Source: the human T2T-CHM13v2.0 reference genome, Homo sapiens | Reading direction: 5' to 3' | Assembly (NCBI GenBank): GCA_009914755.4 | Contig: CP086569.2 | Span: 3,392,001 to 3,456,000, forward strand | Length of the DNA: 64,000 nt | In this document: positions 1-64,000 of the stretch, one piece after another | How the letters are laid out: every line of letters begins with the position of its first letter | Numbering within the stretch: position 1 is the first letter of the stretch | Notes under the pieces: generated by a model | The model's input: only the letters and a program-made list of their open reading frames with translations | Databases searched by the model: none | Told to the model about the DNA's origin: nothing | Made by a program: the position numbers and the translations under genes

Positions 1-202
1 TATCCTACTGGCTAACACATTAAGGATACTACACATACTTCTGTATGCAAGTTCACAAAAACAAAATAAGGATGCTGTGTTTAACAGTTCAAAATCAGTC
101 TCTCAACATACACACAAAAGTAGATAATCTCTTCTGTATTGTCTCCTAATATACAATTCTGTCTATACAACTTTCCTTTCATTTTCCAGCCCTCTTTTTA
201 TT

Positions 203-227
203 ACACACACACACACACACACACACA
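203..227. repeat. (CA)n microsatellite
   Basis: Perfect ACACAC... run of about 12 units read directly. Confidence 0.95.
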
Positions 228-1832
228 AAACATCCGCACTATCTCTCTGCGGTCATTCTTCTGACAAATTCATCAAAACTCTAGTAAAGTTTTGTTTCTA
301 ATATCAGTGTCTGGGAAAACTAGGTTAGCATTACCTTTTTGAGGAATTAATGGTGAGATGTTTTATTTTTTCGGTCAATCAGTAGGCACTTAATGAGTCC
401 TACTTTGTGACAGGAACTGTGCTATGTGCTGAAGATGCAAATATAAATAAGATATGATTCCTGCCTTCAGATAACTTATGACTTGAGAAGTTTTTCCAGA
501 AATATTAATAGTCAAATCACTTATTTTGTCTATAATGTAGAACGTAAATATTTATAAATATCCCAAAATGATCAGTGACTCTTCCATGAATTCACACATT
601 TTCAATTGTAAAACTTCAACTGATCTATTGAGTAGTTTATTAAAAAAACCTCCTCAAATTCTATATCTTATATGATAACTAGTATCATCCTATCTGAAAG
701 AAAATTTAAAGGTACTTTACATTTGATCTAGAGTTCCAAAACATCTTGAATTTATAGATTTAAATTAGTCAGTGATAATGAAAACACAAAATAATAGATC
801 ATACGGGTCACAAATTATGACATAGCTGTACCATATGTTGTAATATGTTTTTTATGAAACTTAATTGCCTAATATTTAATAAGAAATTACTTCATCTTAG
901 CATTTTTGAAACTGTCCTACGATGTAACCAAAATTCATGGATTTGGTATTAAGTGGTATATTGAACTTTATAACTTACTTACATTTAGATTTTTAAAGTG
1001 GCTGAATTCTTACTATTCACCAACAACTGCACTAGGCACTTTGATAAATATTACCACCTCTAAAACTATTAATCATCTTCTAAGTTAGGGAGAATATTTT
1101 ATATGTGATTCAATTGAAGCTGAGAGAAAGGTAAATTCATTTGCACAATTTCACAGTGCTTGCAAATGGTAATATGCAGTTTCAAACTTAAGCATGCTCT
1201 TCTTTATCTACATCAAATGTGCTATATCTGCAGTCATTTTTAGCAGGCTAAATGGTTTAACTTCCATAATGCCTCCAGTTTGTAGTAGTCAAATCATTTC
1301 CTGGGTAGAGGTACAATTTATGCTACACTGCAGAAATAGTTCAGAAATATTTTATGGCAAAATTCTAAAGATATATTCAATGCTTGGGGTGGTACAGAAA
1401 GGAGTGATTTTAGCTAAAATAAAATGCATTTTTTTCGTGGAAGGAAGAATCCACAAAAATTGACCTGCTTAAAAGCTTTGTAAGTTTGTATGTTTGTACA
1501 TGGAGTTTTTAAAATGTGAAATGGAACAGCATGTGACCTTCTAAAGGTAATAACTAATGCCAAAATTCAATAGATTTATTATTCATACTAAAAGTGTTTT
1601 AATGATAATAAACCAGTTACAATGTCATCAGCAAGCAAAATTATTTTCTCCTTTAGTCAGTCATCTTTTATAAATTTGTACCTATAATTATTTTGTCATA
1701 CATTGTCAACTACTTTTGATACCTCAAATATAAATGGAACTATTCTGTAAATAAATGTACAATAGACTATGATTATTCTTTTCATGATTTTTAAAAAATC
1801 ACTCTTATTACCTTAACAATAGTTTCATTAAA

Positions 1833-2417
1833 AAATAGAATAAGACCTACTATTTGATAGCACAATAGGGTAACTATAGTGAATAATAGCTTAATTGTAC
1901 ATTTTATTTTTATTTCTTTTTATTTTATTTTTTTCTTTTGAGACAGAGTCTTGGTCTGTTGCCCAGGCCGGAGTGCAGTGGTGCAATCTCGGCTCACTGC
2001 AACCTCGGCCTCCTGGGTTCAAGCCATTCTCCCTGCCTCAGCCTCCCGAGTAGCTGGGATTACAGGCACCCACCACAATGCCCAGCTAATTTTTGTATCT
2101 TTAGTAAAGATGGGGTTTTGCCATGATGGCCAAGCTAGTCTTGAACTCCTGACCTCAGGTGATCTGCAGGCCTTGGCCTCCCAAAGTTCTGGCATTACAG
2201 GCATGAGCCACAGTGCCGGGCCAATTGTACATTTTAAATAAGATTATAATTGCATTGTTTGTAACTCAAAGAATACATGCTTGAGGAGTTGGATATCCCA
2301 TTCTCAATGATGTGATTATTTCACATTGCATGCCTGTATCAAAACATCTCCTGTACCCCATAAATATATGTACCTACTATGTACCCACAAAAAAGTTTAA
2401 AAATTAAAAGAAAAAAA
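1833..2417 (+). mobile_element. LINE-1 3'-terminal fragment (older L1PA/L1PB-like), split by an Alu insertion
   Basis: Matches old-L1 3' end: ...taagacctactatttgatagcacaatagggtaactatagt...catgcctgtatcaaaacatctcctgtaccccataaatatatgtacctactatgtacccacaaaaa plus A-rich tail. The same block recurs at 9880-10060 and 40369-40678. Confidence 0.8.
1907..2222 (-). mobile_element. Alu SINE (full length, minus orientation)
   Basis: Poly-T then gagacagagtcttggtctgttgcccaggccggagtgcagtgg ... ggcatgagccacagtgccgggcc. Flanked by direct repeat aattgtacatttta (1893-1906 and 2223-2236), a 14-bp TSD inside the L1 fragment. Confidence 0.95.
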
Positions 2418-3834
2418 GTTGGCACGTGTTAATATTGTATTCTTTCAAGCACCTTTGAATGTGATCAATGTTAGTAAGATTGTTGTAACATTTCCCTTGC
2501 GATCATAATGAGTAATTCGAGCTGTTTATAGAATCAGTCTTTCTGTGCATCTCGATAGTTAAGAATAGTACCATATAAAAATTTCTTTGTACTATTATAT
2601 TAACGATGCTTTAATATGCAGATTAACAGCACAATATACAATCAATTCAAATTTGGAGCCAAAATATGTATTATGTTTTTAAAAAGGAAAAACATGCATT
2701 TCTCAAAATTTCAGGCTAAATATTAATGAGGTAGGAGTCATTAAAATAATGAGCAACTGAAATGCATCGAAAATGCTATGAAATGCAAAAGATCCAATAA
2801 ACGATTCCATTTTATTTTCATTACTAGTAAAAGACTTCTGATTTAAATTCACCTATCTTCAAGACAACATTTAGACTTGGAAACTTACACTGTCAAAGCT
2901 GAAAGCGTTTCTCTTCTCTGTATAACAGTCCACATAATAGTTTAGTGTTCAAGGAAAATGTCAGGGGTGTTCAATCTTGTGCCTTCCCTGAATGACATTG
3001 GAAGAAGAATAATTGTCTTCGGCCACACATAAAATACACAAATATTAACAATAGCTGATGAGTTTTTTAAAATTACAAAAGAATTTCATAATCTTTTAAG
3101 AAAGTTTACTAGTTTGTGTTGGGCTGCTTTCAAAGCCGTCCTGGTCCGCATGCGGCCCGCAGGTGGCAGATTGGGCAAGCTTGATTTAGACCATTCCCAG
3201 TTACAGAACACTCAGAAAACTCACTGCAATATTCATGCCAAAACCAGAAGATGCCTGTATTAATAGAAGCTGGGAAGACTCTGCTTCTCTGACAATTTGA
3301 CAACTGATATTTAAAAGTGTTTAAACATAAGGAAAATTTTCAGATTCATTTTCAAAAATGTTTTAATTACGGGTAGTATAAGAGCTGAGATTTTCTCTTA
3401 CAGCAAAAACAACAAAATGTTTTTATCAACTAGAAGGGTGCGATAATGGAACTACTTTTCATAATTTAAGCTGCTTTTTCTTATAAAATGCCAGAAGAGC
3501 TTTGTCTCTGTGATTTTAAATTGTATGAAATGTAATTTTTTTTAAGAGGTAGATAATACATCACCAATCTTAGTATATTTTTAATTAACTTGAAATTTAA
3601 AACTCCTCAAATTTTAAACTACTTTATTTAGGTATGATTGATATGTAAACAGCCATACATACTTAATGGATATAATTCAATGAAGTGGAGGATATGTATA
3701 ACCCCATGAAGTCATTACCGCTGTCAAGGCCATAGACATATTTGGCATTACTCCTAGTACTAAAAATCCTAGCCAGAACAACCTCTGAAAGTTTTCTCCT
3801 GCACCCTTTGTTATTTATTTCAGAGTAATAACAT

Positions 3835-4745
3835 TTAGCGTAAATTTTAAGTATAATACAGTATTATTAACTATAGGTACTAAACCATAGATCTCTCGAA
3901 AAGATTTATCTTACATAACTGAAATTTTGTACCCTTTAGCAAACATTTCCCCATCTCCTCCTTCCTCCAGCACCTGGCAATCACCATTCTACTCTGTGCT
4001 TTTATGATCTTGACTATTTCGATTCCACATCTGAGATCATGCACTATTTGCCTTTTTGCATCTGGCCCATTTCACTTAGCATGTTTTCAAGGTTCATCTT
4101 CATTGCTACATATAGCAATATTTTTTTCAGACTAAGTGATAATTCCATTGAATGTATATACCACATTTTCTATATGCATTCATCCACCAATTGACATTTA
4201 TGTTGTTTTCATAACTTAGCTATTGTAAATAATGATGTAATAAACATGGGAATGCACATATCTATTCAAGATTCTAATTTAAATTATTTTGGATATATAC
4301 TCAGTAGTGGAATTGCTGTATCACATAGTAGTTTTAATTTTAATTTTATGAGGGAGCCCTATACTGTTTTCCATAATGTCTGTACCAATTAAATCTCTGC
4401 AAACAATTTACAAAAGCTTTCTTTTTTCCACATTCTCACCAATACTTTTTTTTTTTTTTTTTTTTTTTGAGACGGAGTCTCGCTCTGTCACCCAGGCAGT
4501 GGTGTGATCTCGGCTCACGGCAACCTCCGCCTCCTGGGTTCAAGGATTCTCCGGCCTCAGTCTCCCAAGTAGCTGGGATTACAGGCATGTGCCACCACGC
4601 CAAGCTATTTTTTTTTATTTTTAGTAGAGATGGGGCTGGCCAGGCTGACCTCGAACTCCTGACCTCAGGTGATCCACCTGCCTCGTCCTCCCAAAGTGCT
4701 GGGATTACAGGCATGAGCCACTGCACCCAGCCACCAACACTTACA
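3835..4745 (-). mobile_element. LINE-1 3' end fragment (L1MA/L1PB-like), minus orientation
   Basis: Reverse complement of the old L1 3' end: cctccagcacctggcaatcaccattctactctgtg..., matching consensus ggtggttgccaggggctggggg in antisense. Confidence 0.75.
4446..4733 (-). mobile_element. Alu SINE (minus orientation)
   Basis: 22-nt poly-T then gagacggagtctcgctctgtcacccaggc ... ggcatgagccactgcacccagcc. Flanks accaatac / accaacac give a likely short TSD. Confidence 0.95.
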
Positions 4746-5243
4746 TTTTAAAAATCTTTTTCCCAACTTTCTTGATATGTAACTGACAAATACAAATTAC
4801 ATATATTTAAAATGTAAAATGTAATCCTTTGATATATGCATACAATACAAAGTGATTACCAAAATTAACATATACATCATATTATATAGTTAGCATTTTT
4901 TGCAGTGAGAACACTGAACATCTACTTTTTAATTAATTTCAAATATACAATATATTTTCATTAACTGTAGTTTCTATGTTGTGTATTAGATCTTCAGAAT
5001 CACTCAACTTAAGATTTCAAACATTTTGACCAAAATGTTCTCATTTTTCTCACTCCTCAGCCCCTGGCAACCACCTTTCTGTCATGTTTCTATGAGTTCA
5101 ATTTCAAATTCCATATAAAAGTGAGATCATGCAGTGTTTGTCTTTTTGTGTTTGAGTTATCTCATTTAACATAACATCCTCTAGTTTCATCCATGGTTTG
5201 GCAAATCACAAGGTTTTTTCTTCTATAAGGCTGAATAATATTT

Positions 5244-5297
<54 letters not shown>

Positions 5298-5937
5298 TTT
5301 TCTTTATCCATTCATCCATTACCAAACACTTAGGTTGTTTCCCTATTTTAACTATTGTGAACAATGCTACAATAAACATAGGAGTGCAGATACCTTTTTC
5401 ACATACAGATTGCAATTTCCTTAAATATATATTTATTTTAAGTTTTTGAGGATCCTCTATACTGTTTTCCAAAATAACTGTACCAGTTTACAATCCCATC
5501 AGAATACAAGTTCTCACTTTTCTCTACATCCCTGCCAACACTTGTCACTATTTGACTGTTTGATACTAGATGTGAGGTTATATTCCATTGTAATTTTGAT
5601 TTTTCTAGCGATTAATGATGCTGCTTGATTGAGCACCTTTTCATATCCATACAATATACAATGACCTGTTGGCCATTTGTATGTTTTCTTTAGCTCACTG
5701 TCTACTCAGATTCTTTGCCTATTTTTTAATCAGCTGATTTTTTTTGCTATTTAATTATAGATGTTTCTCTTATATTTTGAATATCAATCCCTTGTCAGAT
5801 ATATGATTTGAAAATACTTTCTCCCATTTAGTTGCTTGACCTTTCATTTTGTTGAATGTTTCCTTTACTGTGCAAAATTTTTTTAGTTTGATGTAATACC
5901 ATTTGTTTATGTTTGCTTTTGTTGTCTGTGCTTTTGG
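4745..5937 (-). mobile_element. LINE-1 3' 1.2-kb fragment (ORF2 C-terminus and 3'UTR, L1M/L1PB-like), minus orientation
   Basis: Antisense of ORF2 C-terminal region and 3'UTR (ctcactcctcagcccctggcaaccacc...; ...ttgaatatcaatcccttgtcagatatatgatttgaaaatactttctcccatttag...). The six-frame ORFs at 5198-5628 are translations of this L1 antisense plus a (TA)n tract. Confidence 0.8.
5248..5295. repeat. (TA)n microsatellite inside the L1
   Basis: tatatatatata... about 24 units read directly. Confidence 0.95.
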
Positions 5938-5949
5938 AATTACATTCAA

Positions 5950-6130
5950 TCATAAAAAGCTGAAAGCATTTTCTCTAAATCAGGAACAAAGCGAGGATGT
6001 CTATGCTCTCCAATTCAATTGAACATAGAACTAAAAGTCCTAGCCAGAAAAATTATATGAGAAATAGAAATAAAAGGTTTCCAAATTAAAACAGAAAAAG
6101 TTAAATTGCCCTGTTTTCAGATGACATAAC
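5950..6130 (+). mobile_element. short L1 ORF2 (reverse transcriptase region) fragment, plus orientation
   Basis: Translates to ...RMSMLSNSIEHRTKSPSQKNYMRNRNKRFPN*NRKS*IALFSDDI..., the L1 ORF2 [38 protein letters not shown] block. It sits next to the oppositely oriented L1 3' fragment. Confidence 0.65.
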
Positions 6131-7859
6131 TTTTACAGGTCAAGAAACATGAAGGAGGGAGAGAGGTGGCTCAGGATTACAAAAGAGAAGGCTTCGTTGA
6201 TCATCCTCCTGGCAAGGAAACCAATTTAACAACTATCTACACAAGAGAAGCACCTTCATAATAACCCAAAATCAGGTGAGCACTCACAGTACCTGCTTTT
6301 TATTTCATATCACTGAAAGAAGCACTGAAGATGTAGAAAAAACAGCCTTGAATTGCTGATGCCAACCCTCCCCGATACATCAGCAGTGGCTGCATGGTGA
6401 GGAGTGTTTCTGTGCACAGCAGAGAGAGGACTGACTTAGTGCTGACCTGTTATAGCAGAAAACAAAACCATACCAATTCAGCTGCCACCCGCCCAGGAAG
6501 GGAGCATTTAAATCAGTTTTAGTAAGAGGGGAATCACCAATCCCAGTGGTCCAAACTTGAGTTTCCACGAGCCTTGCCATTGTGGGCTAAAGTGCTCTGG
6601 GATCATAAATATACTTGAATAGAGACTGCTACAAGGACTACAAGTCCGAGTGCTGAACTGGGCCCAGAGACAGTGGGCTGGGTTAGGTGGGCTACATCTA
6701 CTGATACACCAGCAGGAGCAGCTAAGGGAGTGCTGGTACCAGCCTTCCCCCAAGCCCAGGCTGCACAGCTCATGGCTCCAACAGTGACCCCTTCTCTCCA
6801 CTTAAGGAGAAGAGTGGGAATAGTAGGGAAGATTTTGTCTTGTACCTTAGACACCAGCTCAACTACAGCAGGTTAGAGCATCAGTCATTTTAGACCCTAC
6901 TTCCTGGACATTTCCAGATCCTACTTCCTGGTATTTCTAGACACACCCTGGGCCAGAAGGGAACCTACTTTCTTGAAGGGAAAGACCCAGTTCTGGGAAG
7001 GATTATCATCTGTTAACCAAAGAGCACTTGGGCCCTGAATAATCAGAGGAAATTCCCAAGTACTATGTCAAGGGCTTTGGGTGAAACTCTAACACTTGCT
7101 CACTTCAGGTGAGACTCAGCACATTCCTAGCTGGGATGGCTATGGGATGAGACTCTGTAAACTTGAGAAAAGCAGAGAAAAAAGTCTTGCACCTAACATG
7201 CCAACATGGCCACAGTGGGGTATAGCACCAAGCAGACACCTGGGGTCCCAAATTTCAGGCCTTTACTCTTAGACTTCATTTCTGGAGTTGTCTGGGGCCA
7301 GATGGCAGCCCACTACGCTGAAGGATAAGTCACAGGACAGGTTTTTGGCTCTAGTCTCTGACTCCTGAACAGCACCTAAGGACCCACCTGGCACTGAGGA
7401 GAAGTCACCTCCCTGAAGGGAAGGACAAAGACTAGACTGGCTTTGTTGCCTGCTGAGTGTAGAGTCCCAAGGCCTTGAGCAAACATAGATTGAAGCCAAG
7501 AAGTGATTACCATAGGCCTTGAGTGAGACTCTGTGCTGTGCTGGCTTCAGATCTAACCCAGTACAGTTCTAGTGGTGATGGCCACCAGGGTCCTCTTGTC
7601 ACAACACCCCTAGCTCCAGGTGTCTCAGACCAGAGAAAGAGACTGTGTTCATTTGAGAGAAAGTAAGAGAAGGGAACAACAGTTTCTGCCTGGTAAACCA
7701 GAGAATTCTTTTGGATCTTGCTCAAGACCATCAAGGTAGTACATCTACTAGTCTGCAAGAACCACAGTGTTACTGGGCTTGGCATATAGACTTAGGCAGA
7801 TTCAGCTTAGATCACAACACTCAAGTTTTTTCTAATATCTGGAAAGCCTTCCACAGAAG

Positions 7860-8450
7860 AATGGGTACAAATAAGCCCAGATAGTGAAGACTAAAATTAA
7901 TACTTACTCAAAAGAATAATAATAGAGAACTTTCCAAACCTAGAAAAATATATCAATATCCCAGTACAAGAAGGTTGTGGAATACCACGCAGATTTTTCC
8001 TAAAGACTACTCAAGGCATGTAATAATCAAACTTCCGAAGGTCAAAAATAACAAAAGAATCTTAAAAGCAACAACAGAAAAGAAACAAATAACATACAAT
8101 GGAGCTCCAATACATCTGGCAGCAGACTTTTCAGTGGAAATCTTACAGGCCAAAAGAGAGTGGTCAGACATATTTAAAGTGTTGAAGAAAAACTTTTAGC
8201 CTTGAATAGTATATCTGGTAAAACTATGCTTCAGATATGAATGACAAGTAAAGATGTTCATGAACAAACAAAAGCTGAGAGATTTCATTAATAACAGAAT
8301 TGTCCTACAAGAAATGCTAAAGAAAGTACTTCAGTCAGAAAGAAAAGAATGTTCACAAGCAATAAGAAATCATCTGAAGGTAAAAAAACTCACTGGTAAT
8401 AGTAAGTACACAAAAACATCACATAATATTATAATAATGTAACTGTGGTG
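7860..8450 (+). pseudogene. L1 ORF1p remnant (C-terminal half)
   Basis: Six-frame ORFs 7975-8199 and 8254-8442 match the L1 ORF1 C-terminal domain and the ORF1/ORF2 inter-ORF region. Confidence 0.7.
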
Positions 8451-9879
8451 TGTAAACTACACTTAAGTAGAAAGACTTAATGCTGAACCAATGAAAAATA
8501 ATAACTATAACAACATTTCAAGACAGACACAGTACAATAAAATATAAATAGAAACAACAAAACGTTAAAAACCAGAGGGATGAAGTTAGTCTTTTTTGGT
8601 TTTGTTTTTGCATGTTTTTCTTTGTTTGTTTATGCAGTGTTACCTTGTTATCATTGAAAACAATTGGTTATAAGCCAAATGTTAACCTCAAACAAAAATA
8701 TATAGAATGGATATACAATAAATAAAAAGCAAGAAACTAAATTATATTACCAAAGGAAATCACCTTTATTAAAAAGAAAACAGGAAGAAAATAAGGAAGA
8801 GAAGATCACAAAGTAACAAGAAAACAAATAACAAAATGGCAGGAGTAAGTTCTTACATATCTATAATAGCATTAAATGTAAATGGACTAAAGTCTTCAAT
8901 CAAAAGAAATAAGAGTGGCTAAACTGATTTAAAATATACCCACTTAGTTGTTGCCTACAAGAAACACACTGCACCTATCAACACACACATAGACTAAAAA
9001 AACAAAGAAACAAACAAACAAAAAAATTGAAAAAGATATTCCATGTCAATGGAAACCAAAGGGGAGCAGGGTTAGCTATGCTTGTATCAGACAAAATGGA
9101 TTTCAAGACAAAAATTGTAAGAAGAGACAAAGAAGGAAACTATGAAATGATAAAAGGGTCAATTCAGCAAGAAGATACGGCAACTTAAAAAATACAGGCA
9201 CCCAACAGTGGAGCACACAGATATATAAGTCAAATATTTTCAACAATAATAGTGGGAGATTTCAACACTCTACTTTCAGCACTGGATACATCTTTCATAC
9301 AGAAAATCAACAAAGAATCACCAAATTTAGTCTGCAGTGTAGACCAAATTGACCTAATAGATATTTACAGAACATTATATGCAATGACAAATGAAAACAC
9401 ACTTTTCCTCAGCATGTGGCTCACTCTCAAGGACATACCATACGTTAGATCAGAACACAAGTCTTAAAACATTCAAAAAATTGCAATAATATCAAGCATA
9501 TTCTCTGACCACAATGCAATAAAACTAGAAATAAATAAGAGGAACTTTGGAAACTATAAAAATAGATAAAAATGAAACAATATACTCCTGAATGAACAGT
9601 GAGCAAAGGAAGAAATTAAGAAGGAAATTGAAAAACGTCTTGAAACAAATGATAATAGAACACAGCATACCAAAAACCTATGGGATACAGCAAAAGCAGA
9701 ACTAAGAGGGAAATGTATAGCTATAAGTGCCTACATAAAAACAAAATAAAAACGTCAGTAAAAAACCTAACAATGCATATTGAAAACTAGAAAAGCAAGA
9801 GCAATCTGAATCCAAAATTAGTAGAAGAAAAAATATTAATGATCAGAATAGAAAAAATGAAATTGATACATTTTAAAAT

Positions 9880-10062
9880 AACCTAAAGACTACAATTGTA
9901 TTGTTTGTTACTCAATGGATAAATGTTTGATGAGATGGATACCCCATTCTTAATTGTGTGTTTATTTCACATTGCATGCATGTATCAAATCATCTCATGT
10001 ACCACATTAATATATACATCTATGTAGCCAAAAAATTAAAAATTAAAAGAATTTAAAATAAA
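9880..10062 (+). mobile_element. extremely 5'-truncated L1 3'-end insertion (about 180 bp plus A-rich tail) nested in ORF2 of the older L1
   Basis: Same 3'-terminal block as 2223-2417 and 40369-40678 (...ccccattcttaattgtgtgtttatttcacattgcatgcatgtatcaaatcatctcatgtaccac...aaaattaaaaattaaaag) interrupts the ORF2 reading frame. Confidence 0.5.
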
Positions 10063-10800
10063 TAAAAAAATTGCAATGAAAAATATAATACAAAGGATCA
10101 ATGAAATAAAAATTGTGGAGTTTTTTGGAAAGTTAAACAAAATTGACAAACACTTAGACATAGTAACTAAAAAAAGAGAGAAGATACAAATAAATAAAAT
10201 CAGAGATGTAAAAGGAGACATTACAACAGATACTCTAAAATTCAAAGGATTATTAGTGGCTGCTATCAGCAACTATATGCAATAAATTGGAAAATCTAGA
10301 AAAAGTATACAAAATGGTAGACACATACAACCTACCAAGATTGAACCAGGTAGGAATCCAAAACCTAAACAGAAAAGTAACAAGTTACTAGATTGAGGCT
10401 ATAATAAAAAGCCTCCCAGCAAGGTAAAGTCCTCAACCTGAGGGATTCACTTCTGAATTCCACCAACATTTTAGAGCTAATACCAATTCTATTCAAACTA
10501 TTCTTAAAAGTAGAGAAGGGAATATTTCTAAACTCTTTCTATAAGGCCAATATTACACTGATCCCAAAACCGGATTAAAAAAAGGTCAAAGAAAGAAAAT
10601 AAAAAGCCAATATCTCTGATGATATTGATGCAAAAATTTCCAATAACATATTGTTAAACAAAATTAAACAATACATTGAAAAGATGTCATCTATCATGAC
10701 CAAGTAGGATTTATTCCTGGGATGCAAGGATGATTCAACATATGCAAATCAATCAATGTGATACATCATATCAACAGAATGAAGAACAAAAAATATATGA

Positions 10801-10922
10801 TTTTTTAAAATGTTATTTTAATTTCTATTATTTGTAGAGACAGGGTCTCCTTATGTTGCCCAGGCTGGTCTCAAACCCCTGGGCTCATGCAATCCTGATG
10901 CCTCAGCCTCTCAAAGTGCTGA
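10801..10922 (-). mobile_element. free left Alu monomer (FLAM-like) fragment, minus orientation
   Basis: T-rich tract then tagagacagggtctccttatgttgcccaggctggtctcaaacccctgggctcatgcaatcctgatgcctcagcctctcaaagtgctga, the antisense of the Alu left monomer only. Confidence 0.6.
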
Positions 10923-12259
10923 TCATTTCAACTGATAATGAAAAATAATTTGATAATATTCAAAATCACTTCATGATAAAAATCCCAAAAGCATCAGGAA
11001 AAGAATAAATACACTTCAACAAAATAAGAGCCGTATGTGACAGTACCACAGCTAGTATACTGAATGGGAAACAGCTGAAATATTTTCCTCTAAGATGTAG
11101 AACGTGACAAGGATGTTTGTTGTCATCAGTGTTATTCAACATAGTGGTAGAAATCCTAGCTGAAGCAATAAGATGAGAAATAAATAAAATACATATAAAT
11201 TTTAAAGGAAAAAGTTAAATTATCCTTGTTTGCAGATGATATGTCCTTATATTAGGAAAATCCTAAAGACTCCACAAAACAAAAAACAATTATTAGAACT
11301 AGTAAACACATTCACTGAAGTTGAGGAATAAAAAACACAAAAATCAGTAGCATTTCTATACGTAAACAGTGAACAATCTGAAAAAGAAATTATAAAAGTA
11401 ATCACATTTACAATAACCAAACATCAAATTAAATACCTGGGAATTAACCAAAGAAGTGAAAGATATCTATAATAAAAACTATACAACACTGATTAACAAA
11501 ATGAAAAGGAAACTAAATAATGCAAAGGTATTCCATGTTCATGGTTTGGTAGAAAAATTGTTAACATGTCTATATTGACCAAAGCAACCTACAGATTCAG
11601 TGCAATCCCTATCAAAATACCAATGATATTCTTCATAGACATAGCAACTACAAAGCTATAGTAAACAAAACAGCATGCTACTAGCATAGAAACTGACATG
11701 TAGACCAATGGAACAGAGTAGAGAATCCAGAAACAAATCCACACACCTACAGTGAACTCATTTTCAACAATAGCGCCAAGAACATAAACTGGAGAAAAGA
11801 CACCCTCATCGATAAATGATGCTGGGGAATCTGGATATGCATATGCAAAAGAATGAAACTAGAACTCTATCTCTCACCATGTACAAAAATCAAACCAAAG
11901 GGATTAAAGACTTAAATCTAAAACCTCAAACCGTGAAACTACTACAAGAGAACATTGGGGAAAATCTCCAAGACATTGGTCTGGGCAAACATTTTTTGAG
12001 CGACACCAAACAAACACGGTCAACCAAAGCAAAAATTGACAAATGTAATGACATCAAGTAAAAAAGCTACTGCACGGCAAATGAAAAAAATCAACAAAGT
12101 GAAGAAACAACCCATAGAATGGTAGAAAATATTTGCAAACTACCCATCTGACAAGGGACTAATAACCAGAATATGCAAGGTACTAAAATAACTCAATAGC
12201 CAAAATATACACAGTCTGATTAAAATGGTCAAAATACATAATTTTAACATTTATAACAT

Positions 12260-12320
12260 CAGGAGACCAGCATGGCCAATAGAGTAAGATCCTGTCTCAG
12301 AATTTAAAAAGAAAAAAAAA
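12260..12320 (+). mobile_element. short Alu/FLAM-like 3' fragment
   Basis: caggagaccagcatggccaatagagtaagatcctgtctcagaa followed by an A-rich tract. Confidence 0.4.
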
Positions 12321-12334
12321 AGGAGGAAAGAAAA

Positions 12335-12905
12335 ACAATTGTCTATACTACCTCAAGCAGTCTTTTGATTCAAAACAATTCCTATCAAAATCCCAATGGC
12401 ATTATTCAAAGGAATACTAAAAATAATCCTAAAATTAATATGGAATCACAAACACCCTGAATAACCAAAGCAATCTTGAGAAAAAGAAAAAAAAAAAAGC
12501 TTGAGGCATCACACTTCCTGAGTTCAAATTGTATTGCAAAGCTATAATTGAAACAACGTGATACTGGCATAAAAACAGACACATAGACCAGTGGAACAGA
12601 AGAGACACTCCAGAAATAAACCCATGCATGCACTATCAACTAATCTTTGACAAATGTACCAAGAACACATAAATGGGAAAGAATAGTCTTTTCAATAAAT
12701 GGTGCTGGGAAAACTAATAATTTCCATGCAAAAGAGTAAAATTGGACCTGTATCTTACATCATACAAAAAAATCAACTAAAAATTGAATAAAAACTTAAA
12801 TGTCAGACATGAAACCATAAAACTATTTGAAGAAAACATAAAGAGCTGCTTGAAATTGGTCTTGGCAAAAATTTTTTGGATATGATGCCAAAAGCACAGG
12901 CAAAA
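12335..12905 (+). mobile_element. separate L1 ORF2 fragment (old L1), plus orientation
   Basis: Re-covers the ORF2 region already present at 11560-12060 (PIKIPMAFF...[65 protein letters not shown]...), so it is a distinct copy and not a continuation. Confidence 0.75.
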
Positions 12906-13002
12906 AAAAACAATTTTTTAAACATTATTTTGTAGTACTCCTTTTCTTTTCCTTTGTTTTTTCTTGTTTTTATGTACGTATGTATGTATGTATTTGTTTA
13001 TT

Positions 13003-13285
13003 TTTTAAACAGAGTCTGGCTCTGTCACCCAGGCTGGAGTGCGGCGGTGCGATCTCCGCTAACTGCAACCTCTGCCTCCCAGGTTCAAGCGATTCTCTGC
13101 TTTGGCATCCCAAATAGCTGGGATTACAGGCACCTGCCATCAAGCCAGGATAATTTTTGTATTTTTAATAGAGGCAGGGTTTCATCATGTTGTCCAGGCT
13201 GGTCTTGAACTCCTGACCTCAGGTGATCTGCTCGCCTTGGCCTCCGAAAGTGTTGGGATTACAGGCATGAGCCACCGTGCCCAGC
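13003..13285 (-). mobile_element. Alu SINE (minus orientation), preceded by a (TGTA)n/T-rich tract
   Basis: aaacagagtctggctctgtcacccaggctggagtgcggcggtgcgatctccgc...ggcatgagccaccgtgcccagc. Confidence 0.95.
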
Positions 13286-16200
13286 TCTATTTTCTAGTTG
13301 TCTTATTGTTTTTCATAACCATTCAAATTTCTATTATTTCAGTATTAAATTACTTTAGAAATGCTCACGGTTTTCCAGGCAAATTTTAAATATTATTTCT
13401 CCTACTTTGAAATTTGAAGAAAAATATATTTTGCATCTGGCTTTATTCTACTTAAAATCTCAACTTAAAAAGAAGCAAAAAAATGTGATTAAAGATCTAT
13501 TACTAGATTGAATATGTTAATTAGATAATGTACTATTATTACATCTATACCTGTTTGCAAAGTTCGATAAAAACAAATTTGTACCTGGAAAATAGGATGG
13601 AACCCTCTTAATTAACTAAACTGATAAGTTCTGGGGCTATGGACCCAATGTAGCTTCTGTGACTTTCAGAGAAGTAAATTTTGAAGAATCATATTAATAA
13701 AAACAAATTTTTTTTTAAAAAAACCTAGAAACCAGTTTCAAAAAAAGTTATACTTTTGTCTTCTGAATTAGAATTTTAAAACAGATATAACAAAATCTTT
13801 TTTCCCATACCTGGGATGAATTAATCTATAAGGAAAACCAGAATGTAATTAGACTATGATGACTGACAGTTAAACATACTTAAAGTTAACTTTTATCCCA
13901 GTAGTATGTATTTTTTAATCTTCTTTCCTTATGTTTGACTCTGCATGTCAAAATATAATATTTTAATAAAGACAGATTTTAACAGAAAAATTATACAGGA
14001 CTATATATTGTACTAATCTTAGCCATCACTTGTAGTTACACAGGAAATACCTTGGTAAGTATGAAAAATTATAAATTAATGCAGCACTTTGTGACACCAC
14101 TTAAAATTTAGCAAAGACGTATAAAATGAGATGTTTGACTTCTCTAAAACTTGCATTGCATAATAAAAGCCTATAAAGTGGTGACAAACTTTATGGAAAA
14201 AATGTTTTCGAAAGTGAAAAGAAAATTCAGTTTAAATGTTTACCTATAATTATTCACCACAGATCATAAAGTTTTATAAAGGGACCAGAACTTGAGATGC
14301 TTCTTAATTTTACAATTAGAAAAATTTAGGACACAAAATTGTTAGTAGCATGACTAAATGTGAATAGCTAATTAGTGCAGAGCCAGAAGTAAGGTATTAA
14401 TAGATGTGAACTTTAGATATAATTAATTAAATAGATATTATCACATGTTGCTGAACTGATAGGTAACAGCCAAGTCCCATGTACTTCTTTTCATTAGTTC
14501 TATCAAGGTTGTAACAAATACAATATTGTCTTCTTAGTAAACTATAATGAGATCTTCAGTTCAAAACACTTACCTCATTATTTTTCTCATGTTGAACAAA
14601 AAATGAAAAGCTATTTTGCTAGCAAGAATAATGATACAAAATTATTTTAATTGCACAGTATTAGGCATTTACAGGTTTATAATAAAGTATATTTGTCAAA
14701 GTTGTTAGTAATGGTGTAGCTGAGGTTTATTATGAAAGATTCTTTTAAAAATAAAGTTTTTCATGCTTTTATTGCTCTGAAAATAAAAAGATTTGTACCA
14801 ATTAATAAACACCACTATTGAATAAAGAAAAACATTTATAGGCAAATTGGTGATGATATATTTTTAATTTTCTATAATGTATTTAAAAGATAATTGGTGT
14901 TATTAACCACAAGAGATGACCCTTTTATCATAGTTACAAATACAGATAGTGTCCTTTAATACTGAAAATAATTCTATATCTTTTAAATACCTGAAAAAAA
15001 TGTCATTGGTAGAATGATTTTAAATAAAATTCTTTTAAAAAGCACCCGAAAAAGACATTTAGTCTTTATACACAATTTTCTTTATATTCTTCATGCCCCT
15101 TCTTTAAGGTGCTTCATTTAAACTTTTCAGTCAGAATGAAGCAGCATATGTTCACAAAGGAGCAGAAGCACAGAAAATAGCCTGAGTAAAGCAACTCGAA
15201 AAACAGATTTAATATGTTATTGCTTTTTAAATGTGAACTCTTATTTAGTTTTTTATTGCTTCAAGATTTGTTTATAAAAATGCTCATTAATTAATGGGCT
15301 ACATCTTTGTTGTCTTAAAGTAAATGATTAAAAATTTAAAAATGTCTGATTAATTTCTACTTACAGAGAAAGAACAACAACAAAAAACTTCTCTTAATTT
15401 TTTTTAAAAAATAGTATAACCCAAAAGAGTTCATTAGAATGTGTTATAAAATACACTTGGATTGTTTTATTATGATTATTATTTTCCTTGGGTCAAGTTT
15501 TGCTGTCCTTATAAATCTCAATGATCTTTGTTTCTATCCATACTCTGAATTCTATTTGTCATTCCAGCCAGTTTAGCCTGGTTAAGAACTCTTGTTAAAG
15601 AACTGGTGCAGTCATTTGAAGGACATACAACACTCTGGCCATTTGAGTTATTAGAGTTCTTGCATTGGTTCTTTCTCATATCTGTGTGTGGGTGCTCCTT
15701 TATCTGCAGTGTTGATTGAGTAAAATCAATAGGCTTATTTTCTGAATGTTTTCACTGGTCTCAGGCTTTGTGCAGGGTCTTTATTTGAAGCTGCCTTCTT
15801 GTCTCTGGTTTCAGAGGAGTGGATATTAGTGAGGTATTTTTGGTGTTGAAGCTTTGGGGTATAATCTAGAGGTAGTATATAGGCTTATTGGTCATTTGAT
15901 AGAATGTTTCTCAGCTGTATGGCTACCCTGTATTCTCACAGTTGCAGCCATGTTCCCTCTCAATGCTCTGAAAGTGTCGGTTCTTCTTTCCTTTGATTGC
16001 TGGCTGTAGATCCTTACATGGCACTCCTGGACTGCCCATTGCAGCTCTGAGGTAATCTCAATGTTTATGTTTCTTCCCCACCTTAGAGGCAGCAGAGGAA
16101 GAAATTTTAGCAGTGGTTGTGGTAGAGGGTTGTTAGCCTGTCTCTCAGAGTTTCCACCCCAGAGAGGTGCAAGTAACCAATTGCTCAGTGTAATTCACCC

Positions 16201-17782
16201 AGGATGGAGGGTCTGTGCTCTGGGCCCAAGCCAGGGATTTCCTGTCTTGTTACCAGCAGTGGGATATGTGTGGGACCTGTGGGAGATGGACTAGCCTCTT
16301 CTACTTTGGTTGACTGTAGCTTGTTGGAGGTGTTAAAAAAAATACTTAGGATCTTTAACACTTCTTTATTCTGAGAGTGGCAAGGGAAGTTCCACTGCAG
16401 AAGCAGTGGCAGAGGAGCTAAAGGAAAAAATAGCTGATTAAAAAAAAATCCTAATGGGTCTGACAGAGCTCAATAACACAATACAAGAATTTCACAATGC
16501 TATCACAAGTATTAACAGCAGGATAAACCAAGCTGAGGAAAGAATCTTAGAACTTAAAGACGTGTTCTCAGAAATAAGATGATCTGATAAAAATTTAAAA
16601 AAGAATAAAAAAGTGAACAAAACCTCCAAGAAGTATGGGATTATATAAAAATGCCAAATCTATGAATTATTGGCATTCCTGAAAGAGAGGGGGAGAAAGC
16701 AAACAGCTTGGAAAACATATTTCAGAATATTATTCATGAACACTTCCCTAACATTGTTAGAGAGGCCAACTGTCAAATTCAAGAAATGCAGATAACTCCT
16801 GCAAGATTCTACACACGAAGATCATGCCCAAGGAACATAATCATCAGATTTTCTAAGGTTGCTATGAAAGAAAAAATGTTAAAGGCAGCCAGAGAGAAAG
16901 AGCAGGTCACCTACAAAGGGAACCCTAACAGGCTAACAGCAGACTTCTCAGCTGAAACCCTAATGCCAGAATAGATTGGGGGCCTATATTCAACATTCTT
17001 TAGAAAAAATTCAACCAAGAATTTCATATCCAGTCCTAAGTGAAGGAGAAATAAGATCCTCCCCAGATAAGCAAATGTTGAGGGAATTCATTATCACCAG
17101 ACCTGCTTAACAAGAGATCTTGAAAAGACCACTAAATATGGAAAGGAAAGACTGGTACCAGCTAATAAAAAGCCACACTTAAACACACAGACCAGTGATA
17201 CTTTAAAGTAACCATACAAACAAGCCAACATAATAACTAGGTAACATCACAATGACAGGATCAAATCCACACATATCAATACTAATATCAATACAATATC
17301 AATACACATATTAATACTAATGCAAATGGGTTAAATATCCCCACTTAAAAGGCAAAGAGTGGCAAGCTGGTTATAAAAGCAAGACCCAATGTTATCCTCA
17401 AAAGACCCATCTCACAGGTACTGACACTCATAGACTCAAAATACAGGGATGGAGAAAAATATACCAAGCAAATATGAAACAGAAAAAAAAACAGAGGTTG
17501 CTATTCTAATTTCAGACAAAGCAGATTTTAAACCAACAAAGATCAAAAAAGACAAAGAAAGGCATTACATAATGTAAAGTGTTCAATTCAACAACAAGAC
17601 TTAACTATTCCAAATATATATACACCCAACATAGGAGCACTCAGATTCATAAAGCAAGTTCTTAGAGACCTACAAAGAGACATAGACTCTCACACAATAT
17701 TACTGAGAGACTTCAACACTTTACTGGCAGTATTAAACAGATCACTGAGGCCAAAAATTAGCAAAGATATTCAGGACCTTTA

Positions 17783-18150
17783 TTTGTCCTTTCTCGTGCT
17801 GCTATGAAGAAATACCTGAGACTGAGTCATTTATAAAGGAAAAAGTTTTAATTGATTCACAGTTTCGCAGGGCTGGGGAGGCCTCAGGAAACTTATTTAC
17901 AATTATGGCAGAAGGGGAAGCAAACACGTTCTTCTTCACATGGTGGCAGGAAGGAGAAGAATGAGCAAAGTGGGGAAAATACCTTATAAACCACTGGATC
18001 TCACGAGAATTCACTCATTATCATGAGAACAGCATGGAAAGCCCACCCCATGATCTAATCACATCCCAGGAGGTCCCTCCCCCAAAACATGGGGATTACA
18101 ATTCAGATTACAATTTAAGATGAGATTTGGGTTGGGACACAGAGTCAGAC
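17783..18150 (-). mobile_element. THE1-like MaLR solo LTR (about 367 bp) inserted in L1 ORF2, minus orientation
   Basis: Antisense of the THE1 consensus: ends read ...tgatatggtctgactctgtgtcccaacccaaatctcatcttaaattgtaatc... and ...cctttataaatgactcagtctcaggtatttcttcatagcagcacgagaaaggacaaata. Flanked by ggacc repeats consistent with a 5-bp TSD. Confidence 0.7.
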
Positions 18151-19462
18151 CATATCAGGACCTAAACTCAACACTGGAGCAAATGGATCTGATAGACCTT
18201 TACAGAACTCTTCACTCAAAAACAAAGAATATACATTCTTCTCATCATGACGTGGAATATATGCTAAAATTGATCACATAATTGGGCTCAAAATAATCCT
18301 CAACAAATATAAAAGAGCCAAAATCATACAGAACACACTCTCAGAACACAGCACCATAGAAACAAAAGTCAAGATTATAAAAGTTGCAAATTAAACAGCA
18401 TGCTCCTGAATGACTTTGGGGTAAATAATGAAATTAAGGCAGAAATCAAGAAGTTATTTGAAAATAATGCGAACAAAGATGCAACATACCAGAATCTCTG
18501 GGACATAGCTAAGGCAGTGTTAAGAAGGAAATTCCTAGCACTGAATGCACACACCAAAAAGTTAGAAAGATCTCAAATTATCAACCTAACTTTACAACTG
18601 AAAGAATTAGAGAAACAAGAACAAATCAACCCCATAGCTAGCAGAAGACAAGAAATAACAAAAATCAGAGCTTAACTGAAGGAAATTAACACACACACAA
18701 AAAAATTCAAAAGATCAACAAATCCAAACATTGAAAAAAAATTACAAGATAGACTAATAGAGAAGAAAAAAGATCCAAGTAAACACAATTAGAAATTATA
18801 AAGGGAATGTTGCTACTGACAGCACAGAAATAAAAGCAGTCATTAGAAACTATGATAAGCATCTCTATGCACACAAACTAGAAAACCTAGAAGAGATGAG
18901 TAAATTTCTGGACAAACACATCCTCCCAGGACTGAGCCAGAAGAAATTGATTCTCTGAACAGACCAATAATAACCTCCAAAATTGAATCAATAACAAATA
19001 GCTTGCCTACCAACCAAAAAAAGCCCAGGATCAGAAGGATTCACAGCCAAACTCTACCAGGTGTACCAAGAAGAGCTGGTATCATACCTACTGAAACTAT
19101 TCCAAAAAATTGAGGAGGAAGGACTCCTCCCCAGGTCGTTCTATGAGACTAGCATCATCTAGATACCAAAAACAGGCAAAACACAACAAAAAAGGAAACT
19201 TAAGGCCAACATTTTTCTGTGAATATCAATGCAAAAATCCTAAACAAAATACTTGCAAACCAAATCCAGTAGCACATCTAAAAGCTAATCTATCATGATC
19301 AAGTAGGCTTCGTCCCCAGGATTCAAAGTTGATAATTAATTATAATAAACCACAAGATAATCATGTAGTTTATCTCAATAGACACAGAAAAGACCTTTGA
19401 TAAAATTCAACATTCCTTCATATTAAAAATTCTCAATAACCTAGGTATTAAAGGAAAGTACC

Positions 19463-19982
19463 TGTGACGGTTAATACTGAGTGTCAACTTGATTGGATTG
19501 AAGGATGCAAAGTATTGTTACTGGGTGTGTCTGTGAGGGTTTGCCAAAGGAGATTAATATTGGAGTCAGTGGTCTAAAGGAGGCAGACCCACCCTTAGTC
19601 TTGGTGGGCACCATCTAATGAGCTGCTAGCACAGCTAGGATAAAAGCAGGCAGAGGAACATGGAAAGAGTAGACTGGCTGAGTCTCCAGTGCTGGATGCT
19701 TTCTGCCTTGAACATCAGATTCCAAGTTCTTCAGCTTTTGGACTCTTGGGCTTACACCAGTGCTTTGCCAGGGGATCTCGGGCCTTTGGCCACAGACTGA
19801 AGGTTGCACTGTCGGCTTCCCTACTTTTGAGGTTTTGGGACTCATACTGTCTTCTTTGCTCCTCGGCTTAAGACAGCCTATTGTGAGAATTAACCTTGTG
19901 ACTGCGTGAGTCAACACTCCTTAAACACCCTTTCATATATACATGTATACTGTTAGTCTTGTTCCTCTAGAGAACCCTAATA
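19463..19982 (+). mobile_element. MST-like MaLR solo LTR (about 520 bp) inserted in L1 ORF2
   Basis: Starts tgtgacggttaatactgagtgtcaacttgattgg, contains ...gtctaaaggaggcagacccacccttagtcttggtgggcaccatctaatgag..., ends ...gtcttgttcctctagagaaccctaatag (MaLR LTR termini). L1 ORF2 resumes immediately after it. Confidence 0.65.
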
Positions 19983-20535
19983 GCATACCTCTAAATAATT
20001 AGAGCCATCTATGACAAACCCAAAGCCAACATTATAATGATTGGGAAAAAGCTGGTAGCATTCCCCTTGCAATCCAGCACAAGACAAAGATGCCCTCTCT
20101 CTGCACTTCTATTCAACATAGTATTGGAAGTCCTAGCCAAAGCAAGCAGGTAGGAAAAAAAAAAAACAAAGTGCATCTGAACAGGTAGAAAGGAAGCTGA
20201 ATTATCTCTGTTTGCAGACAACCTAATTTTATATCTAGAAAACCCCACAGTCTTGGGCCAAAAGCTCTTTCAGCTGATAAACAAGTTTAGCAAAGTTGCT
20301 GTATACAAATTCAATGTATAAAAATTACTAGCATTTCTATTCACCAACAATAGTGAAACTGAGAGCCAAATCAGAAAGGCAATCCCATTCACAATTGCCA
20401 CACACACAAAAAATGCCTACAAATACAGCTAACGAGGAAAATGAATGGTATCTACGATGAGAATTACAAAACACTGTTCAAAGAAATCAGAGGAGACACA
20501 AAACAAATGGAAAAATATCTCATGCTCATGGATAG

Positions 20536-20946
<411 letters not shown>

Positions 20947-21771
20947 TGGAAAAAGCTATTTTAAAATTCATGTGGAACCAAAAAAGAACCCAAATAGCCA
21001 AGGCAATCCTAAGCAAAAGTAGCAAAGCTGGAGGCTTCATGTTACCCAACTTCAGACTATACTACGAGGCTACAGTAACCAAAACAGCATGGTTCTGGTT
21101 CAAAAACAGGCATATAGGCCAATGGAACAGAATAAAGAGCTCCAAAATAAGATCACCCTTCTATGACCATCTGATCTTTGACAAAGCTGACAAAAACAAG
21201 CAATGGGAAAAAGACTCCCTGTTCAGTAAATGGTACTGGGATAAATGGCTAGCTATATGTAGAAGATTAAAGCTAAACCACTTCCTTACACCATACACAT
21301 AATCAACTCAAGATGGATTAAAGACATAAATGTAAAATTTCAAACTGTAAAAACCCTAGGAGACAATCATCGTGGACATAGGAACGGGCAAAGATTTTAT
21401 GATAAAGACACCAAATCAACGACAACAAAAGCAAAAATTTAGAAGTAGGATCTAATTAAAGTTAAGAGCTTCTGCACAGCAAAAGAAACTATCAGCAGAG
21501 TAAACAGACAACCTACAGAATGGGAAAAAATATTTGCAAACTGCACATCTGACAAAGGTCTAAGTTCTAGCATCTATAAGGAGTTTAAACAAAATTACAA
21601 GAGAAAAACAAGCCCCATTAAAAAGTAGGCAAAGGATATGAACAGACACTTCTCAAAAGAAGGTAGACATGCAGCCAAGAAGTATATGAAAGAAAGTTCA
21701 ATATCAATGATCATTAGAGAAATGCTATCAAAATGACGAGATACCATTTCACACCAGTCAGAATAGCTACT

Positions 21772-21774
<3 letters not shown>

Positions 21775-21814
<40 letters not shown>

Positions 21815-21822
21815 GATGCTGG
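21775..21822. repeat. (AAT)n microsatellite inside L1
   Basis: aataataataat... about 16 units, read as IIIIIIII in ORF 21595-21855. Confidence 0.9.
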
Positions 21823-23786
21823 CAATGTTTTGGAGAAAAGGGAACACTTATACACTGTTGGTGAGAGTGTAAATTGGTTTAACCATTGTGGAAAGCAGTA
21901 TGGCTATTCCTCAAAGAGCTAGAAGCAGAACTACTGTTCGACCCAGCAATCCTATTACTGGGTATATACCCAGCAGAATATAAAGCATTCTACCATAAAG
22001 ACACATGCATGCATATGTTCACCGCAGCACAATTAACAGTAGCAAAGACATGGAATCATCACACATGCCCATCAATGACACATTGGATAAAGAAAATGTA
22101 CATATACACGATGGAATATTATGCAGCTAAAAGCAAAAAGAATAAGGTGATGTCTTTTGTGGGCACATGGATGGAACTGGAGGCTATCATCCTTAGTAAA
22201 CTAATGCAGGAAGAGGAAACTAAATACTGTATGTTCTCACTTATAAGTTGGAGTTAAATGATAAGAACTTATGATCACAAATAAGGAATCAACAGACACC
22301 GGGGTCTACTTGAGGGGGCAGGGGAAAAGGAGGGTGAGGAGCAGAAAAGATAACTACTAGGTACTGGGCTTAATACCTGGGTGATGAAATAATATTAACA
22401 ACAAATCTTCTTGACAGGTGATTATCTGTGTAACAAACCTTCACATGTACTCCCAAACTTAAAATAAAAGTTAGATAAAATAAATAAATAAATACATTTT
22501 AAATAGCATCTTATGCAAAAGCCCTACATTTATTTGAATACAGAGAACAATCTTATATTTTTCAAAAGCTATGTGGTGGTTTAAATATAAATCCTATTCC
22601 TTTTATTTATTTTGCATAACATAATGCTTAACAACTGCTATGTTATTTTGTTTAATAAACACATTAATATTTGTTAGATTTTCAATTTAGTAAATCATTT
22701 AACAGTAAATGACTTAAGAAATGTAGATGAAAATTAAGCTAAATATGTGTTTTTACTTTGTTTTATTATTGGATGTCCTAGGATTCTACTTACAAGATAT
22801 AAAATACGACCTCCTCAAAGATGACTGTAGTAAGGCTATAAAATACACTAAGCGTATAAAGAATTTTTAATAAGAAGATGACTGTTCCTTATTAGTGCTT
22901 TTGCTCTAGCCATGGAACTCATCTGCATAAGTAAAGACATGTTGTTTATAACAAGGTTTGGTTGTTCCCATAATGTCTGACTAGTCTGCAAGTTCAGAAA
23001 CTTATAAATAATAATTTCATAGTGTTGCACTTTTATAGAAACTTTGAATTTGGAATTAGAAACTACATCTAATCCCATTAAATGCCTTGAAATATGGCCT
23101 TAAACATTGTTTTAAATATTAGACAATATTGGTCTATATTTGGCTTTTATATCATTATGTGAGAATATAGTATCTATTATATTGGGTTTACCTTTGCAGT
23201 TCTGCAGTCTGTCAGATATTTTTGTACTAAAAGGATATACATTGAAACCAAGTATTCATTGTGACAAATGTTATATTAATATAATAAAAATTAAATAATA
23301 TATGAAGAAAGAAAACTAATACTTGTTTTGCCAAACTATTGTTTAGACAATTTTGTCACCACATTGTAAAGTTTACAATATGCCTAATATTCCTAAAACA
23401 TTTATTTAGTTAAAGGTCTCTCATAACCTTTCAATGGTTTTCTATTCTCTGCAAAGATAAATTTACTATTCTCCACTATCGAGCCTTAATTTGCCCATTT
23501 GTACATATCTCTCACTGTGTAGAGCTATATCACCCCTTGGGATTTTCTGTGTTAAAATAAATTATAAATATTCCCTCTGATTATTTTGTAAAAGAGTAAT
23601 TTTCATATTTTGCTCAGTGGAACCACAGGCCTCCATGTTTTTGCTGCAAGGATTCATTAAAAAATATAAAACTTGCCACCAAACTGTCTAAAAGAATGCT
23701 GTTACTGCATTATGTCTCATATATCAGGGTTCCACGTTACATTTGTTAAGAGAAAAAAAAGAATCAAATTCTCAATAAAAGTTTGA

Positions 23787-24137
<351 letters not shown>

Positions 24138-25354
24138 GCCATGAAATCTTCTGAAATTGAATAGTTTCGCATAGACAAACTAAATGACTATTTGTGGAGA
24201 TTTTTAATAAAAGTCTAATATTGTTTATCTTTAAATAAATTCATTGCTCTAAATAAACTAAGCCTCTTGGTATCTAATGCATTTTTTCCACTTCTATTTT
24301 CTTTCTGTTCTCTCAGTCACTTTCACTTTGTTCTTCTAAGTTCTACCATTTAAAATAGGCTCAGATCCTTCTTTTTCATAAAGCTTCAAAGTATCATTCC
24401 CTCCAGTCCACAGCAGTTGCTCAGTCATAGCATCCAATGTTTATCCCATTAACATCTCAGTTGCTTGCAAATCACCTTCTGACTTTTTTGATATTATTTG
24501 GTTAATTCAATGATTTTTAACAGTAGTATTTATGTGTTTCTGCCTTGTTATTGTAAACAATATTAATTTCTTTGAAAGCATAAACCATAACAGAGCAAGT
24601 TTGCATTCTACTCCCTGCCACTGTCTTTTACATAGTTAATCCTCAGTAACTATAGATATGCTTTGATAATTTTAAAAATGTTTTAGTAATATAGTAAAAA
24701 AAAGAAACCCAGTAGGTCGAATATTTTTGGCTTCTATTTTAAATGTATTATGTCAAATTATGGATTAAAATATCAGTATAGTTAAACAATATTAAAAATA
24801 GTTCATTATAGTTTAAATATCTTTTTATGTTCTGTGACAGTAAAACTACATGAATACATGATAGTAGGACATAAAAGCTATCAATATGGGATGAACTAAA
24901 GAAAGTGAGTGGCTGTAACAAAATGGAGATAAATAAATGGTGATATGCTTCAAAAGTGTAAAAACTATGAATAGTTTCAGCTGGGAGATATAGATAACTG
25001 TAATGATACGGTCCCCATTTATACAACATAAATGCTGCCCAAGCAGTAAATTAATGATTTTTCTTGAACCTACTGGGGAAGGACAATTTCAGGGTGAATA
25101 ATCACCCCCAAATTCTGGAGAAAGATATCGTCAGTGAAAAATAAGACACGAGCATTTGCTTGCCTGGGGTTTATGTCACTGGGTGCCACAAAAGTTGGTA
25201 GGCAGATAGAATAATACATTTTAATAAATAGCTAGTGGCTAACTGTGGGCTACTCTGAAAGTATAATGTTCCTAGAGTCTGTGGTTATGAGGAGTTCATA
25301 GATTTCTCCAAGAACGCAATCAGTCACTCAAAGGAAAAATTGAGAAGAATCCAG

Positions 25355-26872
25355 AAAGGTTCAATAGAAAAGAAATCATCTTTTCAACAATTACTACTGG
25401 GAAAATTAAACATCTACATGCAAAAGAATAAAATTGAACCCTACCTCACATCATACATAGCAATTGAATGAAAATAGATCTTAAATATAACAGCTGAAAG
25501 TATGAAATTCTTGGAAGAGAATATAGGAGAAAACTTTTATGACATTGGGTTAGACAAAGGTTTCTTGAATATGACATCAAAATACATGGAAAAAAACTTA
25601 GAAATATTGGACTTCATTAAAATTAAAACCTCTTGTACAGCAAATTATGACATCATGAAAGTGAAAGACAACTTAAAAAATGGGAGAAAATATCAACAAA
25701 TTATATATTTCATAAGGGATTTGTATTCATAACATGTTAGAAAGAAAGAAAAACTTATGACAATAAAAAAGTCAAATAACTAAATTTAAAAATAGTCAAA
25801 GTATTTAAACATTATTACAGTGAGGAGGTACAAATGGCCAATGAGGACATGAAAGGATGCTCAGCATCATTGGTCATTAGGACAATGCAAATCAACAGCA
25901 CAAGATAGCACTTTACAACCACTAGAATGACTATAGTAAAAAAAGCCAAACAATAACAACTGTTAGCAAGAATGTAGAGAAATAGAAATTCTCATACATT
26001 GTTGGTGGGTGTGTATAATTGTGTAGACACATAAAAAATGCTCAACATCATTTTCATCAGGGCAATGCAAATTAAAACAACAATGAGATACCACTGCACA
26101 TCTATTAAAAAGGAGAAAAATCCAAAACTTGACAACACTAAAGGCTGATGAGAAAGCAAAGCAAAACCACTTCATTTGTTGCTCATGGAAATGAAAAAAA
26201 TAGTTCAGTCACTTTTTGGAAATGTCTTATAAAGCTATACATAGAGTTGCCATAATATCTAGCAATCCCACTGAAACTGCTTACCAAGTGAACTGAAAAC
26301 TAATGTTGACACAAAAACTTTACTTATAATGTCCAAAAGGTGGAAATAACCAAAATGTAAATGGATAAACGTGGTGCACTGTATAAAAAATGCTATTCAA
26401 TAATATAAAAAATGGGGTACTAATTCAAGCAAATAGCTTTGCTTTTTCCTAAGTGAAAGAAGCCAGATCCAAAAGGCTAGACATTGCATAATTTTCTTAA
26501 TATAATATTATGGCAAAGGAAAAACTATAGTGATGAAACACATACCAGTTACTGGCAATGGTTGAAGAAATTATATATATATCCTTCCTTGCTTTTTCTA
26601 GCTTCCAGTGTTTTCCAGCAAACCTTGGTGTTTATTGGCCAGTGGATGCATCACTCCAATCTCTGCCTTTGTCTTTACATGGCCATCTTTCGCTGTCTGT
26701 GTCTCTGTGTCCCTTATTAAGACATCAGTCATATTGGATTAAGGGCTCATGCTTATGTCCTCACCTTAACTGATACATTTGCAATGACTCTTTGTTTTCC
26801 AAATTAGTATGAATTCTGAGGTACTGAGGTTAAGACTTCAACATATGCATTTGAAAACAAAAAATTAATGTA
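25355..26872 (+). mobile_element. old LINE-1 (L1MB/L1MC-like) 3' 1.5 kb, plus orientation
   Basis: ORF2 C-terminal homology (ORF 25502-25732 ...FLEENIGENFYDIGLDKGFLNMTSK...), then the characteristic L1MB/MC 3' end ...gtctctgtgtcccttattaagacatcagtcatattggattaagggctcatgcttatgtcctcaccttaactg...tgaggtactgaggttaagacttcaacatatgcatttg. Confidence 0.8.
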
Positions 26873-27723
26873 GAATGTAGAGCTAGTATTGGGAAAATAC
26901 AAAATGAGCCAGGAAGATCTTGTAGTGCCAGAAACTAAGATGGTGCTAAAAATTGAAAGAATGGGTCATGTCAAAATAACACAGGAACCAAACTTAAAAA
27001 GCTCTTGATGGCTGAAAGTTGAAGAAATTCGAGAAACAAAATAAGTAAAGTAGTACTGGATTCTAGCCCAAAGTATAAAATAAATATGAGTCCATACTGA
27101 TATAAATAAATATTTGGGTAAAAAATGAGGAAAAAAGATATGTTTCCCTATATAGAGAAAGTCTAAATAATTTATGTAGATACTTCTCTCTTCAGAGAGG
27201 CAGAAATTAACCGTACGCTTCTTGAGAGTAGACCATACTTAGAAATTTTCTTGCAAACAGTACATCATGGAAAGGAGAGAAAAAAAGAATAACTATACAG
27301 TGGAGAAACTTGACAGAAGTACCTCATCCAGGCAATCAAGGTTAACATTAACAGTGGTTTGGCATGTTGATTGCATGCAATCTTTCCATGATGTGATGAA
27401 TATGAAATTTTTGTGGTCTTCCTACTAAATACCCATAAAACAAATATAATCATTTAAAAGAAAAACAGCCATTTTTCAGTTGGGGGTTCTACAAAATATC
27501 TAATCAGTACTCTACTCCTAAAATGTGTCAAGGTAATCAGCAACAAGGTAAATCAGAGAATCTGTCAAAGTCTAGAGATGTCTAAGGAGACATGCCAACT
27601 AAATATAATATATTATCTTGGATGGGATTTTGTAACAGAAAAAGTACATTTGATAAAATGTCTGGAGGTTGGTTAATAATAATTTACTAATACTGGCTTC
27701 TTAGTTTTGAGAATATATACAAT

Positions 27724-27842
27724 GGCTACGGTCTGAGTTACACCTCCACTTGTTACAGTTCATGATGTACAGAAAAAACTTTAAGCAAAACTTAATATAT
27801 GTAAAGAGGTAGCTTTAGGCTAAACTTTGTTTAACAATTCCC
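27724..27842 (+). repeat. unclassified dispersed repeat, copy 1 (about 120 bp)
   Basis: About 85% identical to 34967-35083: ggctacggtctgagttacacctccacttgttacagttcatgatgtacagaaaaaactttaagcaaaacttaatatatgtaaagaggtagctttaggctaaactttgtttaaca. Confidence 0.5.
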
Positions 27843-41275: not shown

Positions 41276-44200
41276 GCTTTTACTTTATTAAATGATATTT
41301 TTCATTGAATTAATCATTGACTGAATTTTTTTTTATTTATTTGTTCATGTGTATATACGGCACGGTCTCCCTTACTCTCTCTCTCTATTTCATTAACAGC
41401 TAAGTCCTCAGCATGTAAACTAAGGCATGAAAATCATTAGCAGTTCGAAAGATATTTATTGACTAATTTATGTGAACCTGCCTTTTATTTTGTATTTACC
41501 CATACAAGGGCCGTATTAGGTATCCAGAAATATATTTGGCAATATAATCCAACTAATTTTGCATGTGATAATAGTCACAAATTAGTCACTTGAGTCTCAC
41601 ATGTTACTCTTGTGACTAGGAAGCAATTTTGTCACTATTTTTTAGGATTTAGAAATTGTTTTATCACTGAAATTTTTTGGTGTTATCCCTTGCATAAGGA
41701 TTCTTTTCAAAGTATTATTGTAAGATTAGTTAGCTGCTCCAGCAGTTAAAAGGAAAAGAAGAAAACACAATAGAAAAGGAAAATTAAAACTCATCTTTCA
41801 AAGATGAAAAAGCTAAGGTTTCTAAACAGTATCTTAATTCTAGTCTTAGGTCAAATAATAAAATAAAGTACTACACTAAATTATAATACCGATCATTTTA
41901 TTGACTACAATGTTGAACAGATCACAATATGAACTTCCAGTGCCTCTTGTATAAGATCATTCATTTTCACTTATTTACTGGGCTCTGTGACCTTCATAAA
42001 GTATTAAATGTTACTAAATGCAATCAGTGAAATGACTTGTGGTTCTTTCCATGCAGTTATAAAAACAGGAACCAGAATTATCAGTGATTAGTTCCATGTC
42101 TATCTGTATCATTTTATTCATTATGTACTTTTTTCTTCTGTCATTATTATCAACTATTTCTTTTTACTACATGAAAATACTAAACTCAAGCTTATTACAT
42201 TTAAACTGCAATTTTTTTCTGAGATTGTTTTCATTAGTAATTATAATTGATCTTTAAAATACAAATTAATTTTTCTGAAAATAATAGGGGTAGAAATTTG
42301 AAAATCACTAAGAAAAAATGATAGTAGTTGAGAAGTAGTATTTCAATGACTGTGTAACTTTGGAAACAAAATACAACCTTATCAGTTAGGAGCTATATTT
42401 GCAATGGCACAACTCATGAGGTGTGATGAACTGTTAATTAGATTCAAGTTGCATAAATATCCACACAACTGAGTGCAAAACTCCATGATGATATGTAGCA
42501 TTGGTTTTATAATTGTGAGACGACTGGAGACAGGAATGGTCTGAGATAAGTAAGCTAATATGCCTTGAGATTGCCTCTGTATCGATTTTCACTCATCTCT
42601 AACAGCCGTTTTTCTAGTTTACATCTAAACAGGAATGTTTGTAATCTACATGTTTAAGCTAAAGACTTGCCTTAAAAATCTTCCTGTCTGTACTGACAGA
42701 CAGTACACACAGATCTAACAGAACTGTCAATTTAATGTTAATGCTTTGTTTGACAGGTGGCTAGAATCCTTAAATTTTACTTCATGCTGAATAAGTGAAA
42801 GAGAGTAACGCATGAAAATCAGGCATGTGTCTTCTATTATTAAGTTATAAAAATGAAACACTCTATTTCCCAAAAAGTAAAAATATTTACAAAATAGTAC
42901 ATATTTTTTAAAGATTTTTTGCCATCACAATAAAATCTGTTATGACCATTTGCCTCTCTCTGTTCTGCTGTTCTATTTAATTTCAAAGTTACATATGACA
43001 TATTTTCTTCAATTTCATATTACTCCTGCCTATAATATCATCAATTTCATGTACTTGTTTACCTTCTTTAGTCTACGTTCAGCTTTGGATCAGCTAAACA
43101 AGATTCCAGTAAATGTCTTTCTGTGCTAACACAACACTACAGACTGTGGATACAAACAGGACTAAAAAAAATTTGCTGCCCTTCAGAGATTCACATTCTT
43201 TAAGGAACACCAGGCAAGCAACAATTAAGGAACGCCAGGCAAGCAACAAATAAATAAAGTGCACTGTGATTCATATAATTTACTAATTTTCAAGATACAG
43301 AAATGAGAGAAAGGTAATTAATTGTGATGGGAAAGGGGAGCCACAGGAAGGTTTTACATAGGATTTGGAACCTTATTTGAATTTTGAAGACAGAATGGGT
43401 ATTTTCTTAGCAGAGGAAAAATGAAGGGAATTTCAATCCTAGAGATTTCCAAGTGAAAAGGCAATGAAGGTAAGAATAACAGGAGTGCTTAAGGCAAAAC
43501 AATGACCTTGCATTCTCTTAAATGGAAAATGTGAATACAAGAGCAGCAGGAGAAAATATTGAAGAATTCATCAGACTTTGAAAGCTTTTTCCTGACATCC
43601 TTAGGCACTTGAAATATTTAAGAATGGTGTTATTATTTTCCCTACGAATTGCTTCTTTATCATTGTCTTGCTCTTGAGTTTAGGTATTTTATATACATAC
43701 ATATACATAAAAGGAATCTATTTCCTTTTATTATCCTTCTACAGGTTATTAATTAAAAAACTGCAGTTAAACACAGTTTCTGCCTTTTGTCAAACTATTG
43801 GTAATGTCATATTCATTCACCAAATTTCAAATTTTTTAAACACAAAATTTCTTTTTATTTATTAATAATGCTAAAAAATTAACTGCAGGAAATAAGAATA
43901 AAAGTGGCTCTAAATAAAACTTTCTACTACCTTCTTCTCCACTGTAACTGTCATCCTAAGGAACAAACAGAAGAAAGCCTTTTCCAATTCTAAGACTAGG
44001 CACTGAATCCTTGATGTGATAGTTTAATCAACATACCACTATATTACATTTCCATTCCTCCCTTTTATATTACATGTAAAGTATCTCACTAAAAAAGTAA
44101 AGTCCTGAAAGGACACAGAAAATTTCTGGATGTTTTCAATGTGTGTTGTTGATTCCTAATTATGGTGATTAGAAATATTGCCAAACTTTTTAGGTATTGA

Positions 44201-44496
44201 CCTCCAATTTTCCACTCTCAATTCTCCACATTAAAAGAGCCTATTGTAGATAATTAGGTAATTGGCAATTAGGCACACAGTTATTGTACTCAGGTGATTA
44301 TCTAAAAGAGAATTAGGCATGCAATGGATATATTTTGGCACAAATATTGAGTTTGTATAAGCAAATGTCTTTACAGAATGCATGGATTGTTGTTAATCAC
44401 AAATCTTAAGATCAAATTGAATTTGCATCTGCTGGTGAATTAATAGATTTAGTCATGGGCCAATGTGTGCTAATATCATAGAAAGAAAGGCAACTA

Positions 44497-44964
<468 letters not shown>

Positions 44965-45166
44965 TTATATGACAATAAAATCTATGGGGTAATTTTTTTC
45001 CCTCCCCTCCCCTGCCTACCCCAAATCAAAATTTTTAAATCTGATCAAGCCTCTGGGTCCAACTACCCATTTACAGGAACTAAAGGACAGAGGAACATAA
45101 TAAACACCACCACAGAGATGTAATCAGACCATGGGAATCTATACCACAAACATAATATATATTCTT

Positions 45167-45383
45167 TTATTTTTTTTTTTTTTGAGATGGGGTCTTGCTC
45201 TGTCAACCAGGCTGTAATGCAATGGCAGAATCTTGGCTCCCTGCAAACTTGAACTCCTGTACTCAAGCAATCTTCCCACTTCAGCTTCCTGAGTAGCTGG
45301 GACTACAGGTGTGCACCACCACACCCAGCTAATTTTTTAATTTTTTGTAGAAACAGTGTCTCACTATGTTGCCCAGGCTGGTG
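45167..45383 (-). mobile_element. truncated Alu (minus orientation, right monomer and part of left)
   Basis: Poly-T then gagatggggtcttgctctgtcaaccaggctgtaatgcaatggcagaatcttggctccctgcaaac...agaaacagtgtctcactatgttgcccaggctggtg. Confidence 0.9.
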
Positions 45384-45518
45384 ATCTATATTTTTTACAA
45401 AGTGTCATGAAAAAATATTGATGGAGAACCTGTGGATTAAAAGAGGCTTAAGAGACATATGCATTGCAACTACATTATTTTGATATTTTGACCATTACTC
45501 AAAATACATTCACTGAAG

Positions 45519-45562
45519 TGTGTGTGTGTGCATGCGTGTGTGTGTGTGTGTGTCTGTATGTG
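45519..45562. repeat. (TG)n microsatellite
   Basis: gtgtgtgtgtgtgcatgcgtgtgtgtgtgtgtgtgtctgtatgtg. Confidence 0.9.
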
Positions 45563-45584
45563 GTGAGGAAGAGAGAGAGAAATT

Positions 45585-45892
45585 GGCTGGGCGTGGTGGC
45601 TCACGCCTGTAATCCCAGCACTTTGGGAGGCTGAGGCAGGCAGATCATGAGGTCAGGAGATCGAGACCATCCTGGCTAACACGGTGAAACCCCGTCTCTA
45701 CTAAAAATACAAAAAAATTAGCCAAGCATGGTGGTGGGTGCCTGTAGTCCCAGCTACTTGGGAGGCTGAGGCAGGAGAATGGCGTGAACTCAGGAGGCAG
45801 AGCTTGCAGTAAGCCAAGATCGCGCCACTGCACTCCAGCCAGGGTGACAGAGTGAGACTCCATCTGAAAAAAAAAAAAAAAAAAAAAAAAAA
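45585..45892 (+). mobile_element. young AluY-like SINE with 27-nt poly-A and perfect 11-bp TSD
   Basis: ggctgggcgtggtggctcacgcctgtaatcccagcactttgggaggctgaggcaggcagatcatgaggtcaggagatcgagaccatcctggctaacacggtgaaaccccgtctctactaaaaatacaaaaaaattagcc...ctccatctg followed by (a)27. TSD agagagaaatt on both sides. Confidence 0.95.
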
Positions 45893-46356
45893 GAGAGAAA
45901 TTTTGGGGACAGTGGAAATTTGAACACTGACTAGATAATTAATGAAAAGGAAATATTGTTAGTTTTTAGGTGTGATAATGGCATTGTGTTATGATTTTTT
46001 AAAGATTCCTTCCTTTTTTTAACTTTTTGTCTTGAAATAATTATAGATGCATAGGAAGTTGCTAAAACAGTAAAGTTTCCATGTATCCTTAAGTTTCGCT
46101 GAATGTTAGCATTATAAATAACTGTAGTAAATTATTAAATCCAGGAAATTGAAATTGGTACAATCACCAGCCTTATTCAGATGCCATCAGTTTTATATGC
46201 ATTTGTGTGTATGGGTGTGTATTTAGTTCATGTAATTTTAGCATATGTGTAGATTTGTATGACTACAACCACAATCCAGATAAAGAAGTGTTTCAACACC
46301 TCAAGGATCCTTGCTACTGCTCTTTTATTGTATTTGTAGTTATTTAATTATTTATT

Positions 46357-46506
46357 TAGAGTCAGGATCTCACGCTGTCTCTCAGGCTGGAGTGCAGTGG
46401 TGCTATTACGGCTCACTGCAGCCTCAACCTCTGGGCCCAAGAAATCCTTCCATCTCAATCTCCAAAAGTGCTGGGATTATAGGTGTGAGACACCATACTC
46501 AGCCCA
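46357..46506 (-). mobile_element. Alu with internal deletion (about 150 bp remaining), minus orientation
   Basis: tagagtcaggatctcacgctgtctctcaggctggagtgcagtggtgctattacggctcactgcagcctcaacctctgggcccaag then jumps to ...tctccaaaagtgctgggattataggtgtgagacaccatactcagcc. Confidence 0.8.
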
Positions 46507-46889
46507 CCCTTTTATAATAACAGCCACCTCCCTTCTTCCCCTCTTTTTAATATTAGGCAATGAAAAACCTACCTTTATGATTTTGTAATTTAAAGTATCT
46601 ACATATATATTAATTAATACCTTATGTAAGCCTTTTGGATTAAGGTATTCCCTCAGCATAATTCCCTAAAGATTCATTCAAGTTGTATATACAAACAGTT
46701 CATTTCTTTGTATTGCTGGGTAGTATTTCATGGTATGGATGCACCACAACTTATTTAATTATTTACCCATTGAATGAAATATGGATTCTTTTGCAGCTTT
46801 TGATTTTTATGAATAAAGATGCTTTAAATATTCCCATGTAGGTTTTTGTGTAAATATAAATTTTAATTTATTTGTGAAAAATTGCCAAG

Positions 46890-47234
46890 AGTGTAGTTGT
46901 TGGGTCATATGGAAGTTCCACATTTAGCTTTAAAGGTTACTGTAAAAATGTTTTCAAACAAACTGTGAGTAACATTATACATTCCTACCAGCAATGTATA
47001 AATGATCCAGTTTCTCTGCACCCTCACACACATTTGAGATGGTCATTGTATTTTATTTTCGGCATCCTAATAGGAGCATAGTGATAGCTCAATGTGGTTT
47101 TAATTTCCATTTCCCCGATGGCTAATGGTTTTGAACATGTTTACACATAATCAATGTGACATATGTATATTCTCTTGGGTGAAATGTATTTATGTCTTTT
47201 GCTCATTTGCTGATTGTTTTGTTTTTATTATTAA
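46890..47234 (-). mobile_element. old L1M element, 3' part (minus orientation), host of the nested L1PA insertion
   Basis: Antisense of the L1M ORF2 C-terminus (ORF 47079-46990 region: ...CTLTHI*DGHCILFSAS**EHSDSSMWF*FPFPRWLMVLNMFTHNQCDICIFSWVKCIYVFCSFADCFVFIIN). Continues after the insertion at 53500. Confidence 0.8.
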
Positions 47235-47449
47235 CTTTTTTTTTGTTATACTTTAAGTTCTGGGATACATGTGCAGAATGTGCAGGTTTGTTACATAGAT
47301 ATACACATGCCATGGTGGTTTGCTGCACCCATCAACTCATCATCTACATTAGATATTTCTCCTAATGCTATCCCTCCCCTAGTCCCCCACCCCTAGACAG
47401 GCCCTGGTGTGTGATGTTCCCCTCCCTGTGTCCATGTGTTCTCAATGCT

Positions 47450-50240
47450 CAACTCCCAATTATGAGTGAGAACATTCAGTGTTTGGTTTTCTGTTCCTAT
47501 GTTAGTTTGCTGAGACTGATGGTTTCCAGCTCCATCCACGTCCCTGCAAAGGACATAAACTCATCCTTTGTTATGGCTGCATAGTATTCCATGTCGTATA
47601 TGTGCCACATTTTCTTTATCCAGTATATCACTGATGGGCATTTGGGTTGGTTCTAAGTCTTTGCTATTGTGAACAGTGCTGCAATAAACATGTATGTGCA
47701 TGTGTCTTTAGAGTAGAATGATTTATGATCCTTTGGGTATATACCCAGTAATGGGATGGCTGGGTCAAATGGTATTTCTGGTTCTAGATCCTTGAGGAAT
47801 CGCCACACTGTCTTCCACAATGGTTGAACTAATTTAGACTCCCAACAACAGTATAAAAGATTTCCTATTTGTCCACATCCTCTCCAGCATCTGTTGTTTC
47901 CTGACTTTATAATGATTACCATTCTAACTGGCATGAGATGGTATCTCATTGTGGTTTTGATTTGCATTTCTCTAATGACCAGTAATGATGAGCTTTTTTT
48001 CATATGTTTGTTGGCTGCATAAATGTCTTCTTTTGAGAAGTATCTGTTCATATCCTTGGCCCACTTTTTGATGGGGTTGTTTGTTTTTCTCTTGTAAATT
48101 TGTTTAAGTTCTTTGTAGATTCTAGATATTAGCCCTTTGTCAGATGAATAGATTGCAAATATTTTCTCCCATTCTGTAGGTTGCCTGTTCATTCTGATGA
48201 TAGTTTCTTTTGCTGTACAGAAGCTCTTTAGTTTAATTATATCCCATTTGTCAATTTTGGCTTTTGTTGCCATTGCTTTTGGTGTTTTAGTGGTAAAGTC
48301 TATGCCCATGCCTATGCCTGTATGGTATAGCATAGGTGTTCTTCTAGGGTTTTTATGGTTTTTGGTCTGACATTTAAGTCTTTATTCCACCTTGAGTTAA
48401 TTTTTGTATAAGGTGTAAGCAAGGAGTCCAGTTTCAGTTTTCTGCATATGGCTAGCCAGTTTTCCCAACACCATTTATTAAATAGGGAATCCTTTCTCCA
48501 TTGCTTGTTTTTGTCTGGTTTGTCAAAGATCAGATTGTTGTATATGTGTGGGGTTATTTCTGAGGCCTCTGTTCTATTCCATTGGTCTATATATCTGTTT
48601 TGGTACCAGTAGCATGCTGTTTTGGTTACCATAGCTTTGTAGTATAGTTTGAAGTCAGGTAGCATGATGCCTCCAACTTTGTTCATTTTGCTTAGGATTG
48701 TCTTGGCTATACAGGCTCTTTTCTGGTTCCATATGAAATTTAAAGTAGTTTTTTTCTAATTCTGTGAAGAAAGTCAATGGTAGCTTGATGAGGATAGCAT
48801 TGAATCTATAAATTACCTTGGGCACTATGGGCATTTTCACAATATTTATTCTCCCTATGCATGAGCATGGAATGTTTTTCCATTTGTTTGTGTCCTCTCT
48901 CATTTCATTGAGCAGTGGTTTTTAGTTCTCCTTCAAGAGGTCCTTCACATCCCTTGTAAATTGTATTCCTAGGTATTTTATTTTCTTTGTAGCAATTGTG
49001 AGTGGAAGTTCATTCACGATTTGGCTCTCTGTTTGTCTATGAGTGGTATATAGGAATGTTTGTGATTTTTGCACATTGATTTTGTATCCTGAGACGTTGC
49101 TGAAGTTGCTTATCAGCTTAAGGAGAATTTGGGCTGAGACAATGGGGTTTTCTAAATACACAATCATGTCATCTGCAAACAGAGACAATTTGACTTCCTC
49201 TCTTCCCATGTGAATACCCTTTATTTCTTTCTCTTGCCTGATTGCTCTGGCCAGAACTTCCAATAATCTGTTGAATAGGAGTGGTGAGAGAGGGCATCCT
49301 TGTCTTGTGCCAGTTTTCAAAGGGAATGCTTTTAGCTTTTGCCCATTCAGTATGATATTGGCTTTGGTTTCATCATAAATAGCTCTTATTATTTTGAGAT
49401 ACATTCCATCAATACCTAGTTTATTGAGAGTTTTTAGCATGAAGGAGTGTTGAATTTTATCCAAGGCCTTTTCTGCATCTATTGAGATAATCGTGTGATT
49501 TTTGTCATTGCTTCTGTTTATGTGATGGATTATGTTTGTTGATTGGCATATGTTGAAACAGCCTTGCATCCCAGGGATGAAGCCAACTTGGTTGTGGTGG
49601 ATAAGCTTTTTGATGTGCTGCTGGATTCAGTCTGCCAGTATTTTATTGAGGATTTTCACATGGATATTCATTAGGGATATTGGCCTGAAATTTTTTTGTG
49701 TGTGTCTCTGCCAGGTTTTGGTATCAGGATGATGCTGGCCTCATAAAATTAGTTAGGGAGGATTCCCTCTTTTTCTATTGTTTTGAATAGTTGCAGAAGG
49801 AATGGTACCAGCTCCCTTTTGTAGCTTTGGTAGAATTCGGCTGTGAATCCATCCAGTCCTGGGCTTTTCTTGGCTGGTAGACTATTAATTACTGCCTCAT
49901 TTTCAGAACTTGTTATTGATCTATTGAGGGATTCAACTTCTTCCTGGCTTAGTCTTGGGAGGGTGTATGTGTCCAGGAATTTAGCCATTTCTTCGAGATT
50001 TTCTAATTTATTTGCAAGGAGGTTTTTATAGTATTCTCTGATGGTAGTTTGTATTCCTGTGGGATCAGTGGTGATATCCCCTTTATCATATTTTAATCAT
50101 CATTTTTGTCTATTTGATTCTTCTCTCTTTTCTTATTAATCTGGTTAGCAGTCTATCTATTTTGTTAATCTTTTCAAAAAACCACCTCCTGGATTCATTG
50201 ATTTTTTCGAAGGGTTTTTCATACCTCTATCTCCTTCAGC
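47450..50240 (-). pseudogene. L1 ORF2p C-terminal about 930 aa (broken by a few stops and frameshifts)
   Basis: 226-aa and 215-aa minus ORFs translate to canonical L1 ORF2 sequence (...[41 protein letters not shown]...; ...[40 protein letters not shown]...). Confidence 0.9.
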
Positions 50241-51162
50241 ATACCCCAGTGGCACCTGGAATGCCAGCAATACAGAACCATTCGCTACCCTGGAAAGGGG
50301 GCTGAAGCCAAGGACCCCAGTGGTCTAGCTCAGCGGATCCCACTCCCATGGAGCCCAGCAAGCTAAGATCCACTGGCTTGAAATTCTTGCTGCCAGCACA
50401 GCAGTCTGAAGTCGACCTGGGACACTTGAGCTTGGTGGGTGGAGGGGCATTCATCATTACTGAGGCTTGAGTAGTCAGTTTTCCCTTCACAGTGTAAACC
50501 AAGCTGCCAGGAAGTTTGAATTGGGCAGAGCCCACCACAGCTCGCAAAGCCTCTGTAGCCAGACTGCCTCTCTAGATTCCTCCTCTCTGGGCAGGGCATC
50601 TCTGAAAGAAAGGCAGGATCCCAGTCAGGGGCTTATAGATAAAACTTCCATCTCCATGAGAGAGAGCACCTGGGGGAGGCACGGCTGTGGGTGCAGCTTC
50701 AGCAGACTTAAATCTTCCTGCCTGCTGGCTCTTTAGAGAGCAGCAGGTCTCCCAGCACCGTGCTCGATCTCTGCTAAGGGATAGACTGCCTCCTCAAGTG
50801 GGTCCCTGACCCCCATGCCTCCTAACTGGGAGACACCTCCCAGCAGGGTTCTACAGACATCTCATACAGGAGAGCTCCAGCTAGCATCTAGTGGGTACCT
50901 CTCTGGGATGAAGCTTCCAGGGGAAGGAACAGGAAGCAATCTTTGCTGTTCTGCAGCCTCCCCTGGTGATACCCAGGAAAATAGCGTCTGGAGTGGACCT
51001 CCAAAAAACTGCAGCAGACCTGCAGCAGAGAGGCCTGACTGTTAGAAGGAAAACTAACAAACAGAAAGGAATAGCATCAACATCAACAAAAGAGACGTCC
51101 ACACAGAAACCCCATCCGAAGGTCACCAACATCAAAGACCAAAGGTAGATATATCCAGGAAG

Positions 51163-52180
51163 ATGAGGAAAAACCAGTGCAAAGAGGCTGAAAATTCTCC
51201 AGACCAGAACACCTCTTCTCTTCCAAAGGATCACAGCTCCTTGTTAGCAAGGGAACAAAACTGGATGGAGAATGAGTTTGATGAATTGACAGAAGTAGGC
51301 TTCAGAAGGTGGGTAATAACAAACTCCTCTGAGCTAAAGAGCATGTTCTAACCCAATGCAAGGAAGCTAAGAACCTTGAGAAAAGTTAGAGGAATTGCTA
51401 ACTAGAATAACCAGTTTAGAGAAGAACATAAATGACCTGATGGAGCTGAAAAAAACAGCATGAGAACTTTGTGAAGCATACACAAATATCAATAGCTGAA
51501 TCAATCAAGCAGAAGAAAGGATATCACAGATAGAAGATCAACTTAATGAAATAAAGCATGAAGACAAGATTAGAGAAAAAAGAATGAAAGGGAACAAACA
51601 AAGCCTCCAAGAAATATGGGACTATGTAAAAAGACCAAACCTACATTTGATTGGTGTACCAGAAAGTGATGGGGAGAATGGAACCAAGTTGAAAACACTC
51701 TTCAGGATATTATCCAGGAGAACTTCCCCAACCTAGCAAGACAAGCCAACATTCAAATTCAGGAAATACAGAGAACACCACAAAGATACTCCTCGAGAAG
51801 AACAACCCCAAGACACATAAGAGTCAGATTCACCAAGGTTGAAATGAAGGAAAAAAATGTTAGGGGCAGCCAGAGGGAAAGGCCAGGTTACCCACAAAGG
51901 GAAGCCCATCAGATTAACAGTGGAGCTCTCTACAGAAACCCTACTAGCCAGAAGAGAGTGGGGGCCAATATACAACATTCTTAAAGAAAAGAATTTTCAA
52001 CCCAGAATTTCATGTCCAGCCAAAGTAAGTTTCATAAGTGATAGAGAAATAAAATCCTTTATAGACAAGCAAATGCTGAGAGATTTTTGTCACCACTAGG
52101 CCTACTTTACAGGAGCTCCTGAAGGAAGCACTAAATATGGAAAGGAAAAACCAATACCAGCCACTGCAAAAACATACCAA
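51163..52180 (+). pseudogene. L1 ORF1p remnant (with stops) in the inverted 5' segment
   Basis: MRKNQCKEAENSPDQNTSSLPKDHSSLLAREQNWMENEFDELTEVGFRR... matches L1 ORF1 MGKKQNRKTGNSKTQSASPPPKERSSSPATEQSWMENDFDELREEGFRR. C-terminal half at 51857-52099. Confidence 0.85.
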
Positions 52181-52250
52181 ATTGTAAAGGCCATTGACAC
52201 TGTGAAGAAACTGCATCAACTAACGGACAAAATAACCAGCTAGCATCATA

Positions 52251-53475
<1,225 letters not shown>

Positions 53476-53499
53476 CTAAAATTGCCACCCTAACATTAC

Positions 53500-56340
53500 T
53501 ATTATTAAGTTTTGAGAGTTCTCCATATATTTTAGATACAAGTTCCTTGTCAGATATATGTTGTACAAATATTTTCTTCCAGTCTATCAGCTTTTTTAAT
53601 TCTGTTGTTCAATTGTCAGGATCTTTTTCAGAAGTTCAATTTATTTCATTTTTCTTTGTGCTTTATTAATTTGTTTTAATAGAATTCAGAACACACTACC
53701 CCAAAATATGGCACCTTTGGCATTTGAGAAAACAGCAGAAGCAAGAAGACCACTCTTACCTTCTCTTAACCCTTTCCTCTGAATTAGGTCATAAAACCTA
53801 GGAAAGTAACTCTGACCTTCTGCCACCCATCTTCCCTGAAGCAGATCATAAGAACCTCATTAGAAAACTGTCCTCCCTGTATGTGGAGGAAAGGAACATC
53901 TTTATCTCTAAAGATCCTGAGAAGAATAACAAAGAAGCCTTGTTAAATACCCCCACCCAAGTTTGTTACTAGTAGATCACATCCTTTTTCACTCCAATCG
54001 TATTTTTCTAGAACTGTCCACTCTTCATGAAACCTAAGCAGAAAAATACAAAAATTTACCTGTTTCACTGAATCATCATTATGTTTTCTCTGATTAACCT
54101 GTCTTTTGCTATAGAGGCCTCAGCCATGAACCAATCAATAAGCAAAATAAAGATATCTTTCCTTCCCTATCGGTGTTATGGCTAAGAACTCTGAGTAACC
54201 ATGAGTTTCAAAGCTTTCTACTTGTGATTTTTTGAAAAAAATTATAGCTTTACATTTAGGTTTATGATTCATTTTGAGATAATCTTTGTACAGTATGTGA
54301 GGCTCAAGTCAATGATCGTTTATTTTCTTTGCATATGAATGTCTTTCAACATTATTGTTGAAAAGACCATCTTTGCTCCACTGAAAAACTTTTTATGCCT
54401 TTCTCAGATATCAGTTGACACAGTTGGTGAGTCTGTTATTAGATTCACTATTTTATTGCCTTTATCTAAGTGTCTATGACTCCACTGATATCACATTGTC
54501 TGGATTATTGTCACTATGTTTGTATCTTAATAATAGGTAGAGTGATTGCTTCCACTTTCTTCTACATTTAAAAATAATTATTCCATTTATTTTGTTGCTT
54601 GATTTTTTCACTTAAATTTTAAAATCAGCTTGTCTATAATTGTCTATTTATATACAAAACATCTTGCCTGACTTTTATTCACAATTGTGTTAAATCTATT
54701 GATTTATTTGTGGAGAATTAACACCTTTACTATGTTAAGTCATCCAATCTATGAACGTGGTATGTCTTTCCATTTGTTTAGCATTTCCTTTATTTATTGT
54801 ATTAGCATTTTTCAATGTTCATTATGCAGATACTGTAGACATTTTATTAGATTTATACCTAAGGATTTAATTTCAGGGGAATAATTACAACTGTCACATT
54901 TTTAACTCCACTTTCCATGTTTTCAATTGATAGTATTTAAAAATATGACTGATTTTGTCTTGTGTCCTTCAATATTTTTGGACACACTTATTAATGTTAG
55001 TAGGACATATGTTTAAAGAACTCTTTAGAATATTCTAAATAAATAGCCACATAATCTTTAAATAGGAATACTTTTATTTCTTCCTATATAATCTTCATGA
55101 TTTTTCTTTTCTTTTCTTGCCTTATTGTTCAGGCTAAACCTTCAGTACTGTTTCATATGAGTGGCAATAGCAGACATCCTTGCTTGCTTTTAGTGTAAGA
55201 AAAGATAGTTTTTCACCATTAAATATGCTGCTAACTGCAGGTTTTTTTTAGCCTGTTGATATCATTTATTATACTGATTGATTACTGAATTTTAAACCGA
55301 CCTTGCAATTCTCAATCTCCACTTTATTGTGATGTATATTTTCTTTTTCTATAACGCTGGATCCTACATGCTCATCTTATGTTGAAGATTTTTTTTGTCA
55401 AAGTTTATGAGAGATATAGGTATGTAGGTTTGTCTCTTTAAAAATATGTCTGATTTTTCTATCAGGGCATACTGGCCTCATAAAATGAGTTAGAAATGTT
55501 TCCTTATTTTTTAATGTCCTGGAACAGATCAGGCAGAATTCATGTTAGTTCTTATTTAAATTTTAGTAGAATTTTCCAGTAAATTCTTCTAGGACTCAGA
55601 ATATATGCATGTTAGATCATTTGCTACTGTCATATAGATCCCCGAGGCTCTATTTTCCCCCCAGTCTAGTTCCTCTCTGTTATTTAGATAAGGTAAATTA
55701 TATTGATTATGTCAATTATATTGTCTGAAAATTCACTGATTTTTTTTTTTGGGACAGAATATTTTTTTTTCTCAGCCTGTTGAGTAAGACTCTGTCTTAC
55801 TTTGTTGCCCAAGCTGGAGTGCAGTGGTACAATCACCACTTACAGTAGCCTCGACTTCCCAGGTTCAAGTAATTCTATCTCAGCCTTTTAGGTAGCTGGG
55901 ACTATAGGTGCATGTCACAATGCCTGGCTAATTTTTTGCATTGTTTGTGGAGATAGGGTTTTGCCATCTTGCCCAGGCTGGTCTCAAACCCTGGGCTCAA
56001 ATAATCCACCTGCCTTGGCCTCCCAAAGTATTGGGATTACAGGTGTGAGACAACATACCCCGTCCAAATTTATTGATTCTATCTTCTGTTATCTCCACTC
56101 TACTATTGAGCCAATCCAGTAAGTTGTTGCTTTTGATATTATTGCATTTTTTTCTTCTATATTTTCCACTTGATTATTTTTATAATTATAACTTCATTTC
56201 TTTTTTGAATTGTTAAAATATTTTCATTTGCTTTAAGTGAATTTGATATTGCTTGTTGAAGCATGTTTTGATGGTTGCATTAAAATCCTTTTCAGATAAT
56301 TTCACCATCTGAGTCATAACAAGCTTGATATGTGTTTTAG
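53500..56340 (-). mobile_element. old L1M element, continuation (ORF2 region, minus orientation), carrying an AluJ and an unclassified 550-bp insert
   Basis: Antisense of L1M ORF2 (...ttttgagagttctccatatattttagatacaagttccttgtcagatatatgttgtacaaatattttcttccagtctatcagc..., 54240-55740 and 56065-56340 likewise). Host sequence is colinear with 46890-47234 across the L1PA insertion. Confidence 0.75.
55741..56063 (-). mobile_element. old Alu (AluJ-like, minus orientation)
   Basis: Poly-T then ...gagtaagactctgtcttactttgttgcccaagctggagtgcagtggtacaatcaccacttacagtagcctcgacttcccaggttcaagtaattc...ggtgtgagacaacataccccgtcc. Many CpG>TpG changes. Confidence 0.9.
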
Positions 56341-57140
56341 TCAGGGTTTTCCAGAGAGACACAGCCCACTGAACATATATACAGTTGTCCATCACTATCT
56401 GCAGGGCATTGGTTCTAAAATCCAAAGATACCCACGTCCCTTATATTAAATAGCATAGAACAGTAAGCACTCTGTGTCTGTAGGTGTAGAACCTAAGGAT
56501 ATGTAGGTCCTATTGTCAAGAGATGTACATGAGAAGGAATTTATTAGAGGAATTGGCTCACTTGTTTATGAAGGCTGAGAATTCCCACAATAAGCCATCT
56601 GCAAGCTGGAGAACCAAAGAATCTTTAGTGTGGTTCAGTTCAAGTCCAAAGACCTTAGAACCAAGGAAGCTGATGTTGCAGCTCTCCGAGGCTGATAGTT
56701 TGGGAGGTGGCTGGTACAAATCCCAGAGTCCAAAAGCTGGAGAACCTGAAGTTCTGATATCCAAGAGCATGAGAAGAAAAACACCCAAGCTCAGGAAGAA
56801 AGTTCCAATTTACCTCTTTGTTACTTCTGGGACTCAGCTGATTGGATGATGCCCACCCACATTGTGGGCAATTCTTCCCACTCAGTCCACCCAATCAATG
56901 TCCAATCTCCAGCAGAAATACTCTCATGAACCCAACTGGGACAGCACAACCACTCTAACTAAATGCCAAACCACCTGGATTCTCTTTCAACAGAAATGGG
57001 ATGGGCTCAATGCCTACTGAAGCATTGAGAATAAGTGATGTTTTGTTAGCTAGTGAATATCCCTTAATCCAGCCAAGTTGACACCCAAAATAAATCATCA
57101 CAAGTTCATCCCTTGTCAACTTGGCACCATATGCCTCTCC
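56336..57140 (-). mobile_element. MLT1-like MaLR LTR (minus orientation)
   Basis: Antisense MaLR hallmarks: tgttttagtcagggttttccagagagacacagcc at one end, ...ggctgattggatgatgcccacccacattgtgggcaattcttcccactcagtccacccaatc... in the middle, ...aatccagccaagttgacacccaaaataaatcatcacaag at the other (complement of tgtgayrggttrata...gtgtcaacttg). Confidence 0.55.
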
Positions 57141-57545
57141 TTAAACCATACTTAATCTTGAAATAAAGGCAATAGCAAGGTGGTAGTTTCACCTAGCATG
57201 ATGAAAATATATTGAATACAACAAAAATGCATTAATATATTCCCCAGAAGAGGAGATAAAGTCCTTGAGTGATGATTATTCTTCTCCAGATATTCTGTAA
57301 CTTAAATACCATGACATAAAATTAGAAATATTTAAATATTGATAGAACTCTACATGTATCTATCAAGGATATTTTCTTAATATATGTATATATACAAACA
57401 TACATATTCCTAACAAAATAGGAAGAAAATACAGCCCTTGTTTCTATAAGTGGTCATATGGTCATTGCTGATATTTATAACTACCTTCTAATATCCATTA
57501 TGTATTCTGTTTGTTTTCAGCAAACACCTTAGCTAATCATGATTC

Positions 57546-57643
57546 TTTACCTTCTGGTGAACTGATCCAAACCTTTACTTATTTTCTTCCTTTTTTCCTC
57601 TCTCCTTCCCTCCCTCCCTCTTTCTTCCTTTCTTTCTTCCTTC

Positions 57644-57690
<47 letters not shown>

Positions 57691-58240
57691 TCCTTCCTTC
57701 CTTCCTTCCTTCCTTCCTTCCTTCCTTCTTTCCTTCTTTCCTTCATTTCTTCTTTCTTTCTCTTTACCTTCTGGGAAACTGATCCAAACCTTTACTTACT
57801 TTCTATTTTTCTCTATTTTTCTTTCTCTATTTTTTTCTCTCCTTCCTTCCTTCCTTCCTTCCTTCCTTCCTTCCTTCCTTCCTTCCTTCTCTTTACCTTC
57901 TGGCGAAGTAACCCAAACGTTTACTTTCTTTCTCTTTTTCTCTTTTTTTCTTTATTTTTCTTTCTCTGTTCTTTTTCTCTCCTTCCTTCCTTCCTTCCTT
58001 CCTTCCTTCCTTCCTTCCTTCCTTCCTTCCTTCTTTCCCTCCTTCTTTCTCTTTACCTTCTGGTGAACTGACTCGAACCTTTACTTACTTTCTTTCTATT
58101 TTTCTCTATTTTTTCTCTTTCTTCCTGTCCTTTCCTTTCTTTTCCTTTCCTTTCCTTTCCTTTCCTTTCCTTTCCTTTCCTTTCCTTTCCTCTCTTTCTC
58201 TTTCTCTCTTTCTCTTCCTTCCCTTCCCTTCCCTTTCCTC

Positions 58241-58304
<64 letters not shown>

Positions 58305-58330
58305 TTTCTTTCTTTCTTTTTCTTTCTTTC
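57546..58330. repeat. composite higher-order tandem repeat (VNTR): 4 copies of a 37-bp anchor, each followed by (TTCC)n/(TTTC)n/(CTTT)n blocks
   Basis: Anchor ctttaccttctggtgaactgatccaaacctttactta at about 57546, 57759, 57888, 58047 (a few substitutions each), separated by cttccttccttcc / tttctttctttc runs. Units about 213, 129, 159, 280 bp. Source of ORFs 57511-58071 and 58053-58379. Confidence 0.85.
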
Positions 58331-58618
58331 TACAGGGTCTCACTCTGTCACCCAAGCTAGAGTGCAGTGCTGAGATCATAGCTCACTGCAGCATTAAACT
58401 CTGGGCTCAAGCAGTCCTACTGCCTCAGTCTCTTGAGTAGCTGGGACTACAGACACGCAGAACCATGCCTGGTTAATTTTTTTTTTTCATTTTTATTTTT
58501 GTAGAAATGGGGTATTGCTAGGTTACCCAGGCTAGTCTGAAATTCCTGACCTCAAACGATCTTTGTGCCTTGGCTTTCCAATGTGCTGGGATTACAGACA
58601 TGAGCCACCAAGCTCAGC
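58330..58618 (-). mobile_element. Alu SINE (minus orientation) whose tail abuts the VNTR
   Basis: acagggtctcactctgtcacccaagctagagtgcagtgctgagatcatagctcactgcagc...gacatgagccaccaagctcagc. Its poly-A end (poly-T on the plus strand) faces the (TTTC)n array. Confidence 0.95.
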
Positions 58619-58619
58619 T

Positions 58620-60150
58620 CAAACCTTTATTTCTGAAGGGTCGGAGCCATTCGTAGTCCTGCTTGAATTGGGTTGTTGTAATTTCCCATTGACCTTAATC
58701 ACAGGACATACTAATACTAAGAGGTGCCCTAAGGGATCTACTGTTTTCCAAACATACTCTCCCTCACTTCTCTTCTGGAGTAGTAGTCCAATCTTATTCT
58801 TGGTAGTTTGAATTAATCACTACAGCCAACACCATTACTCCCCTGTAAGCCTGTTGATTTAGATGCATGAGGAGCCCAAAGTGGCCAGGTGGCAGTTTTA
58901 ACTTCCAGTTTGGTAGAATTACTGTTGTCTCCCATGGTGGAGGCATTCCTTCCTCTGAAACAAAGACCTCTGTGCTAGCAGAGCATAAAGTCACAGAAAT
59001 AATACAAAATTTTTTTTTTCTAGTGGGTTACTAGGATGAATGATGGTGGTGCCATTCTATTTCCACTCCTTGATTCCTGGACCTGTGAATTCTGGCAATT
59101 GGGGGAAACAGTACCATATAGTGAACTTTTATTCAGAACATGTAAAGCCTTCTAGAAGACCTTGCCCAGTCCTGCAAAATATTGCCACCTATCTGGTGCT
59201 GTAACTGTGCCTTCAAAAGGCCATTTTATAGTCTTATCAAGACAACTGCTTCAGGATGATGGGGAGCATGGTAAATCCAGTGCATTTTATGAATATAAGT
59301 CAATTACCACACTTCTTTGTGAAGTGAATTACTTTTAAGAAGCAATGCTGTGTGGAATACTATAATGATGGATAAGGCATTCTGTAAGTCCACAAGTGGT
59401 AGTTTTGTCAAAGCATTGAATGAGGGAAGGTAAATTTATATCCAAATTAAGTGTCTATTCCAGTAAGGACAAAACGTTGTCTCTTCCATGATGAAAGTTG
59501 TCCAATGTAATCAACCTGCCACCAGGTAGCTGGCTTAATACTCTGGGCAATGGTGCTACACTGGGGGCTCAGTGTTGGTCTCTGCTGCAGATAGATTGGA
59601 CACTAGGTGATGACCATAGCCAGGTCAGCCCTGATGATTTTAACTCTATATTGTTGGGCCCAGGCATAACCTCCATCTCAGCTAACATGCTGACTTTGTT
59701 CATAAGCCCATTGGACAATGGCAGTTGGTTAAAGAAAAAGGCTGATTGGATTTCACAGAATAGGTCATTCTATCAATTTGATTATTCAATTCTTCCTCTG
59801 CTGAGGTCACCTTTTGGTGAGCATTTACATGGGACACAATTACCTTTAAGTTCTTTGCCCACTCGGAAAGGTCTACCTTTTCCCAAAATTTCTTTGTCAC
59901 CAATTTTCCATTCGTATTTCTTCCAAGTCCCTGATCATTCAACCAGACTATCTGAGTTCCCCTTTCAGCAGAAGATGGATGTGCTCACTGCCTCCTGAAG
60001 CATTTAGAATAACTAATGCTTTGCCAGATATTTGGGGAATCTTTAATTCAGTCAACTTAACACCGAAAATCAACTACCATTGTATTTGTTGATTCGTTTC
60101 TCATTCAAGTTATGAATGCTCTGGTTCTAAGTAAAATAAATGTTTTTTAA
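58620..60150 (-). pseudogene. HERV-L (ERVL)-like pol remnant: RNase H C-terminus and integrase, minus strand, frameshifted
   Basis: Minus ORF 59700-59942 ...KVIVSHVNAHQKVTSAEEELNNQIDRMT is the RNase H end (HxxGHxG...N..aD). Downstream in another frame: PATWWQVDYIGQLSSWKRQRFVLTGIDT (IN catalytic core, ERVL PATWWQVDYIGPLPSWKGQRFVLTGIDTYSG), and further GLTECLIHHYSIPHSIAS (ERVL RGLTECLIHRHGIPHSIASDQG). Confidence 0.6.
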
Positions 60151-62319
60151 TTGTAGTATGGACATTTGAGATCTTATATTAGGGGATTCTGGATCTTATT
60201 TAAATGTCCTATTTTGGCAGGCAATTATCCTGTTCAAGTTTAGACCAAAGGTCTTCTCTCACTTTTGTAAGCTGTTATTCCAAAGGCACTTTCTTTTTCA
60301 GAGCCCTTGAGTTAATATTTAAATCTGCTTCATAAACGTGCTACTCAAAGTCCATGGAAATTATGGATGGAATCTTACATTGTAGTTTGGTTTTCAACCT
60401 TTTGGTGTGTTAAATCTAGTCAGTTTCACTTTTTTTTTTTTTTAAATGTTTGTCCAGAACTTCCGATGCTGGTTGTTTGATAATAATGTCTGGTATTTGC
60501 TTCAAAATAAAAGGGTGGCCATTATATGAGAAATAAAATTGACCAGGAACTGATAATTGTTGAGGATGAAGAATAAATATGTTGATGTCTATAAGAGTAT
60601 CCCAATTTTGTATATGTTTGACCTTTCCATATGAAAATGTTAAAAAGGTAATTATATTGAAATTGTCTTAATAGTTAAATAGTCTATTTGTTTAAATTAC
60701 AGAATAATACAGGGTTACATATTAAGAATGTTTAATTATTGATTCTCCTAAAATTAGTTTTCTAGAATTAAAATTTCCTTTGGATAACAAAATAACAATT
60801 AACTTCTATCATCTTACAAAATACAATTGTTTAACATCTTCATAGATATTTCTTAACATTTACGTAGAAACTTGAACTAGAAAATATATGAATTTGAATA
60901 AACAACTTATAATAAAGAATTTGAGCATATAATACTATCTTATATACAGTAGATTATCATTTATTTCAAATATTTGCTAGGATTACTTTTCCAAATATCA
61001 TCCACATATAGATAAAATGTACTTTTCACCAGTAATAAATAAGGCACACCTATTTGTTCTGTCACATTAAGGAATTAATATGTTCTCATTAATAATGTAA
61101 TAACAAAATTCGTGATATTTGCATATGGTAGACTGATAGCAAAAATTTCCCATACATTCCTCTATCCATGTCTTTTGAAATTTGACTTTGCAGTTTTCCC
61201 TGTCAAGGGATATAGTCTATCTCCCCGAGCCTTGCATATCAACTGGCCTTGTGACTTATTTGCAGAACAGAATGCAATAGAAGGAACTTGGGTAAATTCT
61301 AAACCTAGGACTCAACAGTCGTTCCCTGTTTCCTCTATCTTGAAACTCTGCCACCCTGAGGACAAGCCCAGGCTAGCCTGCTGGAGGGTGATTGATTATA
61401 TAAAGGAAACTCAGTATAGCAGAGCCGACATCCTGAAGACTTCTGTGGGAGCAGATGCCTAGCTGAAACACAGCTGACAAGAGAGTCATGAAAAAGTCAA
61501 AAGGATCACCTGCTAAGTCCATTTTAAAATCATGATCTACAGAAAGGTGAGTTAAATAAATTGTTAATTTTGGCTATTGAGTGTAGAAGTAGTTGTTGTG
61601 CAATGATGTTTAACTGATGAAATATCCAAAAATTATAAAGGCTTAAGAATTTCTCTAAAATTTACTTCTTATATTTGATTACTCAAAGCCATGAATGTTA
61701 ATAAAATCTTTAATACTAATACAAGTAATTGTTTATATTTTTCAAACTTAACCATATTTTGGTGAGCTTCTACAAAATAAAATATATATAAAATTACTAC
61801 CAAAATGAAAGAAAAAGAGGTACGAAAAGAGAAAAAAATTATTAATTTCTTTTGACTACTCAAGTAAATTACCATACACTTAGCAGCTTAAAACCATACA
61901 GTCTCACCAGCCTAACATCAAGATACTAGCAAGGCTGTGTACCTTGCCAGCTGCCAGCCAGGGGTTGTTCTCAACTTATACAGTCCACCCACATTCCTTG
62001 AATAATGGACCCCTTCATCTTCAAAGTCTGCAGTGGTGTATAGAATTCTTCTTATGCTTCATCTCTCCTGACTTCCTGTATTAACTCTCACTCCTCAACC
62101 AGAAGGGTTTTCCATTTTTAAGGACCCTTGTGATTACATTAGCCCACTGAAATATTCTAATATCCCATCTCAAACTTCTTAACTTAATCACTTTGCGAGA
62201 TCATGTTTTGCTATGTAAGGTAACATATTCACACATTTCAGGACTACAAGAATGTGTAGTACACTTTCAAGAACATCTTGAGGGCAGGCATTATTTTGCT
62301 TACCACAGAACCTAAATTA

Positions 62320-62515
62320 ATATTTATTAAGCATCAACTTTGTACAGGGCATTGTGCCACATGTGTTCATCCATTATCTCTTATACATTTTACAACAAAC
62401 TTGCGAAGTACATATTATTATCTGTACTTTTAAAGAGGATGAAAATTAGATCTATTAAAGTAAGCAACTTGTCTAAGTTCACAAAGTTACTATCAAGTCA
62501 TGGTTTGGATTAGTT
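62320..62515 (-). mobile_element. MIR SINE (minus orientation)
   Basis: attaatatttattaagcatcaactttgtacagggcattgtgccacatgtgttcatccattatctcttatacattttacaacaaacttgcgaagtacatattattatctgtacttttaaagaggatgaaaattag...gtaagcaacttgtctaagttcacaaag resembles the antisense MIR consensus (tatttattgagcgcttactatgtgccaggcactgttctaagcgctttacat...ttttacagatgaggaaactgaggcacagagaggttaagtaacttgcccaaggtcacacag). Confidence 0.55.
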
Positions 62516-63299
62516 GTTTCTGTGAATTTGAAGCTATACAGCACGCTTTCAAAAAAGCAAAAGGAACAAATATTGATTATTAGATAAAATGAACAAAAGG
62601 TAGAGAAAACGAGAGTCAAAAATAAAGGAGAGAGTAAATAGAGAAGAAAACAAAGTGGATAAATCTGTTTGGGTATTTATATAGTCCGAAAGCAGGATAG
62701 TTCTGATAGGTGAGAGGTGGAAAAGCCTGATTAGTGTAGATGAATCCCCTTGAGAGCAATATTCATGCACAATAATTTCTTCACTGCAGTGATTTTTGTT
62801 TATTTTATTGCAAATATATTTTTTCTTACTATTTTTATTCTTCAATGCAAGCCTCTAATTTTGAAAGAAGTGCTTTTCTTCAGCAACGAAGGTAGTAGAG
62901 GAGTGATTTCCTTACTTTTTCAACAAATTTTATAAGGTTACACTGTCGTGAAGCACAAGTTAATAAAGCCTAAGGACACACTGTTGCATTTCTTTTAAAA
63001 TAATGGAAAATTATTAAATTTTTTAAGGCATGTTTTGTTTGAATGTCTTGTGTTGGTTAGATAACTGTACATCACTAAAGTAGAACAGTACTTTTAAGAA
63101 GCAATTTCTGTTTAGGAGTAGAAGTTGAAAGCGGTATATTAATCTGATGAGCTTAAGCAGCAAAATAGACCTCATACATAAGAATATGAGCTGATTTACT
63201 GTAAGGGACATGACTAATCCAGGGTCCATCTGTAGGGCTTCCACTGGTGCTGAATACACTAGTCAGGCCTTCATTGCTGCTTTCCCCAGTGCTTGGACC

Positions 63300-63720
63300 C
63301 TTGAGGGCTTCCCAGGCATCTGACATTGTGATTGGAAAATAATCTTCATTTGATTGAATTTTCCTTCCCTTTTGGTCAACTGTGCTAACACCACAGCAGC
63401 CTCCATGAGAGAGACAAATTAGCCAGTCACATTAACATATGCCAGCATAATTGGGATGCCAAAAGCAATACTAACTGCAGTAATAACTGAGGATGCAATC
63501 ACTGACAAAGTCATTCCTCCTGTGATAGCCAAATTTCTCTTGTGTTGGAGGTTTGCTTTCCTTTATCCATGCAGTGAATCTTCCTGTCAACATAAACAGG
63601 AATGCTGATGACCATTTCAGGAATAGCAGTGGTAGCAATGAAAGATATCCCCACTGGAGCTCCAATTAATGCACACAGCTGCCAAGTAATTTTCTTACAG
63701 CTTCTTGCCCCAGAATCTGA
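63300..63720 (-). other. candidate decayed coding remnant (frameshifted) with transmembrane-like peptides; weak resemblance to the alpha-repeat of a cation/Ca2+ exchanger (CaCA) family protein
   Basis: Minus-strand frames give ...[39 protein letters not shown]... then, after a +1 shift, [51 protein letters not shown] resembles the CaCA signature GVTFLAAGTSIPEL. There are no repeats here and GC is slightly higher. It could be chance. Confidence 0.2.
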
Positions 63721-64000
63721 AGCCAGAAGGTTTTTGAAAATATGGCAGAAATCTTTATTAAAATGTTTCCTTCAGTAATATGTTACCACGTACATAATAT
63801 ACACACATACCTATGTACATTCTTTGACATACCTCAAAGATTGCTACCATTAGTTTAACCAATAAATTAAAACTAAAAAAAAAAATAGGAAGGGGAGAAA
63901 GGAGAGGGAATCAGGGCAAAATTTTGATGTTTTATCTAGTAAGAAATTGCAAATATCTCAGAATTTCTCTGAGGGAAACCTATAAGCAGAGAATCTTTAA

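What the first reader, a model, noticed from the sequence alone, without database searches (positions are those of the whole stretch)
57546..58618. Composite higher-order VNTR built from an Alu-tail microsatellite
A 37-bp unique anchor (ctttaccttctggtgaactgatccaaacctttactta) recurs four times with a few substitutions. Each copy is followed by different-length (TTCC)n/(TTTC)n/(CTTT)n tracts, giving units of about 130-280 bp. The array ends at the poly-A end of an antisense Alu. (GAAA)n-type tails of Alus are known expansion-prone sequences. Here the unit including flanking unique DNA has been re-duplicated, probably by replication slippage or unequal exchange. Such arrays are often length-polymorphic and can form non-B DNA (H-DNA, from the polypurine/polypyrimidine asymmetry). 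The 186-aa and 108-aa ORFs in the track are artifacts of this array.
Basis: seen in the sequence. Interest (0 to 1): 0.5.

Follow-up and report, generated by a model that had tools for sequence, protein, structure and literature searches.

The report
Old Alu-tail repeat duplicated with its flank
The A-rich tail of an ancient Alu element grew into a long T/C-rich simple repeat, and a block made of 23 bases of flank, the Alu's target-site duplication and part of that tail was then copied to four tandem units; this is a tidy but ordinary example of a known kind of primate repeat.

Summary
A 37-nt anchor occurs four times (57545, 57762, 57891, 58051; 0, 2, 6 and 3 mismatches; none expected by chance). 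Each copy is followed by a 92-244-nt tract that is 98.6% pyrimidine, giving units of 217, 129, 160 and 281 bp. The array abuts the 3' end of an antisense Alu (58332-58619).

- The last 13-14 nt of the anchor (CAAACCTTTACTT) recur directly after the Alu's 5' end (58620, CAAACCTTTATTT). This is the Alu's target-site duplication, so the units were copied after the Alu inserted.
- The Alu is an old AluJ-type element (about 15% non-CpG divergence).
- All three internal junctions are the same (TCT|CTTTACC). That points to one founding duplication at a T/C-rich microhomology, then amplification.
- The anchors differ by 5-19%, so the unit copies are old and not being homogenised. Present-day length variation, if any, most likely sits in the pure (CTTT)12-16, (TTCC)9-13 and (TTTCC)10 runs.

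The 186-aa and 108-aa ORFs are low-complexity artefacts. "VNTR" status and H-DNA formation could not be tested. This is a known kind of element (TE-derived tandem repeat) and of low interest.

The parts
57545..57567 (+). Anchor copy 1, unique-flank part (23 nt, CTTTACCTTCTGGTGAACTGATC). This is the original pre-insertion flank, contiguous with the unique DNA to its left.
   Evidence: Homology among units starts sharply at 57544/57545. Upstream of copy 1 is unique sequence; upstream of copies 2-4 is T/C tract.
57568..57581 (+). Anchor copy 1, target-site-duplication part (CAAACCTTTACTTA): the left TSD of the Alu.
   Evidence: the motif CAAACCTTTAYTT occurs only at the four anchors and at 58620. 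0 of 100 shuffles give 5 matches.
57582..57761 (+). Tract 1 (180 nt, one purine), containing (CTTT)12 at 57644-57691 and (CCTT)9 at 57692-57727.
57762..57798 (+). Anchor copy 2 (2 mismatches to copy 1).
57799..57890 (+). Tract 2: T-rich segment with TCTATTTTTC sub-repeats, then (TCCT)12 at 57840-57887.
57891..57927 (+). Anchor copy 3, the most diverged (6 mismatches to copy 1).
57928..58050 (+). Tract 3: T-rich segment colinear with tract 2, then (TCCT)13 at 57980-58031.
58051..58087 (+). Anchor copy 4 (3 mismatches to copy 1), the copy next to the Alu's own tail.
58088..58331 (+). Tract 4, the Alu's tail proper (244 nt). It has a T-rich segment sharing an exact 20-mer with tract 2, then (TTTCC)10 at 58141-58190 and (TCTT)16 at 58241-58304, and runs into the Alu body.
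58332..58619 (-). Full-length dimeric Alu, AluJ-like, antisense to the + strand.
   Evidence: best match is to the AluJ consensus (written from memory), 78.5% over 279 nt, 234 bits, against 162 bits for AluSx and 132 for AluY; global alignment gives 14.8% non-CpG divergence, with 22 of 44 CpG positions changed; both arms match Metazoa_SRP below threshold (E 5e-4 and 8e-3).
58620..58632 (+). Right target-site duplication (CAAACCTTTATTT), immediately after the Alu 5' end and followed by unique DNA.
   Evidence: 12 of 13 identical to the 3' part of anchors 1 and 2.

Best explanation
This is a passive by-product of retrotransposition and repeat instability. It is not a gene or a designed element. 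The proposed history has five steps.

1. An AluJ-type element inserted by L1-mediated target-primed reverse transcription. This duplicated a 13-15-nt target (CAAACCTTTAYTT on the + strand).
2. The Alu's A-rich tail, read as T/C-rich on the + strand, mutated and expanded into a compound (GAAA)n/(GGAA)n/(GGAAA)n microsatellite.
3. One founding tandem duplication joined a ...TTCT point inside the tail to the flank 23 nt to the left of (on the + strand) the left TSD. The flank there reads TTCTTTACCTTCT, which differs by a single extra A from the tail motif TTCTTTCCTTCT. Misaligned pairing at this microhomology, by unequal exchange or template switching, is the likely cause.
4. The resulting block (23-nt flank + TSD + proximal tail) was amplified to four units by unequal exchange or slippage between units. 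The long perfect (TTCC)n blocks probably helped.
5. Each unit then evolved on its own. Anchors collected 0-6 substitutions and microsatellite runs changed length and motif.

Today the locus is an approximately 790-bp, 98.6% polypyrimidine tract interrupted by four anchors. It is expected to vary in length mainly through its pure tetra- and pentanucleotide runs, and it is capable in principle of forming triplex (H-DNA) structures.

Steps 1 and 5 are shown by the sequence. For step 3, the single shared junction and the microhomology are shown, but the mechanism is inferred. Steps 2 and 4 are inferred from established knowledge.
For: - TSD: the motif occurs five times in the 64-kb window, in the four anchors and at 58620 directly after the Alu 5' end. 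0 of 100 shuffles reach five.
- Alu identity and age: AluJ is the best match, both arms resemble 7SL RNA, and non-CpG divergence is 14.8%.
- Units copied after insertion: in unit 4 the sequence after the anchor is continuous with the Alu tail. It shares an exact 20-mer (CTTTCTATTTTTCTCTATTT) with unit 2. The U2-U4 and U2-U3 alignment scores exceed all 500 shuffles. All units share the T5-7-CTCT transition into (TTCC)n.
- Single founding event: all three internal junctions read TCT|CTTTACCTTCTGG, whereas the original flank reads GATT|CTTTACC.
- Microhomology: the anchor's 5' end TTCTTTACCTTCT is 12/13 pyrimidine, and TTCTTTCCTTCT occurs in tract 1.
- Unit 4 is the longest and carries motifs absent from units 1-3, (TTTCC)10 among them. 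This is expected if only the TSD-proximal part of the tail was duplicated.
- Old units: mean anchor divergence from their consensus is 7.4% (Poisson CI 3.7-13.3%), against 14.8% for the Alu.
- Literature: Alu-derived tandem repeats initiated at short direct repeats (Jurka & Gentles 2006; the Haber-Louis model), as summarised in PMC3389668. Alu/L1 tails as a source of microsatellites, PMC3812793.
Against: - No orthologous or allelic sequence could be obtained. The order and dating of events rest on one sequence and on only 37 sites per anchor.
- The Alu consensus sequences were written from memory, so subfamily and divergence are approximate.
- The tail sequence at the time of the founding duplication is unknown, so the microhomology is inferred from today's motifs.
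- Unit 1's tail-proximal segment is not significantly similar to those of units 2-4. It must have been rewritten or partly deleted.
- The anchor mismatch counts (0, 2, 6, 3) are uneven, though compatible with Poisson noise.
Confidence: 0.85

Rival explanations
1. Actively variable higher-order VNTR. Whole 130-280-bp units are still gained and lost in present-day populations, so that individuals differ in the number of anchors.
For: Units 1-3 carry perfect (TTCC)9-13 blocks of 36-52 nt, spaced 140-190 bp apart. These could misalign and add or remove a whole unit. Long pure tetranucleotide runs are known to be highly mutable; PMC3812793 tabulates pedigree rates around 2-4e-3 per generation for GATA repeats.
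Against: The anchors differ by 5-19% and each carries private substitutions. Frequent unequal exchange would homogenise them. Anchor divergence is about half that of the Alu itself, which implies long residence of each copy. No population data could be obtained.
Confidence: 0.2
2. Pre-existing minisatellite. The anchor-plus-T/C-tract array existed before the Alu arrived, and the Alu simply inserted into its last anchor copy.
For: Under this scenario too, every anchor copy would contain the target sequence, so the TSD motif in all four anchors does not exclude it on its own.
Against: The tract after anchor 4 would then be the Alu's own new tail and should be unrelated to the tracts after anchors 2 and 3. 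In fact it shares an exact 20-mer and the same TCTATTTTTC sub-repeats at the same offset. The right TSD is followed by unique DNA, not by T/C-rich DNA. A-rich compound repeats are what Alu tails typically become, as in the comparator at 44782-44937.
Confidence: 0.05
3. Reference-assembly artefact. A simpler locus was mis-assembled into several units.
For: Long low-complexity tracts are hard to assemble, and no reads were available to check.
Against: Mis-assembly of a repeat yields identical or collapsed copies. Here the four anchors carry different substitutions and the tracts have different architectures and lengths.
Confidence: 0.03
4. Chance resemblance among T/C-rich sequences.
For: None beyond the low complexity of the surroundings.
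Against: The anchor is not low-complexity (36 A, 40 C, 18 G and 54 T over the four copies). Three copies within 3 mismatches compare with 0.00 expected. The fourth matches 31 of 37, with no other match at <=9 substitutions anywhere in the 64 kb on either strand.
Confidence: 0.005

Closest known systems
Alu-derived minisatellites / TE-derived tandem repeats (Jurka & Gentles 2006, Gene 365:21; Ahmed & Liang 2012, PMC3389668)
   Same: Both are tandem arrays whose unit contains part of an Alu, initiated at short direct repeats by slippage or unequal exchange (the Haber-Louis model as described in PMC3389668). Here the short homology is TTCTTT(A)CCTTCT.
   Different: The unit here contains only the Alu's tail, not its body, together with the TSD and 23 nt of pre-insertion flank. 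Units vary in length (129-281 bp), and the anchors are only 81-95% identical. The array is 36.6% G+C. It would therefore have failed the >=40% GC and >=95% unit-identity filters of the 2012 survey, and TRF does not report its period.
Alu/L1 poly(A)-tail microsatellites (Arcot et al. 1995, from my own knowledge; review by Grandi & An 2013, PMC3812793)
   Same: A-rich compound (GAAA)n/(GGAA)n repeats grow out of the 3' tail of an old Alu. The same window holds an ordinary example at 44782-44937.
   Different: Ordinary tail microsatellites stay between the Alu body and the TSD. Here the TSD and flank have been carried into the repeat and now occur four times.
Disease-associated pentanucleotide expansions in Alu tails (RFC1 AAGGG in CANVAS, DAB1 ATTTC in SCA37; from my own knowledge, not checked here)
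   Same: Origin in an Alu tail. The locus contains a pure pentanucleotide run, (TTTCC)10, which is (GGAAA)10 on the Alu's strand.
   Different: There is no evidence of expansion, the gene context is unknown, and the motif differs. This is a resemblance of origin only.
GGAA microsatellites used as EWS-FLI1/ETS-responsive elements (from my own knowledge, not checked here)
   Same: Three runs of 9-13 consecutive GGAA on the - strand.
   Different: No binding, chromatin or expression data exist for this locus. Thousands of such runs exist in primate genomes and most are inert.

Membership tests
Alu SINE (AluJ-type) | A dimeric element of about 280-300 bp, alignable along its whole length to the Alu consensus, with an A-rich linker between the arms. 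| tested here: met
   global alignment over positions 1-282, with an expanded A-rich linker; 78.5% identity over 279 nt to the AluJ consensus. Caveat: the consensus was written from memory.
Alu SINE (AluJ-type) | Derivation from 7SL (SRP) RNA. | tested here: inconclusive
   both arms hit Rfam Metazoa_SRP (E 5e-4 and 8e-3, 22.7 and 18.7 bits), far below the gathering score of 70. This is expected for an old Alu.
Alu SINE (AluJ-type) | Flanked by a target-site duplication, with an A-rich tail at the 3' end. | tested here: met
   CAAACCTTTAYTT lies at the tail side (the anchors) and directly after the 5' end (58620); a 244-nt tract on the tail side, which is A/G-rich on the Alu's strand.
Alu SINE (AluJ-type) | Subfamily-diagnostic positions favour J over S and Y. 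| tested here: met
   234 bits for AluJ, 162 for AluSx and 132 for AluY. Consensus sequences from memory, so the J sub-type (Jo/Jb) is not resolved.
TE-derived tandem repeat of Haber-Louis / Jurka-Gentles type | Two or more head-to-tail units containing TE-derived sequence. | tested here: met
   four units, each made of an anchor plus Alu-tail-derived tract.
TE-derived tandem repeat of Haber-Louis / Jurka-Gentles type | Short direct repeats (about 5-20 bp) at the borders of the founding unit. | tested here: inconclusive
   the flank TTCTTTACCTTCT differs from the tail motif TTCTTTCCTTCT by a 1-nt indel, and all internal junctions are identical (TCT|CTTTACC). The tail sequence at the time of the event cannot be recovered.
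VNTR (variable number of tandem repeats) | The number of units differs among individuals of the species. | not testable with these tools
   No second copy of the locus was found. Anchor divergence of 5-19% argues against rapid unit turnover.
Microsatellite | Uninterrupted runs of 1-6-nt units, long enough to slip (about 8 or more units). | tested here: met
   (CTTT)12, (CCTT)9, (TCCT)12, (TCCT)13, (TTTCC)10 and (TCTT)16.
H-DNA (intramolecular triplex)-forming sequence | A homopurine/homopyrimidine mirror repeat with arms of at least about 10-15 nt. | tested here: met
   five perfect pyrimidine mirror repeats with arms of 24-32 nt; purine-free runs of 163, 65, 86 and 204 nt.
H-DNA (intramolecular triplex)-forming sequence | Actual triplex formation under supercoiling, or in vivo. 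| not testable with these tools
Protein-coding gene (the 186-aa and 108-aa ORFs) | Similarity to a protein family, or a non-repetitive composition. | tested here: not met
   the translations are SFFL/LPSF and KERK/KEGR repeats; no Pfam family; the 186-aa product is not on record in the gene-position collection.

The most novel reading that the evidence does not exclude
The most novel reading not excluded is that the locus is still a multi-allelic higher-order repeat. Whole anchor-containing units would be gained or lost by misalignment of the perfect (TTCC)9-13 blocks. Its three clustered (GGAA)n runs and long triplex-prone tracts would give it a biological effect, for example as an ETS/EWS-FLI1-responsive element or a replication-stalling, fragile site. 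In that case allele structure, and not only length, would matter.
Probability: 0.1. Interest if true: 0.35.

Novelty: new member of a known kind. Interest (0 to 1): 0.12.

Why it matters
In itself it matters little. Primate genomes hold many thousands of Alu-tail microsatellites, and TE-derived tandem repeats are a described class.

Two modest points are worth keeping:
- The locus is an unusually legible example of how a microsatellite can capture its unique flank and the retrotransposon's target-site duplication into a longer-period repeat. The founding junction and the microhomology are still readable.
- Arrays of this sort have variable unit length, low G+C and diverged units. TRF does not report their period, and the filters of a published TE-derived-minisatellite survey would have excluded them. 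They are therefore probably under-counted, and genotyping tools that assume a single flank-repeat boundary could mis-call such loci.

Tried and rejected
- TRF on 56500-60000 at minimum score 30. It reports only periods of 4-26 and misses the 129-281-bp units. The repeat finder returns only shifted microsatellite self-matches. Neither tool shows the higher-order structure; the anchors had to be located by pattern search.
- Scan of metagenome contigs with a degenerate pattern covering all four anchor variants and with a 28-mer from the unique right flank. Both gave 0 hits, so no allelic or orthologous copy was available.
- The look-up of encoding contigs with the 186-aa array ORF and the 82-aa ORF spanning the Alu 5' end and right flank. 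Neither is on record.
- Short-read contigs cannot span 48-64-nt pure microsatellite runs, so even a hit could not show the array.
- Rfam at gathering threshold over the whole window found nothing. Only the permissive search shows the 7SL resemblance.
- Reading Jurka & Gentles 2006 directly: not held. It is cited through PMC3389668.
- Pfam on the ORF at 59700-59942(-), which looked retroviral to me: no significant match, so that impression stays untested.
- Rejected ideas: chance resemblance; coding potential of the ORFs; a pre-existing array (and the unique DNA after the right TSD).
- I could not identify the genomic locus or species, since no vertebrate genome collection is available here.

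Full report
**Setting.** The window is primate-type DNA. It is 35.3% G+C with a CpG observed/expected ratio of 0.16. It holds about fifteen Alu copies and an L1 reverse-transcriptase fragment (RVT_1, E 4e-32). No Rfam family reaches its gathering score anywhere in the window.

- The 37-nt anchor CTTTACCTTCTGGTGAACTGATCCAAACCTTTACTTA is found at 57545, 57762 and 58051 with 0, 2 and 3 mismatches. The expectation in 100 dinucleotide-preserving shuffles is 0.00.
- A fourth, more diverged copy (6 mismatches) lies at 57891. At up to 9 substitutions there is no other match on either strand of the 64 kb.
- Pairwise identity among the anchors is 30-35 of 37. The anchor is not low-complexity; the four copies together hold 36 A, 40 C, 18 G and 54 T.
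- The units measure 217, 129, 160 and 281 bp.
- Between the anchors lie 639 nt with only nine purines. These tracts include the pure runs (CTTT)12, (CCTT)9, (TCCT)12, (TCCT)13, (TTTCC)10 and (TCTT)16.
- The array (57545-58331, 787 bp) runs straight into the 3' end of an antisense Alu.
Otherwise the description is accurate.
Its longest period is 26, because the units differ in length.

**What the anchor is.**
- Immediately after the Alu's 5' end, the right flank reads CAAACCTTTATTT (58620-58632). The last part of the anchor reads CAAACCTTTACTT.
- With one mismatch allowed, this 13-mer occurs exactly five times in the window: in the four anchors and at 58620. None of 100 shuffles gives five matches.
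- This is therefore the Alu's target-site duplication. The anchor is 23 nt of pre-insertion flank plus the left TSD.
- Read on the Alu's strand, the empty site would be ...CCCTTCAG/AAATAAAGGTTTG/GATCAGTTCACC.... The TSD starts A-rich, as expected for L1-endonuclease-mediated insertion. That last point is an inference from established knowledge of target-primed reverse transcription.

**The Alu.**
- The element at 58332-58619 (- strand) aligns along its whole length to an Alu consensus. It fits AluJ best (234 bits, against 162 for AluSx and 132 for AluY).
- Non-CpG divergence is 14.8%, and 22 of 44 CpG positions have changed.
- Both arms resemble 7SL RNA below Rfam's threshold.
- The consensus sequences were written from memory, so these numbers are approximate.
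- AluJ is the oldest dimeric Alu group (Kapitonov & Jurka 1996, listed in the references of PMC3389668).

**Were the units copied after the Alu arrived?** Yes, on three grounds.
- In unit 4 the sequence after the anchor is physically continuous with the Alu tail. Its first part shares an exact 20-mer (CTTTCTATTTTTCTCTATTT) and the same TCTATTTTTC sub-repeats with unit 2, and it is colinear with unit 3. The U2-U4 and U2-U3 alignment scores exceed all 500 composition-matched shuffles.
- All four units share the transition T5-7-CTCT(CC) into (TTCC)n.
- The right TSD is followed by unique DNA, not by T/C-rich DNA.
- A pre-existing array hit by the Alu would not make the Alu's own tail homologous to the older tracts.

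**How the array arose.**
- The three internal junctions are the same...TCT|CTTTACCTTCTGG. The original flank reads GATT|CTTTACC. One founding duplication is therefore enough, and the later copies inherited its junction.
- The flank at the breakpoint, TTCTTTACCTTCT, is 12/13 pyrimidine. It differs by one extra A from TTCTTTCCTTCT, a motif present in the tail.
- This is the short direct homology that the Haber-Louis / Jurka-Gentles model needs to start a tandem repeat by slippage or unequal exchange (as summarised in PMC3389668).
- Unit 4 is the longest. It alone carries (TTTCC)10, a CT-rich segment, (CCCTT)3 and the Alu-proximal (TCTT)16. That fits duplication of only the TSD-proximal part of the tail.
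- Going from two units to four is most simply explained by unequal exchange between units. This step is inferred.

**Age and dynamics.**
- The anchors differ from their consensus by 11 substitutions in 148 sites, or 7.4% (Poisson 95% interval 3.7-13.3%). That is about half the Alu's non-CpG divergence.
- The unit copies are therefore old, very roughly half the age of the Alu, and they have not been homogenised. This argues against frequent unit-level exchange today.
- Length variation is more likely to come from the pure runs of 9-16 units. Tetranucleotide runs of this length have pedigree mutation rates around 1e-3 per generation (table in PMC3812793).
- The perfect 36-52-nt (TTCC)n blocks in units 1-3 could still occasionally misalign and add or remove a whole unit. 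I give this 0.2.
- No allelic or orthologous sequence could be obtained: two metagenome scans and two exact-ORF look-ups returned nothing.

**Structure-forming potential.** Purine-free runs of 163, 65, 86 and 204 nt and five perfect pyrimidine mirror repeats with arms of 24-32 nt meet the sequence requirement for H-DNA. Whether it forms is not testable here.

**ORFs.** The 186-aa (+) and 108-aa (-) ORFs translate to SFFL/LPSF and KERK repeats, have no Pfam family and are not on record as gene products. They are artefacts of reading a simple repeat in frame.

**Comparison and verdict.**
- The locus is an ordinary Alu-tail microsatellite. A plain one sits in the same window at 44782-44937.
- What it adds is that it captured its TSD and 23 nt of flank into a four-unit tandem repeat. 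This belongs to the described class of TE-derived tandem repeats (PMC3389668; Jurka & Gentles 2006).
- It differs from the typical catalogued cases. The unit holds tail plus flank rather than Alu body, and the units are length-variable, low in G+C (36.6%) and diverged. It falls outside that survey's filters and outside what TRF reports.
- It is a new member of a known kind and of low interest. The 'VNTR' and 'non-B DNA' parts remain untested.

Noticed in passing
window 44513-44937: A second old AluJ-like element (+ strand, 44513-44781) has a 156-nt pure-purine compound tail (GAAA/GGAA/GGAAA, 44782-44937) with no duplication of its flank. It serves as an internal example of the ordinary state. 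The 142-aa and 130-aa ORFs over it (44547-45123) are the same kind of low-complexity artefact.
   Followed up: partly
window 47653-49569 (- strand): An L1 ORF2 fragment. The 215-aa ORF at 48922-49569 matches Pfam RVT_1 at E 4e-32. The 226-aa ORF at 47653-48333 looks like the ORF2 C-terminal region but has no Pfam hit.
   Followed up: partly
window 58349-58407 (+) and 58424-58475 (-): Sub-threshold Rfam hits to mir-3135 (29.4 bits, gathering score 80) and mir-1268 (15.4 bits, gathering score 83) inside the Alu body. They most likely reflect Alu-derived miRNA families and not a miRNA gene here.
   Followed up: no
window 59498-59998: Overlapping ORFs of 166 aa (+) and 80 aa (-). The 80-aa product contains ...VSHVNAHQKVTSAEEELNNQIDRM..., which reminded me of the end of a retroviral pol (RNase H/integrase boundary). 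This may be an old ERV fragment about 1 kb to the right of the Alu. Pfam gave no significant match, so it is unconfirmed.
   Followed up: partly
window 20668-20946 (- strand): The youngest-looking Alu in the window, 96.4% identical to the AluY consensus written from memory. This suggests a catarrhine (human or ape-like) source genome.
   Followed up: no
window 44513-46495: A cluster of four Alu copies or fragments within 2 kb (44513-44781 +, 45184-45382 -, 45585-45858 +, 46359-46495 -), just to the left of the L1 fragment.
   Followed up: no
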